Shown here: one piece after another, positions 1-64,000 of the stretch | How the letters are laid out: every line of letters starts with the position of its first letter | How positions within the stretch are numbered: the stretch's first letter is position 1 | NCBI GenBank assembly: GCA_041737595.1 | Contig: JBGSRK010000010.1 | Coordinates: 46,393 to 110,392, forward strand | Length of the DNA: 64,000 nt | Direction of reading: 5' to 3' | Source of the DNA: Patescibacteria group bacterium | GTDB taxonomy: Bacteria; Patescibacteriota; CPR2; UBA1875 | Notes under the pieces: model-generated | Databases searched by the model: none | What the model saw: only the letters and a program-made list of their open reading frames with translations | Told to the model about the DNA's origin: nothing | Translations under genes and position numbers: made by a program

Positions 1-935
1 ATTGGGTTAGCTTCTGCAGGACTAATCATAGGTTCTCCTGCGCCTATACCTGAAGGTGTAGACATGGTATCAAAATTTGGGTCAACTCCTGACATATTTG
101 TAGGTTGATTATTGGGGGTTATATTCATTGATTGTGGTTGAAAATAATTTTCTGGAGTTGGCTGAATTGGAGTTTGAACAGTTTGTGGAACATCTTGAAC
201 CATATCTGGCTTAATAGAAGATTCTGTTGGGTTAATTGCTACTGGTGATTCTTCGTTTATTGTTTGTACATCTGTCTGAATATTATTAGCAATTGGTTGT
301 TGGGTTTGAGAATTATCGTTAGATGGTTCTGTTGTTTGGTCATTTGTTATTTGTTGAGGTTGAGACTCATTTATTTGAGATTGGTTAATTTGAGGTGTAA
401 TTTCCTCTGAATGTTCTGAATTTTGTTTTTCTTCTACAACTTGCGCAGAATTAATTCCATCGTTTGGGATTACATCTAAATTAGGGGTATTCTCTTTAGG
501 ATTACTCCCTACTGATGATGGAAAATCTGGGATTGGTATTTTGGGACTATTATCCTGTTCTACTGGTGTATTAAAGGATGGAGTATCAGAAGCCTGTTCA
601 ATCTCTTTTTGTATTTCATCTCTAACAGGAGTTTTTATATCTGATTCGTTTGGTTGGTCAGCAGAAATATAATTTTCTTGCAAGCTAGTATCATTTTGGG
701 GGACAACCGGCGCAATAGGCTCTGTTTGAATTATTGGTTGTGATTGATCTGGCTCTACTTGTGCTGTATCAAATTGTGGTGCATGATTTTCAATATTTAT
801 AGAGGGAGGAACAGTTGGCTGTTCTGTTTGATTATCGGTATTAGTTTGGTCAGCAGAAATTTCAATACCACAATCAAGACAAACGTATTTACCGTTAACA
901 TTTATAGCTTCTTTGTGGCAATTAGGACACTGCAA
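1..935 (-). CDS. hypothetical protein with N-terminal zinc ribbon (CPNC...CLDC) and a long Pro/Gln/Thr/Asn-rich low-complexity region; 3'-partial, continues beyond the window start; probable TTG start
   Basis: Manual minus-strand translation of 1-935 gives an open frame: (TTG)QCPNCHKEAINVNGKYVCLDCGIEISADQTNTDNQTEQPTVPP... with no stop up to position 1. The ORF track missed it (truncated, non-ATG start). The 744..1082 + ORF is antisense to it. Confidence 0.45.
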   Translation of the reverse strand, partial: MQCPNCHKEAINVNGKYVCLDCGIEISADQTNTDNQTEQPTVPPSINIENHAPQFDTAQVEPDQSQPIIQTEPIAPVVPQNDTSLQENYISADQPNESDIKTPVRDEIQKEIEQASDTPSFNTPVEQDNSPKIPIPDFPSSVGSNPKENTPNLDVIPNDGINSAQVVEEKQNSEHSEEITPQINQSQINESQPQQITNDQTTEPSNDNSQTQQPIANNIQTDVQTINEESPVAINPTESSIKPDMVQDVPQTVQTPIQPTPENYFQPQSMNITPNNQPTNMSGVDPNFDTMSTPSGIGAGEPMISPAEANP

Positions 936-989
936 GTGACCCCCCTTGTTTACATATTAATTATTATATCTTTAACTGAATTTGGCAAG

Positions 990-3371
990 TTATTCTTTAA
1001 TTTTGCTTTTCAATTCTTCTATCTCTTTTTGAACATTTGCAAGTTCAGACATTATAAGTCTTTCTTCAACTTCAGCAATTAATTTTCTAGTATTAGAAAG
1101 AGCATCTGGCATCACTGAAATTGATGTTGCCCCCCATTCTACTAATTTTTGGGTAATTTCTGGATAAACACTTGGTGCCTGACCACAAATTGAACAGGTT
1201 ATGCCTGCTTCTTTACAACCTCTTACAGTTCTTTCAAGCATCCATAACACTGCTGGATTCCTTTCATCAAATTCTTCTGCCACAACAGAGGAATCACGAT
1301 CAAGCCCTAATGTAAGTTGGGTAAGGTCATTTGAACCAATTGAAACACCATCTATGCCTTCACGAGCAAATTCATCAATTAATATAACAGCAGAAGGGAC
1401 TTCAACCATAATCCATAGTTTAAATGAAGAATCTGTCTCTTTAGAAAGCCCAGCCTCTGCCATTATTTTCTTAACGCCACGAAATTCATCAATTGTTCTT
1501 ACAAAAGGAACCATTACATGTAAATTATTGTATTGCTCACGAACTTTTTTAATTGCTTCGATTTCTAAATTAAATACTTCAGGATCTTTATGATATCTAA
1601 AACAACCACGATACCCGATCATAGGGTTCTCTTCTTCTGGTTCAAACTTTTCACCACCAGAAAGATTTCTATATTCATTTGTTTTAAAATCAGTAAATCT
1701 ATAAACAACTGGTCGAGGATAAAAACTTTGAGCAAATTTCATTAAACCCGTGGTTAATTTGTCGGTAAATTCTTTACCTCTTCCTTCAGCTATCATTTTT
1801 TTAGGATGTTCTTTAATATCTTCTGCAATTATAAATTCAGCTCGAAGAAGTCCTACACCGTCAACATCTTTTGCTGCCATTTTTTCAGCCATTTCTGGTT
1901 CGGCAGAAATTACATAAAGTTTTGTTGCGGTAATTATTTTAGATTCTTGTTGGGTTACTTGAACTTCTGGGTCTATTTTTTCTTTTTGAGGAGTAACATT
2001 ACCTTTATAAACATTCCCACTATGACCATCTACAGTAATAGTACCTATATTCAAAAGATCTTTTGTCGCAGTGTCTGTACCAACCACACAAGGAATGCCT
2101 AATTCTCGAGAAACAATTGCAGCATGACAAGTTCGTCCCCCCTTATCTGTTACTATTGCAACGGCTCTTTTCATTGCTGGTACAAAATCTGGAGTTGTCA
2201 TTTCAGTTACAAGAATATCTCCCTCTTTTATCTTATCCATTTCTTTTGGAGAATGAATAACAACAACATTTCCAGAAGCTATACCAACTGAAGCGCCTGC
2301 ACCACTAAGAATTACTTCTGCTGTTGTAATATCTCCATCTCTCGGCTCATCTCCAGTATCTTTTTGAGGGTCTTTATTATCTAATGTTGTAACAGGTCGA
2401 GATTGAACCATATATACTCTTCCACCTTCTATCGCCCATTCTGTATCTTGGGGCTTACCATAATGTTTTTCTATCGCAAGTGCTAAATCAAATAATTTAA
2501 AAATTAATTTATCATCAATTTTTTGAGAATTTTGTTTATTTATTGGAACATCAACCCCCGATTTTGAAAGATCATCTAAATTATCTGTATCAGAAGAACC
2601 TGATTCACGTGTAAGCATCCATGTTTGTTTTGTAATTTCTTTTTCTGATATTTCTCTAGTTTTTTTATCAATTAAATATCTATCTGGAGTTACTGCTCCA
2701 AGAACTACTACTTCTCCAAGACCATAGGCAGCTTCAATTGAAACATGGTTTAAATCATTATTTGTCGGATCAATAGTAAACATTACGCCTGCTGTGTCAG
2801 AATTAACCATTTTTTGGACAGGGACTGCTATCCCAACAGAAAGTTGGTCAAATCCATTATCATTTCGATAATAAATAGCACGAGCTTCAAACAATGAGGC
2901 CCAACATTTTAAAACAGCAACACAAACTTCGTTATCACCTATTACATTTAAATAGGTTGCTTGTTGACCTGCAAAAGAAGCGTCTGCTAAATCTTCGGCC
3001 GTTGCAGATGATCGCACTGCTACATAAAGTTTTTCAGTATTAGTATCTTTAGCTAATTTTTTATATGCTTCAACTATTCCTTTATGTAAAAAATCCGGGA
3101 GCGGAGTATCCACAATTAATTTTTGAGCTTTTTCAGCTCTGTCTTGAAGGTCTTTATTATTTTCAAAATCAAGCCCGTCTAATAATTTTTTAAGTTTTTC
3201 GTCCAGGCCAGTTTTTTTAATATAATCGAAATATGCTTCTGATGTAATAATATATCCCGGCGGGACAGGGAAACCTGCTCTGGTGAGTTCACCAAGATTA
3301 GCGCCTTTCCCACCAACTAATTGACCATCATCTTTCCCTACTTCTGAAAACCATACTATATTTTTAGACAA
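990..3371 (-). CDS. ppsA: phosphoenolpyruvate synthase (PEP-utilizing enzyme)
   Basis: 793 aa. N-terminal GGKGANLGE ATP-grasp motif, central phosphohistidine motif GGRTCHAAIVSRELGIPCVVG, C-terminal PEP-utilizer TIM barrel. Size matches PpsA rather than PPDK. Confidence 0.85.
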   Translation of the reverse strand: MSKNIVWFSEVGKDDGQLVGGKGANLGELTRAGFPVPPGYIITSEAYFDYIKKTGLDEKLKKLLDGLDFENNKDLQDRAEKAQKLIVDTPLPDFLHKGIVEAYKKLAKDTNTEKLYVAVRSSATAEDLADASFAGQQATYLNVIGDNEVCVAVLKCWASLFEARAIYYRNDNGFDQLSVGIAVPVQKMVNSDTAGVMFTIDPTNNDLNHVSIEAAYGLGEVVVLGAVTPDRYLIDKKTREISEKEITKQTWMLTRESGSSDTDNLDDLSKSGVDVPINKQNSQKIDDKLIFKLFDLALAIEKHYGKPQDTEWAIEGGRVYMVQSRPVTTLDNKDPQKDTGDEPRDGDITTAEVILSGAGASVGIASGNVVVIHSPKEMDKIKEGDILVTEMTTPDFVPAMKRAVAIVTDKGGRTCHAAIVSRELGIPCVVGTDTATKDLLNIGTITVDGHSGNVYKGNVTPQKEKIDPEVQVTQQESKIITATKLYVISAEPEMAEKMAAKDVDGVGLLRAEFIIAEDIKEHPKKMIAEGRGKEFTDKLTTGLMKFAQSFYPRPVVYRFTDFKTNEYRNLSGGEKFEPEEENPMIGYRGCFRYHKDPEVFNLEIEAIKKVREQYNNLHVMVPFVRTIDEFRGVKKIMAEAGLSKETDSSFKLWIMVEVPSAVILIDEFAREGIDGVSIGSNDLTQLTLGLDRDSSVVAEEFDERNPAVLWMLERTVRGCKEAGITCSICGQAPSVYPEITQKLVEWGATSISVMPDALSNTRKLIAEVEERLIMSELANVQKEIEELKSKIKE

Positions 3372-3446
3372 GAATAACCCTCCGTTATTTATTTAATTTT
3401 GACATACTATTAAGCTTATTTCAATCTTGTTTTAATAAACAATTTG

Positions 3447-4133
3447 CTACTTATTTATTAAATAGGCAATTAAATACTTTCGCTTATATACTTTACTAGA
3501 TATCTCTACTCGACCCTCTGTTTTAATAATTTTGTCTACATTAAAAAATTCTTTATACATATCCAAGAAATCAGACAAAGCAAAAACTCTTTCTGTGATT
3601 CCTAATTCTTTCATTAAATATGTATCCTTTTCTGGACCGGGTGACAATTTTATTAAATTCTGAGCATTTTTATCACCATCTTTTAAAAGTGTTCTAACAA
3701 AAAAGTATCCTCCTTTTTTAAGCACTCTGTGAACTTCGGATAAATATATTTTTCTTTCTTTTTCTGTTAATGCATTTGAGGTTGTAATATCAAGAACTAT
3801 TCCAAAACTTTTATCTAAAAATGGGAGAGGTTCACCTATACTTTTTTTAATATATTTAACAGTAACATTATTCTTTTTGGCTTCAGATTCTGAAATTTTT
3901 ATTGCCTCTTTCGAAATTTCAATTCCAATAACTTCATTGCCCAAACTCGCAAGATAATTTGCGTTACGGCCAGTCCCTGAACCTAAATCTAATATTTTAT
4001 AATTTGTGACTGACTTATTATTTTGCTTTTTCAAATATTTTAAATAAGTTAAAAACGCATTTTGCGGTTTTACAAAACCACTAAGCATTTTTTTATTTCT
4101 ATATTCTTTATCCCAACTATTTGCTTGAGCCAT
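3447..4133 (-). CDS. class I SAM-dependent methyltransferase
   Basis: Motif I ILDLGSGTGRNANYLA and the overall Rossmann MTase layout. Confidence 0.65.
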   Translation of the reverse strand: MAQANSWDKEYRNKKMLSGFVKPQNAFLTYLKYLKKQNNKSVTNYKILDLGSGTGRNANYLASLGNEVIGIEISKEAIKISESEAKKNNVTVKYIKKSIGEPLPFLDKSFGIVLDITTSNALTEKERKIYLSEVHRVLKKGGYFFVRTLLKDGDKNAQNLIKLSPGPEKDTYLMKELGITERVFALSDFLDMYKEFFNVDKIIKTEGRVEISSKVYKRKYLIAYLINK

Positions 4134-4160
4134 AAAAATATTTTATCACAACAATCTTAA

Positions 4161-5018
4161 CTAAGCTTTTCCAGCACTCCCAAATAATCTGATTTTCTCA
4201 ATAACAACTTTTTCTACTGCTTCACCACCAGCTGGTAAGTATTTATAAGGGACTACTTGGTCTGGGTGAACCTCAAATTCATGTAAAATTCCTTTATGAA
4301 ATGCCACTCTTAATTCAGTATTAACATTAATTTTTACCACACCAAGCGCGATGGCTTTTTTAATTTGATTTTTAGGTATTCCAGAACCTCCGTGTAGAGA
4401 AAAATATTTTTTTACTAGTTTTTTAATTTCTTTAAGTCTTTCAAAATCAAGTTGAGGAGGATTTGAATATATACCATGGATATTACCAATAGAGACAGCG
4501 AGAACATCTACTCCTGTCTCTCTTACAAATTTTAAAGCTTCTTTAGGATCAGTTAAATTTTCTTCTGCAATTTCAATTTTCTTTGAATGAGATTCAGAAC
4601 TACCTGCTATATGACCTATTTCCCCCTCAATTGAAAGATTATGTAAATGGGCTAATTTTGTTGCAACTTTTGTTAGTTTCACGTTTTCGTTGTATGGGAG
4701 TGATGAACCATCTAGGTGGATTGAAGTATAACCAGCCTCAATCGCATTTTTAACAGACTCTAATGAAGCACCATGATCTAAATGTAAAACAATTGGTATT
4801 TTAGATTTTTTTGCTAACTCTTTCACTTCTGCGGCGGATATTTCAGGTGTAAGATGCTTCATTTCTCCTTCTGAAGTTTCAATAATTACAGGTGAATTCA
4901 TTTTTTCAGCAGCAGAAATAATTGCTTTCGTTATTTCTAAATTTGAAGTATTAAAAGCACCAATCGCATAACCACCTTTTTGGGCTTTTTTAAATATATT
5001 TTTTGATGTTGTTAACAA
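4161..5018 (-). CDS. fba: class II fructose-bisphosphate aldolase
   Basis: GAFN, HLDHG and the 285 aa length are typical of class II FBA/tagatose-bisphosphate aldolase. It sits in the glycolytic operon with tpi, pgk and gap. Confidence 0.85.
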   Translation of the reverse strand: MLTTSKNIFKKAQKGGYAIGAFNTSNLEITKAIISAAEKMNSPVIIETSEGEMKHLTPEISAAEVKELAKKSKIPIVLHLDHGASLESVKNAIEAGYTSIHLDGSSLPYNENVKLTKVATKLAHLHNLSIEGEIGHIAGSSESHSKKIEIAEENLTDPKEALKFVRETGVDVLAVSIGNIHGIYSNPPQLDFERLKEIKKLVKKYFSLHGGSGIPKNQIKKAIALGVVKINVNTELRVAFHKGILHEFEVHPDQVVPYKYLPAGGEAVEKVVIEKIRLFGSAGKA

Positions 5019-5028
5019 ACTCGTATCC

Positions 5029-5064
5029 TCTCGTCATTCCCGCGAAGGCGGGAATCTAGATTGC
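5029..5064. repeat. palindromic GTCATTC...GAATC element (GTCATTCCCGCGAAGGCGGGAATC) in the tpi-fba intergenic spacer
   Basis: Inverted repeat ATTCCCGC/GCGGGAAT seen directly. The same GTCATTC...GAATC frame recurs at 9426-9452 and 52727-52786. Confidence 0.4.
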
Positions 5065-5106
5065 CAATCAATTGTTGTAACTATTTAATTATAAAATAAT
5101 GTCAAA

Positions 5107-5943
5107 TTATTTTTTCTTTTTTGTTTTTTTATTTGAATCTATTTTTTTAGATTTAGAATTTAGAATTAAGACTTCGGAAATTTCATCTTTGCCCTCAACT
5201 ATATTTACTATTTTTGTAAAAACTTTAAAATCTGGAGAAACTGTTCCTACAAGTACACCATCAATATCTGTTTCTTTTATAAAACTTTCTACATTTTTAT
5301 CATCAACACTACCACCATAAATAATATGTGTTGAATTTGCAGTTTTTTCTCCATAAAGTGCCTTAATCAAATCCCTAATTTGTTTTATTGCTTCATTTGC
5401 TTTTTTGGGTTCACAAACATGACCAGTTCCGATTGCCCAAACAGGTTCATAAGCAATAATAGATTTTGCAATCTCATCCTTAGTCAAATCAGAAAGTGAA
5501 GCTTCAAGTTGTCCAGTTACAACAAGCTTTGTTAAACCATCCATTTTTTCATGTAAAGATTCACCAACACAGATAACTGGAGTAATATTATGTCGTACTA
5601 AAGATGCTGCTTTTTTTGCCACAATTTTGTCTGTTTCTAAAAAATATTTTCTTCTCTCAGAATGGCCAACGATACAATATTTAGCAAACCCTTTTAATTG
5701 ATGAGCTGAAATCTCACCAGTGTAAGCACCAGCATCTTCCCAAAAAGTATTTTGGGCACAAATCTCAATATCGGAATTTTTAACTATATCAGAAGCTGGA
5801 TAAATAGATAAATATGAAGGGCAAACGGCCACAATTGTTTTGTCAACTTTAATTGTTTTTATTAAACGCTCTAAAAGAAGTGTGCTCTCTGGTACAGTTA
5901 AATTCATTTTCCAATTACCAATAACAATTTTAGTTCTATTCAT
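5107..5943 (-). CDS. tpiA: triosephosphate isomerase with Lys-rich C-terminal tail
   Basis: IGNWKMN, AYEPVWAIGTG and YGGSV TIM motifs. A ~30 aa extra K-rich tail (…KSKKIDSNKKTKKKK). Confidence 0.9.
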   Translation of the reverse strand: MNRTKIVIGNWKMNLTVPESTLLLERLIKTIKVDKTIVAVCPSYLSIYPASDIVKNSDIEICAQNTFWEDAGAYTGEISAHQLKGFAKYCIVGHSERRKYFLETDKIVAKKAASLVRHNITPVICVGESLHEKMDGLTKLVVTGQLEASLSDLTKDEIAKSIIAYEPVWAIGTGHVCEPKKANEAIKQIRDLIKALYGEKTANSTHIIYGGSVDDKNVESFIKETDIDGVLVGTVSPDFKVFTKIVNIVEGKDEISEVLILNSKSKKIDSNKKTKKKK

Positions 5944-6018
5944 TTTCCCTCCCTGATTTATCTTTTTCTATTATGAAGAAAAATATATGATAAATCAATT
6001 TTTAATTAAAATTAAAAA

Positions 6019-7191
6019 TTATTTTTTAAGTACTTCTAACCCGGGTAATTTCTTTCCTGATAAAAATTCTAATGTTGCTCCCCCACCAGTTGAAACAAAA
6101 TCAAATTTAAGATCTAAATCATTTACAGCAGCCAAAGTATCTCCACCACCAATGATAGAATTCGCATTCGATTGACTTATTATTTTTGCAACTGCGATAG
6201 TCCCTTTTGCACTATTTTTGTGTTCAGAAATTCCAACTGGCCCATTCCAAAAAATCATTCCAGCAAATTTCAAAGGTTCTGAATATTTTGAGATAGTATT
6301 GGGCCCCACATCAACAATAATGTCAGATTTTTCAACTTCATCTATCGATTTTGATTCAGTTTTGGCTGAAATATTTATACTTTTAGCACAAATAACATCA
6401 TCTGGGAGAATAAGTTCAACTCCTTTTTCATCACATAATCTTTTAATATCATCCGCCACATTTTCAGATTCTGGTTCATAAAGAGATTTGCCGACATCGT
6501 AACCTTCTGCTGCCAAAAAAGTATTTGCCATTGCTCCGCCGATTATTAAAACATCTGCTTTTTGAATTAAGCCAGAAAGCACATCAATTTTATCAGATAT
6601 TTTTGCTCCTCCAGAAACAACCACAAATGGTCTCTTGGGGTTTAGGAGTATATTATCTAGATATGTAGCTTCTTCTATTAATGAAAAACCTGCATAAGAT
6701 GACAAAAATTCTGTAATAGCAACAACAGAAGCATGATTTCGATGTGAAGCAGAAAAAGCATCATTTACATATAAATCACATCCTTCAGCTAATTTATGTG
6801 CAAAATCTTTATCGTTTTTTTCTTCAACATCATAAAATCTAACATTTTCAAGGAGTAAAACATCCCCAGATTTTGAAGATTCTATAGCTTTTAACTTTTC
6901 ATGTCCGATACAATCAGTTACAAAAGTAATTTTTTTATCTAAGTTTTTTTCGAGTTCGGAAACAATTATTTTTAAACTAAATTCTTTATTTTTTTTACCT
7001 TCAGGACGTCCAAAATGTGAACATAAAATCACTGTCGCGCCTTCAGAAAGAAGCCACTTTATAGTTTTTAAACTTGATAAAATCCTTTCATTATTCGTTA
7101 CTTTGCCAGAAGCAATAGGAACATTATAATCAACTCGAACAAGGACTTTTTTACCCCTTACAGAAATATCTTTAATATTTTTTAATTTCAT
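6019..7191 (-). CDS. pgk: phosphoglycerate kinase
   Basis: VLVRVDYNVP N-terminal motif, 390 aa, glycolytic operon context. Confidence 0.9.
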   Translation of the reverse strand: MKLKNIKDISVRGKKVLVRVDYNVPIASGKVTNNERILSSLKTIKWLLSEGATVILCSHFGRPEGKKNKEFSLKIIVSELEKNLDKKITFVTDCIGHEKLKAIESSKSGDVLLLENVRFYDVEEKNDKDFAHKLAEGCDLYVNDAFSASHRNHASVVAITEFLSSYAGFSLIEEATYLDNILLNPKRPFVVVSGGAKISDKIDVLSGLIQKADVLIIGGAMANTFLAAEGYDVGKSLYEPESENVADDIKRLCDEKGVELILPDDVICAKSINISAKTESKSIDEVEKSDIIVDVGPNTISKYSEPLKFAGMIFWNGPVGISEHKNSAKGTIAVAKIISQSNANSIIGGGDTLAAVNDLDLKFDFVSTGGGATLEFLSGKKLPGLEVLKK

Positions 7192-7251
7192 TTATTGCCA
7201 TCCCTTGTTCTTTTGTAATTTTAAAATTAATTTAAAATTTAGAACTTAAAA

Positions 7252-8265
7252 TTATAAATTTCTAACGACTAGATCTGTAAGATCTGCAAGTCGGTTAGCG
7301 TATCCCCATTCATTATCATACCAACCGAATACTTTAAAAAAATTACCACCAATATTCTTTATTAAAAGACCGTCAAAAATAGATGAATAATTACTTCCTC
7401 TCCAATCAGTTGAAACGGTTGGATCCATAGAAACAAAAAGATAATTTTTCATTTGCCCCCTTGATGCTTTTAGCATTGCTTTTGTTATTTCTTCTGGGGT
7501 TGTTTCTTTTTCTAATTCAACAACTATGTCATTTATTGAAACCGTAGGAGTCGGAACACGGATTGCGACACCATCCATAATATCTTCTAATTCTGGGATA
7601 ACTTCTTTAAGTGCTTTTGCGGCACCTGTAGTGGTCGGAATAATATTAACGGCTGCGGCCCTTGCTCTTCTTAAATCTTCATGTGGAACATCTAATATTC
7701 TTTGATCATTAGTATAAGAATGAACCGTAGTTAAAAACCCTCTTTTGACACCAAAAGAATCAACCAAAACCTTCATAATTGGAGCAAGACCATTAGTTGT
7801 ACAAGAGGCATTTGAAATAATATGATGCTCTTTTGAATTGTATTTTTCTTCATTAACTCCTAATACAATTGTTATATCATGGTTTTTAGCAGGTGCGGAA
7901 ATAACTACTTTTTTTGCACCAGCTCTAATATGTTGACCAGCGAGTTCTCCGTCAGTAAAAAAACCTGTGCATTCAAGTACTACATCAACTCCAAGTTTTT
8001 TCCATGGAAGTTTTGACGGAATTTTTTCTGCAAATGTTTTAATTTTTTTACCATTTACCTTAATACAATCCTTTCCTGGTTCTATTTTTGCTTTCCATGT
8101 ACCATAATTTGAATCAAATTTTAATAAATGCGCAAGAGTCTCATTATCTGTAAGATCATTAATTGCAACTACTTGAATTTTTTTATTATATTTTTCTGTC
8201 AAAATCTTAAATACTTGTCGACCTATTCGTCCAAAACCGTTAATTGCTACTTTTGTCATTTTCAT
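7252..8265 (-). CDS. gap: glyceraldehyde-3-phosphate dehydrogenase (type I)
   Basis: NGFGRIGR NAD-binding motif and SNASCTTNGLAP active site. Catalytic Cys is present; the second Cys is replaced by Gly. Confidence 0.9.
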   Translation of the reverse strand: MKMTKVAINGFGRIGRQVFKILTEKYNKKIQVVAINDLTDNETLAHLLKFDSNYGTWKAKIEPGKDCIKVNGKKIKTFAEKIPSKLPWKKLGVDVVLECTGFFTDGELAGQHIRAGAKKVVISAPAKNHDITIVLGVNEEKYNSKEHHIISNASCTTNGLAPIMKVLVDSFGVKRGFLTTVHSYTNDQRILDVPHEDLRRARAAAVNIIPTTTGAAKALKEVIPELEDIMDGVAIRVPTPTVSINDIVVELEKETTPEEITKAMLKASRGQMKNYLFVSMDPTVSTDWRGSNYSSIFDGLLIKNIGGNFFKVFGWYDNEWGYANRLADLTDLVVRNL

Positions 8266-8470
8266 TCCCCTTTTTCTTTTGCTTTTTTATTTTCTCTTTT
8301 GCATACTCTTTTATTTTATCAAAAAAAACTAAATTTATCCCTATAAGTTCTAAACCTACAAAAATAAGAAGCCAGCCAGGAACAATTGGGAATAAAAGAC
8401 CTGCAATCCCAGCGAATATTAAAATAAATCCAGCAATTCTTTTTAAAATAAATTTTTTTTCTTCATTCAT
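8240..8470 (-). CDS. small membrane protein, PGPGW-like
   Basis: 76 aa with two predicted TM helices and a PIVPGW motif. Overlaps the gap start by ~25 nt. Confidence 0.4.
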   Translation of the reverse strand: MNEEKKFILKRIAGFILIFAGIAGLLFPIVPGWLLIFVGLELIGINLVFFDKIKEYAKEKIKKQKKKGNENDKSSN

Positions 8471-8555
8471 ACTTCTATTATGACTGTTTTATAAAACAAT
8501 TGAAATACAAAAGAACTAGAAAAAATTAAAATTTTAGAGTAGTTTTTATAAATTA

Positions 8556-9161
8556 TTATAATATTGTTTTACCGCGTTTATTATAGCGGTCATATTCATT
8601 AAAATTTCCGCCTGGATTAACTTTTTTCAATACTTCGTGTCTAGCTTTCACTGCAATATCATTTTTAAGTACATTATCCATTTGGCTCATATGTTCTGGG
8701 TCGGAAATAACTCCTTTTTCTTCCATGGCCATTTCTGAACTATTTATCGCAACATCTCTTGTCAATTTTCTTTGTGATGGAACTCCTCTTTTAATATATT
8801 CTATTTCTTTTTTATAAGAGTCTCTCGTAGATTCTCTACCAGTAATTACATCTTTAATTTTCTCAAATTTTGTTGTTGGTTCTTCTTCGGATGCTAGTTT
8901 TTCTTCCAATTCGTCGATTCTTTTATTATCTTCTTCGGCCATTTTTTGAGCCATTTCTTTATCATCTACTCTCAAGTAATTTTCATCACTTTTATCAGCT
9001 ACAAGTGCATTTCTTGCTTTTTCTATTGCACTTGTTTCTAAGGATTTTAATTGCCCAGTAGTTAAATCACTTAACCCTAATATTTTTTTTCTTTCATGAA
9101 GATCTTCAGATTTATAATCTACATCTTCGTTTTCTGCTTGATCTTTTTCTAATTCAGTCAT
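8556..9161 (-). CDS. hypothetical highly charged coiled-coil protein
   Basis: 201 aa, E/K-rich, no recognisable catalytic motif. Confidence 0.4.
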   Translation of the reverse strand: MTELEKDQAENEDVDYKSEDLHERKKILGLSDLTTGQLKSLETSAIEKARNALVADKSDENYLRVDDKEMAQKMAEEDNKRIDELEEKLASEEEPTTKFEKIKDVITGRESTRDSYKKEIEYIKRGVPSQRKLTRDVAINSSEMAMEEKGVISDPEHMSQMDNVLKNDIAVKARHEVLKKVNPGGNFNEYDRYNKRGKTIL

Positions 9162-9345
9162 ATAAATAACTCCTTATAAAATTTTGAACTGCCTATATAA
9201 TACTCCAATTAATATTTGTATTGCAAGGGGGGAAGGTTATTTTACGTTATTGTGAACAATAGCACGACAATCTATTTTCAACCACTCAGGGGTTCTTATA
9301 CCTTGACCACTAAAAAAGCCAGCGAGGTGCAAGCACTTCTCTGGC

Positions 9346-9364
9346 TTTTTGGCAGTCCCAAGGG
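9346..9364 (-). repeat. duplicated 3'-terminal fragment of tRNA-Glu (TTTTTGGCAGTCCCAAGGG), ~170 bp beyond the intact tRNA 3' end
   Basis: A 19-nt identical match to 9527-9545. The flanking ~60 bp (CCTTGAMACTAAAAARAGCC…) is also duplicated. Confidence 0.5.
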
Positions 9365-9531
9365 AACGACAAGTCGTATTCTCACCGCTATTCATAGTTA
9401 TATACTAGTGAAAGCAGAGCACTTTAGCTGTCATTCTGAACTTGTTTCAGAATCTATGTTTTTATCATGCAGGGCTTCTTACCCCTTGAAACTAAAAAGA
9501 GCCCGAGCGGATAAACCGTTCTGACTCTTTT

Positions 9532-9606
9532 TGGCAGTCCCAAGGGGATTCGAACCCCTGTTACTAGGATGAAAACCTAGCGTCCTAACCCCTAGACGAT
9601 GGGACC
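9532..9606 (-). tRNA. tRNA-Glu(TTC), CCA encoded
   Basis: Hand-folded cloverleaf: acceptor GGTCCCA/TGGGACT, D-stem GTCT/GGAC, anticodon stem CTAGG/CCTAG with loop TTTTCAT, T-arm AGGGG-TTCGAAT-CCCCT. Confidence 0.85.
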
Positions 9607-9855
9607 ATAAAAATTTATGTCACGTAATAACCTTTCTCTGATCTGCCCGTGACTTTTAAGCTGTTTTTCTCTCTTTCGAGCATCTGCATAGTTTTTATAC
9701 TGCTCTAGGTGTGCAATAACAAACGGTGCTCTTCCTTTAGTTGATTTATTATAACCTCTATTATGTTGATATAGTCTAGATTCAAAATTTTTTGTTATAC
9801 CAATGTAGAATCCTTTGTCCCTATCACTTTTCAAGATATAAACATAACAAATCAT
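9592..9855 (-). CDS. GIY-YIG nuclease family protein (UPF0213/YhbQ-like)
   Basis: VYILKSDRDKGFYIGITKNFESRLYQHN … E..LK is the GIY-YIG core. The track ORF (to 9981) has an N-terminal extension that just translates a tRNA fragment, so the start is more likely the ATG at 9855. The last 5 codons overlap the tRNA-Glu 5' end. Confidence 0.65.
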   Translation of the reverse strand: MICYVYILKSDRDKGFYIGITKNFESRLYQHNRGYNKSTKGRAPFVIAHLEQYKNYADARKREKQLKSHGQIRERLLRDINFYGPIV

Positions 9856-9877
9856 TATTCGATTATAAAGGTTTTTT

Positions 9878-9921
9878 GTCCTAACCTCTAGACCCTGCCT
9901 GCCGCAGGCGGGGATGGGACC
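9878..9921 (-). pseudogene. tRNA-Glu 5' fragment (acceptor/D-arm copy) interrupted by a 19-nt GC palindrome
   Basis: GGTCCCATC[CCCGCCTGCGGCAGGCAGG]GTCTAGAGGTTAGGAC matches the first 25 nt of the intact tRNA-Glu, then diverges directly into the GIY-YIG ORF. Confidence 0.5.
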
Positions 9922-10081
9922 GTGGACGCCACAAATTATACCATTCTTGAGCGTAAATTTCAATTCTAAATTATAAAACAAATACTAAAGCTATAAAGAT
10001 AGTTATTAAATCTTTTTTTATATTATTATTTGGATTAGTTATGCTCATATCCACCTTAATGAATCAGATGGTTTATTCCAT

Positions 10082-10612
10082 CTATCTCTCAAGCCACTGC
10101 TGTTTAAGATAAACTTCAGAATCGTGATTATTTTGTAACCAATCTCGAAGTGAAAAAATATTAAGAACTACTAATGGTTTTGCCTTCATGATTTTGTTAT
10201 TTAGTTTGTAATAAATTTCTTCCTTGCCACCCAGAAATCCTAAGGCTATCGACTTCTTAATATTTGAAGTTTTTTTATTAACCCCATATGCACTTAAATC
10301 TAAAGTTGGTGTTATTTTCCAAAACCTTGGCAGATTATCATATGTGAATCCTTGATCACCTATATTCCCAACCTTCTCGACTCCCAGTTCTTGCATATTC
10401 TTATTATTTAAACCAACAAAAACAGTAAAATCAGGCTTTTTTGCGAACATTTTTCTAAGTTTTTCTTCTGCTGGTCTTTTATTAAATTTTTGATTGTAAC
10501 AATTCATTAATAACCCATATTTTGGTAATTTTTGATAATCGAAAACAGCCAATACATAAGTAAGTCCTAAGCTTGTTGGTATTTCTAAAATATCACCAAT
10601 TTTTATGTTCAT
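10082..10612 (-). CDS. putative immunity protein for the upstream RHS C-terminal toxin
   Basis: 176 aa ORF immediately 3' of the RHS toxin gene on the same strand with a 28-bp gap. This is the canonical toxin/immunity position. No catalytic motifs. Confidence 0.45.
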   Translation of the reverse strand: MNIKIGDILEIPTSLGLTYVLAVFDYQKLPKYGLLMNCYNQKFNKRPAEEKLRKMFAKKPDFTVFVGLNNKNMQELGVEKVGNIGDQGFTYDNLPRFWKITPTLDLSAYGVNKKTSNIKKSIALGFLGGKEEIYYKLNNKIMKAKPLVVLNIFSLRDWLQNNHDSEVYLKQQWLER

Positions 10613-10640
10613 CGATTCTCCAATGATATAATATTATCTA

Positions 10641-13600
10641 TTATCTTAATAGGGCTTTCGTACCTTCATTTATGTAATGGCTATAATTAGGGTTTAGTGT
10701 AGATATCCCATTAATTTTATTTGCTAAATTAGTCAAGCCACCGTTATTATCTATTAATATCTGTTCAACGCCTCTCGCCTGAGCGTAAGTAAGATTACTA
10801 TAAACTTCCTGCACGATACGACCATCAGAAGACCACTCTTTTGCCCTTCGTACTATATCAACCGTTCTCCCTACGTAGTTTATAACCCCAGCAGATTTCT
10901 CCACATATACCGAATAGGTCCTGTCTGCTAACCCATTAGCGGCGGTAATGGTTGTACTAGATGCCACCAAGGCTTTGGCCAATATCGTTACGGAAGCTGC
11001 TGTAATGCCAGCGCTAATAGCGCCACTAATTGCCCCGCCAATTGCACCCGCAGTACTGCCCTTACTAAAACCATTATTAAATGAGTTACCGATGCTTGAC
11101 TTTTTACCACTCGCCCTGTCGATAGCCACCTGGGTAAGACCTCCAGCAACCCCACCAGCCACATAACCGGCAAGTGCACCCGTTATTGCACCTGCAACGA
11201 ATGCACCAGCAACATAACCAGCACCTGTGCCAAGCCCTCCCGTAGCTAAGCCGACCACCGCACCCACCGCAACACCAACTACCGTCCCAACAACCCCACC
11301 AACAATGGCTGCAGCATTGTTTTTCACCCAGCTAAAAAAACCTTTACCACTAGGGTCAATCCTAGTAATTGGGTTATTGGCCGTGTAAAGATATGGATTT
11401 TGATCTAGCGCAAATTCACTGGCCACCACAGGATCTTTTGAAAAGAACCGGCCCGTTTCGGGATCATACATACGAACCTTCATGAAGTACTGTGCAAGGT
11501 CAGAGTCGTACCAATAAGAAGCATATAATCTAGGGTTAAGTTCATTGAGATTTGCAGGTACGGTGTCTGATATAGTTTCCGACTTAAGAACGTTACCCCA
11601 AGAATCATATTCATAATTAACCACCTTAGCACCGGTGGTGTCCGTAAGCCCCAGTACATCGCCCTTAGCATTTTTTACATATTGATACGTTTTAAATGTC
11701 CCATCTGAATTGTATATAGAGATACTGATAAGGTTTTCATTTTCATCCCAAGTATATGCCCTAATCAAATTGCCATTTAAATCAGACTCAGAAATCAGCA
11801 TATCTCCGTCATAAGAGAAATTTATATAAGATTTAGTACCCGCTGTGTCGGTTTTAATACGTTGGATTCTCCGTCCAGAATTTGAATCATAAATGTACTC
11901 AATAACAACACCAGAAGGCAAAATTGCTTTCTTGAGCTTATTTGAACTATCATATTCATAGTTGGTAATACCTGATTTACTGTTGTTGCGACTTGTAACA
12001 TTCCCTGATTTATCATAAGAAAAAGTAGCCGAATAACTATTATTTTCGTCGTTGGCCGTGTAATTATACTGAGTAAGCTTATTACCATCACCGTTCTCAT
12101 CATAAGTATAATTTATAACGCCATCAGAACCATTTCGTGTGAGTCGGTTACCGGCAATATCATAACTATAACTATATTTTTCATCTTCAGTTAATTGGTT
12201 CCTTACATCATAGGAATAATTAAATCTTTCTTGCCTTACTTTATCAATTATCGAGGTAACGTTTGAATTGGCATCATATTCATAACCAAACGACGCCAGA
12301 ACCATAGCATTGCGATTAGTAGTTACCGTTGATATAGTACGTCCACCATTGTCATAACCAAATCTAGTTATATCACCATTTGCTTTTGTAATTTGAGTAA
12401 TTTTACCTTCCGCATCTCGCAATATTTGACCACTTGCCAGTACAGCGCCATTACTATTTTGTATATTAGTCACACCAGTCACCTGGTTATTCACATCGTA
12501 AGTCAGACTCACTGTATTTGTTGCGGAAACAGATTGAGTGATATTACCGGCTGCATCTACAGCATCTCTTGCAATACCATTAGTATTTGTTGCAATTTGA
12601 GTAGGTCTATTAACTGGGTCATAACTTACTGAAACGGTTTCGGAACCAGATGAAACCTGGAGATCATCAAAGGAAGCATTAGTTTGATAAGTCGCAAGTT
12701 CTATTTGACCTTCTTTAAGTCCACGCGTAAAGGTGTAATCAATAACTTTTACATTATTTACATATAGTTTTACATTTTCACCCAAAGACACAATTTTTAT
12801 GTTGTACCATGTATTTACAGCCAAAGTCCCAGTACCATTTGCGTATTGTTCTGTCTGACCAGTTATTACTGCCCCGGCACGCCATAATGAACCGATGTAG
12901 CCAATATAATAGTTATTGGCTCCACTAGAGCGATAAAGTAATCTAAAATACGGAGCAGTGGTTGAAGAACGGCGTACTCTAAATTCAACTGTACCATTAG
13001 AAAAGTTTAGATTTCGAATAGTGCTTTTACGATAAGTAGTTATAGCAGTTGAACTATCGGTTTGATTATATGTACCGCCAGTTAGATTCCAGCTACCAGA
13101 TATAGGCGCAAGTGAATCTTGGCGTGTAATATTAAAATCGTTTTTATATAACAATTTATTCACACTTGTAGTACCAGTAACTGCTGTTACATTATGATTT
13201 TTGTCATAAATATTATTTGAGCCACCCTCAGGAGTTACTGAATTTACAACAGCGCCCATCTTGTCATAAGTAGAAGTAGAGGTATTCCCCTTTTCGTCAG
13301 TAGTAGAAACAATATTCCCATTTCTATCATAAGTTACATTTATCGTATTACCTTCTGGGTCGGTCTGTGAAATAATTTGATTTAATACATCAAAGTTATA
13401 AGTAAAAATCTTTCCTTTTGCGTTTATCATTTTTACTTTATTCCCCACCTTGTCATATTCAAATTGAGTAGTAGCACCAGCTTCATCTGTCGCTTTTATC
13501 ATACGACCCAGTAAATCATAATCCATTAATCTTGCATTGCTTTTAGGGTCAGTTGTCTTGATTACATTACCACCTACACTATATTCAGTAATAATTGTTG

Positions 13601-16600
13601 TTCCTAAAGGATCAGTAACTTTTACTGGCCGATTAAGTCCGTCATATTCAATAGTAGAAATCTTACCAAGCGTAGATATATTCTTTATAATTAGCCCAAT
13701 ACTGTTATATTCGTTAGTCATAATTTCTCCTTTAGGAGTAACAGCCGTAAGAATATCTCCCTCCGAATTATAGGTATAACGGCTTACTTGTAATTTAGGG
13801 TCAGTAACCGAAACTATTCTGCCCATCGCATCATACCCATAAGTAGTAACCTTGGCGTTACTGTCGGTAACACTTAAAAGAAGTCTTTTACCATCTGTAG
13901 AATAAGTATATCTTGTAATTTGACCCTTCATATCTGTAGAAGAAGTCATATCATTCCCTACATATACATAAGTAGTTTTATTACCATCAGGATAAGTTGT
14001 CTCTAATAGATTACGATTAACATCATATTTATAATTTATGGAGTAGTAATAAATATCGTTTGTAGCAAGATCAGGGAATGTTTTTGTAAGATTAAAATTT
14101 ATATCATAAACATATTTTTCACGATAATTTTTAGCATTTGTCATCGTAGACAACATATTTGCACTATCAAACCCCAATTTAGTCACTCGACCAAGAGGGT
14201 CAGTAATAGTTGTTAATCTATCGACATATGTAATATTTGTTGCATTTCCGAGAGCATCCGTAATTGCATTAACTTTGTCCCCAGTATATGTTATCGAAGT
14301 AACAGCACCAGCTTTATCCCTAAATCTTTCTAATTTACTTGTTTCAATATATGAATATTCATAATAATTATCTTGACCATCAAACACTTTAGATAACACT
14401 CCATTTGCATCATATTCGTAACGAACCGCTTGATTTGCATTATTATTAACCTTTATTAGGCGACTGGCGGCATTATACTCAAACGCAAGTGACCGATTCT
14501 GATTAATTATACGTGAACAAAGACCATTAACATATTCATAACTTAAAGTATTACCTAATAAATTCGTTTTACGACTTATTTTCCCATCGGTACCAAAATA
14601 GCTTTTGTTACCAGATTTATCTAAAAGATAATATGTTCCATCCAAATTTTTAGTTAGAGATACAGTTATTCCTGCTGGTTTCTTATAGGTACCATCAGTA
14701 TTTTTTGTATATACATTAATATTTCCTGATCCATTTTTGTAATAGATATTTTCAGGATCAGATATATACAACCTCTCCTCAAAACTAGCACTCCAACCAC
14801 TCCCTAATACACCTTGATCTTTCCAAATTTCAGGGTTATAAGTACTATATATAAGCCCACTTAATGGTTGAGCAGATGTATTTGTAAATCTCGCCGACAT
14901 CTGCCAGCTGGCGGAGCCTTGAGAAACCTTTAAGGTAAGTGAGTTCCAGCCCTGTCGCAAATTTGCAGATACTATGTCACTATCAAGAGTTAGTGTTCTA
15001 GTAATTTCTCGAGAAATAAGAACTGTTCCATTTAACCAAGCCTTAATCCCATCATCAGAACCTAATCTTAATTGTACTGTCTGATCTGACGGTGAATAGA
15101 CATAAACATGAGCGTAGGCAGAAACATTAGTGGCCGTATCTACTTGGAAATTTGATAAACGGTGAAAAACCTGATTAAGTCTAACTTGAGTAGTCTCTGT
15201 TTCTGTTTCGGGGGCCCATAGATTATTACTTCCAGTCATACCTGGGCTTGGTTTCATAGTAGCTTCACCAGGTATAAATGCTTTAGTCAGCCTACTAGCA
15301 ACCACTGCTTCTTTATATGGACCATTAAAAAGCCATGTCTTTATATACCCATTTGCATCTTGATTAAAAGTCTTATTAGAAAGCTGATTTGAATCATAGC
15401 TTCTGCTAAATGAAACACCACCAATACTTGAAGGTACTGACATATCAGTAGAACTATAAGAAATTCCACCCGTTACAGCATCAACTGGCCCTACTTTAGA
15501 ATAAATCGAGTCAGACCCAATATGAGTTATAGAAGAAAATGATGGAGCACTTACCGTAACGGTTTTGAGACCCTTAACTACACCTTGATCAGAAAACCAA
15601 GTAATACCTGGCTGTATCATATCCCATTGAAGAGTATATGACCCAGCAATAGTTGGCACCTTCACTTTTGCTAAAACCGTTGTTATCCCACCCTTAGCAG
15701 CCACATTTGCTGGTATATCTGTCTGTAGCCCTGATTTTAAGACGGCACCGGTAGTATTATTAACCCAGTGATAACTAACCTTAGTTTGGCTAGATAACCA
15801 AACATTTCTACCCGTGTTTACAACTGTAATTGGAACTTCCGTCGTTGTACCTGCAAACATGGACGGTACATCAGTAGGATAATAAGTAGCATTATAATCA
15901 TTATAACTAACGGTTAATTTAGGATAACTATTACTGTAGTCAGGGTTATTCTTGGAAACCCAGGTGCGATAGCCCCAAGTACCTTCTGCGGTAGAGGCAA
16001 AACCAATAGAACCAATCCAAGATCCCGTGCTATTTCCACCTTCATACCAATGTCTCACTAGACTCGATACATCTTGATGGTACCAACCATATGGGTTTGC
16101 TTGTGAAGCAGACCCCCAACTATTAAGAAAAGCTGGTTTATTATTCCAATAAACATTAGTGGGGTTATAAGAAGCAGTTGTATAAGCAGTTACACTACTT
16201 GTAGGACAAACTCCATTACAGTTACCATATTGGTAAACATCAAAAGCAGCACTTAAAATTCGAGCACCAGAAAGGTCAGGTAAAGTAAACTTTGTTTCGG
16301 TTCTCATAATCCCTTTTGTTGAACCAGTCCCTACATATAATGCACGTTGATCCCACGATGTTGTTGTAGGATAACCACTTTGGACATAAGAATCCTCGGT
16401 TACATATTGAGTAATTGTAGGATCAATATAAATTGGGAATACACGCTCAGGTGCACTAAGCCACCTTAAGTCAGGTTTTACTGTTAAACGATAACCACCA
16501 GTAATAGTGCTTAAAACAGTGGGTACATTATAATTATATGAATTCTGTTCATTATCTTTACCACCTTTCGAATCCCACATTAAAAAACGTGGGATACGAA

Positions 16601-17309
16601 ATATTTCAGTATTAGTTCTTGCACTTACAATTTTATATGAACCATCACCTATCGCCGCAATTGTCCCACCACTTACAGCTAAGTCAAAAGAAAATTCTCC
16701 TAAAGAACTCTGTTTATAAAGTGTAATATATTCTTTTATACCATCATTAACTGAGTAAAAAGTTAAATCAGTATTTGGTATTACATTGGCATAATTAAGT
16801 TTATTAGTACCAGTTGTATAAGTTTTTGATGAAGCAGTTGATTTTGTAAGAAGCGTAGCACCTGTTTTAGATTTGAATTCACCAATATTGGCAGTAATAG
16901 AAACACCATCTTTATTTAATGAAAAACTTTTTTTTGAAAGATTCTTACTGAGTCTTAAATCAAAACTATTTTTATTATTTTTATAATCATCACCATATAA
17001 AAGACTACTTAAAAGACCAGTATCCGTAATATTTGAATCAATGTCCTCAAAAGTCCTTACATTATTTATTGTACTTTCATAATGCATAGGTATTTCGGCT
17101 GTTACTAGCTCCTTACTACCATCGGACTTAAGATAAATTTTGCTATTTTCTGTTCTTTTTGATGTAAGTTCTATTTTACCAGTGGCGGGTGGGGTAGGTT
17201 CTGCCTCAGCCGTAGCATCAGCAGCAGCAAAAGCAACTGATGGAGTAACTGGTAAAAGAGAAAACATCATTATAAATATTAAAAACCAGGAAAACATTTT
17301 TCTAAGCAT
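10641..17309 (-). CDS. secreted RHS/YD-repeat polymorphic toxin, 2222 aa: signal peptide, PA14-like and LamG-like inserts, YD repeats, RHS core (…YDPETGRFFSKDP…DPSGKG), Gly/Ala/Val-rich glycine-zipper segment, C-terminal GIY-YIG-like nuclease toxin domain
   Basis: N-terminal MLRKMFSWFLIFIMMFSLLPVTPSVAFA signal and many YEYD/YTYD/FEYD repeats. RHS core motif present. C-terminal YSVYVEKSAGVINYVGRTVDIVRRAKEW…GVEQIL resembles a GIY-YIG (URI) fold. GGAGGAGG RBS 5 nt upstream. GC clearly above the genome background. Confidence 0.85.
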   Translation of the reverse strand: MLRKMFSWFLIFIMMFSLLPVTPSVAFAAADATAEAEPTPPATGKIELTSKRTENSKIYLKSDGSKELVTAEIPMHYESTINNVRTFEDIDSNITDTGLLSSLLYGDDYKNNKNSFDLRLSKNLSKKSFSLNKDGVSITANIGEFKSKTGATLLTKSTASSKTYTTGTNKLNYANVIPNTDLTFYSVNDGIKEYITLYKQSSLGEFSFDLAVSGGTIAAIGDGSYKIVSARTNTEIFRIPRFLMWDSKGGKDNEQNSYNYNVPTVLSTITGGYRLTVKPDLRWLSAPERVFPIYIDPTITQYVTEDSYVQSGYPTTTSWDQRALYVGTGSTKGIMRTETKFTLPDLSGARILSAAFDVYQYGNCNGVCPTSSVTAYTTASYNPTNVYWNNKPAFLNSWGSASQANPYGWYHQDVSSLVRHWYEGGNSTGSWIGSIGFASTAEGTWGYRTWVSKNNPDYSNSYPKLTVSYNDYNATYYPTDVPSMFAGTTTEVPITVVNTGRNVWLSSQTKVSYHWVNNTTGAVLKSGLQTDIPANVAAKGGITTVLAKVKVPTIAGSYTLQWDMIQPGITWFSDQGVVKGLKTVTVSAPSFSSITHIGSDSIYSKVGPVDAVTGGISYSSTDMSVPSSIGGVSFSRSYDSNQLSNKTFNQDANGYIKTWLFNGPYKEAVVASRLTKAFIPGEATMKPSPGMTGSNNLWAPETETETTQVRLNQVFHRLSNFQVDTATNVSAYAHVYVYSPSDQTVQLRLGSDDGIKAWLNGTVLISREITRTLTLDSDIVSANLRQGWNSLTLKVSQGSASWQMSARFTNTSAQPLSGLIYSTYNPEIWKDQGVLGSGWSASFEERLYISDPENIYYKNGSGNINVYTKNTDGTYKKPAGITVSLTKNLDGTYYLLDKSGNKSYFGTDGKISRKTNLLGNTLSYEYVNGLCSRIINQNRSLAFEYNAASRLIKVNNNANQAVRYEYDANGVLSKVFDGQDNYYEYSYIETSKLERFRDKAGAVTSITYTGDKVNAITDALGNATNITYVDRLTTITDPLGRVTKLGFDSANMLSTMTNAKNYREKYVYDINFNLTKTFPDLATNDIYYYSINYKYDVNRNLLETTYPDGNKTTYVYVGNDMTSSTDMKGQITRYTYSTDGKRLLLSVTDSNAKVTTYGYDAMGRIVSVTDPKLQVSRYTYNSEGDILTAVTPKGEIMTNEYNSIGLIIKNISTLGKISTIEYDGLNRPVKVTDPLGTTIITEYSVGGNVIKTTDPKSNARLMDYDLLGRMIKATDEAGATTQFEYDKVGNKVKMINAKGKIFTYNFDVLNQIISQTDPEGNTINVTYDRNGNIVSTTDEKGNTSTSTYDKMGAVVNSVTPEGGSNNIYDKNHNVTAVTGTTSVNKLLYKNDFNITRQDSLAPISGSWNLTGGTYNQTDSSTAITTYRKSTIRNLNFSNGTVEFRVRRSSTTAPYFRLLYRSSGANNYYIGYIGSLWRAGAVITGQTEQYANGTGTLAVNTWYNIKIVSLGENVKLYVNNVKVIDYTFTRGLKEGQIELATYQTNASFDDLQVSSGSETVSVSYDPVNRPTQIATNTNGIARDAVDAAGNITQSVSATNTVSLTYDVNNQVTGVTNIQNSNGAVLASGQILRDAEGKITQITKANGDITRFGYDNGGRTISTVTTNRNAMVLASFGYEYDANSNVTSIIDKVRQERFNYSYDVRNQLTEDEKYSYSYDIAGNRLTRNGSDGVINYTYDENGDGNKLTQYNYTANDENNSYSATFSYDKSGNVTSRNNSKSGITNYEYDSSNKLKKAILPSGVVIEYIYDSNSGRRIQRIKTDTAGTKSYINFSYDGDMLISESDLNGNLIRAYTWDENENLISISIYNSDGTFKTYQYVKNAKGDVLGLTDTTGAKVVNYEYDSWGNVLKSETISDTVPANLNELNPRLYASYWYDSDLAQYFMKVRMYDPETGRFFSKDPVVASEFALDQNPYLYTANNPITRIDPSGKGFFSWVKNNAAAIVGGVVGTVVGVAVGAVVGLATGGLGTGAGYVAGAFVAGAITGALAGYVAGGVAGGLTQVAIDRASGKKSSIGNSFNNGFSKGSTAGAIGGAISGAISAGITAASVTILAKALVASSTTITAANGLADRTYSVYVEKSAGVINYVGRTVDIVRRAKEWSSDGRIVQEVYSNLTYAQARGVEQILIDNNGGLTNLANKINGISTLNPNYSHYINEGTKALLR

Positions 17310-17339
17310 TTTAGACCTCCTCCCCCAATTTATTAGTAC

Positions 17340-17370
17340 AAAAAAGACCGCACAGGGCGGTCGTAAAAAT
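17340..17370 (-). terminator. rho-independent terminator-like hairpin (GACCGCCCTGTGCGGTC + T-run on the minus strand)
   Basis: Perfect 7-bp GC stem followed by TTTTTT in minus-strand sense, between the kinase and RHS genes. Confidence 0.5.
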
Positions 17371-17611
17371 ATCCTCTAACGCTATTATAGCCAGTGAGTT
17401 GTAAAACGACAGGCTTGTATGCCTGTCCCCCTTTCTCAAAACATTAAGCGAACTGCTCAACATTGATAATCCTTATATTTAATTAAGCTAATACTATACC
17501 TAGGTATAATTAATGTCAATAGTTTTTATTTGTCATCTTAGTTATGGCTAATAATAGTAAGTAAGCGGTAGAGTATATTATTTTTGCTTGTCCCTAAATT
17601 TCAATTATAAA

Positions 17612-20017
17612 TTATGATTTTACTTTTAGTTCTTTTGCAGTTTGTTCGAGGTCTTTTTTATCTACACTATCAGGAAGGGGCGTTTCAATCCCTGCTGCTT
17701 TTGTTGCAATCACATCTCCTGTGGCAATTGGACTCCCAGGTGTAACAGTTGCTCCTATTTCTGCTTTTGTATTTTCTAAAACTGATGGGCTAACCCCTAT
17801 TCCTGCAGCAAGTTCTCCAATAGCTGGGGTTGTAGGAGAACCAGGTGTTGGGGCAGGAGCAGAAGCTCGTTTTATTTTTAATTTTGATTTTATTGGTAAT
17901 TTAAATCCAAATACTGATCCTTTGCCTTCTTCTGAATGAAAAATAAGTTCTCCACCATGATCATCCATAACACGTTTTGCAAGATAAATCCCAAGCCCTG
18001 TTCCATCTGGACGAACATGTCTTGCGTTATCGGCTCGATAAAACTTAGTAAACAAATTTGCCTGTTGAGCCTTAGGGACACCAATACCTGTATCTGTTAC
18101 TTTAAAAATAACGTTTTCTTTATCATGTTCAAGGGTTATTGTGGCACTTCCTTCAGTCGTATAATAAACCGCATTATCTATAAAATTCATCATTACCTGT
18201 CTTATTTTTGTTTCGTCGGCCCAAACATGAGGAGTTTTGCCCTTTATTACAAGTGATAATTTTAATTTCTTTTCTTTAGCATGATTTTGTAATTGTTTAA
18301 CTTCTTCCCCTGCCACTCTTTCCATATCAATCTCCACTGGTTCAATAAAAAATCTGCCTGTTTCCATTCTTGATACATTCAAAAGATCATTTATTAACCC
18401 AACCATACGATTTGCGCCCGAAAAAGCCTCGTTTACGAAGTCGTATTGTGAAACTTTTATTTCCCCTGCATCACCTTCAAGCAACATAGAAAGATAGCCC
18501 TTGATGGCTGTAAGTGGTGTACGAAGCTGATGAGAAGCCATTGAGATAAATTCATCCTTAGCTTTATCAAGTTCTCGGAGCTGACTATTCTTTTTTTCAA
18601 GTTCATGAGTTGCTTTTTTAATCTCCTGCCGTAAAGTAACATTAAATTTTTCAATCTTTTCAAAAGACTTTGCATTAGTAATCGCAACTGCCATTTCTGG
18701 AGCAATAATTTCAAATATTTTATGATCAGAACCAGAATACATATCACCAGATTGTTTTTCGCCAAGAAGAAGTACACCAACTGTGTCTGCATTTGTTTTT
18801 ATCGGCACAGAAACAGAAACATTATATTTTTTTAGAAGTTTTTTATAATGAGATGAGTCTTCTAATTCATCACTAATTAATATGCCATCTTTTGCAAGCT
18901 TAACTATATCTGCTTCTTCTAATTTTATTGCTTCTTTATAACCTATGGTTTGAGAATTATATATCTCGCCAACATCTGTTAAAACAACTAAAACCCCTCT
19001 TGTAATTTTCATTTCACGCTGCAGAAGTTCAAGTATTTTATACATCATTTCAATAAGAACAATTGTGGAACCGATTGTATGCGCAAAAGTATCTAGAAGT
19101 GCCTCTGGATCATATTGATTTTTAAAGAATATTTTATCTGTAATACGCGTAATCCAACGCTTAAGTGGTTGGAAAGAGAAAGCCATAAGAACAGCAAGAG
19201 TTGTACGAACGGCCATTTGTCCAAGATTTAATGTGTTTTGTCCTGGGAATAAAATACGCTCAAATCCAAAAACACCTCCAGCGTAAATTGCCGCCATTGA
19301 AAATACCAGAATTGAATACGCCACAGACCGCGCCACCACCATCCGAATATCCATCATTTTATGTTTGACAATCGCATAAGCAGTAAATGATAAGAAGAAA
19401 ATTAAAGAAGAAGGGATAATGCTTGAACCAACAATCTTCCCTAACATTAAAGAAATCCCCAAAATTGACAATGCAATAACAGCAGTTAAAAATACTCCAA
19501 AAAACATCAGTTTAATCTGTTCTCTAACTATCCCTTTTGATTTATAGCGCTTATATAAAAGCATGCTAAGGGCTAAAATTGAATATAAAATAAAATATAT
19601 TTGAAAATATATATAAAGTTGGCCTGGAATCATTTCAGCTATATTCCCATCAACTATATTTACAGATAAATTTGAATTACTTAATAAATAAGGGAGAAAG
19701 AATAAAGGTGGCAAAAATAAAACTAGTTTGAATATTTTATTAATTTTTGGTTTTTCAATAGGAAAATATATAGAAAAAAGCAATAAAAAAGAAGCAATAA
19801 ATAATGCTCCTAATAATGTGGTCCTAGACCAAAAAAGTTCTCCACTTACAGTACTTGAAAAATCGGCAAGTATATTAGTTATTAACCATAACACCATTGA
19901 TGCACCAATCCCGGCAAAACTAATATTGATACTGTTTTTTATATTACGCAACAAAACTAATATTGAAATAAATATTGTTACTAATAAAACTAAAATTCCA
20001 ACGTATGTTCCAAACAC
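17612..20017 (-). CDS. sensor histidine kinase with N-terminal multi-TM sensor domain, HisKA (SHQLRTPLTAIKGY), HATPase_c and a Pro/Thr/Gly-rich C-terminal tail
   Basis: ~9 TM helices at the N-terminus, then H-box, then N/G1/G2 boxes (NFIDNAVYYT, DTGIGV, GLGI). 801 aa. Confidence 0.85.
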   Translation of the reverse strand: MFGTYVGILVLLVTIFISILVLLRNIKNSINISFAGIGASMVLWLITNILADFSSTVSGELFWSRTTLLGALFIASFLLLFSIYFPIEKPKINKIFKLVLFLPPLFFLPYLLSNSNLSVNIVDGNIAEMIPGQLYIYFQIYFILYSILALSMLLYKRYKSKGIVREQIKLMFFGVFLTAVIALSILGISLMLGKIVGSSIIPSSLIFFLSFTAYAIVKHKMMDIRMVVARSVAYSILVFSMAAIYAGGVFGFERILFPGQNTLNLGQMAVRTTLAVLMAFSFQPLKRWITRITDKIFFKNQYDPEALLDTFAHTIGSTIVLIEMMYKILELLQREMKITRGVLVVLTDVGEIYNSQTIGYKEAIKLEEADIVKLAKDGILISDELEDSSHYKKLLKKYNVSVSVPIKTNADTVGVLLLGEKQSGDMYSGSDHKIFEIIAPEMAVAITNAKSFEKIEKFNVTLRQEIKKATHELEKKNSQLRELDKAKDEFISMASHQLRTPLTAIKGYLSMLLEGDAGEIKVSQYDFVNEAFSGANRMVGLINDLLNVSRMETGRFFIEPVEIDMERVAGEEVKQLQNHAKEKKLKLSLVIKGKTPHVWADETKIRQVMMNFIDNAVYYTTEGSATITLEHDKENVIFKVTDTGIGVPKAQQANLFTKFYRADNARHVRPDGTGLGIYLAKRVMDDHGGELIFHSEEGKGSVFGFKLPIKSKLKIKRASAPAPTPGSPTTPAIGELAAGIGVSPSVLENTKAEIGATVTPGSPIATGDVIATKAAGIETPLPDSVDKKDLEQTAKELKVKS

Positions 20018-20053
20018 TTTCCCTCCGAATTTAATAAGCTATAAACCATTATA

Positions 20054-20719
20054 TTATTTTTTAGCAATAATTAGAACACTAGTATTACAGTAAACTAATT
20101 TTTTTGTAATAACATTTAGCCCACTATTATTAATGGCTTCGATTATTTCGTCTTTTTTATATATTCTAATATTTTTCGGATTAACTAAAAATATATTTAA
20201 CAAAAAAACTAAAATTAGACCTGGAGTATATATAATAATTTTAGGGATATATTTAGCCTTAATCCCAGTTAATGAACATTTTATAATTTTTAAAATATTA
20301 TTTTCAATTGAACTGGTTATTACTAATTCTCCATTTTCTGTTAATAATGAGTTAATTTCTAAAAAAAATTTATTTATATCATCTACCCCTATTAGAGAAT
20401 TTATTGAAATTATTTTTTCAAATTTTTTATTTAATGGATAATGATATTTATTCATATCATGGATAATAAAACTACCTTTTTTGATTTTTTTCTTCGATAT
20501 TTTAACCATCTGTTTTGAACTATCCATCATAGTAAAATTGCCAGTATCACCATATAATCTTTCAAAATTACCAGTACCTGAACCAATATCTAACACATTT
20601 TCATTGGAGTTTATATTTGAAGCAATAAATATGTTATTTAATAATTGATTATAAGAGGGTAACGCTAATAAAGAATTATATAAATATGAATAAACATGCC
20701 ATAAATATTTTTCTTTCAT
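20054..20719 (-). CDS. class I SAM-dependent methyltransferase
   Basis: Motif I VLDIGSGTGNF. Overlaps the ThiF-like gene by 4 nt (likely co-translated). Confidence 0.6.
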   Translation of the reverse strand: MKEKYLWHVYSYLYNSLLALPSYNQLLNNIFIASNINSNENVLDIGSGTGNFERLYGDTGNFTMMDSSKQMVKISKKKIKKGSFIIHDMNKYHYPLNKKFEKIISINSLIGVDDINKFFLEINSLLTENGELVITSSIENNILKIIKCSLTGIKAKYIPKIIIYTPGLILVFLLNIFLVNPKNIRIYKKDEIIEAINNSGLNVITKKLVYCNTSVLIIAKK

Positions 20720-21531
20720 TTTTTTAATAACTCATAAAAATCAATTTCATAATATTCTGGGGTGATTTTTAATTCTTTTTTATACACAAATTGTTTTATT
20801 ATAGCCATCTCAATAAGAGATGCTGCGGCCGTAACACCTAAACTAGTACTGGGAATATATGTTTCTCTTTTGAATATTTTTTGAGCCAAAGCTTTTGCAG
20901 TATAAGTAGGAATTTTAGGGCAAAACTTATTTATTGGGATTCTATGTTTGTTTATGGCCTCTGTTGTCATTTTTTCTGGTTTTTTTAATCCAATATAATC
21001 TTCAAATTTTATACTTTTATCAGAAAAAACAAATAAATTCGCCCCTAAACCAATTGCTTGAGCCGCAAGAACAATTTTATTATTTTCTCTGGCTACCTTA
21101 TGAAGTAAGTATAAATAGTAAGGCAGATTATATTCTATAGCATCTACAATAATATCTGATTGTACAAATCTTTGTACATTTTCTTCTGACACACCCTCTT
21201 TAAATATCTCTATCTTGAGATTGGGATTTATTTTTTTACAATTATCTAAAATTATATCGATTTTTTTTCTATTTATATTAGTAGAATCCGAAAAAATTTG
21301 TCTATTTAAATTTGAAATTTCAAAAATATCAGGTTCAGCAACTTTAAATTTTTCTATTCCAAGCCGAACAAGTCTTTCAAATAAAATTCCACCCACACCA
21401 CCAAGCCCAGCTATTGATACTGAAATATTTTTTATTTTCTCTTGTTCTTTTTCTGTAAAAACTCCAATATTCCTCTGAAAAATTTCATCATAAGTATATT
21501 TTTGTTTTTTATCGGACTTTTTGTCGGTCAT
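20716..21531 (-). CDS. ThiF/MoeB/HesA-family E1-like adenylyltransferase
   Basis: Rossmann nucleotide loop SIAGLGGVGG and the downstream conserved R..IF.D motif. 271 aa, no rhodanese or peptide-clamp domain visible. AAGGGGGA RBS. Confidence 0.75.
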   Translation of the reverse strand: MTDKKSDKKQKYTYDEIFQRNIGVFTEKEQEKIKNISVSIAGLGGVGGILFERLVRLGIEKFKVAEPDIFEISNLNRQIFSDSTNINRKKIDIILDNCKKINPNLKIEIFKEGVSEENVQRFVQSDIIVDAIEYNLPYYLYLLHKVARENNKIVLAAQAIGLGANLFVFSDKSIKFEDYIGLKKPEKMTTEAINKHRIPINKFCPKIPTYTAKALAQKIFKRETYIPSTSLGVTAAASLIEMAIIKQFVYKKELKITPEYYEIDFYELLKK

Positions 21532-21628
21532 AAATCCCCCTTGCTTTGTGCTTCCATAATAACATAAATGATACTTTCATAAAATTATAAATATAAATAC
21601 AAATTTAAAAGAACTGACCTTATCAAAA

Positions 21629-21653
21629 TTGATGGAAGTCGGACTTCCATCAA
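21629..21653. promoter_or_regulatory. 25-bp perfect palindrome TTGATGGAAGTC-G-GACTTCCATCAA
   Basis: 12-bp arms are exactly reverse-complementary. Lies between the regulator gene stop and the operator element A. Confidence 0.35.
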
Positions 21654-21658
21654 TTTAT

Positions 21659-21712
21659 CTACTTCACTTTATAAAAGCACAAGCAAATTATGTACTTCAC
21701 TTTAGTGACGTA
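21659..21712. promoter_or_regulatory. operator/repeat element copy A (TACTTCACTTTAT…AAGCA…TTATGTACTTCACTTTAGTGACG) ~130 bp upstream of the ThiF-like/MTase operon
   Basis: Shares a 30-40 bp core with copies at 24107-24161 and 24935-24970. Contains the inverted repeat CTTCAC-TTTA-GTGACG. Confidence 0.5.
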
Positions 21713-21746
21713 TCTAAATATTTATATGTTTATTTTTTCTTTTAAT

Positions 21747-22760
21747 TTATTCCGAGGTAGCATGTTTAATCATTACCTCTACTTCTTGACTTGCATTAAT
21801 GTATTTTACTTCTCTTTTCTTGTTTTGATTTGCCCAAACTCTAAAAATCTCATCAGCAAAGCCCTGCCCTATCATTTTTATACCCTTAAAATCTAAAGTT
21901 AAAATATCAAATTTACCAAGACCAAAAAGAATTCTTCTTGCTTGAGATCTGGAAATATAAACTGTATCGTTTTTATAAAGATTTACTTTTATTTCTGTTT
22001 TAGTAAACTTAAATGTTTCAGGATCGGAATACTTATTAAAAACATCAGAGAGATTTTTGATAGCGTCTTTTTTAATAGAAAAAGAAACCCGAGTCCCGCA
22101 TCTTTTTGGGTTAGTAGCAAGAAAAACGTCGGGTATGGTATTATCAAAAATAATTTTATGCCCCGAGCCATATATTATAAATTTATCTGCAATCTTTGAG
22201 GTAAAAAAAATCCCTTCACCCGAATGTGCCTCTGGCGCGGTGGTTTGTTTCCCTTTCATTAAATCTTGTATTGCTTCAATATCTGACTTTAATTTTTTTT
22301 TCTTCCTTATATTATTAAAAATACCAACACCATCATCTGAGATATTAAAATTAATCAGATTATTATCTTTTTCAAATTGAATATTTATTTTTTCAGATTT
22401 TGAATGATCTATCGCATTATTAAGCATTTCGGTAAATGCATAAGTAATAATTTCTTTTGTTTTTTTACTAACATCACTAAACAATGTTTCATCTTTTATT
22501 CTGTCCCAAATAAAATCCTCGCTCAGGTCCTTATTTTTAAATTCCCGCATTAAAACCTTGCTTGCAAAGTTTTTAGAACCAAGAACATAAATAGCTTTGT
22601 TGGCCCTACCAATAAGAGATATTTCACCTAGGCGAACCATTTCACTCATCTTTCGTTGTATATACGCACGACTATAGCCAGTTTCAAGTGTAATATCTGA
22701 AACTTTAATTTGCCCTTTTTCTTTTATTCTCTTCTTTACTATTTCTTTTATTTTTTCCAT
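21747..22760 (-). CDS. putative transcriptional regulator: N-terminal winged HTH + GHKL (HATPase_c-like) ATPase domain + C-terminal STAS-like/DUF4325 region
   Basis: The N-terminal ~70 aa is HTH-like. N-box EMLNNAIDHS, G1 DDGVGI, G2 GEGIFF. Sits centrally among three promoters carrying the shared operator. Confidence 0.55.
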   Translation of the reverse strand: MEKIKEIVKKRIKEKGQIKVSDITLETGYSRAYIQRKMSEMVRLGEISLIGRANKAIYVLGSKNFASKVLMREFKNKDLSEDFIWDRIKDETLFSDVSKKTKEIITYAFTEMLNNAIDHSKSEKINIQFEKDNNLINFNISDDGVGIFNNIRKKKKLKSDIEAIQDLMKGKQTTAPEAHSGEGIFFTSKIADKFIIYGSGHKIIFDNTIPDVFLATNPKRCGTRVSFSIKKDAIKNLSDVFNKYSDPETFKFTKTEIKVNLYKNDTVYISRSQARRILFGLGKFDILTLDFKGIKMIGQGFADEIFRVWANQNKKREVKYINASQEVEVMIKHATSE

Positions 22761-22819
22761 GATTTGTTTACAACTTATTATAATTAGATTTTATATAGTT
22801 GTATATAAGTTGTCAACTA

Positions 22820-23203
22820 TTAAACTTGATTATTAATCTTTTCTTTTAACTTATTCCAAAATAAAAAGGTTGAAATAAAAATCCAACCAATAAAAAGCAC
22901 CCAGAACCACCAAGGAATATTTCGGCCCCAACCAATTACATAAATATATGGCATAACCCAAGCGGCTCGATTAACCACTAATGGGAAAATAAATCCGTTT
23001 TCGGTTAGAATATCTGTAATTTTAAGATTTAAATTTTTGTCTTTATATCTTTTTCTAAAATCTACTGCCTCGCGCAAAAGCCCATACCAACCGAAGTAAT
23101 AGAATGGGACAGAAAATAACATCAAAAAAATAAATATTTTTGGGTCAACATGATATTGGTTAACAGCGAGATCGTTCCATATCTGAATAATATTAATATT
23201 CAT
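22820..23203 (-). CDS. small integral membrane protein (3-4 TM)
   Basis: Hydrophobic segments with W-rich PWWFWVLFIGWIFI. Overlaps the GNAT gene by 11 nt. Confidence 0.45.
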   Translation of the reverse strand: MNINIIQIWNDLAVNQYHVDPKIFIFLMLFSVPFYYFGWYGLLREAVDFRKRYKDKNLNLKITDILTENGFIFPLVVNRAAWVMPYIYVIGWGRNIPWWFWVLFIGWIFISTFLFWNKLKEKINNQV

Positions 23204-23981
23204 CCCTTATGAGCCCCCCTAAACTAACAATAGAACGAACCACAACTTCGTTACCTGGTTTTAAATAATGTTTTGCAAAAATTCGAAGCTTTTTATCTGG
23301 GATATTTTCTGTTTCTCTAAAAATAAGATTCGGCTTATCATCATAAAAACCTATCATTACGTCACCACATCTATCAAGTTTTCGATAAGTTTCACCTGTT
23401 GCTTTAAGATAAAGATTGATCGTTTCCCAAGTTCTATCATCTGCATAATCAATCTTCCCTGTTTTCTCGTCTACTTTATACGGGTTAGGATAAATAAAAT
23501 CAGCCACTTTTGCTAAAGCCCCAATAGTTCTAATATTAGGAGTAATAAAAACAAACTCAATTTTTGTTTTAAAGTGTAATAAATTTTCCATGAATATTTT
23601 AAGGCCAAGAGTAGCATGCATTTTTTTCATAAAGCCAAGCCCTTGATAATCAGGGTCAACAGCCGTAAGCCCAAATGAATACACATATCTTCCATCAATA
23701 TGAATTTTTTTAATCGGGGCTACCCCAATTAGATCATCCTTATTATTTCTTAAAAGCATTAAATATCTTGTATGTAAAATACTGTTTTCCAAATATTTCT
23801 TAGGAAATTTGCCCCAAGCTTTTTCAACCACTTTTGAAATCTCTTCAAGCGCTTCGGATTGATTTTTTTTAGGGATATTGTTTAGCGAATCTTTAATTAT
23901 TTCGGCATAAAAATGAACACTCTCTGCAGAGCGTACCACTCTTAATTCTTTAACATTACTAAATTTAGAATAACGCTTCAT
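23193..23981 (-). CDS. GNAT-family N-acyltransferase-like protein
   Basis: Motif A-like YQGLGFMKKMHA (Q/R-x-x-G-x-G/A) preceded by a beta-strand rich region. 262 aa. Confidence 0.5.
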   Translation of the reverse strand: MKRYSKFSNVKELRVVRSAESVHFYAEIIKDSLNNIPKKNQSEALEEISKVVEKAWGKFPKKYLENSILHTRYLMLLRNNKDDLIGVAPIKKIHIDGRYVYSFGLTAVDPDYQGLGFMKKMHATLGLKIFMENLLHFKTKIEFVFITPNIRTIGALAKVADFIYPNPYKVDEKTGKIDYADDRTWETINLYLKATGETYRKLDRCGDVMIGFYDDKPNLIFRETENIPDKKLRIFAKHYLKPGNEVVVRSIVSLGGLIRDEY

Positions 23982-24106
23982 TAATAATTGCTTTAACCAC
24001 TACATTTTAACATAATTTATTATTTTTTATCATAAAACTTGTAATTCAAAAAAAACTAAAAATCAATTAACTCCATTCACAATAAATGTGTATATACCAC
24101 ACTACT

Positions 24107-24161
24107 ATACTTCACTTTATGAAAGCATAAGCATGTTATGTACTTCGCTTTAGCGAAGTGG
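24107..24161. promoter_or_regulatory. operator/repeat element copy B (…TTATGTACTTCGCTTTAGCGAAGTGG) ~125 bp upstream of the GNAT/membrane-protein operon
   Basis: Inverted repeat CTTCGC-TTTA-GCGAAG. Relative to copies A and C the A:T pair is replaced by G:C in both arms (covariation). Confidence 0.5.
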
Positions 24162-24174
24162 TTAGACAAAAAAA

Positions 24175-24843
24175 TTAAGAAACTTTTTTTCTATATTTTT
24201 TTAGAAAAACTTTAATTGTTTTTGATAAAATCTTTCCAAAGTCTTTTTCTGATTTCGCAATTTTTTCGATATCTTTTCTAAGATTTTGGTGGTTTGGATA
24301 TCCTTTAGACGGTATACTCCATTTTTCAAATTCAGGGTTCAGAAGTACTGTTAGCGCTTCTTTAATATCATGTGCTTGTTGATTTGAAAGACCAGCATCA
24401 AGCATCATCTTCCAATAATATTTATGAACTATAAGATGCATACATTCATGCATCGCAGTTTTATAAAACCAATCTGGACTTGCCCCATAATGGGCATAAA
24501 ATCCCCCATCATCCGAATCATATGGACAACGCATATTAGTTGTAAAAATTACATAAACTTCTTTAAATGGTACTTTTTTACCAGTTATTTTTATAAGAGG
24601 TTCTTCTATATTTTTTGGATTTATGGCAACCTGCATCCATTCAATATATTTTTTTACTGCACCACTCTTATAATATTTATTATTTAAATATGCACGCATT
24701 TTCTTTTTATCATGAGCATCCTTTTTTGTTAGATCTTTGGGCCAATTTTTAAGCCAATCCTGCCCATAGGAACCTGTATTATTTAAGGTTTCTTGCCAAT
24801 TCCAAACATCACTAGATATACTTTCCTTATATATTAATTTCAT
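24175..24843 (-). CDS. hypothetical HExxH protein (possible zinc metallopeptidase)
   Basis: HECMHLIVH motif. 222 aa with a K-rich C-terminus. Strong AAAGGAGA RBS. Confidence 0.45.
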   Translation of the reverse strand: MKLIYKESISSDVWNWQETLNNTGSYGQDWLKNWPKDLTKKDAHDKKKMRAYLNNKYYKSGAVKKYIEWMQVAINPKNIEEPLIKITGKKVPFKEVYVIFTTNMRCPYDSDDGGFYAHYGASPDWFYKTAMHECMHLIVHKYYWKMMLDAGLSNQQAHDIKEALTVLLNPEFEKWSIPSKGYPNHQNLRKDIEKIAKSEKDFGKILSKTIKVFLKKYRKKVS

Positions 24844-24934
24844 TTTATCTCCTTTTACTACTTATAATTATTCTACCACTAATTACTTAAAATATTATAT
24901 TCCTTATCTTAAAAATATAGACCTAGATATTATA

Positions 24935-24970
24935 ACATAAGCATGTTATGTACTTCACTTTAGTGACGTG
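24935..24970. promoter_or_regulatory. operator/repeat element copy C (AACATAAGCATGTTATGTACTTCACTTTAGTGACGTG) overlapping an extended -10 (TGtTATAAT) upstream of the HExxH gene
   Basis: Near-identical to the right half of copy A. In gene sense it sits just upstream of TGTTATAAT. Confidence 0.5.
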
Positions 24971-25008
24971 ACTATATAAATTTTACTAAATATATTTATT
25001 TTTATTCA

Positions 25009-25032
25009 CTTTACTAATGTACATTAGTAAAG
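25009..25032. promoter_or_regulatory. 24-bp perfect palindrome CTTTACTAATGT|ACATTAGTAAAG in the divergent greA / HExxH intergenic region
   Basis: 12-bp arms exactly reverse-complementary with no spacer. Confidence 0.35.
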
Positions 25033-25100
25033 TAGTTAAAAATATTTTTAAAAAAATGAATAAATATCGGTGTTTGTGATAAAATTTATCTACATATTTT

Positions 25101-25571
25101 ATGAACTATTTATATTTAACCCCAGAAGATAAAGATAAGGTCGAAATAAAAATCGACCTGTTAAAACATGAAAAGGAGTTATTTTCACGAAAACTTGGAG
25201 AAGCTGCAGCACACGGTGGGTCATTCCCCCAAGGAATTCCAGAATATGTTGTTCTTGAAAATAAAATTCATCGGTTGGAAGATGAAATGATTTTGCTTAA
25301 AAAAATATTAGATGAATACGAAATTATCGAAATAGAAAAATTACCAAAAAATATTATTACTACTTATTCCAATGTAAAAGCAGAAAATAATGAGAATATA
25401 ACTACCTTTCAAATAATCGAGTCTATAATATCTAAAGAAAAAGATGGAATAAAAATAGTTTCTCCCAAAAGCCCTGTTGGTTCGGCGTTTCTTGGGAAAA
25501 AGAAAGGAGAGGTTGCAAAAGTCAACCTCCCCCAAAAAAACGAGATATATAAAATTCTAGAAATTAATTAA
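25101..25571 (+). CDS. greA: transcription elongation factor GreA
   Basis: N-terminal coiled coil (LTPEDKDKVEIKIDLLKHEKELFSRKLGEAAAHGG) and C-terminal FKBP-like SPKSPVGSAFLGKKKGEVAKV, both GreA/GreB hallmarks. Confidence 0.8.
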   Translation: MNYLYLTPEDKDKVEIKIDLLKHEKELFSRKLGEAAAHGGSFPQGIPEYVVLENKIHRLEDEMILLKKILDEYEIIEIEKLPKNIITTYSNVKAENNENITTFQIIESIISKEKDGIKIVSPKSPVGSAFLGKKKGEVAKVNLPQKNEIYKILEIN

Positions 25572-25577
25572 TCTTTT

Positions 25578-25898
25578 TTATATTTTCCCAATATCATCTG
25601 TCTGAAGTGCTTGATTCATTTCAATAATTCTATTTTTTAATAATTCAAATTCTTCTCGAGCAATGATATCAATATTAGGAACATTATCTACAATATATTT
25701 ATTTGCTTCTTCATTTTTACCTTCAGCAATAATTTTCTCAAGTTCTTTAACTTTTTCTTCAGGTAATTCATCCATAATTCTTGATGAAATTTTTTCTTCT
25801 AAAATCTCTGCGTATTTCTTGCGCATCTCGTCTTTTTCTTCATTACTTAAATGTTCAAGTTTAAGTTCTTTAATTAAATCAAATTTTAGATCTGTCAT
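25578..25898 (-). CDS. hypothetical acidic helical protein
   Basis: 106 aa, E/K-rich, no motif. Confidence 0.35.
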   Translation of the reverse strand: MTDLKFDLIKELKLEHLSNEEKDEMRKKYAEILEEKISSRIMDELPEEKVKELEKIIAEGKNEEANKYIVDNVPNIDIIAREEFELLKNRIIEMNQALQTDDIGKI

Positions 25899-25908
25899 AA
25901 TTCCTCCT

Positions 25909-28290
25909 TTAACCCATTAATGTACCAACCCAAGTTAACGAACCTGCAGGTAATCCAACTGCAATGCCAGCAATGCCCATATTTCTTAATATATGATTTC
26001 TAACAATATTCTCTTCATCATGTCTCTTATCTATAGATCTATCAAAAGTTCTTATAGACTCTAACAATATCTTACTCCTAGCTGCTTCAATTTCTCCAAG
26101 AGTTAATGGGATTTTTTCACCTTTTTTTTCTTGAGCTTTTTTTAGTTCTTTTTTAAGTTTCTCGACTGTAAGCACTTTAAGTCTTTTCGTCATTTCTTCT
26201 ACTTGGTGTTCATAACTTAGTCTATCTTCCTCATGTGCACCTCTTATCGGATGTACACCAGTCCCAATTCTTTCGCCAACTCTTATATTATGTGCAGCCT
26301 GTGCACCAAGTCTTTTATAAATATCATCTTCTGACATTGCATCAATTACTCCAGATTCTTGTTTATGTAATAAACTATCTCTATTTCTATTCCTTGTCTC
26401 AGAGAAGGCGTGAGTTGCAGATGCTGCAGATGTGGCACCAAGTAGCCCAACAACTATTGGTAAACCGCCACTAGCTGTTAGAGTAATGGCTGCACCAGAA
26501 ATAGCAATTGATGCGACAGATGAAATAACTGGATGTTTTCTAATAAAATTTTTCACCTTCCGATAGGCACCACCAAACAAACCTTCATTATCTTCTTTAT
26601 CAGCTTCTTCATTAATTCTGTTTTTACTTTCTTCTTCAAAAAATAATTTTGCGGTTTCTTCGTGAACTAAATCAAAGAAAGATTTTGCCCATTTTTCTAA
26701 TTTTTTATTGTATTGTTCAAGAGTTTCTTTAGGTTTTGGTTTTAATCTTTCCCATTCATCCATTTGCATAGGTCTCTTTGGTTTTATATCTCTTTTTGCA
26801 TTCTCATATTCTTCTATTGTTAATGGTTCTTGAGGTTTTTCATCTTTATGTTTAATTAATGATTTTTCATATTTAGCCACTTTAAGATCAAAATCAATTT
26901 GTGTTTCGTTTACCCCTCTTTTTGGTGGTACTGGTTCACTGCCTTTCCAAGCCTTTAATTTTTTATCATACTCATATGGGTTTCTCGATTCATAATTTTC
27001 TTTCCATTCTTTTTCTCTCAAAGTATATTTATATGGGCTCACATCATCATTAGCTTCTTCCCATTCTTTTAATGTTTTTTCATAAGTCTCTTCTGTTTCT
27101 ATTCTTTCGGGCCTTCTTCCACGTTCACTTCTTTTAGCCCTTGCTAATCCTTCTTGATTCGCATAATTTAGGATACCTGATTCATATTCAACACGAGCAC
27201 GATTTAATTCACCCTGTTTAGCTGGGTTCCAAGTGAATTGTGATCTAAGTTTTCTTTTATCTAAAAGTCTATCAGTATAATTGTTTCTTAGTGTTGAAAT
27301 ATCAATATATCCGCCTGTTTCTCCTGAACTTTCATATAACTTAGTTGCAGTTTCAATTAATGTATAGTTTGTATCATCGATTTTTTCAGTTTCAGACGGT
27401 TCAACAGAATCACCATCTTCACTCCTTGGCTTGTTCCCACTCCCATCATTATCACTATTTTCTCCATCCTCCCCAGTAGTTGCTGGGGGAGTATTATTTG
27501 GGTCTGGTGGAGTTGATGGTTGAATTGGAGGTTGAACAGGCTCTTCGTCTTCATCTTCTTTAGTTTCTTTTTTACCCTCTTCTTCTAAAATTTTATCTAT
27601 AGTTGAAATAGTATCGTTAATCCATTCTAATGTGGTTCTTATTTCAGTTGAAGTCCCTTCGTCTTCGACATGAGATCTTATTAAAATTTGAATCGCAAGA
27701 AGAACTTTTTTCATTTTTTTCGCATCTATCATATCTTCTACAAATTCAGCGGGGTTATTACTAATTTGTTCTAACTTAGCCAATAAACTTTTGACCCCTT
27801 TGGGAGAAATTTCAGTTAATACTTTTAATATTTCTTCTGATAGAAATTCACCACCTTTGGCTTTTTCACCTTTTTCTTCTACTTCTTTAGCCTCTTTTTC
27901 TGCTCGTTCTTTTGCTATAATTTCATCTAATTTCTCTTTTTGAGCCTTTTCCATTTCTCTTTTTGCAGCATTTTCTTGTCTTTGAGTTACTTCAAAAAAT
28001 GGTCTTATTTCACCAACTCTATCCCCAGTTTCATCTATAATATCTCCTATACGCGCGCCTCCACGTACTAAAGAATCATTCGATTTTATTCTAGAATTAA
28101 TTTGATTTCTAGTTTGTTCGACTGTCATATCTGACTGCTCGGCAATTTCTTGAACATTGGTTGCACCTAAACCTTCGGCAGTTTTAAAATCATCACCAAA
28201 CTCTCCATTATGCATAGAGTCTGTATATTGAGTAGTTGGAGACTTATCTCCTCCCCCCTCTAATTCATGATATGAAATAACTTCGCTCAT
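25909..28290 (-). CDS. large hypothetical acidic protein with Pro-rich linker and two C-terminal hydrophobic hairpins
   Basis: 793 aa. Long E/K/D-rich coiled-coil-like regions, PPIQPSTPPDPNNTPPATT linker, and C-terminal TM-like AISGAAITLTASGGLPIVVGLLG and GIAGIAVGLPAGSLTWVG. Confidence 0.4.
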   Translation of the reverse strand: MSEVISYHELEGGGDKSPTTQYTDSMHNGEFGDDFKTAEGLGATNVQEIAEQSDMTVEQTRNQINSRIKSNDSLVRGGARIGDIIDETGDRVGEIRPFFEVTQRQENAAKREMEKAQKEKLDEIIAKERAEKEAKEVEEKGEKAKGGEFLSEEILKVLTEISPKGVKSLLAKLEQISNNPAEFVEDMIDAKKMKKVLLAIQILIRSHVEDEGTSTEIRTTLEWINDTISTIDKILEEEGKKETKEDEDEEPVQPPIQPSTPPDPNNTPPATTGEDGENSDNDGSGNKPRSEDGDSVEPSETEKIDDTNYTLIETATKLYESSGETGGYIDISTLRNNYTDRLLDKRKLRSQFTWNPAKQGELNRARVEYESGILNYANQEGLARAKRSERGRRPERIETEETYEKTLKEWEEANDDVSPYKYTLREKEWKENYESRNPYEYDKKLKAWKGSEPVPPKRGVNETQIDFDLKVAKYEKSLIKHKDEKPQEPLTIEEYENAKRDIKPKRPMQMDEWERLKPKPKETLEQYNKKLEKWAKSFFDLVHEETAKLFFEEESKNRINEEADKEDNEGLFGGAYRKVKNFIRKHPVISSVASIAISGAAITLTASGGLPIVVGLLGATSAASATHAFSETRNRNRDSLLHKQESGVIDAMSEDDIYKRLGAQAAHNIRVGERIGTGVHPIRGAHEEDRLSYEHQVEEMTKRLKVLTVEKLKKELKKAQEKKGEKIPLTLGEIEAARSKILLESIRTFDRSIDKRHDEENIVRNHILRNMGIAGIAVGLPAGSLTWVGTLMG

Positions 28291-28343
28291 TAACCCCCTT
28301 TTGGTATAAGTATTATAAGATAATTAGTATAAAAAAGAAATGT

Positions 28344-30050
28344 TTAACAGGTATAGAAAGAATCAATCTGTTTTTTATACTTTTCTGTGATTTCTTTCCG
28401 GCGAGCTTTTAAAGTTGGAGTTAGAAGACCATTCTCAACCGTAAAAGGCTTCTGAATAATTAAAAATTTTCTAATTTGTTCATAAGTCGCTACATCTTTA
28501 TTCAAAAAGATATCTATTTCTTTTTGGATAACTGCGTACTGTTTTTCTTTATTAAAACCCTGAATTTTTGTTTTTTCTGGGACAATTAATGCAGCAACAT
28601 GTTTTTCACAATCTCCAAAAACAAATGATTGTGAAATATATGGAGACATTTGCATCTTTTCCTCAAGGTGAGCTGGCCCGACATTTTTGCCCGTTGAAAG
28701 AACTATTATTTCTTTTTGTCTTGCTCCAAATTTTATAAATCCTTCTTTATCTATAGTGACAAGGTCACCGGTCTTAAACCAACCATCAGTTGTAAAAGCT
28801 TCTTTAGTTGCTTCTGGATTTTTATAATAAGACTTAAAAACATTTGGACCCTTTACTAAAAGTTCTCCATTTTTTACTTTTACTGAAACATTTGGAAGAG
28901 CCTTCCCTACAGTCCCATATTTTCTATTTTTTAAAGTATTATTAGCTAAAATCGGGGATGTTTCTGTTAGCCCAAATCCCTCTAAAACTGGGATATCAAG
29001 TGCATCAAAAAATTCACCAATTTCTTGTGCAAGTGACGCTGCGCCTGAAACAAAAAATCTTAATTGCCCACCAAACGCATTTTTTATTTTATGAAAAACA
29101 ACTTTGTCGGCTAATTTATATGCAATTGTATCTCTTGGAAAATCTTTACCTATTTTAAAAGCAATTTTAAATATTATTTTTGTAATCGGTGATTTTTCGG
29201 CTGACTCTTTAACTTTGGCGTAAACTTTTTCAAAAAGACGTGGGACCGCAATTATTATAGTTGGTTTCTCTTTTTGAGCAAATTCGGAAAGCTGATTTGA
29301 ATCAATAACATAAGAAATTGTTGCACCGCGCACGAGAGGAATATAATATCCAACTGTTCTTTCAAACACATGAGAGAGTGGCAAAATTGATAAAAACTTA
29401 TCATTTTCGGTTATTTCTACACCTGCAAGAACGCCCTCAATGTTTGACATAATATTTCGATTAGTTAACTCAACCCCCTTAAATCTACCAGTTGTGCCCG
29501 AGGTATAAATTATAGTAATAATTCTATCTTCATCATGTTTTATTGGATTAATTTTAGTTTCATATTTTCGATCATATACTTCAGTTTTAAAAAGATAAGT
29601 TGATTTATCTAATAAGGTTGGGTGGTCAGATTCTAAATCTGATTCCATATAAATTATTTTTGTATTTTTTGGGAAAATATTTTTAATTTCAGAAACCTTA
29701 TCAAAAATTTCTCTGTCGGACACAAATATCATTTTAGGTTCTGTTTCTTCAATTATGCTACTAATTTGGGTAGCAGAAAGGACACTATGAATAGGGACCA
29801 ATATTGCTCCTAAAATTAATGAAGCAATATCTGTTATAACCCATTCTGGTCGATTTTCTGAGATAATCATAATTCTATCATTAGAAACAACACCCATGTC
29901 TTTCATGAAGATAGCTAACTTCTCAGCATATTTATATATCTCAGCATATGAAAGTGATTCAAAATGATGATTTTCTTTATAAAAAAGTGCAGTTTTTTCT
30001 GGAAACTTCCCTACACTTTCTATAAATGAATCTATAACAGTTGTTTTCAT
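28344..30050 (-). CDS. AMP-dependent synthetase/ligase (long-chain fatty-acid--CoA ligase-like)
   Basis: AMP-binding signature IYTSGTTGRFKGVELTNRN. 568 aa. Confidence 0.8.
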   Translation of the reverse strand: MKTTVIDSFIESVGKFPEKTALFYKENHHFESLSYAEIYKYAEKLAIFMKDMGVVSNDRIMIISENRPEWVITDIASLILGAILVPIHSVLSATQISSIIEETEPKMIFVSDREIFDKVSEIKNIFPKNTKIIYMESDLESDHPTLLDKSTYLFKTEVYDRKYETKINPIKHDEDRIITIIYTSGTTGRFKGVELTNRNIMSNIEGVLAGVEITENDKFLSILPLSHVFERTVGYYIPLVRGATISYVIDSNQLSEFAQKEKPTIIIAVPRLFEKVYAKVKESAEKSPITKIIFKIAFKIGKDFPRDTIAYKLADKVVFHKIKNAFGGQLRFFVSGAASLAQEIGEFFDALDIPVLEGFGLTETSPILANNTLKNRKYGTVGKALPNVSVKVKNGELLVKGPNVFKSYYKNPEATKEAFTTDGWFKTGDLVTIDKEGFIKFGARQKEIIVLSTGKNVGPAHLEEKMQMSPYISQSFVFGDCEKHVAALIVPEKTKIQGFNKEKQYAVIQKEIDIFLNKDVATYEQIRKFLIIQKPFTVENGLLTPTLKARRKEITEKYKKQIDSFYTC

Positions 30051-30076
30051 CTTGCCCTTAGTATAACAAAAAGTTT

Positions 30077-30883
30077 TTAATAATCTATCTTAAAAAATTT
30101 GCAGGCTTCATAAAAAATTGTTCTTTTTGCGGGTTCAGAAAGAAATGCATGATAAACATTATCAATTTTAAATATTTGCTTTCTTTTTGAACTAACTGAA
30201 TCAATTATTATTTGAGGTGATTCAGGTCTAATTAAGTTACTTTTTTCTGATTGAATGACAAGAACGTCACAAGTAACTTTTTTTAAAAAACTTTTTTGTT
30301 TCTCAATAAATTCAATAACTTGTGCAATATTATCTAGTGGCATCTTATCAAGCACTCCTTGTTTAAAAACAATTTCTTTTTCAGGGTGTTTTAAAACTTT
30401 CAAATATTGTTTATTCCAATATTCCATTCCTATTTTTTTAGCATAAGGTATGGCTCTTTTCGTTATAGGTTGATATTTGATTTTCATTGGTGTTTCGATA
30501 CATACAAGGCCTTTAATTATACCCGGATGGATTGCATCGAATTTTAAAGCTAAATTACCACCAAATGAAATAGCGACAATATATATTTCTTTAACATTTT
30601 TTGATAATTCTAAAATTCCTTTTTCAACTTCATTATACCAATCCTTAGGGGTGGTTTTAGCTAAATCTTCCCAATTAGTCCCATGACCTGGCAATAAAAC
30701 TCCCTTAGTAGTTATTCCTCTTTTTGAAAGAAATTTTGCAAAGCCATTAACCCGACAAAGTGAATCAGAAAAACCATGGACAAAGAATATAGCTCTTTCA
30801 CCGGCTGGATAATAAAAGGCTTGAGCTTCTTTTGGGACCTCATTAATTTTTATATCATTTTTTTCAACAGTTAATGTATTCAT
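30077..30883 (-). CDS. alpha/beta hydrolase (esterase/lipase-like)
   Basis: HGFSDS oxyanion region and GxSxG-type nucleophile elbow AISFGGNLA. Confidence 0.65.
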   Translation of the reverse strand: MNTLTVEKNDIKINEVPKEAQAFYYPAGERAIFFVHGFSDSLCRVNGFAKFLSKRGITTKGVLLPGHGTNWEDLAKTTPKDWYNEVEKGILELSKNVKEIYIVAISFGGNLALKFDAIHPGIIKGLVCIETPMKIKYQPITKRAIPYAKKIGMEYWNKQYLKVLKHPEKEIVFKQGVLDKMPLDNIAQVIEFIEKQKSFLKKVTCDVLVIQSEKSNLIRPESPQIIIDSVSSKRKQIFKIDNVYHAFLSEPAKRTIFYEACKFFKIDY

Positions 30884-30975
30884 ATAATTAAAACGGAAAG
30901 CCCATTAAGCTTTCCACCTTGCAATAATTATAACATACTTTTATAATTAGAATGCAATAATATATTGAAGGACAT

Positions 30976-31362
30976 ATGGCTATAAAAATTATACTTGCGG
31001 AAGATGACCTACAATTAATCGACATGTATCGTCGAAAGTTCGAGATGGAAGGTTTTGAAGTCCAATTTGCTGAAGATGGAGAAAAAGCAATTACAATTTT
31101 AGAAGGTTGGAAACCCGATATTGCACTCCTTGATATTATGATGCCGAAAGTAAATGGATTAGATGTTTTAAAATACATTAAAGAAAAACAAGGGTATGAA
31201 GATGTAATCACTGTAATGCTAACCAACCTCGGTAATGAATCAACTGCTGAAGAAATTTATAAACTCGGGGCAACTGAATATATTGTAAAGGCAGATATGA
31301 CCCCTCTAGAAGTCTCGGATAAAGTGAAAGCTTTAATAAAATTTTACAAAAAAGGCGCATAA
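30976..31362 (+). CDS. single-domain response regulator (CheY-like receiver)
   Basis: Acidic pocket EDD, phospho-acceptor D in LLDIMMP, and a conserved T/K. 128 aa. Confidence 0.85.
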   Translation: MAIKIILAEDDLQLIDMYRRKFEMEGFEVQFAEDGEKAITILEGWKPDIALLDIMMPKVNGLDVLKYIKEKQGYEDVITVMLTNLGNESTAEEIYKLGATEYIVKADMTPLEVSDKVKALIKFYKKGA

Positions 31363-31376
31363 AAGCGCCTTTTCAG
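31350..31376. terminator. bidirectional rho-independent terminator hairpin (GGCGC-ATAAAA-GCGCC flanked by A/T runs)
   Basis: Seen directly between the convergent receiver and thioredoxin genes. Confidence 0.5.
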
Positions 31377-31396
31377 ATTGTTATTTAATAAGATAT

Positions 31397-31888
31397 TTAG
31401 TTTTTAGATATCTCTTCTAAGGTTTCTATAATTTTATCTTTTTCCTGTTCCCCTATTAATCTTTTAACTTCTGTACCATCTTTAAAAAATATTAATGCTG
31501 GGACACTTTCAATCTTATAATCAGTTGCAGATTTTGAAGAAGTCATAACATCAAGTTTACCAATTTTATATTTTCCTTTAAATTCTTTGGCAATTTCAGT
31601 GATAACGGGACCAAGGTTTTGGCAATGAGGACATGTTGGTGAAAACATATCAACCATTACAATCCCCTTATATTCTAAAACCTCTTTATCAAAATTATCG
31701 TCGGTTATTTTTATCTCAGGCGCTTCGATCTTTGAAGCTGCATTTTCTACTGTATTATCTGTTTGGATTATACTTTCTGACTTTGAATCTGTTGATCCAC
31801 TAGAAAATTTAATTGCGACCCCTACTCCTAAGATTGCAAGAAATGCTACTATCCCAATAACTATAGGCGTAATGTTTTTTGTTTTCAT
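31397..31888 (-). CDS. membrane-anchored thioredoxin
   Basis: N-terminal TM helix and the CPHC active site in FSPTCPHCQNLGPVI. Confidence 0.8.
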   Translation of the reverse strand: MKTKNITPIVIGIVAFLAILGVGVAIKFSSGSTDSKSESIIQTDNTVENAASKIEAPEIKITDDNFDKEVLEYKGIVMVDMFSPTCPHCQNLGPVITEIAKEFKGKYKIGKLDVMTSSKSATDYKIESVPALIFFKDGTEVKRLIGEQEKDKIIETLEEISKN

Positions 31889-31972
31889 AATGATTATTCT
31901 ACTCCATTAATTATTATTTTCATAATAGATTTATAATATATTTTTCTATTAATTCTATGGCTTATTTTGAAC

Positions 31973-32048
31973 TGGTGGGCCCGGTGCGGCTCGAACGCAC
32001 GACCAATTGCTTAAGAGGCAACTGCTCTACCAGCTGAGCTACGGGCCC
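31973..32048 (-). tRNA. tRNA-Lys(CTT), CCA encoded
   Basis: Hand fold: acceptor GGGCCCG/CGGGCCC, anticodon stem GTTGC/GCAAT with loop CTCTTAA, T-arm GTGCG-TTCGAGC-CGCAC. Confidence 0.85.
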
Positions 32049-32080
32049 ACGTCGGAATTCGCTGACGGATTCCGACGTGG
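32049..32080 (-). other. GC-rich perfect hairpin (CACGTCGGAAT-loop-ATTCCGACGTG) abutting the 5' end of tRNA-Lys
   Basis: 11-bp perfect stem immediately upstream of the mature tRNA 5' end. A related hairpin precedes tRNA-Arg(TCT). Confidence 0.35.
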
Positions 32081-32123
32081 GCCAAACCAAGTCTTCATCC
32101 TTTCGCAAATCCTCCTCTTTCGG

Positions 32124-32144
32124 CAAAAATCAATAGATTTTGTC
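32124..32144. promoter_or_regulatory. conserved palindrome AAAATC-AATA-GATTTT ~80 bp upstream of tRNA-Lys, with an inverted second copy at 32155-32170
   Basis: Same core upstream of tRNA-Arg(TCT) and of the Pro-Gly-Arg-His tRNA cluster. Confidence 0.45.
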
Positions 32145-32243
32145 GATTTAAAATGAAAATCTGTTGGTTTTCATTTTTGAGGAAGAATAACGAGAAACCG
32201 AAAAAAATATATAATTTTGAAGGTTGTCAGTTTATTCTGATGA

Positions 32244-32319
32244 TGGTGCGCCCGGTAGGATTCGAACCTACGACCAATAGCTTAGAAGGCTACTGCTCTA
32301 TCCCCTGAGCTACGGGCGC
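32244..32319 (-). tRNA. tRNA-Arg(TCT), CCA encoded
   Basis: Hand fold: acceptor GCGCCCG/CGGGCGC, anticodon stem GTAGC/GCTAT with loop CTTCTAA, T-arm GTAGG-TTCGAAT-CCTAC. Confidence 0.85.
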
Positions 32320-32345
32320 ACGTCAGCGAAAGCTGACGTGCTTCA
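32320..32345 (-). other. GC-rich hairpin (CACGTCAGC-GAA-GCTGACGTG) abutting the 5' end of tRNA-Arg(TCT)
   Basis: 9-bp perfect stem. Shares GCTGACG with the tRNA-Lys-associated hairpin. Confidence 0.35.
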
Positions 32346-32390
32346 AAATAATTTATATTATTTATTCCGCACTTACGCTACGCTTCCTTT

Positions 32391-32419
32391 GCAATTTAAA
32401 TCAACAGATTTAAATTGTC
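32391..32419. promoter_or_regulatory. conserved palindrome AATTTAAATC-AACA-GATTTAAATT ~75 bp upstream of tRNA-Arg(TCT)
   Basis: 10-bp perfect arms. The core AAATC-AACA-GATTT is shared with the other two tRNA loci. Confidence 0.45.
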
Positions 32420-32508
32420 TTTTTAACTTCGATATTATAACGTATTTCAAGAAAATATTCCATTGTTTAAACTAGTTTGATACAATATAATATGTAAAAG
32501 AGGGGAAA

Positions 32509-33183
32509 ATGGACTCAACAATAAAACCACAAAATGAATTTTATACACCTGAAACAGGAATAGTTCCTGGCGCTGAATCTCAGGTCGCTCAGGCTGGACA
32601 AGATATTAGTGCAGAAAATCCATTCCCAAATATCCAACCTTCTGAAATTCTCACAAATACAATGGCTTCAGAGGTTACTCAACCACAGTCAGAATTACCA
32701 GTTGAGTCTGATGATGAATTGGCAAAAGAAATTAACGCTGGGCCAGATTTAAAAGTTGTACCAGACCCTGCAGAAATTTCTATTGATTCTACTTATACTA
32801 ATGATGTCCCCGAAGCTACCCCAACAGTGATTGAACCAGCACCAATTGAAACTGTTCAACCCGAAATTGTAGCCGAAACACCTGAAGTAATAGAAGAAGT
32901 AAAGGAAGATCCAGAAGCAATATTATCAGAAATTGACGAAGACTTTGAAGCTATAGATGGGAAAATTGCAGAATATCTAAGTGCAAACCGAGAAAAAATA
33001 ACCTCTTTAGAAGATTCTATTAAAGAGGCCGAAGATAGACTTGAGAATACAAGACTTGCAACAGAACAAAGTATTAAAGATAAAAAAGCTGAAATTGTTG
33101 AACTTAAAAAAATGCGAGACAGAATAAGTGCTTATAAAGAGAGAACTAAAATAAATAAAAATCCTACTGAAATCGCAGCATAA
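32509..33183 (+). CDS. hypothetical acidic protein with Pro/Glu-rich N-terminus and C-terminal coiled coil
   Basis: 224 aa, low complexity, no catalytic motif. Confidence 0.4.
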   Translation: MDSTIKPQNEFYTPETGIVPGAESQVAQAGQDISAENPFPNIQPSEILTNTMASEVTQPQSELPVESDDELAKEINAGPDLKVVPDPAEISIDSTYTNDVPEATPTVIEPAPIETVQPEIVAETPEVIEEVKEDPEAILSEIDEDFEAIDGKIAEYLSANREKITSLEDSIKEAEDRLENTRLATEQSIKDKKAEIVELKKMRDRISAYKERTKINKNPTEIAA

Positions 33184-33197
33184 AATACCCGTGTTTA

Positions 33198-33914
33198 TTA
33201 TTTTATAACGAACCCGATATACCTTGCAGATATATTTTTAGGTAATAAATCTAGTATTTTACCAAAAAAATTTATTACATTTTCTAATATAGAATAGTAT
33301 CTGCCTTTTTTGGTTACAAATCTAAAATAAAAATGTCCAACATAATCTGCTTTCGTTAAATTATGGTCAGTTGTCCTGATATATCTTTTTATTTTATTTA
33401 GAGACATAGCATCAGATATATGATTTTCAAGAACCTTAGGTTCTAATATTTTATAAAGAAAATGGTAAAGTGGAGAATTTAGATTTGGAACTTCTATTAA
33501 GCATATTCCATTTTTACCCATTAAATTTAAGTGTTTATCAATTATTTTTGTCCAATTATTAAAATGTTCAATAAATCCAAAAGAACATACTAAATCATAT
33601 TTTCTAAAAGATCTGTAATTAAGAAAGTCATTTTTTTGGAATACCCCACATTTATAGTTTTTAGACTTAAACCACTCTTCCATAACATTAATATTTTCGT
33701 TCCAATCTACACCGTTTATTTCATAGCCCATTTTGCCTATTAAAGCTAGAAATTTTCCTGGATAACAACCTATTTCAAGACATTTTAGATTATCCCCTGT
33801 TGGAGTATTATTATTTATCCATAAAGCAACAGGATGAGTAGTTATAGTAGCCTCTTTATATATAACTTTTCCCCAATGTTCTTCCCAATAATTAATATCT
33901 GTTATTGACCCCAT
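33198..33914 (-). CDS. class I SAM-dependent methyltransferase
   Basis: Motif I CLEIGCYPGKFLALIG and a post-I acidic residue. 238 aa. Confidence 0.6.
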   Translation of the reverse strand: MGSITDINYWEEHWGKVIYKEATITTHPVALWINNNTPTGDNLKCLEIGCYPGKFLALIGKMGYEINGVDWNENINVMEEWFKSKNYKCGVFQKNDFLNYRSFRKYDLVCSFGFIEHFNNWTKIIDKHLNLMGKNGICLIEVPNLNSPLYHFLYKILEPKVLENHISDAMSLNKIKRYIRTTDHNLTKADYVGHFYFRFVTKKGRYYSILENVINFFGKILDLLPKNISARYIGFVIK

Positions 33915-34000
33915 AAATTGATTTTAACACAAAAAAGAAACTGTTTAAGGTTTCTTTTTTATAATAATTACTGGGGTCGGATAGTGAGAGATATCAGAAC
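33915..34000 (-). promoter_or_regulatory. duplicated ~85-bp upstream module copy 1: extended -10 (TGTGTTAAAAT) abutting the ATG, hairpin + T-run, and a conserved 29-nt box TGGGGTCGGATAGTGAGAGATATCAGAAC
   Basis: Near-identical architecture and sequence to 34354-34439. Confidence 0.45.
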
Positions 34001-34014
34001 CGAGATTTTTAGAA

Positions 34015-34353
34015 CTATTTAACACACGCTAATATAATAAAAGCAAAAACTGCTAAAGTTATACCAAAATATCCTATTGGCGACAAAACTTCTTTCAAAA
34101 ATAAAAAACTTAATAAATTAACAAGAATAATAGAAAAAGCACCAAACATTGCCATTGTTTTTCCAACTGGCATTGTGGTGAAAACATATAATTGTCCAAA
34201 TGTTGCTACGGTTCTCATTAATGTATATCCCAGAAACCACCAGGTAAGAAATGTTGAAATAGTAAAACCATTTCTTTGCATACCACTTTTTGCTAAGATG
34301 TCCCCTGAGGTAAAAAGAATCTGAGATATTGCTAAAACTATTAACGGATTCAT
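34015..34353 (-). CDS. small 4-TM membrane protein, SMR/EamA (DMT superfamily)-like
   Basis: 112 aa with four hydrophobic helices. Resembles single-domain DMT/ArnE-like small transporters. Confidence 0.5.
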   Translation of the reverse strand: MNPLIVLAISQILFTSGDILAKSGMQRNGFTISTFLTWWFLGYTLMRTVATFGQLYVFTTMPVGKTMAMFGAFSIILVNLLSFLFLKEVLSPIGYFGITLAVFAFIILACVK

Positions 34354-34439
34354 AAAATAATTTTAACACAAAAAGGAACCTAAATCGGTCCCTTTTTGTA
34401 ATATTTAAAATGGGGTCGGATAGTGCGAGAAGTCAGAAC
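34354..34439 (-). promoter_or_regulatory. duplicated upstream module copy 2 (box TGGGGTCGGATAGTGCGAGAAGTCAGAAC)
   Basis: Same elements as copy 1: TTGTGTTAAAAT before the ATG, a hairpin/T-run, and the 29-nt box with 3 substitutions. Confidence 0.45.
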
Positions 34440-34478
34440 TAAAATAGTACAAAATGCTATTAATTTTGCAAAATTGGT

Positions 34479-35186
34479 TTGATGGTGCTAAAATTAAATA
34501 TGGATAGAGACGTCAAACAGATTGAGTCGATTTACGGAAGCAACACCTTCCTGAGCGAACAAAAAGAAAATAAAGAAGTGAAGCACCTAAGAAGGGTGTT
34601 TTTTTCGTTAACAAAGGATTTGCACGGCAAAAGAATATTATTCATTGGTTGTGGTGATGGCGAAGAATCCATCCAATACAGCAAATGTGGTGCAACAGCA
34701 TATGGTGTTGATATTAGTCCCTTATTAATCGCGGAAGCGAAAAAAAACAATCCTTTGGGTAAATTTATGGCAGGAGATTTTCGGAATATTGCTATAAAGA
34801 ACTCTTTTGATATTGTTGTATCTATTTTGTCACTGCATTACTCAAAAGATTTAAATAACTCGTTTTCAAAAATATACACACTTCTTAAGCCTGGTGGGAT
34901 TTGCTTGATAGCGACCACTCACCCAACCCATAAAATGGTTACATACAACAACGGGAATTATTTTCGAAAAGGTAAGGTTTGGTATGAATGGAAGGGGTTA
35001 AAAAGATTTAATTATTTCTATCTTATAGAAGATTATATAAACGGTTTTGCAAAAAGTAATTTTCAGATAAAAGAAATGCTTGAAGTTTTTACCCCAGTTA
35101 AATTCCGTTCAGTAGAAAATAAAAATAATGAAAACCCTATCTTTACTATATATAAGATTAAAAAACCATTAAATCAAATAGATTAA
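34479..35186 (+). CDS. class I SAM-dependent methyltransferase
   Basis: Motif I ILFIGCGDGEES and motif II VDISPLLIAEAKKN. 235 aa. Confidence 0.65.
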   Translation: MMVLKLNMDRDVKQIESIYGSNTFLSEQKENKEVKHLRRVFFSLTKDLHGKRILFIGCGDGEESIQYSKCGATAYGVDISPLLIAEAKKNNPLGKFMAGDFRNIAIKNSFDIVVSILSLHYSKDLNNSFSKIYTLLKPGGICLIATTHPTHKMVTYNNGNYFRKGKVWYEWKGLKRFNYFYLIEDYINGFAKSNFQIKEMLEVFTPVKFRSVENKNNENPIFTIYKIKKPLNQID

Positions 35187-35221
35187 TTCTGATAAGGCAT
35201 CTTCTAGGGTAAATATTAGAA

Positions 35222-35252
35222 CTAAAAAAGAAGTCCTTTTGAACTTCCTTTT
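35222..35252 (-). terminator. rho-independent terminator downstream of the tRNA cluster (GGAAGT-loop-ACTTCT + T-run in minus sense)
   Basis: Hairpin plus TTTTTT immediately 3' of tRNA-His on the minus strand. Confidence 0.45.
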
Positions 35253-35267
35253 TAATCTTTTCAAAAC

Positions 35268-35345
35268 TGGGGTGGCTGATGGGATTCGAACCCACGACCC
35301 TCGGCACCACAAGCCGATGCTCTAACCAACTGAGCTACAACCACC
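35268..35345 (-). tRNA. tRNA-His(GTG) with encoded G-1 and CCA
   Basis: Hand fold: extra 5' G pairing with discriminator C, acceptor GTGGTTG/CAGCCAC, anticodon loop TTGTGGT. Confidence 0.85.
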
Positions 35346-35349
35346 ACGT

Positions 35350-35426
35350 TGGTGCGCCCTGAGGGATTCGAACCCCCGGCCTTCTGGTCCGAAGCCAGAC
35401 GCTCTATCCAGCTGAGCTAAGGGCGC
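35350..35426 (-). tRNA. tRNA-Arg(TCG), CCA encoded
   Basis: Acceptor GCGCCCT/AGGGCGC, anticodon stem TCTGG/CCAGA with loop CTTCGGA, T-loop TTCGAAT. Confidence 0.8.
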
Positions 35427-35449
35427 ACATTTTTTAGTTTCTTATATAT

Positions 35450-35524
35450 TGGAGCGGGTAAGGAGAGTCGAACTCCTGTCTTCAGCTTGGAAGGCTGACA
35501 TAATAGCCACTATACGATACCCGC
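35450..35524 (-). tRNA. tRNA-Gly(TCC), CCA encoded, U73 discriminator
   Basis: Acceptor GCGGGTA/TACCCGC, anticodon stem TCAGC/GCTGA with loop CTTCCAA, T-arm AGGAG-TTCGACT-CTCCT. Confidence 0.85.
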
Positions 35525-35526
35525 AT

Positions 35527-35602
35527 TGGTCGGGGAGACAGGACTCGAACCTGCGACCTCATGGTCCCAAACCACGCGCGCTACCAGCTGCGCCACTCCC
35601 CG
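35527..35602 (-). tRNA. tRNA-Pro(TGG), CCA encoded
   Basis: Acceptor CGGGGAG/CTCCCCG, anticodon stem CGTGG/CCATG with loop TTTGGGA, T-arm GCAGG-TTCGAGT-CCTGT. Confidence 0.85.
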
Positions 35603-35674
35603 TCATCGTCGAAATCTGCTTATGAGTTTTGACATGGCCATCCAAGTCTTAACCCAACTGCAGTTTCTCCTCTT

Positions 35675-35700
35675 AGAACAAAATCAACAGATTTTGTTCT
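35675..35700. promoter_or_regulatory. conserved palindrome AGAACAAAATC-AACA-GATTTTGTTCT ~75 bp upstream of the Pro-Gly-Arg-His tRNA operon
   Basis: 11-bp perfect arms. Preceded by TCTCCTCTTAG, as the tRNA-Lys copy is preceded by TCCTCCTCTTT. Confidence 0.45.
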
Positions 35701-35770
35701 TTTGAAGCAAATTACAAACAAGTTATAACGAGGATAATTATAACCGATTTATAGCTATTTATCAATAAAT

Positions 35771-35796
35771 TTAAAAAGGAGCCAGTGGCTCCTTTT
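35771..35796. terminator. terminator hairpin GGAGCCA-GT-GGCTCC flanked by A and T runs, 3' of hup
   Basis: AAAAAGGAGCCAGTGGCTCCTTTTTATT seen directly. Confidence 0.5.
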
Positions 35797-35798
35797 TA

Positions 35799-36071
35799 TT
35801 ATCTAACTTCTTCTTTTAAACCTTTACCAGCACGGAAACGAGGAAGTTTCATACTTGGTATAGTGATTTCTTTCCCAGTTTGAGGATCACGTCCTCTGCG
35901 TTTAGCAATTTGCCCAAGATAAAATGTTCCAAATGAAGTAATAGAAACTTTTTCGCCTTTTTTTATTTTTTCAGTTATTGATTCAACCATGCTATTCATT
36001 ATTTTTTCAATTTCTCTTTTTGAATGGCCGGTCTTTGTTGCAAGTTCTGATACTAATTCTCTTTTTGTCAT
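35799..36071 (-). CDS. hup: DNA-binding protein HU
   Basis: 90 aa. The GFGTF-like arm and the R..RNP..G..I.I motif (RRGRDPQTGKEITIP) are typical of HU/IHF. Confidence 0.9.
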   Translation of the reverse strand: MTKRELVSELATKTGHSKREIEKIMNSMVESITEKIKKGEKVSITSFGTFYLGQIAKRRGRDPQTGKEITIPSMKLPRFRAGKGLKEEVR

Positions 36072-36139
36072 TTTTACTCCTTTTATTTCAACTTAAATAT
36101 TTTATCAATCGTTTATCCCTATGTCAAAGGATTTTTTTA

Positions 36140-36928
36140 TTATTTATCAATCCTTTTAATTTTTATTGGTTTAAATTCTTTATCAAATGAAATTAAAACT
36201 GAATTAAAAACACCTTTTCCATCGGCTACTTCAAATTTACCACCTGTACCCTTTATAAATCGTTCAAGTATAATTTCGCTTTTAACTCCAAGCACAGAAT
36301 TTTTTGGACCTGTCATTCCAACATCTGAAATATAAATGGTACCATTTTTTAGAATCTTTGCATCTGCTGTTGGAACATGTGTGTGAGTACCAATTACTGC
36401 TGATATCTTACCATCTGCATGAAACCCCATTGCAACTTTTTCTGATGTCATTTCTGCATGAAAATCTAGAATTGAAATATCATAATCTTTTTTGCTAGCA
36501 AGGATTTCATCAAGTTTTTTAAATGGGTTAGAAGTTTTTTCATTTATTCCTTCTTTACCAAGAAGATTTATTATTAACAACCTGCCGAAAGAAGTTGTAA
36601 GAACACGATAACCGTGACCTGGATATTTAGAGGTAAAGTTTGCTGGTCTTAAAACAGGCATTCCTTTTTTTGCGATATCTGTAATAAATGATTTTTCTCT
36701 CCAAACATGATTACCTGTAGTAAAAAAATCTATTCCCACTTCGTGCATTTCAAGTAAAATATCGCGGTTAACACCTACTCTTTCAGAAAGATGTTCACCA
36801 TTAGCAATAACATAATCAATCTTATATTTTTCTCTTATTATCGGTAAATATTTTTTTACAGTATCTCGACCAGCTTTACCTATAATATCTCCGATAAATA
36901 ATATGTTTATTTCTTTTTTTGAGGTCAT
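36140..36928 (-). CDS. ymdB: YmdB-family metallophosphoesterase (2',3'-cyclic-nucleotide 2'-phosphodiesterase)
   Basis: N-terminal ILFIGDIIGKAGRD…GEH…GNH metal-binding motifs. Conserved synteny directly downstream of rny. Confidence 0.8.
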   Translation of the reverse strand: MTSKKEINILFIGDIIGKAGRDTVKKYLPIIREKYKIDYVIANGEHLSERVGVNRDILLEMHEVGIDFFTTGNHVWREKSFITDIAKKGMPVLRPANFTSKYPGHGYRVLTTSFGRLLIINLLGKEGINEKTSNPFKKLDEILASKKDYDISILDFHAEMTSEKVAMGFHADGKISAVIGTHTHVPTADAKILKNGTIYISDVGMTGPKNSVLGVKSEIILERFIKGTGGKFEVADGKGVFNSVLISFDKEFKPIKIKRIDK

Positions 36929-36979
36929 TTTTTTCCTTCTTCAGTTAGATACTGATCCATTTATAATGGAAACCCCTGT

Positions 36980-38524
36980 TTATTTTGCGTATTCTACTGC
37001 CCTCGTCTCACGAATAACATTTACTTTAATTTGACCTGGATATTTAAGATCAGACTCAATTTTTCGGGCTACTTCTTTGGCTAATTTTTCAGCACCAAGA
37101 TCGTCTATTGCTTTAGGAGTAACCATCACACGAACTTCGCGGCCAGCTTGAATTGCAAAGGCTTTTTCAACCCCTTCAAAAGAAGTAGCTATGCCTTCTA
37201 GCTCAGTTAAGCGCTTAATATAATTATCCATTGAGTCTCTTCTTACCCCTGGGCGAGATGCAGAAATTGCATCAGCTGAAAGAATAATAATAGCTTCAAC
37301 GGTTTTTGGTTCAACATCTTCATGATGAGCTTCAACTGCATGTTGTATTTCTTCAGAGATTCCATATTTTTTACAAATATCTCGAGAAATAATAGCATGA
37401 GAGCCAGTCATTTCTTGATCAATTGCTTTACCTATATCATGCAGGAGACCAGCTTTTTTCGCAATTGCAACATCTGCACCCATCTCAGCAGCCATTGTAC
37501 CTGCAAGGTGTGCTGTTTCGATTGAGTGATCTAATACATTTTGAGAAAATGAGGTTCTAAATTTTAAACGGCCAATAACTTTTAAAAGTTCAACTGGAAG
37601 CCCAGCAACACCAGTTTCATAGGCTGCTCTTTCTCCGGCTTCTTTAACAATTTTATCAATATCAGCTTGTGCTTTTTCAACAGCTTCTTCAATTTTTGAA
37701 GGATGAATGCGACCGTCTGCTATTAAACGTTCTAGAGTTAGCTTAGCAACTTGTCGACGAACAGGGTCAAAACCTGAGATAACAATAGTTTCTGGAGTAT
37801 CATCAACAATAATATCGCAACCAGTTAATTTTTCGATTGCTTGGATATTTCTTCCTTCTCGGCCAATTATTCTTCCTTTCATTTCATCGCTTGGTAGGGT
37901 AATTGCAGTAACTGTGGATTCGGCGGTTTGATCTGAAGAAAGTCTTTGAATAGCAGTTGCAATTATTTCTCTTGCCTCTTTGTCTGCATCTTCTTTGGCG
38001 TCATCTTTTACTTTTCTAATTCTTTCAACAATATCTTTCTTATAATCTTTTTCTACCATTTCAAGTAATTTTTTTTGAGCATCGTCTTTTGAAAGTTTAG
38101 AAATCTTTTCTAAATTTTTTTCTTGTTTTTCTCGTAGGTCACGAAGATAATTTTTGTTTTCATCTATCTCTGCTTTATCTTTTTCTATTGCATCTCTTTT
38201 TGTGTCAATATCTGTTAATTTTTTATCAATTGATTCTTCTTTGATCGCAAGTCTTTTTTCCAGGTCTAATAGGTCTGATCTTCTTTCCTTTTCTTCTTTT
38301 TTTGCAATGTCAGTAATTTTTGAGGCTTCTTCTTTTGCATTAAGAATTGTTTCCTTTGCTTCGGACTTTGCGCTATCAATTACTTTTTGGGCCTGGGCTT
38401 CAGCATTTGAGGTTTGTGTTTTTGCTTTTACGTTGCGCGCCACCCAACCAGAAACACCCCCAGCCGTAAGCCCGACTACAAGCCAAACTAATATCGGTGT
38501 CATTTTCTCTCCTTTTCTCAACAC
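36980..38524 (-). CDS. rny: ribonuclease Y
   Basis: N-terminal TM anchor, long coiled coil, KH domain (IIGREGRNIQAIEKLTG) and HD domain (HSIETAHLAGTMAAEMG…LLHDIGK). Confidence 0.9.
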   Translation of the reverse strand: MLRKGEKMTPILVWLVVGLTAGGVSGWVARNVKAKTQTSNAEAQAQKVIDSAKSEAKETILNAKEEASKITDIAKKEEKERRSDLLDLEKRLAIKEESIDKKLTDIDTKRDAIEKDKAEIDENKNYLRDLREKQEKNLEKISKLSKDDAQKKLLEMVEKDYKKDIVERIRKVKDDAKEDADKEAREIIATAIQRLSSDQTAESTVTAITLPSDEMKGRIIGREGRNIQAIEKLTGCDIIVDDTPETIVISGFDPVRRQVAKLTLERLIADGRIHPSKIEEAVEKAQADIDKIVKEAGERAAYETGVAGLPVELLKVIGRLKFRTSFSQNVLDHSIETAHLAGTMAAEMGADVAIAKKAGLLHDIGKAIDQEMTGSHAIISRDICKKYGISEEIQHAVEAHHEDVEPKTVEAIIILSADAISASRPGVRRDSMDNYIKRLTELEGIATSFEGVEKAFAIQAGREVRVMVTPKAIDDLGAEKLAKEVARKIESDLKYPGQIKVNVIRETRAVEYAK

Positions 38525-38780
38525 TTAAAAGGCGGTTGAGTATAAGCCGCAAGCTGACAATATTTAGTCACATAACCTAGGTAGTTTTTAACTAGCCTGA
38601 TTATTTATATTTGAGATTTAAAGACAAAATAATATTTTGAGTCGGATTAATATGAATTTTTTAATATATTTTAGTTTCTCTAGGTTGTCAGCTTTTTATT
38701 TTAATTTCTAATTGGATTATAGCTCAAAATTAACTATTTTGCAATCTGTATTTTTCTCTATTTTAAAGTAAAATAGAGTT

Positions 38781-39638
38781 ATGAAACCAAAAATTTCTTA
38801 CCATTTTGCAAAACTTCCATTAACAAAACTTCATTATGCTAAATGTGGTAATGGAGAACCACTTATTATTGTCCCTGCAACTATCTCTGAAATTGATAAT
38901 TGGAAAGGTTTAATTGAATTTTTTGGGCAAAAATATACTGTATATTTTTTTGAACTTCCGGGCCATGGTAAATCAGAAAAGTTTTCAGGTAGATTTAAAA
39001 GCGAACTTGTTACGAAAACAGTCTCTGATTTAATTGACTTTTTAGGCTATAAAAAAGTAAATTTGATGGGTTTTTCTTTTGGAGGTATTTTAACAATTAA
39101 AATTTTAAATAAACTTACTTCAAAAATAGAAAAAACTATTTTAGTATCCCCTTGTTTAACAAATAAAGCACTTACTCATAAAAAATGGCAACTTTTGTCT
39201 ATTAGATTATTAACTAAAATATTGCGACCAAAAATATCTCAAAAAATTATTTTAAAAATAATGCATGGTCAAAGAACATCAAAAATCATAATGTGGATAT
39301 TAGAAAAAATTGGTAAAGTTGAACATTTGAATGAATTAAGAAAAAAAATACTCATATTCCCAGCGGAAAAACTAGATGTTGTTATATATCAAATAGATGA
39401 AATCCTAAATACTAATTTTAAATATATTAAAGAACAATTTGAAAATAAATTATATTTTGCAATGTCTACAAATGACCCTTTGCTTAATTATCAAACCACT
39501 GAAAATGAAATAAAAAGACTATTTAAAAAAACCTACATCCATAAATTTGACTTCCCTTATCACCAACCCCCAAAACCATTTACTTGTGAAGGATTAAATG
39601 AAAATTATAGAGATTTACTAAGTGAAATAGTTAAATAG
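38781..39638 (+). CDS. alpha/beta hydrolase family protein
   Basis: HG oxyanion region (FELPGHGKSE) and nucleophile elbow NLMGFSFGG. Confidence 0.55.
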   Translation: MKPKISYHFAKLPLTKLHYAKCGNGEPLIIVPATISEIDNWKGLIEFFGQKYTVYFFELPGHGKSEKFSGRFKSELVTKTVSDLIDFLGYKKVNLMGFSFGGILTIKILNKLTSKIEKTILVSPCLTNKALTHKKWQLLSIRLLTKILRPKISQKIILKIMHGQRTSKIIMWILEKIGKVEHLNELRKKILIFPAEKLDVVIYQIDEILNTNFKYIKEQFENKLYFAMSTNDPLLNYQTTENEIKRLFKKTYIHKFDFPYHQPPKPFTCEGLNENYRDLLSEIVK

Positions 39639-40181
39639 TTATAGTTTTAGATATTTTTTTAATTTCTCAAAAGCTAATCTTCTCATACTAATTTTGTTTT
39701 TTTCTGCAGGTGACATTTCTGCAAAAGTTTTATTATAACCTTCTGGAATGAATATTGGTTCCCAACCAAAATCACTTGAACCCATTTGATCAACAATTTT
39801 CCCTAAATTTTCACCTTTAAAAAATTTTATTTCATCTCTGTTTTTTGCATATCCAATTAGTGTTACTGCTCTTGCCCCATCTTTACCTATTTTTTTAGCA
39901 ATATTTGAAAGACCAGTATTCCCAATCGTTTTCATAAACCATTTAATTAACGGTCCAGGTAAATCTTTCCCTAGAGCTTCCATATATAATGAAGTATCTT
40001 CAACAATAAATGGTCCTTTGTGATGTTTAAATGCTTCTTTTAATTTTTCATTGATTATTTTATGTGGGTCGATTTCTTGTATTTCTGGCAAATCAATATC
40101 AATCCCTTCGATCTTATCATCCCCTAATATAGCTTTTGCTTCAGCTAATTTAAATTTACTCCCAGTAATAAAATATATCAT
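39639..40181 (-). CDS. rdgB: non-canonical purine NTP pyrophosphatase (Ham1/RdgB/ITPase)
   Basis: FITGSKFKLAEA…, FGWEPIFIPEGYNKTFAEMSPAEKNKISMR C-terminal signature. Confidence 0.85.
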   Translation of the reverse strand: MIYFITGSKFKLAEAKAILGDDKIEGIDIDLPEIQEIDPHKIINEKLKEAFKHHKGPFIVEDTSLYMEALGKDLPGPLIKWFMKTIGNTGLSNIAKKIGKDGARAVTLIGYAKNRDEIKFFKGENLGKIVDQMGSSDFGWEPIFIPEGYNKTFAEMSPAEKNKISMRRLAFEKLKKYLKL

Positions 40182-40585
40182 TTTAATCCTTTAGGTTTAG
40201 TTATTATTGGTTCTGAGCCATAGAATGGCAATGCGATTTTTTTTGGATCGTCTAAATTAATTATTTTTTTTGTCTTTGTTTCGTAAATTGGTATATTAAG
40301 AGCAAATGCAATACCATTAGCAAAAGAAATACCTATTCTAAGACCCGTAAAACTTCCTGGTCCAACAAAAACACAAATACCCAATAAATCACCGGGTTTA
40401 ATAATAGATTCATTGAAAATATCGGTGTACTTTTTTGAAAGAGTAGCTGAAAGTTCTCTCCCTGCCATCCAAGTAATCGATTTTATAATTTCTTTTGATT
40501 TACAAATAGAAATAGTAGCTTCTACATCTGCTGTATCAATATATAAAATGTAATTATCTGATTTCAAGTTCTCTTTCATGTTCAC
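40178..40585 (-). CDS. tsaB: tRNA t6A biosynthesis protein TsaB (YeaZ), short form
   Basis: GPGSFTGLRIGISFANGIA signature. Only 135 aa (N-domain only). Adjacent to tsaE. Confidence 0.7.
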   Translation of the reverse strand: MNMKENLKSDNYILYIDTADVEATISICKSKEIIKSITWMAGRELSATLSKKYTDIFNESIIKPGDLLGICVFVGPGSFTGLRIGISFANGIAFALNIPIYETKTKKIINLDDPKKIALPFYGSEPIITKPKGLK

Positions 40586-40967
40586 CTTTCCATTTAAAAT
40601 TAATTGAAGTATATTTACTCGGTTTAAAATCTCCTAATCTATCTGCCCATTCAACTGCTAAAACACCATTTTTATCTTTAATTGCTTCTTCTATTAAAAG
40701 TTTTATATCCTGGTCTAACACTTCTTCTCTATATAAATCAAAATGATAAAGACTAATTTTAGGTCCGTTATAAATTTTTTCATATGTAAATGTTGGGCTT
40801 GTTATATCTTCTGAAATTAAAAGCCCTTTAGCTAACCCTTTTACAAATTGAGTCTTTCCACCGCCGAGCTCTCCGGACAATAGAAAAACTTCGCCACCTT
40901 TGCATTTTTTGCCATAGGTTTCTCCAATATTTTTCGTATCCTTCTCGCTCGATGTTAAATGTAGCAA
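40554..40967 (-). CDS. tsaE: tRNA t6A biosynthesis ATPase TsaE (YjeE)
   Basis: Walker A LSGELGGGKTQFVKG and a typical ~140 aa size. Confidence 0.8.
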   Translation of the reverse strand: MLHLTSSEKDTKNIGETYGKKCKGGEVFLLSGELGGGKTQFVKGLAKGLLISEDITSPTFTYEKIYNGPKISLYHFDLYREEVLDQDIKLLIEEAIKDKNGVLAVEWADRLGDFKPSKYTSINFKWKGEHERELEIR

Positions 40968-42129
40968 ATATTTTTTCCTTGTTTACGTATAAAGTATAGG
41001 CAAAGGCAGAAAAAATTGCTACCCCGATAAATATTATTCCAAGCATTTTATCTGAAGGACTAGTGTTATTAAATGGTTTATCAAATATATTACTTATTTT
41101 GGGTTCATTTTGTGACCCCATTACCTCAGCTGAAGGGACTGTCCCCTTTTTTGTTTTAATTTTTATGTCTGATGCTTCTGTTTTTTTTTGGGACATAACT
41201 GCCCCTAAAGTATCTGTAATTGATTCATATGTAATAATATTCTTTGCCGCAGGAGTTGGGGTTTTTGTCCATTGCCATTTTTCACCATTAAAAGCATATG
41301 AATAACCTTTTTTTGAGGCCCCAAAACTTGTACCACTATCATCAAAAATAACTCCCATACCATCTATTAATACTAACCCATCACCATCATTATTTAATGA
41401 TATGCCGGTTTTATCAGAATAAAAAACCATATACTGGCCTTCTGAAATATTTATTCCTTCTGGAACTGTATATTTTTTTATACTTCCAAGTTTATCTGAA
41501 ATTATTAGGCCTGAAATATCCTTTGAAACTTCAGAATTATATATTTCAAACCATTCTTTACCATCTTCGGGGGATGGCATAATTTCTGTTAAACATAAAC
41601 CACTATAATCCTTGTTATTAATTATTTGTTTTTCATAGAAATCATAATAGTTATTATCTGTGTCAGTTGTATTTTTACGGTACCAAATATTGTTTTTAGC
41701 AGATGGAGCAGGCTTTGTTTCAAAATCTGACGACTTACCAAAACCAACTTTATCAACTATTGTTTTACCCGAATCAGAAAAAAGTATTATCGAGTTATCT
41801 TCAGATATAGAATAATCTGTGGAATAATAAATGTCTGGATTTTCAGTACTATCTTTGTGCCCTATTATTAATGACTCATTTGGCCTGATTTCTGCTGAGG
41901 GGAATTCTGTAATTAAATTGTATTTACTCCCTGATGCAGTTTTTTTAGCAAGTTGCCAACCTATAATATTAATATTTTCAGATGAAATATTTCTTAGTTC
42001 AACAAACTCATCAGTAGTTTTTTCACCAGCCACTTTATAAGAATAAATTATTATATTGTTTGATACGGCAAATACAGGAAGTTGGACAGATAATAATAAA
42101 CAAAATAATATTATCATTTTAATAAACAT
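40828..42129 (-). CDS. secreted/membrane-anchored protein with two lamin-tail (LTD) domains and a C-terminal TM helix
   Basis: N-terminal signal-like segment. Two LTD-like blocks (…DEFVELRNIS…IIGW; …KEWFEIYNSEV…ISGL). C-terminal TM GIIFIGVAIFSAFAYTLYV. The 3' 140 nt overlaps tsaE out of frame. Confidence 0.55.
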   Translation of the reverse strand: MFIKMIILFCLLLSVQLPVFAVSNNIIIYSYKVAGEKTTDEFVELRNISSENINIIGWQLAKKTASGSKYNLITEFPSAEIRPNESLIIGHKDSTENPDIYYSTDYSISEDNSIILFSDSGKTIVDKVGFGKSSDFETKPAPSAKNNIWYRKNTTDTDNNYYDFYEKQIINNKDYSGLCLTEIMPSPEDGKEWFEIYNSEVSKDISGLIISDKLGSIKKYTVPEGINISEGQYMVFYSDKTGISLNNDGDGLVLIDGMGVIFDDSGTSFGASKKGYSYAFNGEKWQWTKTPTPAAKNIITYESITDTLGAVMSQKKTEASDIKIKTKKGTVPSAEVMGSQNEPKISNIFDKPFNNTSPSDKMLGIIFIGVAIFSAFAYTLYVNKEKIFATFNIEREGYEKYWRNLWQKMQRWRSFSIVRRARRWKDSICKRVS

Positions 42130-42262
42130 AAGTATATTATAATACTTATGTTTGGATACTCAAGAGTTATTTATAAAAAATCATTATTATATAGCCAAAA
42201 AAAATATAACTTTTTTTCTGCTTTTTTTAGTCCTCTTAGTGCGTTAAAATAATATTATCATA

Positions 42263-44233
42263 TTGGAGGGGAAGTACTTGATTAAACTAAAAACTGAAGA
42301 GTTAAAAAAACTATTAACTAGCAATCATCTTATTACCGATGCAAAAATTATTGAGATTGAAAAGCTTGCCGAAAGCCAACATAAATCTTTTCAAGATATG
42401 CTAGTAGATAAGAAAGTGATTACTGAAAAAGACCTAGTAAAAATTTATGGTCAAGCTTTTGACATTCCATATATTGATCTCTCACAAATTGAAGTTAAAA
42501 AAGATATTTTAAATAGGCTATCAGAAAAAATTGCTAGAAGATACCAAGCGGTTGTTTTTGATGAAGAAGAAGGTGCACTTTCACTAGCAATGGCAGACCC
42601 ATTAGATGTTCAAGCTGAACAATTTATAGAAAAAGAGTTAGGATATTCAACAAAAGTATATATATCATCATCTTCAGATATTTCCCAAATTTTAGATTTA
42701 TATAAAGAAGGAATATCTTCAGAAATTTCAAAAGTAATTAAAGATACAGAAGAAATTTCAATAGACGAAGAAGGTATAGAAGAAAATGCTTCTGCAGAAA
42801 ATGTACAAGAAATTGTTCAAGAAGCCCCAATAGCAAGAGCTTTAAATATAGTTTTAGAATATGCAGCTAAATCAAGAGCCTCTGATATCCATATTGAACC
42901 AAGAGAAGGTTTTATACAGGTTAGATTTAGAGTTGATGGCATTCTTCAAGACACAATGACACTCCCAAGACAGATTCTTTCAGCAATTGTTACAAGAATT
43001 AAAATTTTATCAAACCTAAGAATTGATGAACACCGAATCCCTCAAGATGGGAGAATAAAGATAAAAGTTGGGACAAGAACTATTTCAATTCGTGTTTCAA
43101 CGCTTCCAATTATTGATGGTGAAAAAGTTGTTATGAGACTTTTAGATGAATCAAATAAAGCTCCAACTCTTGAGGAACTTGGTTTTTCTGGAATGGCACT
43201 TTTGGGTATAAAAACAGCCCTATCACAACCACATGGTATGCTTCTCGTAACAGGACCAACGGGTTCTGGAAAATCGACAACGCTTTATTCAGCAATTTCT
43301 ATGCTTAATTCAATGGAAGTAAATATTTCTACTGTTGAAGACCCTATTGAATATAAAATACCAGGGGTAAACCAAACTCAAGCAAATGTAAAAGCAGGGA
43401 TGACTTTTGCTTCTGGTTTGAGAGCCCTTTTAAGACAAGATCCTGACATAATAATGGTAGGTGAAGTAAGAGATAAGGAAACTGCCGAAATGGCTGTCCA
43501 CGCTGCCCTAACAGGTCATGTGGTTCTTTCTACTCTTCATACAAACAATGCGGCTGGTTGTCTCCCAAGACTTTTAGATATGGAAGTTGAACCTTTTCTT
43601 ATTGCCTCAACCGTTAATGCTGTAATTGGCCAAAGATTAGTAAGAAAACTTTGTCCAGAATGTCGAGAGGCATATCAAGTATCTAAAGAAGAAATTGAGG
43701 AAATTATTAATGCTTTCGACCTCGATCGTAATTTCCTTTCCACTACTCCTCCAAAAGAAGCTATACGTGAAATACAAAAAGTTACAGCAAATTATGGTGA
43801 AAAAATAATTGCAGCCCCAAAAACAATTACTCAAAAAGAATCAATATTAGATCGAATTGCAAAAGACCCTAATATAATTAATCGTTCTCTTTCTGAAGCG
43901 GACAAAAATGAAGGTGTATCAATTGGAGAAACTATATTTTCAAATGAAGATAAAAAAAGTGTATCGCATAATCACGAACTTTCATTAACACTTTATCGGG
44001 CAAAAGGGTGTAAAAAGTGCGCATCTACTGGCTATTTGGGAAGAGTTGGAATATATGAGGTACTTCAAGTGACAGAAAAAATTGGCTCAATGATAATTTC
44101 CCATGCTTCAACAGATACAATTCAAAAAGAAGCAGTAACAGGTGGAATGGTTACAATGGCACAAGATGGATTTATTAAATCATTAATCGGAGTAACGAGT
44201 GTTGAGGAAGTAATGAGAGTCACAAGAGAATAA
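42263..44233 (+). CDS. pilB: type IV pilus assembly ATPase PilB (GspE family)
   Basis: T2SSE_N domain, Walker A VTGPTGSGKST, Asp/His boxes, tetracysteine CPEC…CKKC. TTG start (alternative TTG at 42278, 7 nt after GGAGGGG). Confidence 0.9.
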   Translation: MEGKYLIKLKTEELKKLLTSNHLITDAKIIEIEKLAESQHKSFQDMLVDKKVITEKDLVKIYGQAFDIPYIDLSQIEVKKDILNRLSEKIARRYQAVVFDEEEGALSLAMADPLDVQAEQFIEKELGYSTKVYISSSSDISQILDLYKEGISSEISKVIKDTEEISIDEEGIEENASAENVQEIVQEAPIARALNIVLEYAAKSRASDIHIEPREGFIQVRFRVDGILQDTMTLPRQILSAIVTRIKILSNLRIDEHRIPQDGRIKIKVGTRTISIRVSTLPIIDGEKVVMRLLDESNKAPTLEELGFSGMALLGIKTALSQPHGMLLVTGPTGSGKSTTLYSAISMLNSMEVNISTVEDPIEYKIPGVNQTQANVKAGMTFASGLRALLRQDPDIIMVGEVRDKETAEMAVHAALTGHVVLSTLHTNNAAGCLPRLLDMEVEPFLIASTVNAVIGQRLVRKLCPECREAYQVSKEEIEEIINAFDLDRNFLSTTPPKEAIREIQKVTANYGEKIIAAPKTITQKESILDRIAKDPNIINRSLSEADKNEGVSIGETIFSNEDKKSVSHNHELSLTLYRAKGCKKCASTGYLGRVGIYEVLQVTEKIGSMIISHASTDTIQKEAVTGGMVTMAQDGFIKSLIGVTSVEEVMRVTRE

Positions 44234-44234
44234 T

Positions 44235-45443
44235 ATGAAAACATATAACTATTTAGCAAAAAATAATAAGGGTGAAATTTCCAAAGGTTCATTAGAAGCT
44301 GAAAATAATGAATCAGCAGCAGAAGCAATAGAAAACCAATCACTTACACCAATTTCAATAAAAGCAAAAGAGAAAACAGATGTAATCGCTTATATAAATA
44401 CAATTGGCTCAATCCCTACTTCAGAAAAAGTAATGTTTGCAAAACAACTTGCAACTTTAATTTCTGCTGGAATTCCTATTTCACAATCAATGCATATTTT
44501 AGAATCTCAAACTCAAAATGATAAATTAAAAAAAGCAGTTGTTGAGATTGCAGCTGATATTGAGGGGGGTCTTTCACTTTCTTCAGCGATGGAAAAACAA
44601 AAAGGTGTTTTTAATGCATTGTATGTAAGTATGATAAAGGCTGGTGAAGTCGGGGGGATTCTTGAACAAACTCTTGAAAAAATTTCTGAAGAGATTGAAA
44701 AAGAACATGACCTTGTAGTAAAAATTAGAGGAGCAATGGCTTACCCTGCAGTTATATTTGTTGCAATGATTGGGGTTGTAATATATATGGTTACCTCTAT
44801 TATTCCTCAAATTGGAAAAATATTCGGAGAATTAGGTGGTAAATTACCCGCAAGTACCCAATTTATGATGGATTTGAGTGAGATAATTAAGAATTATGGT
44901 ATTTTAATCGCAATTGGAATTGCATTCTCAATTTTTGGAATTAGAATTCTATTAAAACGTAATGATAAATTTAGATATAATTTCCATAAAATTCTAAATA
45001 AACTCCCATTATTTGGCAAATTAATTGTTAAGGTTAATGTTTCTAGATTTTCAAGAACACTTGGATCGCTTCTTTCTTCTGGGGTAACGGTTCTTGAGGC
45101 TATGAAAGTTGCTGCAAATACAATCCAAAATGAAGTTTTTAGAAAAGAAATAAAAGAAGCCGCAGAAAAAGTAAAAAATGGCTCCTCTGTTGCAGATTCA
45201 CTAAAAAATTCTAAAAATTTTCCTATGATTGTTTCTCAGATGATTGCCGTTGGAGAAGAAACTGGAACAATGGATAAAATATTAGATAAACTCACCGAAT
45301 ATTATGAAAAGGAAATTTCGAATGCTGTGGGAACACTTTCAAGTCTTATAGAGCCATTAATGATGATCATTGCAGGTATTGTTGTAGGGTTTATTGTTAT
45401 ATCAGTTATATCTCCAATATATGAGATGGGTAATTTATTTTAA
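44235..45443 (+). CDS. pilC: type IV pilus platform protein PilC (GspF family)
   Basis: Two GspF repeats, ~3 TM, 402 aa, immediately after pilB. Confidence 0.9.
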   Translation: MKTYNYLAKNNKGEISKGSLEAENNESAAEAIENQSLTPISIKAKEKTDVIAYINTIGSIPTSEKVMFAKQLATLISAGIPISQSMHILESQTQNDKLKKAVVEIAADIEGGLSLSSAMEKQKGVFNALYVSMIKAGEVGGILEQTLEKISEEIEKEHDLVVKIRGAMAYPAVIFVAMIGVVIYMVTSIIPQIGKIFGELGGKLPASTQFMMDLSEIIKNYGILIAIGIAFSIFGIRILLKRNDKFRYNFHKILNKLPLFGKLIVKVNVSRFSRTLGSLLSSGVTVLEAMKVAANTIQNEVFRKEIKEAAEKVKNGSSVADSLKNSKNFPMIVSQMIAVGEETGTMDKILDKLTEYYEKEISNAVGTLSSLIEPLMMIIAGIVVGFIVISVISPIYEMGNLF

Positions 45444-45519
45444 TATTGATTTGACATTAAAGAGTAAAGTTATCATAATTTAGAAGTAACTCAAAATGAG
45501 TTAGAAAGGGGGTGAAAAA

Positions 45520-45900
45520 ATGAAAAAAGGTTTTACGCTTATCGAGCTTCTTATCGTAATCGTGATCATCGGCATTCTTGCCGTGATTGTTGTTGGATTG
45601 GTGGCCACCAATAGCAAGAATCGTGCGAACGACGCGCGCAAAAAATCAATTATGCGCGAAGTTCAAACTGCACTTGAACAATATATGATTGATAATGACA
45701 CTTATCCTGCAGATATAGCTACGCTATATACGGATAATGATTATCTAACTGAGGCCCCTGAAGTAATAGATGAAGATGCTTATGGGTATGTTACTGCAAA
45801 TGATGATACAGAATATACTCTAACCGTTGATATGTCTAATGCTAATGATAAAGGACCAAACGTTGAAGATGGTGTTTATACATTAACTCAAAAGCAATAG
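45520..45900 (+). CDS. pilA: type IV pilin (major pilin candidate)
   Basis: Class III signal MKKGFTLIELLIVIVIIGILA (G|FTLIE cleavage/methylation motif). Strong GGGGGTGA RBS. Followed by a terminator. Confidence 0.85.
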   Translation: MKKGFTLIELLIVIVIIGILAVIVVGLVATNSKNRANDARKKSIMREVQTALEQYMIDNDTYPADIATLYTDNDYLTEAPEVIDEDAYGYVTANDDTEYTLTVDMSNANDKGPNVEDGVYTLTQKQ

Positions 45901-45904
45901 TTTA

Positions 45905-45945
45905 AATTCAAAAACTCCCAAGGATTTCTGCGGGAGTTTTTGAAT
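45905..45945 (+). terminator. rho-independent terminator after pilA (AAAACTCCC-loop-GGGAGTTTTT)
   Basis: 9-bp stem plus T-run seen directly. Confidence 0.5.
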
Positions 45946-46389
45946 TATCAAATCCGCTGTATAATAATAAAGGGGGATACAATAATTAAAAACTCAAAAT
46001 TAAAAATTAAAAATTTTAAACATGGATTTACTCTTCTTGAAATCATTATTCTTCTTTCTATTATTTCTATAATGATGTCTGGAATATTAACTCTTTTTTT
46101 TAATGTAATCACAGTAAATAAATCAGCTGAATATTATTCAACCGCATACAAATTAATGGATTCAAAAATTGAAGAGCTCAGAGGTACTTCTTTTGAAACT
46201 ATAATAGATGATACTTATCAAATATCTGAATTACCTCAAGGGGAAGGAATAATAAGTATATCCAATGAGATTGATGGCGCTCCCCAATCAGATATTATAA
46301 AAGTAGATTTAAATATTTCTTGGTATTTTAAGAAAAAAAATCAAATTAGAGAAGTCACATATATTACTAAGGGTGGAATAAAAAAGTGA
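45940..46389 (+). CDS. minor pilin / pseudopilin
   Basis: Prepilin motif KHGFTLLEIIILLSIISIM after a long leader. Confidence 0.6.
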   Translation: MNYQIRCIIIKGDTIIKNSKLKIKNFKHGFTLLEIIILLSIISIMMSGILTLFFNVITVNKSAEYYSTAYKLMDSKIEELRGTSFETIIDDTYQISELPQGEGIISISNEIDGAPQSDIIKVDLNISWYFKKKNQIREVTYITKGGIKK

Positions 46390-46979
46390 AATTTCAAATT
46401 AAAAATTATAAATTAAAAATTATTAAAGGGTTTACCTTAATTGAACTTTTAATTTCAATTTCATTACTTGGGATAATACTTGCGGCAACTGTATCAATTT
46501 TTGTCACAGCATTAAAAAATTACCAGGTTAATTTCCAAAAAAGCACAATGCAAAAAGAAATTAACTTTACTTTAGATTCAATTGGAAATGACATTAAAAG
46601 TGGAGCTGTAATTGAAGGGTCTTATGAAGATTTTGTTAGCTCAGGTAATACTATAATAATTGGGATTCCAGCCGTAGATGATGACAATAATTTTATTTAT
46701 ACTGGAGATGCAATAGAACTTGACTATTTTGTTTATTATCAGGCCGGGCAAACAATTAAAAAACATATTTATGCAAACTCTCTAGGCAAAAGAACCGGGC
46801 AAGACGGTAGTGACTATGTAATACTAGATAATTTAAACACTCTTTCTTTCGAATATACACCTGGGTTAGCTTCGGCAAATCAAATTAAAACAACAATTGA
46901 AACAGTAAAAAATATTAGCAATACAAATGTTAAAATGACCGAATCAAAAATTACTAACCTAAGAAATACAAATGAATAA
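46386..46979 (+). CDS. minor pilin / pseudopilin
   Basis: Prepilin motif KGFTLIELLISISLLGIILA. Confidence 0.65.
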   Translation: MKFQIKNYKLKIIKGFTLIELLISISLLGIILAATVSIFVTALKNYQVNFQKSTMQKEINFTLDSIGNDIKSGAVIEGSYEDFVSSGNTIIIGIPAVDDDNNFIYTGDAIELDYFVYYQAGQTIKKHIYANSLGKRTGQDGSDYVILDNLNTLSFEYTPGLASANQIKTTIETVKNISNTNVKMTESKITNLRNTNE

Positions 46980-48330
46980 GATAAAAGAATTAAAACTTAA
47001 TAAAGGGAATGCCTGGGTTGGGATTTTAATTATGTTAGTTATAATAACAGCGCTTGGTCTTTCATTGATTGCAGAAGTATTAGGGACAATTATTGCATCA
47101 AAAAAATCTGCACAAGTTATAACCGCTCAAGCTCTTTGTGATGCCGGAGTTGAAAAAGCAGTTTGGAAATTAAATCATGACACTAGCGGATATACTGGTG
47201 AAGATGATATTAATCTAGAAACTGGAATAATTGATATCGAGGTAACAAGTATTGATACTGAAACAAAGAGTGTACTTGTAACATCTTATGTCCCAGATAA
47301 AACAGATTCAAAAGTAACTCGAAAAGTGAGAGCCAAGGTTAAAGCAGATATAAACGAATCAAACATAAGTTTCCATTATGGTGTACAGGTTGGTGGTCTT
47401 GGAGTAACAATGTCAAATAATTCTAAAATATTTGGGAATGTTTATTCAGATGGGCCAATAATAGGTGGGGGGGGATCTAAGATAACTGGAGATGCTATTT
47501 CTTCTGGTCCGACCGGTAGTATTAGGGGTTCTGGTAATAGCCAAAGAATAACTATTGGGAATGATGCCAGGGCAAATACGCTTCAATATTTAAATATTAC
47601 AAGAGATGCTTATTATAATAATATTTCAAGTTCAACTGTAACCGGAATATCATATCCAGGGAGTACCAACCCTACACCCGTTGGATTACCAATCGACCAA
47701 AATACTATTGATACTTGGGAATCTTGGGCTCAAACTGGTTCAACTTATAATGGTAATTATACTCTTGATGGCAATAATAGCACTCTTGGACCAATAAAAA
47801 TTAATGGTAATTTAACTGTAATTAATGGTTCAGTACTTACCATGACTGGGGTTATTTGGGTTACAGGGAATATATCTTTTGCCAATAATGCCGTTATTAA
47901 ACTTGATCCATCATTTGGCCAAAATAGTGGGATGATAATTACAGACAGCCCGACAGATAAAGCAACTTACGGTAAAGTTGAAGTTTCAAACAATGTTAGA
48001 GTTTGCGGTTCATATACACTTGACCAGTGTTTAGATGATGACCCACCAGAAAATAATAAAAGTTATATAATGATTCTTTCTACAAATACAGGTTCAACTA
48101 CCTCAAACCCGGCTATTGATGCTGGTAACAATTCTAAGGCCGTAGTATATTATACAACTGTTGGGATGCTTGAGGTTGCAAATAACGGCAGACTTCGAGC
48201 AGTTACTGGTGGTGGGCTTCATCTTTCAAATGGTGCAGAAGTTCAATATGATATTGGGCTGGCGGATGCAAATTTTTCTGGTGGGCCAGGCGGATCATGG
48301 GTTTTAACAGAATGGCAAATAGTCCATTGA
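46972..48330 (+). CDS. large pilus-associated protein (PilX/tip-adhesin-like) with N-terminal TM
   Basis: 452 aa. N-terminal hydrophobic helix then a Gly/Asn/Thr-rich beta-rich domain. Sits in the pilin operon. Confidence 0.45.
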   Translation: MNKIKELKLNKGNAWVGILIMLVIITALGLSLIAEVLGTIIASKKSAQVITAQALCDAGVEKAVWKLNHDTSGYTGEDDINLETGIIDIEVTSIDTETKSVLVTSYVPDKTDSKVTRKVRAKVKADINESNISFHYGVQVGGLGVTMSNNSKIFGNVYSDGPIIGGGGSKITGDAISSGPTGSIRGSGNSQRITIGNDARANTLQYLNITRDAYYNNISSSTVTGISYPGSTNPTPVGLPIDQNTIDTWESWAQTGSTYNGNYTLDGNNSTLGPIKINGNLTVINGSVLTMTGVIWVTGNISFANNAVIKLDPSFGQNSGMIITDSPTDKATYGKVEVSNNVRVCGSYTLDQCLDDDPPENNKSYIMILSTNTGSTTSNPAIDAGNNSKAVVYYTTVGMLEVANNGRLRAVTGGGLHLSNGAEVQYDIGLADANFSGGPGGSWVLTEWQIVH

Positions 48331-48385
48331 GGAATTTATTCTTTTAAGTTAAAATTAGTTTACTAGGAGGGGTTCAATTAAAGAT

Positions 48386-49411
48386 CTGATTTACAAAAAA
48401 AAGGATGTTTTAGGACTAGATATCGGTGTAAGCACTGTTAAATTTGTCCAGCTTAAAGTTTCTGGCAAATTAACTAAACTGGTCGGTTATGGGAAAATTG
48501 AACTCCCTAAAGATATTATTATTGAAGGGATAATATCAGAACCGGAGAAATTAGCTGATATTCTAACAAAATCATTCAAAACACCTCCTTGGGGTAAAAT
48601 AACAGCTGAACGAGTAATTGCCTCTCTCCCGGAATCAAAATTATTCACCCGTATAATAGATTTACCAACTCTAACAAAAAAAGATATTACAGAAGCTATA
48701 AAATATGAAGTGGAACAATCGGTCCCTATCTCTGTAGATGATTTATATATTGATTGGCAAATAATAAATGAAACAAAAGATAAAACTACTGTTTTTCTAG
48801 CTGCCGCACCTAAAAGTATTGTTAATTCATATATGCAACTTTTTACGCTACTTAATCTTGATCCTATTGCACTTGAAATGTCTCTTGGAGCAATAGCAAG
48901 GTCAATGGTTTCAAATAAACAAAAAATTGAACCAGTTATAATATTTGATATTGGTGATCAATCATCAAATATTGCTGTTTTTGATTCTAATTTACAAGTA
49001 ACTGGGAGCCATCCGATTGGTGGTGGGACAATTAGACAACTTCTTGAAAATACTCTAAAAATTTCTGATAAAGAATCATACTTATTAACTAGAGGTGGTA
49101 TAAAGGGTAAAACAAAAGAGGCAGATATTATTCGTGCAGAAGTAGATAAATTAATTTTAGAAATTAAAAAGATCGATCAATACTATAAAGAAAAAACCAA
49201 TTATGATAAACCTTTAAGTGTTCTAATTTGTGGGGGGCTTGGATTTATGCCAGGTTTACCAGAATATTTAAAAGAACATGGGTATGAATCAAGGGTGGGT
49301 AATCCTTGGGTTAATATATCAATTTATCCAATAAAACCCGTCCCAAAAGAAGAGGTCCCTGGTTATGCAACGGCAATAGGTTTAAGTTTAAGAGGGCTTG
49401 AGAATGATTAA
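48386..49411 (+). CDS. pilM: type IV pilus assembly protein PilM (actin-like ATPase); start codon uncertain and non-canonical
   Basis: The frame open from 48359 encodes …KKDVLGLDIGVSTVKFVQLK… (PilM N-terminal ATPase motif). No ATG/GTG/TTG lies in frame between the upstream stop and the GTG at 48710, which is the track start. The AGGAGG RBS at 48366-48371 suggests CTG (48386) or ATT (48389). Confidence 0.65.
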   Translation: MIYKKKDVLGLDIGVSTVKFVQLKVSGKLTKLVGYGKIELPKDIIIEGIISEPEKLADILTKSFKTPPWGKITAERVIASLPESKLFTRIIDLPTLTKKDITEAIKYEVEQSVPISVDDLYIDWQIINETKDKTTVFLAAAPKSIVNSYMQLFTLLNLDPIALEMSLGAIARSMVSNKQKIEPVIIFDIGDQSSNIAVFDSNLQVTGSHPIGGGTIRQLLENTLKISDKESYLLTRGGIKGKTKEADIIRAEVDKLILEIKKIDQYYKEKTNYDKPLSVLICGGLGFMPGLPEYLKEHGYESRVGNPWVNISIYPIKPVPKEEVPGYATAIGLSLRGLEND

Positions 49412-49970
49412 AGTAAATTTATTACCAGAAGAAGCTAAAGAAAGTATTAACCAAGCTAAAAATAACTCCGCACTTGTAAATATTTTCATAAAAACTGTGT
49501 TTTTATTATTCTTAACAATAATATTCCTTGGTGGGTTATATTTTTATTATAAAGGTGCTCTAGATTCCAGTGTAAAAGTCCTTACTGAAAAACAAAAATT
49601 AATAGACCAATATGGGAATCTTCAAGAAACATCAAAAAAACTATCTGAAAGGTTAGATACAATAAAAAGAATCGATACAAATTCAAATAAATGGTCCGGG
49701 ATTATGACTGAAATCAATAAGGTGGTACCTGCGGGTATCTATCTTACGGGGCTAAAAATGGACTCAAACATTAAAAATCGTAGCCAAATTACTGGTTATG
49801 CTGTTTCAAAAAGAGAAGTAGCATCATTACAAGAAGCTCTAGAAAAATCTGATTTATTAGAATATGTAGATATTGAAGGTTCCCAAACTCAAACTGACCC
49901 CTCAAGTGGGCTAGAAAGAGAAAATTTTACTATTAGCCTAACCTTGAAACGTGAGGCGTTAGATGAATAG
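49398..49970 (+). CDS. pilN: PilN-like pilus assembly protein
   Basis: Single N-terminal TM after a short cytoplasmic segment. Coiled coil. Position after pilM. Confidence 0.6.
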   Translation: MRMIKVNLLPEEAKESINQAKNNSALVNIFIKTVFLLFLTIIFLGGLYFYYKGALDSSVKVLTEKQKLIDQYGNLQETSKKLSERLDTIKRIDTNSNKWSGIMTEINKVVPAGIYLTGLKMDSNIKNRSQITGYAVSKREVASLQEALEKSDLLEYVDIEGSQTQTDPSSGLERENFTISLTLKREALDE

Positions 49971-50541
49971 ACTAAGAAGTTTTAATATAATTATTTCTGT
50001 ATTGTTTTCATTAATGATAATATCTATTTTCGGTTTATTTATTATTGGATATATTTTAATTTCTGATAATAGATCTACTTTAGCTGAAAATGAATATAGA
50101 ATAAGTAAAGTAGATGAAGCAGAAGATAATCTTTCTTCACTTGAAAAAAGATATAATTTGATTAAAAATGATTTGATTAAAATAAATACAGCCCTCCCAG
50201 ATCAAAAAGATAGCTCATTAATAGTATCTGACCTAGATTCACTCGCAAATAGCTCTGGATTAAAACTAGTGTTAATTAAATCTGCTATCACGGGTAAAAA
50301 AAGTTCAAGTTCTGATTTAAGTCTATTACAAACAATTAAGGGTAAATATGGATATGAGATCCCAATAGAAATAAAAGTAGATGGAAGCTTTGGTAGTCTT
50401 TCAGATTTTATTTCTAAAATTGAATCATCTCAAAGATTATTGAATATTACTTATATTGATATTTCTAAGGTTAGTAGGACAGGAGACATGAGTGATAGTA
50501 TAGAAGCAAAAATTAAATTAACGGCTTATTTAAAAAAATGA
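49963..50541 (+). CDS. pilO: PilO-like pilus assembly protein
   Basis: N-terminal TM plus coiled coil. Position after pilN. Confidence 0.5.
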   Translation: MNRLRSFNIIISVLFSLMIISIFGLFIIGYILISDNRSTLAENEYRISKVDEAEDNLSSLEKRYNLIKNDLIKINTALPDQKDSSLIVSDLDSLANSSGLKLVLIKSAITGKKSSSSDLSLLQTIKGKYGYEIPIEIKVDGSFGSLSDFISKIESSQRLLNITYIDISKVSRTGDMSDSIEAKIKLTAYLKK

Positions 50542-50852
50542 AAACAAATAAAACCCAAAATTATAAAATAACAAATCTTAAAGAACTTGGGATTAAACTT
50601 TCCAACCAAAAAACTATGTGGCAAAATGGATTATTTTATGCCGTTATAATCTCTTTGGTTATATTTATATGTGCTATGAGCTATATTTTCTTTAGGCCAC
50701 TTAGCTCTGATATGAAACAAATAATTAATGAAGAAATAAATTCATCTAATGTAACCTTTAATGAAAAGGTGATAGAAGATTTAAGTAAAAAACAACAACC
50801 AATTAAATCATCTGAGACCACAGTCGGTAAAAACCCTTTTTTACCTTTTTAG
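50538..50852 (+). CDS. small single-TM protein in the pilMNO operon (PilP-like position)
   Basis: 104 aa, one TM helix, translationally coupled. Confidence 0.4.
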   Translation: MKTNKTQNYKITNLKELGIKLSNQKTMWQNGLFYAVIISLVIFICAMSYIFFRPLSSDMKQIINEEINSSNVTFNEKVIEDLSKKQQPIKSSETTVGKNPFLPF

Positions 50853-51451
50853 TCGCTCTTTGCTATTTTTTTACCCCTAGTTCTTCTTTCATTTTCTTCA
50901 AGTTCTTTAAGCTCCATTATTTTTCTTTGAAGACCGTCGGGATCATTTATATTATTAAAAATAAAATTTCTTAACTCTCCAGCTGTTTGAATTTCAAGAT
51001 TCCCATAATCTAGAGTTGTTTGGATAATTCCATGTTGCCCAAATGTAACATCTTCTACTTGGTCGAGATCAAGCACAGAAACTTTTCTTGAAAATAATCC
51101 AATTTGCTCAACCTCAACAATATGTTCATCTGTTAAAATCACGACATTATAGTATCTTAAAACCCATGAAGTATAAGGGTAGGTTATAAAAAATAAAATA
51201 GAGATAGATAAAATTATCTCAGGTAATAGATAAATAAAAGAGTCAGAGCCAGTTTTTTTTAATAAAATAAATAAAATGGTTGAGATAATAGAAAAGAAAC
51301 CTCCGATAATAAATGGTGTCAAAAGATAAAACCAATGTTTTCTTGTTATAATTAAAACATTTTCATCATCTTCTTGAGATTCAAAATATTTAAATTTTTT
51401 AAAAGCTGTTCCCACCTTAACTCCAATCCATCCCAGCAAAATAATAAACAA
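50849..51451 (-). CDS. membrane protein with bacterial PH domain (YdbS/YdbT-like)
   Basis: Two TM helices followed by a beta-rich region (…VVILTDEHIVEVEQIGLFSRKVSVLDLDQVEDVTF…). Confidence 0.5.
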   Translation of the reverse strand: MFIILLGWIGVKVGTAFKKFKYFESQEDDENVLIITRKHWFYLLTPFIIGGFFSIISTILFILLKKTGSDSFIYLLPEIILSISILFFITYPYTSWVLRYYNVVILTDEHIVEVEQIGLFSRKVSVLDLDQVEDVTFGQHGIIQTTLDYGNLEIQTAGELRNFIFNNINDPDGLQRKIMELKELEENERRTRGKKIAKSD

Positions 51452-51608
51452 TTACAAGAATATTTATTGAAGCAATAAAGGTAAACAAATAAAGTGTTTT
51501 AATACTAATATCTTTTGGCATTTTAAGTTTTATTACATGATAAATTAAAGTAATATACCAAATAAACCAAATTGCTAAAAAAAGAAATATTATATAGTTT
51601 ATATACAT
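51417..51608 (-). CDS. small hydrophobic protein (2 TM)
   Basis: 63 aa. Overlaps the next gene by 35 nt. Low confidence. Confidence 0.3.
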   Translation of the reverse strand: MYINYIIFLFLAIWFIWYITLIYHVIKLKMPKDISIKTLYLFTFIASINILVIVYYFAGMDWS

Positions 51609-51677
51609 CTTTTATAATTATACACCAATAATAGTCTTTCCAAAAAAATCATATATAAATTAAAAGTTTATAGTATT

Positions 51678-52703
51678 TTATAAAAGTTTTTGTTCGTCAG
51701 AAAAACTTAACCCAAGATGTTTTTTTGCCGCATTAGTAACTTTTCTACCCTTTGGGGTTCTTTCTAAAAATCCGATTTGTATAAGATATGGTTCATAAAC
51801 ATCCTCGATTGTGTCACATTCCTCGGCAGTAGCAGCGGAAAGAGTAGAAAGACCAACGGGCCCATTACCAAATTTTTCGATTATGGTTGTTAATAAATTT
51901 CTATCAGTAGCATCGAGGCCACGCTCATCTACTGCTAATCTTTTAAGGGCCTTTTCTGCAATATCTTTAGAAATCTCGCCTTTTTCTTTAACTTGAGCAT
52001 AATCTCTTACTCTCTTAAGTAATCTATTGGCAATACGAGGAGTTTTTCTTGACCTTTTTGCAATTTCTTCAGCCCCACCTTTATCAATCACAATATTTAA
52101 AATTTTAGCAGACCTTTTTATAATTTTTTCTATTTCACCTTCGTTGTAAAAATCGAGCCTTTCAACCATCCCAAACCTATCTCTTAGGGGAGATGACAAT
52201 AAACCTGCTCTTGTTGTTGCTCCAACAAGCGTAAATTTAGGAATATCTAGCCTAATAGATCTAGCAGATGGACCTTTCCCAATAATTATATCGAGCACAA
52301 AATCTTCCATTCCTGGGTATAAAACCTCTTCTACTACTTTATTTAGACGGTGTATTTCATCGATAAATAGAATGTCTCCCTCTTCGAGGTTTGTAAGAAT
52401 TGAAGCTAAATCCCCCGCTCTTTCAATTGCTGGCCCTGAAGTTACCCTAATATTTGAATTTGTTTCTGCAGCAATAACATGGGCTAAGGTAGTTTTACCT
52501 AATCCTGGAGGCCCATATAAAAGAACATGATCTATTGGTTCTGACCTTTTTTTTGCAGCAGAAATTGCAATCCCAAGATTATCTTTTATCTGCTCTTGGC
52601 CAACATATTCTGAGAATTTTCTTGGACGGAGACTTTCTTCGAAGTCTTCTTCCCCTTTAAATTCTTCTGCATCAGTTATATGTGTTTCTTCAAATTCTGA
52701 CAT
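51678..52703 (-). CDS. ruvB: Holliday junction branch-migration ATPase RuvB
   Basis: Walker [15 protein letters not shown] and the AAA+ sensor arrangement. 341 aa. Confidence 0.95.
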
Positions 52704-52726
52704 CTTTTTCCTTTTGGCTTGTCATT

Positions 52727-52786
52727 CTGAGTGGAACGAAGAATCTACTGCAAGATCCTTCACATTCATTCAGGATGACGATTATT
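52727..52786. repeat. ~60-nt palindromic element with terminal inverted repeats GTCATTCTGA…TCAGGATGAC between ruvB and ruvA
   Basis: The 5' arm GTCATTCTGA and the reverse complement of the 3' arm GTCATCCTGA differ at one position. Begins with the same GTCATTCTGA as the element at 9428. Confidence 0.4.
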
Positions 52787-53351
52787 ATCTTTTCCCTAAA
52801 TTTTTAATCATCCATTTAATTTTTTCATCATTTTCAGTAATTTCTTCAGGTATATTTTTTAAAGCATTAATAATTTCAGGTTTTTGAAAACCAAGACCAA
52901 AAAGAGCATCGATTATATCTGTGGCATCTGTTTGGGTAATTCCATTCAAATTAATATTAGTAAACCCAATTTTACCCTGAAGTTCAATAATGGCTTTTTC
53001 TGCAGTTTTTTTACCTACACCAGAAACAGCTGATAACATTGAAGAATCTCCTTTTAAGATTGAATCCTTCAAATTATCAATAGGAGCAGAACCAATAATA
53101 GCCAGCGCAACTTTTGGCCCAATCCCAGACACAGAAAGTAAATTTTTAAATAATTCTAACCCACTTTTTTCAGAAAAACCAAAAAGAGAAAATTGGTCTT
53201 CTCTAACGTGGGTATAAATATATAATTCAATTTCATTAACCTTAAGATCAATATTTACGGGTATATTAACTTCATATCCAACATTAGACACGTTTAAAAT
53301 AATTTTACCCACTTCTTGTTCTAATATAGTACCTTTTAAATATCCAATCAT
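52785..53351 (-). CDS. ruvA: Holliday junction DNA helicase RuvA
   Basis: N-terminal OB fold MIGYLKGTI, HhH motifs (LLSVSGIGPKVA), 188 aa. Confidence 0.9.
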   Translation of the reverse strand: MIGYLKGTILEQEVGKIILNVSNVGYEVNIPVNIDLKVNEIELYIYTHVREDQFSLFGFSEKSGLELFKNLLSVSGIGPKVALAIIGSAPIDNLKDSILKGDSSMLSAVSGVGKKTAEKAIIELQGKIGFTNINLNGITQTDATDIIDALFGLGFQKPEIINALKNIPEEITENDEKIKWMIKNLGKR

Positions 53352-53396
53352 ATTGCTATTCTACGCGACAGATTTGAAAAATAAAAGTAGACAAAA

Positions 53397-53879
53397 CTAT
53401 TTTATATTTTCGCGCCAGGTTTGAGCATGACAAATTGCAACTGCAAGTGCATCTGCTGCATCATCAGGTTTCGGAATTTCTTTTAGAGAAAGTAACGCTT
53501 TAACCATCTGCTGTATTTGATTTTTATCAGCTCTCCCATAGCCAGTTAAGGCCATTTTTACTTCTAGTGGAGTATATTCAAAAACCAAAAGGCCATTTTT
53601 CTTCCCAGCCAGTAAAATTACTCCCCTTGCATGACCAACTGCAATCGCTGTTTTTGCGTTTGCAGCAAAAAATAATTCTTCAACTGCAATATGATCAGGT
53701 TTATATTTTTTTATTATATCTGAAAGTTCATTAAATATTGTATCCAAACGGTCGTGAAGTGGTGTTTTTGCTGGCGTAGAGATAACTCCGTAATCTAAAA
53801 TATTATATTTTTGGCCTTCTTTTTTTAGTACCCCAAAACCAGTAGTTGCAGTTCCTGGGTCTACTCCAATTATTATCAT
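53397..53879 (-). CDS. ruvC: crossover junction endodeoxyribonuclease RuvC
   Basis: IIGVDPGTATTGFGV N-terminal catalytic Asp motif. 160 aa. Confidence 0.9.
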   Translation of the reverse strand: MIIIGVDPGTATTGFGVLKKEGQKYNILDYGVISTPAKTPLHDRLDTIFNELSDIIKKYKPDHIAVEELFFAANAKTAIAVGHARGVILLAGKKNGLLVFEYTPLEVKMALTGYGRADKNQIQQMVKALLSLKEIPKPDDAADALAVAICHAQTWRENIK

Positions 53880-54286
53880 TTAAACCACCAAATAAATAGT
53901 AACGAAATTCCAATTACAAAAATATCTGTACCTAAAAACAAAAATTCTTTAAAGTGAGGTTGTCTTTTTGTGTGCCATTGTCCTATTTTTTTATCATATA
54001 AAGGCGTATATATCATGAGTAAATCAACAATAATCCCACCACAAGCCCCAGCTAAAAATCCATTTATATTCCCAATATCTTGGTAAATAAAAAAAAGTAT
54101 AAAAAAAACAGTAAAAATACCATCAAGTGCCATTAAAATTCCTTTAGATTTTTTATTTTTAGGCCAAAAATGAGGTATTTTATCTAAAATAAAATGTAAA
54201 ATAATCCCAGCTAAAAACGCCCAGATTGGTGTTCCTATTCTCTGACCAAGTGCTCCACCGCTTAATGCATGAGAAAGGACTAACAT
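53876..54286 (-). CDS. hypothetical integral membrane protein
   Basis: 136 aa, 4 hydrophobic helices. Translationally coupled between yebC and ruvC. Confidence 0.4.
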   Translation of the reverse strand: MLVLSHALSGGALGQRIGTPIWAFLAGIILHFILDKIPHFWPKNKKSKGILMALDGIFTVFFILFFIYQDIGNINGFLAGACGGIIVDLLMIYTPLYDKKIGQWHTKRQPHFKEFLFLGTDIFVIGISLLFIWWFK

Positions 54287-55041
54287 TAAGAGATCTCCTC
54301 TAATATCTCATCAGAAATATCAAAGTTTGAATGAACTGCTACTACATCGTCTAAACCTTCAAGTGTATCCATGATTTTTAAAATACTTTCGGCTTTATCC
54401 TTATCACTTATTGCAACTTCTTTTTTTGGTATAAATGAAAGCTCAGCATTTTCTGAAATAACATTATTTTCCTCTAAATTTAGTTTTACCGATGAAAGTT
54501 CATTCGATTTAGTATATACCGTTATTTGATCTTCATTTTCTTCAAAATCATCTGCTCCAGAATCTAATATAATCAATTCTATTTCATCTTTATTTTTGTT
54601 TTGTGATTTAAGATTAATAGACAAAATACCTTTTTGATCAAAAAGATAAGAAACAGAACCACTATTTCCTAAGCTACCACCATGTTTTGTAAAAGCGGCT
54701 CTTATCTCACCCACTGTACGATTTTTATTATCAGAAGCTGTTTCTACTAAAACTGCTGTCCCTGATGGCCCATAACCTTCATATATAAATTCTTCAATCC
54801 TTACACCACTATCATCTCCCATTCCTCTCTTTATTGCTCTTTCTATATTTGAAAGAGGCATATTAACGGTTTTCGCTTTATCCATAGCTAAACGTAATGA
54901 AAAATTCATTTTAGGATCGTTACCACCTTGTTTCGCAGCAAGTGCTATCATATTTGCGACTTGAGTAAAGGATTTACCTTTTTTAGCATCAACAATAGCT
55001 TTTTTATGTTTAATACTCGACCATTTAGAATGTCCTGACAT
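54286..55041 (-). CDS. yebC: YebC/PmpR-family transcriptional regulator
   Basis: MSGHSKWSSIKHKKA signature N-terminus. Conserved synteny with ruvC. Confidence 0.9.
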   Translation of the reverse strand: MSGHSKWSSIKHKKAIVDAKKGKSFTQVANMIALAAKQGGNDPKMNFSLRLAMDKAKTVNMPLSNIERAIKRGMGDDSGVRIEEFIYEGYGPSGTAVLVETASDNKNRTVGEIRAAFTKHGGSLGNSGSVSYLFDQKGILSINLKSQNKNKDEIELIILDSGADDFEENEDQITVYTKSNELSSVKLNLEENNVISENAELSFIPKKEVAISDKDKAESILKIMDTLEGLDDVVAVHSNFDISDEILEEIS

Positions 55042-55170
55042 ATCTTTTAGCTCCTTCGGTATAAATTATATCACAAGTTATAATTGAGACGATTATTAGT
55101 TACTTTTATAATTTATAATTTGTATAATTTAATGGAAATTTTGGCCAAATTAAGCTATAATCTTTACGCT

Positions 55171-56949
55171 ATGAACATAGAAAACATTAGAAATTTTTGT
55201 ATAATTGCACATATTGATCACGGGAAATCAACACTAGCTGATCGTTTTTTAGAATTCACTGGAACTATTGAAAAAAGAGATATGAAAGAACAAACGCTAG
55301 ATACGATGGATATTGAAAGAGAACGTGGGATTACAATAAAGCTTCAGCCGGCAAGGATGGAATATAAGGGGCATATTTTAAATTTAATTGATACTCCAGG
55401 TCATGTCGATTTTGCTTATGAAGTTTCAAGATCACTTGCAGCTGTAGAGGGGGCAATTCTTATTGTAGATGCTTCTCAAGGGATAGAAGCACAAACACTA
55501 TCTACTTTATATGCAGCACTAGAAGCAAATCTTGAAATTATCCCAATACTTAATAAGATTGATTTACCTCATGCTGATCCAGAAAAAGTTTCTACAGAAA
55601 TTATTAATCTTCTTGGTTGCAAAAAAGAAGATATAATTTTGGCTAGTGGTAAAACGGGGACTGGGATAGAAGCAATTTTAGATAGAATTATTGAAAAAGT
55701 TCCAGCTGCAAAAAATAAACCTGATATTGGCCCAAAAGCATTAATTTTCGATTCCTTTTACGATTCGTATAAGGGAGTAATTACATATATTAGAGTTTTT
55801 AATGGCGAAATAAAAAAAGGAGACAAAATAAAACTTATGGCCGAAAATACCTTAGCAGAAGCTGTTGAAGTTGGGTATCTTACTCCTAAATTTGTAAAAA
55901 CAGATTGTCTTTCTGATGGTGAAATTGGTTATATCATAACTGGTCTTAAAGAAGTTCAAAAAGCTCGTGTTGGTGATACTGTAACCCTGTTAAATAATTC
56001 TGCTGAAAAACCTTTATCTGGTTACCAAACTGTAAAACCTTTTGTATTTGCTGGACTATTTACAATAGAAGGAGATGATTTTCCAATGCTTCGCGACGCA
56101 CTAGGGAAATTAAAACTTTCTGATTCATCCTTGGTTTATGAACCAGAAAATTCAATCGCTCTTGGTTTTGGTTTTAGATGCGGGTTTTTAGGACTTCTGC
56201 ATATGGAAATAGTAAAAGAAAGACTAGAACGAGAGTTTAATCTTGATTTAATAGCTACATCCCCTTCTGTATCCTATGAAGTTCTAAAAACTAGTGGTAA
56301 TCCATTTATCATAACTTCTCCATCAGAATTACCAGACAGATCAATAATAAAAGAGGTTAGGGAGCCATACGTTAAGCTCGAAGTTGTTTCCCCGTCAGAT
56401 TATTTAGGCCCAATTATGAAACTTGCTCAAGAAAGACATGGAATTTATAAAAATACTTCATATCTTGATGAGGAAAGGGCAGTTTTGGAATATGAAATAC
56501 CTCTCTCTGGTATAGTTACTGATTTTTTTGATAAATTAAAAAGCGCAACATCTGGATATGCTTCTCTAAATTATGATTTTTTAGGTTATAGGGCTGGAGA
56601 CCTCGTAAAAGTTGATATTTTAATTAATGGTCAATCTTTTGATACTCTTGCTCTAATAGTTAATCGACTAGATTCTCAAAGAATTGGTGATGAACTGGTT
56701 AAAAAATTAAAAGAATTAATTCCAAGACAAAATTTCAAAATTCCAATTCAGGCTGCCATAGGTGGTAAAATTATCGCACGCGAGGATATCCCTGCTTACA
56801 GAAAAGATGTTACGGCAAAACTTTATGGTGGAGATGTAACCAGAAAAAATAAACTTTTAGATAAACAAAGAAAAGGTAAAAAAAGAATGAAGAATGTTGG
56901 GAATGTTGAGATTCCGACAGATACTTTTATTAAACTTTTAAAAAATTAA
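55171..56949 (+). CDS. lepA: elongation factor 4 (LepA)
   Basis: G1 AHIDHGKST, DTPGHVDF, and the LepA C-terminal domain. The track ORF starts at 55084, but the homologous N-terminus begins at MNIENIRNF (55171). Confidence 0.9.
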   Translation: MNIENIRNFCIIAHIDHGKSTLADRFLEFTGTIEKRDMKEQTLDTMDIERERGITIKLQPARMEYKGHILNLIDTPGHVDFAYEVSRSLAAVEGAILIVDASQGIEAQTLSTLYAALEANLEIIPILNKIDLPHADPEKVSTEIINLLGCKKEDIILASGKTGTGIEAILDRIIEKVPAAKNKPDIGPKALIFDSFYDSYKGVITYIRVFNGEIKKGDKIKLMAENTLAEAVEVGYLTPKFVKTDCLSDGEIGYIITGLKEVQKARVGDTVTLLNNSAEKPLSGYQTVKPFVFAGLFTIEGDDFPMLRDALGKLKLSDSSLVYEPENSIALGFGFRCGFLGLLHMEIVKERLEREFNLDLIATSPSVSYEVLKTSGNPFIITSPSELPDRSIIKEVREPYVKLEVVSPSDYLGPIMKLAQERHGIYKNTSYLDEERAVLEYEIPLSGIVTDFFDKLKSATSGYASLNYDFLGYRAGDLVKVDILINGQSFDTLALIVNRLDSQRIGDELVKKLKELIPRQNFKIPIQAAIGGKIIAREDIPAYRKDVTAKLYGGDVTRKNKLLDKQRKGKKRMKNVGNVEIPTDTFIKLLKN

Positions 56950-56984
56950 ATCTAAATATTCCCCTTTCATTAATTTAATATGAA

Positions 56985-57161
56985 TTAATGAACTCTTAAA
57001 GATTCAAGCCTATGAATTTCCTGTTGAAGACGACGTGCTATACCCATTCGACGTCTTTCTTCTTGAGCAATTAAACGATCTACTCGCGCTTCTTCTCTCT
57101 CAAGATTCGCGATTTTGTCGTGTTCTCTTGCTTCTTCCCTAAAGCGAGTATTTATATCCAT
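56985..57161 (-). CDS. small highly charged helical protein (58 aa), not in the ORF track
   Basis: Manual translation gives MDINTRFREEAREHDKIANLEREEARVDRLIAQEERRRMGIARRLQQEIHRLESLRVH, with a strong GGAGGAGGAG RBS 6 nt upstream of the ATG. Confidence 0.35.
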   Translation of the reverse strand: MDINTRFREEAREHDKIANLEREEARVDRLIAQEERRRMGIARRLQQEIHRLESLRVH

Positions 57162-57341
57162 GATACTCTCCTCCTCCGCTTTCGCGGGTTACCCAACTAT
57201 CTTTAATAATTATGAGTTATTTTTTATTTAAAAACTACGTTAATAAAGCCAAAAAATAGTTTTATTTATTATATAGAATGTTTTTAGATATAATAAAAAT
57301 AATCAATTTATTTTCTACTGATTATTTAAATAATATTATAT

Positions 57342-57923
57342 TTAAATATTAAGTTCAGCTTCTAGTTTTTTAAGAGCAATACGTCGCATTGAGGTTTCTT
57401 TTTGCTCCTCTGGTATCATCTCCCCCCAGGTCTTATCATAGCCCTTTGGAATAAATATTGGGTCCCAACCAAAACCATGTTCTCCCCTTGGTTTTTTTGC
57501 AATCGACCCCACTGAACTTCCAAAAAAAGTCCGTAGTTTCGTCCCGTCATAAAGCCCAAACAGCACTTCTGCTCGAGCCGATCTGTCTTCATAGCCATCA
57601 AGAAGTCGAGCCAGACCTTCGTTATCTAATTCTGTAAGAAACCACTTGATGAGCGGTCCTGGTAATTTGCCTAAGGCTGTAAATACAAGAGAGGTATCTT
57701 CAATTAGAACTGGAGTACCTACTATTTTAAAAGCCTCTTTTGCTTTATGCTTCACGATTTCATTGAGATCAAGTGATTGAATTTCGACTAAATCCACTTT
57801 TTGATGTGTTACTGGAAAATTTAAATGTCGTCCTAACTGTTCAGCCTTGGCTGCATTTCCTGTAATAAAAGTAAGTTTGTTGAATTTGATCATATGGAAA
57901 TTATATAAAAAATATCTAACCAT
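57342..57923 (-). CDS. second Ham1/RdgB-family non-canonical purine NTP pyrophosphatase (paralog)
   Basis: FITGNAAKAEQ…, GFGWDPIFIPKGYDKTWGEMIPEEQKETSMR. Shares LPGPLIKWF with the 39639 paralog. Higher GC. Start probably at internal MIKFNK (57893). Confidence 0.8.
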   Translation of the reverse strand: MVRYFLYNFHMIKFNKLTFITGNAAKAEQLGRHLNFPVTHQKVDLVEIQSLDLNEIVKHKAKEAFKIVGTPVLIEDTSLVFTALGKLPGPLIKWFLTELDNEGLARLLDGYEDRSARAEVLFGLYDGTKLRTFFGSSVGSIAKKPRGEHGFGWDPIFIPKGYDKTWGEMIPEEQKETSMRRIALKKLEAELNI

Positions 57924-58010
57924 TAATAGAGTGTTGCGTCATCAATATAAAAAGACCAATAAATTCGGTCTCATTAACTGTTTATTTTGACTCTGCGTAT
58001 CGATTCAGTA

Positions 58011-58421
58011 CTAAATTACCTTAGTTAGATCTCTTCCGATGAGAATAGGCTCAAAACCTTTTATCTCGTCCTGAAGTATCCCTTCTGGGATATTATTATA
58101 TAAATATATCTTTTTATTTAATCTAAAAGCATCATACATTTCAAGAAAAGTTGCTCCACCAATGTAATTTTTTACCCCATTTTTTTCAAAGTTTAGAACC
58201 AATACTGCATCTATTGCGTTTATAACATCAGTGCTATGCTTAAGCATTGTTGATTTCCATTCTGAATGTTCCTTTAACCCAAGATTCCTATATCTTTCTT
58301 CAGTCCCAGGATCATCAAAGCAATTAGGCAAAGAGATAATATGACCTGCTTTTTCCAATTCAGCCTTAATCGGCAGAACTTTACTGTAAAAATTTTTACT
58401 ACAAATTATAAATATTTTCAT
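58011..58421 (-). CDS. nucleoside 2-deoxyribosyltransferase-like protein
   Basis: 136 aa flavodoxin-like fold; the MKIFIICS… N-terminus and overall pattern resemble the NDT/YtoQ family. Weak. Confidence 0.35.
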   Translation of the reverse strand: MKIFIICSKNFYSKVLPIKAELEKAGHIISLPNCFDDPGTEERYRNLGLKEHSEWKSTMLKHSTDVINAIDAVLVLNFEKNGVKNYIGGATFLEMYDAFRLNKKIYLYNNIPEGILQDEIKGFEPILIGRDLTKVI

Positions 58422-58423
58422 TT

Positions 58424-58951
58424 TTAAACCTTGAAATATCTTTCTTTATTAACAATATTACTTAGAGCACAGATTAATGCCTGTGTTAATATTTCCTCTC
58501 GTCTAAGTAAACCCTTTGTAAAGTAATTTATAGGGTCTTTTTCTGCATCTTTGTCTAATTCCTGAATTATAAAGCCTAATTCGGTATGTTCATTAAATAT
58601 TCTGTCAATCATCCATTGAGGGACATTGTAACCCGCACCAATTGAAAAGAATTTATCGCCATCTTTTGTTAAAACACAAATTACAGGTAAATCAAACCAT
58701 TCACTTGTTTCCACTACTTGAAGAAGGCCATTTTCAATCCCAATTCCAATTTGTGATTCATTTACTTTTCTTAACGCTTCTTTAGCTCTATTTAAGGCTC
58801 CCAATGTCATTTCTTCATAACCGACAGGGGCATTTGGAACCAATGATTTTGAATTATGACCGATAACTTCACCATTTATACCAAGCAACTTAAGAGATGC
58901 GCTCACAGCCCTTAGTTTTAATTTACTTTCTGTCCCTACTGCAATTTTCAT
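58424..58951 (-). CDS. inosine/xanthosine triphosphatase (YjjX / NTPase_I-T family)
   Basis: 175 aa. MKIAVGTESKLKL N-terminus and conserved …LTQALICALSNIVN C-terminal helix as in E. coli YjjX. Confidence 0.6.
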   Translation of the reverse strand: MKIAVGTESKLKLRAVSASLKLLGINGEVIGHNSKSLVPNAPVGYEEMTLGALNRAKEALRKVNESQIGIGIENGLLQVVETSEWFDLPVICVLTKDGDKFFSIGAGYNVPQWMIDRIFNEHTELGFIIQELDKDAEKDPINYFTKGLLRREEILTQALICALSNIVNKERYFKV

Positions 58952-59077
58952 AATAATATAATATCACAAATTAAGGCTTAAAATTACAGGTTCTATAGGA
59001 GTTAAGGGGATAAGTATCAAAGAAAAGATTTTACTAAGTCTCTTTTTATATATCTCGCTTGGTGAAAGGATTTAGAA

Positions 59078-59323
59078 CTAATCCAGAGATATATCTATCA
59101 TTCCAAACTTTTGAGATAATGGATGATTTCGGTCTTCAAGTAAGTTTGTCGTCCAGGTCCTATATCTAGAAACGAATTTCCCTTCTGAATACTCAGAAAT
59201 CCTCGAAATTCTGATACCACAATTAAACTCCATGGTTATTAGGGTATCTGGAGGACCATTTTTATCGAGAAGGTACTCTCTTATTTCTTCAGCAGTAAGT
59301 GTTGTTATCCCCGCTTCATGCAA
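59078..59323 (-). CDS. hypothetical protein
   Basis: 81 aa ORF 13 nt after the upstream gene. No motif. Confidence 0.3.
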   Translation of the reverse strand: MHEAGITTLTAEEIREYLLDKNGPPDTLITMEFNCGIRISRISEYSEGKFVSRYRTWTTNLLEDRNHPLSQKFGMIDISLD

Positions 59324-59335
59324 TTCTGCAAGAAA

Positions 59336-60133
59336 CTAGTCTAATGTCTTTGGTTGTTTCTTTCCATGTTCCTTTAATTCAACACTATTTTCTATAACAA
59401 GCCCTTTTTCTTTTCTCTCCTCAGGTGTCATTTCTTCATAATATTTCCAGAGCGTAGGAGCATATTTTTTTAATGCAACCATTCCCTCGTTTAACATAGA
59501 ATATGCATTATGCTCGTCCATCCATCCCTGCCCTAAAATTTGTTTAATGATTTTATCCATATTTGCACCTGTTCCAACAAAATCTTCAGCAGTCCGCGCC
59601 ATTAATTCACTGGGTGACTGTGATTTTTTAATTGAATTTTCAAGTACCCGTAAGCCTTTTACTAACTTATCCTGTATCTCTTCTTTACCAGAACTTTGCA
59701 TTTGATCTATTAACATTCTTGGTAGAGAAAATCCTGGAAGTGCGTTTATCGGTGCCATAGTTTCAGTATAATTATCAGGGACTGATTGAATTTCAAATTT
59801 ACCAGCAGGTTCATCGTCCATCCTGTCAGCAGCTTTCTTAAATTCTTGATAAAGTTCTGGATTGTAATGTTCAATTTCACGGCTAATATAGCCATACCAA
59901 AAGTTAACTTCTCCATAACGATTTATCATTTTTTCAGGACCACGACCCCCCTCTTCTGTTGGAGCGATAAGTTCCTCTACCACTGGACAACCTGCTCTCT
60001 GTCCTAAAAATCTTGCTTGGTCTTCCAGCGACATTTCAAAAAATGCAGGGTCGTTTATGTCTTCGACAAATTTCCCAGTTCCAAATGTTTCTTCTGATGG
60101 TCTTGATAATTCCATAATAAAATAATACCACAC
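59336..60133 (-). CDS. hypothetical protein (higher-GC block)
   Basis: 265 aa. Start probably MELSRPSEE (60115). No recognisable motif. Confidence 0.4.
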   Translation of the reverse strand: MWYYFIMELSRPSEETFGTGKFVEDINDPAFFEMSLEDQARFLGQRAGCPVVEELIAPTEEGGRGPEKMINRYGEVNFWYGYISREIEHYNPELYQEFKKAADRMDDEPAGKFEIQSVPDNYTETMAPINALPGFSLPRMLIDQMQSSGKEEIQDKLVKGLRVLENSIKKSQSPSELMARTAEDFVGTGANMDKIIKQILGQGWMDEHNAYSMLNEGMVALKKYAPTLWKYYEEMTPEERKEKGLVIENSVELKEHGKKQPKTLD

Positions 60134-60282
60134 TTATGTTCAACAGTTCCATCATCCGATTTGGGGTATATAAAAAAAGGCTTAATAAAGCCGAATTTAT
60201 TTTGGCTCAGCACTCCGCTCAAGAACCCTAGGGCAGTTTTAAGTACGAAATGGCACAATTTGGCACAGTAATTAGACTGGAT

Positions 60283-60427
60283 GTCTCACTTTTCGACGAA
60301 TTAAGCACAAAATGAGACAAATGAGACAGTTATTAAGTGTATTTATGTCAGTGTCTCAAAATCATGTGCTTAATTAATGAGACTGAGACAAATGAGACAC
60401 TATAAAGAGAGATGTACCAGTGTCTCA
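60283..60427. promoter_or_regulatory. array of eight TGAGACA/TGTCTCA boxes (5 direct, 3 inverted) with nested inverted repeats TTAAGCACA…TGTGCTTAA
   Basis: Boxes at 60283, 60313, 60322, 60353, 60378, 60384, 60393 and 60421, arranged as two similar modules GTCTCA-N~20-TGAGAC(n)TGAGAC. Confidence 0.5.
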
Positions 60428-60435
60428 AGCAAGTA

Positions 60436-61551
60436 TTATTTGAATCTTCCCGAGATCTCTTCAACACATTTGCTAAATAGGCTACCGTTTATAGAAGGTT
60501 TACCGTCTTTATCTTTCCTGATAGCACAGCAGTGCAGTAGCGCTTGGACTGCTTGATCGTTTGAGACATCTTCGCCTTTCGAAATCTTTACTAGCGTGCG
60601 CACCTCTTCTTCTGTAAACATTTCAATAAGCCTTTGGTGATAAATGTTATAAATTAGATTCATCAGTCCAGCAGACTCGAGATTAGCTTCTATCTTCTTA
60701 GAATCAATGTCGCTTCCCGTAAATGTTTTCCGAGGGTTAAATAGTGGAGCTGATTTATCGTAGAAAGTTTTTACTAGAGTCACGGTTTCGGCTGGCCAAC
60801 CTCCAGTAAGAGCAATAATCTTATCAATTGCCGCCTCGTCAAATGTAACCCCATGTTTTGCGAAGTGCCTATCCAGAAGCTCGGATATTTCGTCAAGTTC
60901 TAGCGGCCTTACGAATACTTTCTCGATATCAGCCATTTCGGCCGAACCTAGAGCATTAAGTGTAACCGTATTTCTGTGTGTCTGACATAGGAATTTTAAA
61001 GCCTTTTTTCCTTTAAGTTTTGCTAGCAACTCTGCAATCCTTAGCGTTTCATCTTGTCCGTAGTCACGGATAGCCATTAACTCGTCGACAGTAATAAGAA
61101 GGGTTCGACCATTGGACTCTAGATATTCGTCAAGTTCTGTTAAACTTTTGAAATCTGAGTTTAATTCAGTATTTATATGATTTAACATGTATTCAAAAAC
61201 AGCATCGGCGCCCTCATTTCCCCTCTGGGCTACAGAGAAATCTCTTAAATCAATGTCGACACCGTTTTCAGCAAAGTAACGCTCTTTAACTTGTGCCTGA
61301 AGATAAGATGCGCCTTGCCTTTTCATGCTCTCTATTAGTACGAGACTTGCTCGAGAAAAAGCATCGTATATATCTTCTTGTTGATCTACTCTACTCTCAA
61401 GCTCTACCCGTCCACGCTTAGCCATTGTCTCTACACCGCCGGTCTCGAACTCGATGTCTCTGAGTAATGATTTATCCGAAATTAAATCACTATTCTGATT
61501 GGTTTTTGGGTCAGAATAATCGCCTGGTGCCCCTACCCTTATTTCATTCAT
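60436..61551 (-). CDS. hypothetical protein with archaeal-ATPase(ATPase_2)-like central region but no Walker A
   Basis: LLITVDELMAIRDYG (Walker-B-like) and LTGGWP resemble the ATPase_2 family. No GxxxxGK[ST] found. Confidence 0.35.
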   Translation of the reverse strand: MNEIRVGAPGDYSDPKTNQNSDLISDKSLLRDIEFETGGVETMAKRGRVELESRVDQQEDIYDAFSRASLVLIESMKRQGASYLQAQVKERYFAENGVDIDLRDFSVAQRGNEGADAVFEYMLNHINTELNSDFKSLTELDEYLESNGRTLLITVDELMAIRDYGQDETLRIAELLAKLKGKKALKFLCQTHRNTVTLNALGSAEMADIEKVFVRPLELDEISELLDRHFAKHGVTFDEAAIDKIIALTGGWPAETVTLVKTFYDKSAPLFNPRKTFTGSDIDSKKIEANLESAGLMNLIYNIYHQRLIEMFTEEEVRTLVKISKGEDVSNDQAVQALLHCCAIRKDKDGKPSINGSLFSKCVEEISGRFK

Positions 61552-61573
61552 ATATTTTCCTTATATACTTTCA

Positions 61574-62386
61574 CTATACATTATACCCGAAAAAGTTTGC
61601 GCTCTCATATCGGCGAAGGGCTCTCTTAAGTACAAGCTTTGATAATAACCACCAAGCAATGGCGACCAAATAGGCAATTATTATTGTGTACCAAGAAAAT
61701 TTGGTAAATATTTCCACCGGGAAGCCACCTAATAGCATGGCAGGGATTACAAAAATGTATATGTATCTCATCGTACCCTCAAGCAAACCAATTGGTTGGA
61801 TCGAAGGTGTAATAATTAAGTCAAAGAAGGCGTTGCCTAACCCTTCAATCTGTGGGAACCAAAACACAATGCATCCAGTCACAATTCCAAAGGAAACCTC
61901 AGCGAGAATCGCGGTGGGCAGGATAAGTGCTAAAAGCAGGACCTGTTGTATGCTCGGTTGCATAATAATTAAGAAAATAATTATACCGATAAATCCCTGT
62001 ATCAAGTCGCCCAGAGATGACACGGAAAATCTTTGGTTAAGTATTCTCACATAAAGACTTTTGGGCTTAGTTAATAGGCTGTCAAAGGAACCGCTGATTA
62101 CATTATCATCGAGTCCATTCATGCTCCCAAACAGAGCATGGCTTACCCCGTATGTGAAAATTGAAATACTCAAAAGCCCGAAGACCTCTTTTACACCCCA
62201 GCCATTTGTAGTTCCGATAGCCTTTATAAAGAATAACCAAATAATAAAGAAGGCAATATTGTTTAAAAACATCCCCAGTACTTGCAATCCAAAGCTCATT
62301 CTGAGCGCTCTTTGGTTTTTGAGGTTCTTGCCCAGTTGATATAAATAGAAATTCAGTTCTTTTTTGAAATTACTCATACTAACCAC
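61574..62386 (-). CDS. ABC-2 family transporter permease
   Basis: 270 aa, 6 TM helices, typical ABC-2 spacing. Overlaps the next gene by 8 nt. Confidence 0.6.
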   Translation of the reverse strand: MVSMSNFKKELNFYLYQLGKNLKNQRALRMSFGLQVLGMFLNNIAFFIIWLFFIKAIGTTNGWGVKEVFGLLSISIFTYGVSHALFGSMNGLDDNVISGSFDSLLTKPKSLYVRILNQRFSVSSLGDLIQGFIGIIIFLIIMQPSIQQVLLLALILPTAILAEVSFGIVTGCIVFWFPQIEGLGNAFFDLIITPSIQPIGLLEGTMRYIYIFVIPAMLLGGFPVEIFTKFSWYTIIIAYLVAIAWWLLSKLVLKRALRRYESANFFGYNV

Positions 62387-63182
62387 CGTTAACTGTTAAT
62401 TTAGTGCTAGCAGATATATATGCCCTGTAGACAACAAACAGCAAGACTAACGCCCAAATAATTTGGGTGATCAGGAACCTTGGGAAATTGGTTAAAAAAT
62501 CAGGATAGAAAAGCTGAGTCACATAAATAGCAGCACCCGTTGGTAGCAATTCACCTACGAGTCGGAAAGTTTGAGGGAAAAATCCAATTGGTATATATGC
62601 GCCACCAAAGATCATGATTAATTTATCTAAAATCAGATAAGCTGGCTGGGCATCTATCAGCCAAATAGCACTAATTCCGACTAATGCGTATAGCAAAGTT
62701 GCGATTAATAACCCCAGCAGTAACAACACGAAACCCGCACCAATTCTTAATGGCATTTGCCCAACCTGCGGGAACTGACCACTTAAGACCCAAAAGGCTG
62801 TGGCCGCAAGGATCAAACCAAGTACTACAGGTATACTCTTGCCAAAGACCTCGGCGATTTTTAACTGTATATAGTTTATTGGTTTGTTTATCCATATTTC
62901 GATACCACCAGTTTTAAATTCACGGTTAATAATTGGGAATAAACTTCGATAACCACTCCCGGCATAAATTGCATAAATAATCATCCCCCCGGCAGCTACC
63001 TGAAAATCAATACCGTTTACGGCGTCCCCATTTCGTAGACGATAAATAAAATAGTATAACAGAATAGTCATGCCCATTCGGATTGACCAAGACATGACGC
63101 TTACTGATGCCGCTTTTTTGTGATACCAGGCCTGACGCACATTCATGTGAAAGATGGCGATGAAATTATTCAGGTTTTTCAT
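62379..63182 (-). CDS. ABC-2 family transporter permease
   Basis: 267 aa, 6 TM helices. Overlaps the ATPase gene by 17 nt. Confidence 0.6.
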   Translation of the reverse strand: MKNLNNFIAIFHMNVRQAWYHKKAASVSVMSWSIRMGMTILLYYFIYRLRNGDAVNGIDFQVAAGGMIIYAIYAGSGYRSLFPIINREFKTGGIEIWINKPINYIQLKIAEVFGKSIPVVLGLILAATAFWVLSGQFPQVGQMPLRIGAGFVLLLLGLLIATLLYALVGISAIWLIDAQPAYLILDKLIMIFGGAYIPIGFFPQTFRLVGELLPTGAAIYVTQLFYPDFLTNFPRFLITQIIWALVLLFVVYRAYISASTKLTVNGG

Positions 63183-64000
63183 GCTTTTTCTCAGTAGACT
63201 TGTATATCTCGATAATAACTTCTTCTAGAGTTTCGTCTTGAATTTGAATGTCTTTAACCTTTCCTAGACCCAGAAGAGCCCGCAGGACATCATTAATATC
63301 ATGGTTATTCATCTCCACAACAGCATTTACCACTGACCCCTTGGTGGTTATCTTTACCCCGGGTACTATTACCTTTTGAGGAAGCTCTTCAAACTCAATC
63401 TTTAGATACCTTTTGTTAAGGTATTTGGTTCTTAACTCGTTTGTTTTTGAATCAACAATAATCTGCCCCTTATCAATAACAACCGTCCTCTCCGCAAGAG
63501 CCTCAATGTCGCCTGTATCGTGTGACGTTAGGAAAATCGTAGTGTTTTGGGTTTTATTAAGATTGATTAAGGTTTTTCGGAGCATTCTTTTAGCAACAAC
63601 ATCTAGACCTATCGTTGGTTCATCCAAGAAAACAATCGTGGGCTTATGAATTAAGCTTGCTGCTATTTCACCCCTCATTCTTTGTCCCAAGGAGAGCTGT
63701 CGGACGGGTTGGTCTATAATATTATCTAGCGAGAAAATATCTGACAATTCTCGGATTCTCTGTTCAATAACCTTACTTGGAATGTCATACATCTTACCAA
63801 ACAGTTCAAAGCTGTCTCTGAGCGGCAGGTTTGGTAGAAGTTGAGAACGCTGACCAAATACGCAACCGATTTTATAGCTGAGTTGTCTTCTCTGTTTTAT
63901 CGGATCTAATCCACAAACCTTTATTTTCCCTTCAGTTGGTGAAAGAATTCCAGAGAGCATCTTTATAGTTGTTGATTTTCCCGCTCCGTTGGGACCAACA
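63166..64000 (-). CDS. ABC transporter ATP-binding protein (5'-partial; N-terminus beyond the window end)
   Basis: LSLGQRMRGEIAA signature, Walker B IVFLDEPT, and Walker A GPNGAGKSTT encoded at 63961-64000. The reading frame continues off the window. Confidence 0.85.
   Translation of the reverse strand, partial: VGPNGAGKSTTIKMLSGILSPTEGKIKVCGLDPIKQRRQLSYKIGCVFGQRSQLLPNLPLRDSFELFGKMYDIPSKVIEQRIRELSDIFSLDNIIDQPVRQLSLGQRMRGEIAASLIHKPTIVFLDEPTIGLDVVAKRMLRKTLINLNKTQNTTIFLTSHDTGDIEALAERTVVIDKGQIIVDSKTNELRTKYLNKRYLKIEFEELPQKVIVPGVKITTKGSVVNAVVEMNNHDINDVLRALLGLGKVKDIQIQDETLEEVIIEIYKSTEKKHEKPE

Follow-up and report, generated by a model that had tools for sequence, protein, structure and literature searches.

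A cluster of TGAGACA boxes built from a module that recurs at Zn-ribbon/HTH_17 operon promoters, and its possible role as a reiterated operator

The 302-bp spacer at positions 60134 to 60435 of the window (the whole 64-kb stretch of DNA analysed here), which has a minus-strand gene on each side, carries a dense array of TGAGACA boxes. Two intact tandem units of this array have identical boxes and diverged spacers, and the palindromic module from which the units are built recurs at the promoter of an operon for a Zn-ribbon/HTH_17 protein in four lineages. Judged from these sequence comparisons, the array has about an even chance of being a reiterated operator platform, bound by a protein that recognizes TGAGACAC; the candidate binder is the Zn-ribbon/HTH_17 protein. 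A preliminary description of the region had offered several readings, among them a "multi-dimer transcription-factor landing pad"; this is the option favoured by the identical boxes, the diverged spacers and the presence of the module at four regulator promoters.

Clustering and unit structure of the array

TGAGACA occurs ten times exactly in the 64-kb window, and seven of the ten copies lie within 146 bp (60282-60427); the 63.8 kb outside the array contain only three. The eighth box of the array is a variant, TGAGACT (60378-60384). On the plus strand, four exact copies and the TGAGACT variant are direct and three copies are inverted, which matches the earlier count of five direct and three inverted boxes if the variant is included among the former. 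TGAGAC is found at 0.17 per kb outside the array as against eight times in 146 bp within it (Poisson P ~4e-18 per 146-bp window, ~1e-15 to 2e-15 when corrected for all windows), and GTCTCA/TGAGAC is the sole non-AT-rich 6-mer that clusters this strongly within the window. The box cluster is genuine and strongly non-random; within the window, TGAGACA is clustered far beyond chance.

The array is made up of three tandem units of about 70 bp, two of them intact (B and C) and one degenerate (A). Read on the minus strand, an intact unit has TTGAGACACTG and TGTCTCATTTGTCTCA separated by 18 to 20 nt. In unit C (60428-60360) the separation is 18 nt and TGTCTCATTTGTCTCA is followed by GTCTCA; in unit B (60359-60291) it is 20 nt; and unit A (60290-60222) reads GTGAGACA, 14 nt, TGTGCCAAATTGTGCCA. 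Each unit contains a palindromic pair, TGAGACAC-N19/21-GTGTCTCA; 2 bp away from one of the arms is a third box.

The inverted box of degenerate unit A is box 1 (60282-60288, minus strand; TGTCTCA on the plus strand), and the position of its direct-box pair is occupied by a variant pair, TGGCACA-att-TGGCACA (60251-60267, plus strand). In unit B, boxes 2 and 3 form the direct pair TGAGACA-aa-TGAGACA (60313-60328, plus strand), and box 4 (60352-60358, minus strand, within TTGAGACACTG) makes a 37-bp palindrome with box 3 (60322-60358). Unit C has boxes 5 (TGAGACT), 6 and 7 (the last two as TGAGACA-aa-TGAGACAC) at 60378-60399 on the plus strand, and box 8 (60421-60427, minus strand, within TTGAGACACTG), which together with box 7 gives the 35-bp palindrome TGAGACAC-N19-GTGTCTCA (60393-60427). 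Centre-to-centre distances between successive boxes are 31, 9, 30, 26, 6, 9 and 28 bp, with mixed orientation. TGAGACAAATGAGACA is present twice, 71 bp apart, and the tandem 9-bp unit AAATGAGAC reported previously was found again.

A comparison of units B and C shows identity at 27 of 27 box positions; in the spacers it drops to 11 of 20 and in the tails to 12 of 24, values close to those of an optimal alignment of unrelated AT-rich DNA. Since the boxes are fully identical while the spacers are about 50% identical, it is the boxes that have been kept and not the repeat as a whole. In unit A, both direct boxes carry the same two substitutions (TGTCTCA to TGTGCCA).

Because each unit is quasi-palindromic, the array can also be drawn as one nested palindrome of 109 bp and a further palindrome of 35 bp. 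Such nested palindromes had been described before and are real, the single-strand fold of the array having z = -4.6 as DNA and -4.1 as RNA. A perfect 11-bp inverted repeat (60299-60375) consists of AATTAAGCACA (60299-60309) and TGTGCTTAATT (60365-60375) with 55 bp between the arms. It had been assigned to each module; there is instead a single pair, with one arm per module, and it is either a box of another type or the middle of the stem in the nested palindrome.

A shared module at Zn-ribbon/HTH_17 operon promoters

When 2.9 million viral-collection contigs were scanned for TGAGACAAATGAGACA-N15-35-TGTCTCA, only L033 matched; this is a piece of Saccharibacteria chromosome that also carries an ABC-F gene and a type I R-M system. 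The module in L033, TGAGACAaaTGAGACAC-N19-GTGTCTCA (which may also be written TGAGACA-aa-TGAGACAC-N19-GTGTCTCA), has the 2-nt and 19-nt spacings of unit C, and the palindrome formed by boxes 7 and 8 is identical to it in both sequence and spacing. In L033 the module encloses a -10 element (TATATT), and 27 nt separate its end from the SD and ATG of an operon of two genes, encoding a 40-aa peptide (40 to 59 aa across lineages) and a 178-aa Zn-ribbon protein. Among 21 members of the Zn-ribbon family, 19 match HTH_17 and eight match MerR. The Zn-ribbon/HTH_17 family has more than 210 members, and those with a named source all come from Saccharibacteria or CPR.

Six further independent loci of this family were picked by protein identity alone. 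The small ORF is found upstream in three of the six, and in all three the module is at the same place: TGAGACAaaTGGGACAC-N19-GTGTTCCA in L043, CGAGACAaaTGAGACAC-N19-GTGTCCCA in L045 and TGAGACAC-N9-GTGTCTCA in L051. The remaining three of the seven HTH_17 loci have no module. The spacer in L051 is exactly 10 bp shorter, which is one helical turn, and the arms keep their rotational register. All four promoters (L033, L043, L045 and L051) have a conserved -10 between the arms, one arm lying upstream of it and the other at the start site. A degenerate form of the palindrome occurs eight times in 274 kb of non-redundant Saccharibacteria sequence, compared with 0.43 times in shuffles; the array accounts for two of the eight and the operon promoters for four, the other two being weak matches inside long ORFs.

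As the arms straddle the -10, they cannot pair with each other in one transcript, which argues for recognition of the module as DNA by a protein. From the presence of the module at its operon promoter, the Zn-ribbon/HTH_17 protein is the best candidate for the binder. Its gene is absent from the window and from the 7.5 kb beyond it covered by contig L004 (see below), and no accession from a cluster look-up placed such a gene in the same genome as the window.

A looser scan matched nine viral contigs, five of them independent. Two controls with permuted boxes matched three and five viral contigs, and viral TGAGACA matches other than L033 therefore carry no weight. L034, L036 and L040 were rejected as additional support because the control permutations mark them as background, and the L035/37/38/39/41 family was rejected as a coding coincidence in which the boxes encode M-S-Q-M-S-Q. 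No homologue of the HTH_17 protein was found on the viral contigs of the looser scan, and comparison of the array region with phage and plasmid collections (megablast, blastn) returned nothing relevant.

Local transcription, neighbouring genes and alternative readings

A sigma-70-like promoter, P1, can be recognized on the minus strand at 60428-60399, with -35 TTGAGA (60428-60423), an 18-nt spacer and -10 TATAGT (60404-60399). It is a consensus match only, at 10 of 12 positions; box 8 contains the -35, and box 7 directly adjoins the -10. At the other end of the spacer, the hairpin GGCTT-AATAA-AGCC that had been described as terminator-like exists (60179-60192) and is followed by T7 on the minus strand, which makes it an intrinsic terminator (GGCTTtattAAGCC then T7; 60192-60169) with the same reading direction as the genes. 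There is no convincing ORF between P1 and the terminator, where a transcript from P1 would stop with no obvious product.

The gene beyond the terminator (59336-60115, minus strand), previously given as a 265-aa gene, most likely encodes 259 aa from an ATG at 60115, the start that is called on an identical contig and conserved in relatives. The protein is of unknown function and belongs to a rare, Saccharibacteria-restricted family, its relatives coming from MAGs named Saccharibacteria, and the window itself probably stems from a Saccharibacteria (TM7) chromosome. An extended -10, TGgTATTAT (60130-60122, minus strand), 6 nt before the ATG (60115-60113), is conserved in the relatives L031 and L032. 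Its position implies that the 259-aa gene has its own promoter and would give a leaderless mRNA. TGAGAC boxes are absent upstream of the 259-aa homologues in 25 of 25 other loci, and no conserved synteny was found around this family. The 3' half of the terminator and all sequence downstream of it are conserved in L032. Homology to L032 begins only at that 3' half, indicating that the array belongs with the upstream block and not with the 259-aa gene; by the same comparison, the array lies near a synteny breakpoint.

The gene on the upstream side (60436-61551, minus strand) encodes a 371-aa protein with an ATPase_2/PAB2304-like AAA+ fold, a C-terminal winged helix and a degenerate P-loop (IESMKRQGAS vs GxWRxGKTS in relatives). 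A search of 5.8 billion proteins turned up just two close homologues, and the remote relatives of the 371-aa protein are ATPase_2/STAND-like. An AlphaFold model (27-sequence alignment, pLDDT 85) has an AAA+ base and a lid in addition to the C-terminal winged helix. Structurally it comes closest to the Pyrococcus Walker-type ATPase PAB2304, with RFC, Cdc6/Orc1 and CED-4/NLR next in rank. PADLOC and NCBIfam scans gave nothing for the flanking proteins. The array starts 9 bp past the stop codon of the 371-aa gene. In a 92% relative (L003), box 8 is kept just past the stop codon and box 7 is not; this contig ends 62 nt after the stop codon, its sequence diverging after box 8. A 55% homologue (L001) has no array and no iterons on either side. 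Given the absence of boxes there and at the 25 loci of 259-aa homologues, the array is strain-specific, and it could be recent or dispensable.

The window is extended by an identical Logan contig of 16.4 kb (L004; window coordinate = 71552 minus L004 coordinate). From beyond the right end of the window, the order leftward is a tRNA gene, a HEPN-like ORF, a recombinase, an ABC transporter (three genes), the 371-aa gene, the array, the terminator and the 259-aa gene. The tRNA gene contains a group I intron, which in turn carries an HNH ORF. The recombinase is a 424-aa large serine recombinase (Resolvase, Recombinase and Zn_ribbon_recom domains) at window-equivalent positions 64266-65540. The earlier remark that no integrase is visible holds for the window but not beyond it, as this gene lies 266 bp past the window end and about 3.8 kb from the array. 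GC content in this block, read here as a small genomic island, is 0.37 to 0.44, compared with about 0.30 in the flanks.

Should the array be a reiterated operator, it would be occupied by multiple molecules of a single sequence-specific DNA-binding protein that recognizes TGAGACAC. The candidate binder, with its Zn-ribbon and an HTH_17 (excisionase/MerR-like) domain, would also be an autoregulator at its own operon; its presence in this genome is assumed. We infer that P1 is active and that binding represses it: occupancy would repress or insulate a short minus-strand transcript running from P1 through the array to the terminator (60192-60170), which lies just upstream of the apparently leaderless, separately promoted 259-aa gene. 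Since the platform overlaps P1, it probably acts by repressing or insulating transcription in the stretch that separates the 259-aa gene from the island operon.

No gene of the window follows the modules when they are read in the L033 orientation. The array may then be a functionless leftover, that is, a promoter-operator fragment copied into the island, tandemly duplicated and now decaying, as is also suggested by its strain specificity and by a third unit that is already degenerate. However, neutral decay does not predict 27 identical box positions beside spacers of about 50% identity, and the two substitutions shared by the direct boxes of unit A suggest concerted change over random decay. 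We consider such a leftover unlikely.

The inverted repeats may alternatively act in RNA, either as a structured 3' UTR of the operon of the ABC transporter and 371-aa genes or as a small RNA of about 220 nt starting near 60392 on the minus strand, at P1, and ending at the terminator (60170). The stretch is opened by the promoter-like site, closed by a canonical terminator and devoid of a convincing ORF, and the minus strand folds at -69 kcal/mol (z = -4.1), with none of 200 shuffles as good. Repeated inverted boxes give a low folding energy automatically, however, and the 9-bp-period direct repeats have no obvious role in RNA. Rfam 15 contained nothing at gathering score, matches with E up to 10 being chance eukaryotic ones only, and there are no homologous copies for a covariation test. 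A role in RNA is rather improbable in view of the four operon promoters, where arms on opposite sides of the -10 are unable to pair in one transcript.

If a small mobile island used the array for its replication or partition, as iterons or ORB-like elements recognized by the adjacent 371-aa protein, this would account for the 9 bp between the array and the stop codon of that gene and for the continued linkage of box 8 to it in L003. It would also suit the island setting, a higher-GC block with an intron-containing tRNA gene and a large serine recombinase adjacent, and the modelled AAA+ and winged-helix fold (pLDDT 85), whose structural matches include PAB2304 and origin-DNA-bound Cdc6/Orc1. 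On the other hand, the P-loop is degenerate and the structural matches are generic AAA+/STAND ones (TM ~0.4-0.5). One-mismatch DnaA boxes number 17 in the window against 21.5 expected, with none in 60134-60435, and between 52 and 64 kb the cumulative GC skew declines steadily, with no switch; the block lacks DnaA boxes, a skew change and genes for a helicase, primase or Rep protein. The iteron reading of the preliminary description is further weakened by the mixed box orientation, with spacings of 6 to 31 bp, and by the lack of iterons on either side of the L001 homologue. The module also appears to act elsewhere as a promoter-operator, and an origin at this site is improbable.

Also improbable is a reading in which the island copies the TGAGACAC palindrome as a decoy for the phylum-wide Zn-ribbon/HTH_17 regulator, tapping or titrating host control, or in which the array and the P-loop-degenerate Orc1/Cdc6-like ATPase form a maintenance module (origin, centromere or titration site), of a kind not seen before, for the small serine-recombinase island. 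In the decoy version, the palindrome would be the first cis-regulatory code for a Saccharibacteria regulator.

The large serine recombinase about 3.8 kb away, the synteny breakpoint relative to L032, the excisionase-type HTH_17 family of the candidate binder and the perfect 11-bp inverted repeat flanking 55 bp might together point to a recombination site at the distal end of the island (att plus accessory sites, a res-like site or the ends of an invertible segment). Large serine integrases, however, use simple att sites of less than 50 bp and no accessory sites (PMC1470463), so the integrase arm-plus-core arrangement proposed earlier does not suit the only recombinase nearby; no tyrosine integrase gene is present in the 16.4 kb of L004. 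A serine-resolvase res site was rejected since the recombinase, of 424 aa and with Recombinase and Zn-ribbon domains, lies about 3.8 kb off and does not adjoin the array as it would a res site. The tRNA-proximal end of the block has neither TGAGAC boxes nor any sequence in common with the array, and the array has the same orientation in two independent samples. The recombination reading is accordingly very improbable.

In the sigma-54 consensus, TGGCAC-N5-TTGC, GG and GC are 12 nt apart. The previously noted sigma-54-like motif TGGCAC-N4-TGGCA does exist at 60251-60265 and resembles -24/-12 elements, but its reading as a promoter, with the boxes as activator enhancer sites, can be dismissed almost entirely: GG and GC are 11 nt apart in TGGCACAATTTGGCA and not the invariant 12, the motif is directed, in antisense, at the 3' end of the convergent 371-aa gene, any enhancer sites formed by the boxes would be located downstream of the motif, and it aligns with the degenerate direct-box pair of unit A.

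Comparison with known systems and significance

Operator arrays are a known kind of feature, and the one proposed here is not surprising in kind. As in multi-operator repressor regions such as phage lambda OR/OL and autoregulated repressor promoters, a short site is multiplied while the spacers diverge, the sites overlap -35 and -10 elements (here those of the putative promoter P1), and the same site is found at the presumed regulator's own promoter. Unlike in such regions, the half-sites are 8 bp long and are not adjacent but 19 to 21 nt apart (9 nt in one lineage), a third direct box lies 2 bp from one arm, the array is situated away from the regulator gene, and no regulated gene was found for it.

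The Omega (RHH) repressor of pSM19035 recognizes contiguous 7-bp heptads, direct and inverted, in 7 to 10 copies over promoters, which can also be centromere-like. The array likewise has 7-bp boxes in both orientations, but only boxes 5 and 6 abut, the other gaps being 2 to 24 bp, and the candidate binder is an HTH_17/Zn-ribbon and not a ribbon-helix-helix protein.

Archaeal orc1/cdc6 genes lie beside ORB-flanked origins and SaPI rep genes beside iteron origins. Like such origins and those of iteron plasmids, the array adjoins a gene for an AAA+ winged-helix protein and has inverted elements. It differs from them in that the similarity of the ATPase to Orc1/Cdc6 is only generic and its P-loop degenerate, the L001 homologue has no repeats, and no unwinding element, helicase or primase was found at the array.

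Clusters of Xis sites share with the array an excisionase-type HTH_17 candidate, close direct repeats and a location near an island edge. They accompany tyrosine-integrase att sites, whereas the only recombinase found here is a large serine recombinase, of a class that does without accessory sites (PMC1470463), and no att core was identified.

Neither the box and its architecture nor the candidate regulator turned up in Rfam, among Pfam names or in the literature searches made. Those for the motif returned only primers and eukaryotic sequences, and those on Saccharibacteria found no paper on transcriptional regulation or cis-elements in these bacteria.

Saccharibacteria are epibiotic and have reduced genomes. 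This locus and the four promoters pair an 8-bp palindromic box with a candidate regulator in a way that can be tested directly, in a phylum that is poorly understood. Were the protein not to bind the box, the array would be a strain-specific curiosity. If binding is true, the pair would offer a native operator and repressor for Saccharibacteria genetic tools, and it would suggest that a small island holds several copies of a host operator.

The higher-GC block, its serine recombinase and the neighbouring tRNA gene

The higher-GC block occupies about 6-8 kb beside a tRNA gene and carries a recombinase, a HEPN-like ORF, an ABC transporter, the 371-aa gene and the array of TGAGACA-type boxes. Its right-hand part was read from L004, a Logan contig identical to the window that extends past its right-hand end. 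The recombinase is a large serine recombinase of 424 aa with Resolvase, Recombinase and Zn_ribbon_recom domains (L004 6012-7286, equivalent to 64266-65540 in window coordinates); the gene starts 266 bp beyond the window end and is adjoined by the HEPN-like ORF.

An intron-split tRNA gene lies at L004 4206-5097 (window-equivalent 66455-67346, past the window end). The 5' exon begins TCCCGGGTAGCTCAGCGGTAGAGC and the 3' exon ends in GGTTCGAATCCGACCCCGGGAGCCA, and the interrupting sequence is a group I intron (RF00028, 94.8 bits, E 9.5e-25) that contains an HNH ORF. The split gene was not detected by ARAGORN. Directly upstream of it, a GIY-YIG ORF is bordered on either side by 32-nt direct repeats, which contain the tRNA 5' end.

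L030 is another locus with a homologue of the 259-aa gene. Upstream of that homologue, the stretch L030 640-993 holds a unit of about 62 bp repeated three times in tandem. Every copy opens with the tRNA-Asp 5' end (GCGATCGTAGCT), and the intact tRNA-Asp follows the last one. The units look like repeated partial tRNA duplications.

Related and unrelated boxes at other loci

At three Saccharibacteria loci (L033, L045 and L051), in which a TGAGACA module lies at the promoter of a Zn-ribbon/HTH_17 operon, a conserved 25-nt block, TTGGCTCCCCATACAGGTCACGAAC, precedes the TGAGACAC module by some 25-35 nt (L033 ~1363-1387 and the equivalent place in L045 and L051). Before the block comes a terminator-like hairpin, the stem sequence of which varies among loci. 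Searches for tRNA and Rfam matches gave none.

L034 and L036 are among the viral-collection contigs matched in a looser box scan. L034, a 6-kb viral contig with a GC content of 52%, has eight GAGACAC-type boxes (seven direct and one inverted) at its extreme start (1-130), which are unrelated to the window array. L036 is a phage- or plasmid-like contig (GC 34%) with TGAGACA and TGTGACA boxes interspersed in both orientations over ~420 bp (1980-2400), approximately 570 bp from a 935-aa ORF that appeared primase-helicase-like when judged by eye. This region looks like an iteron-type origin that shares its box with the window array by coincidence; box controls showed that matches of this kind occur at background frequency.

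Genes flanking the array

The 371-aa gene (60436-61551, minus strand) encodes an AAA+ protein of the ATPase_2/PAB2304-like family with a C-terminal winged helix. Among 5.8 billion proteins it has only two close homologues. These two share with the 371-aa protein a degenerate Walker A motif, IESMKRQGAS; remote relatives have GxWRxGKTS. Among distant loci, a homologue of the gene occurs only in L001, in which a 76-aa ORF (2285-2515) follows 44 nt after the homologue and appears to encode a small winged-helix protein. At the matching position the window has the array, with no trace of that ORF.

On the other side of the array, the 259-aa gene has an extended -10 element, TGnTATTAT, close to its start (60113-60130, ATG included) that is retained in its homologues at L031 (939-957) and L032 (283-300). 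As this element ends 6 nt upstream of the ATG and the start region lacks a Shine-Dalgarno sequence, the arrangement implies that the 259-aa mRNA would be leaderless.
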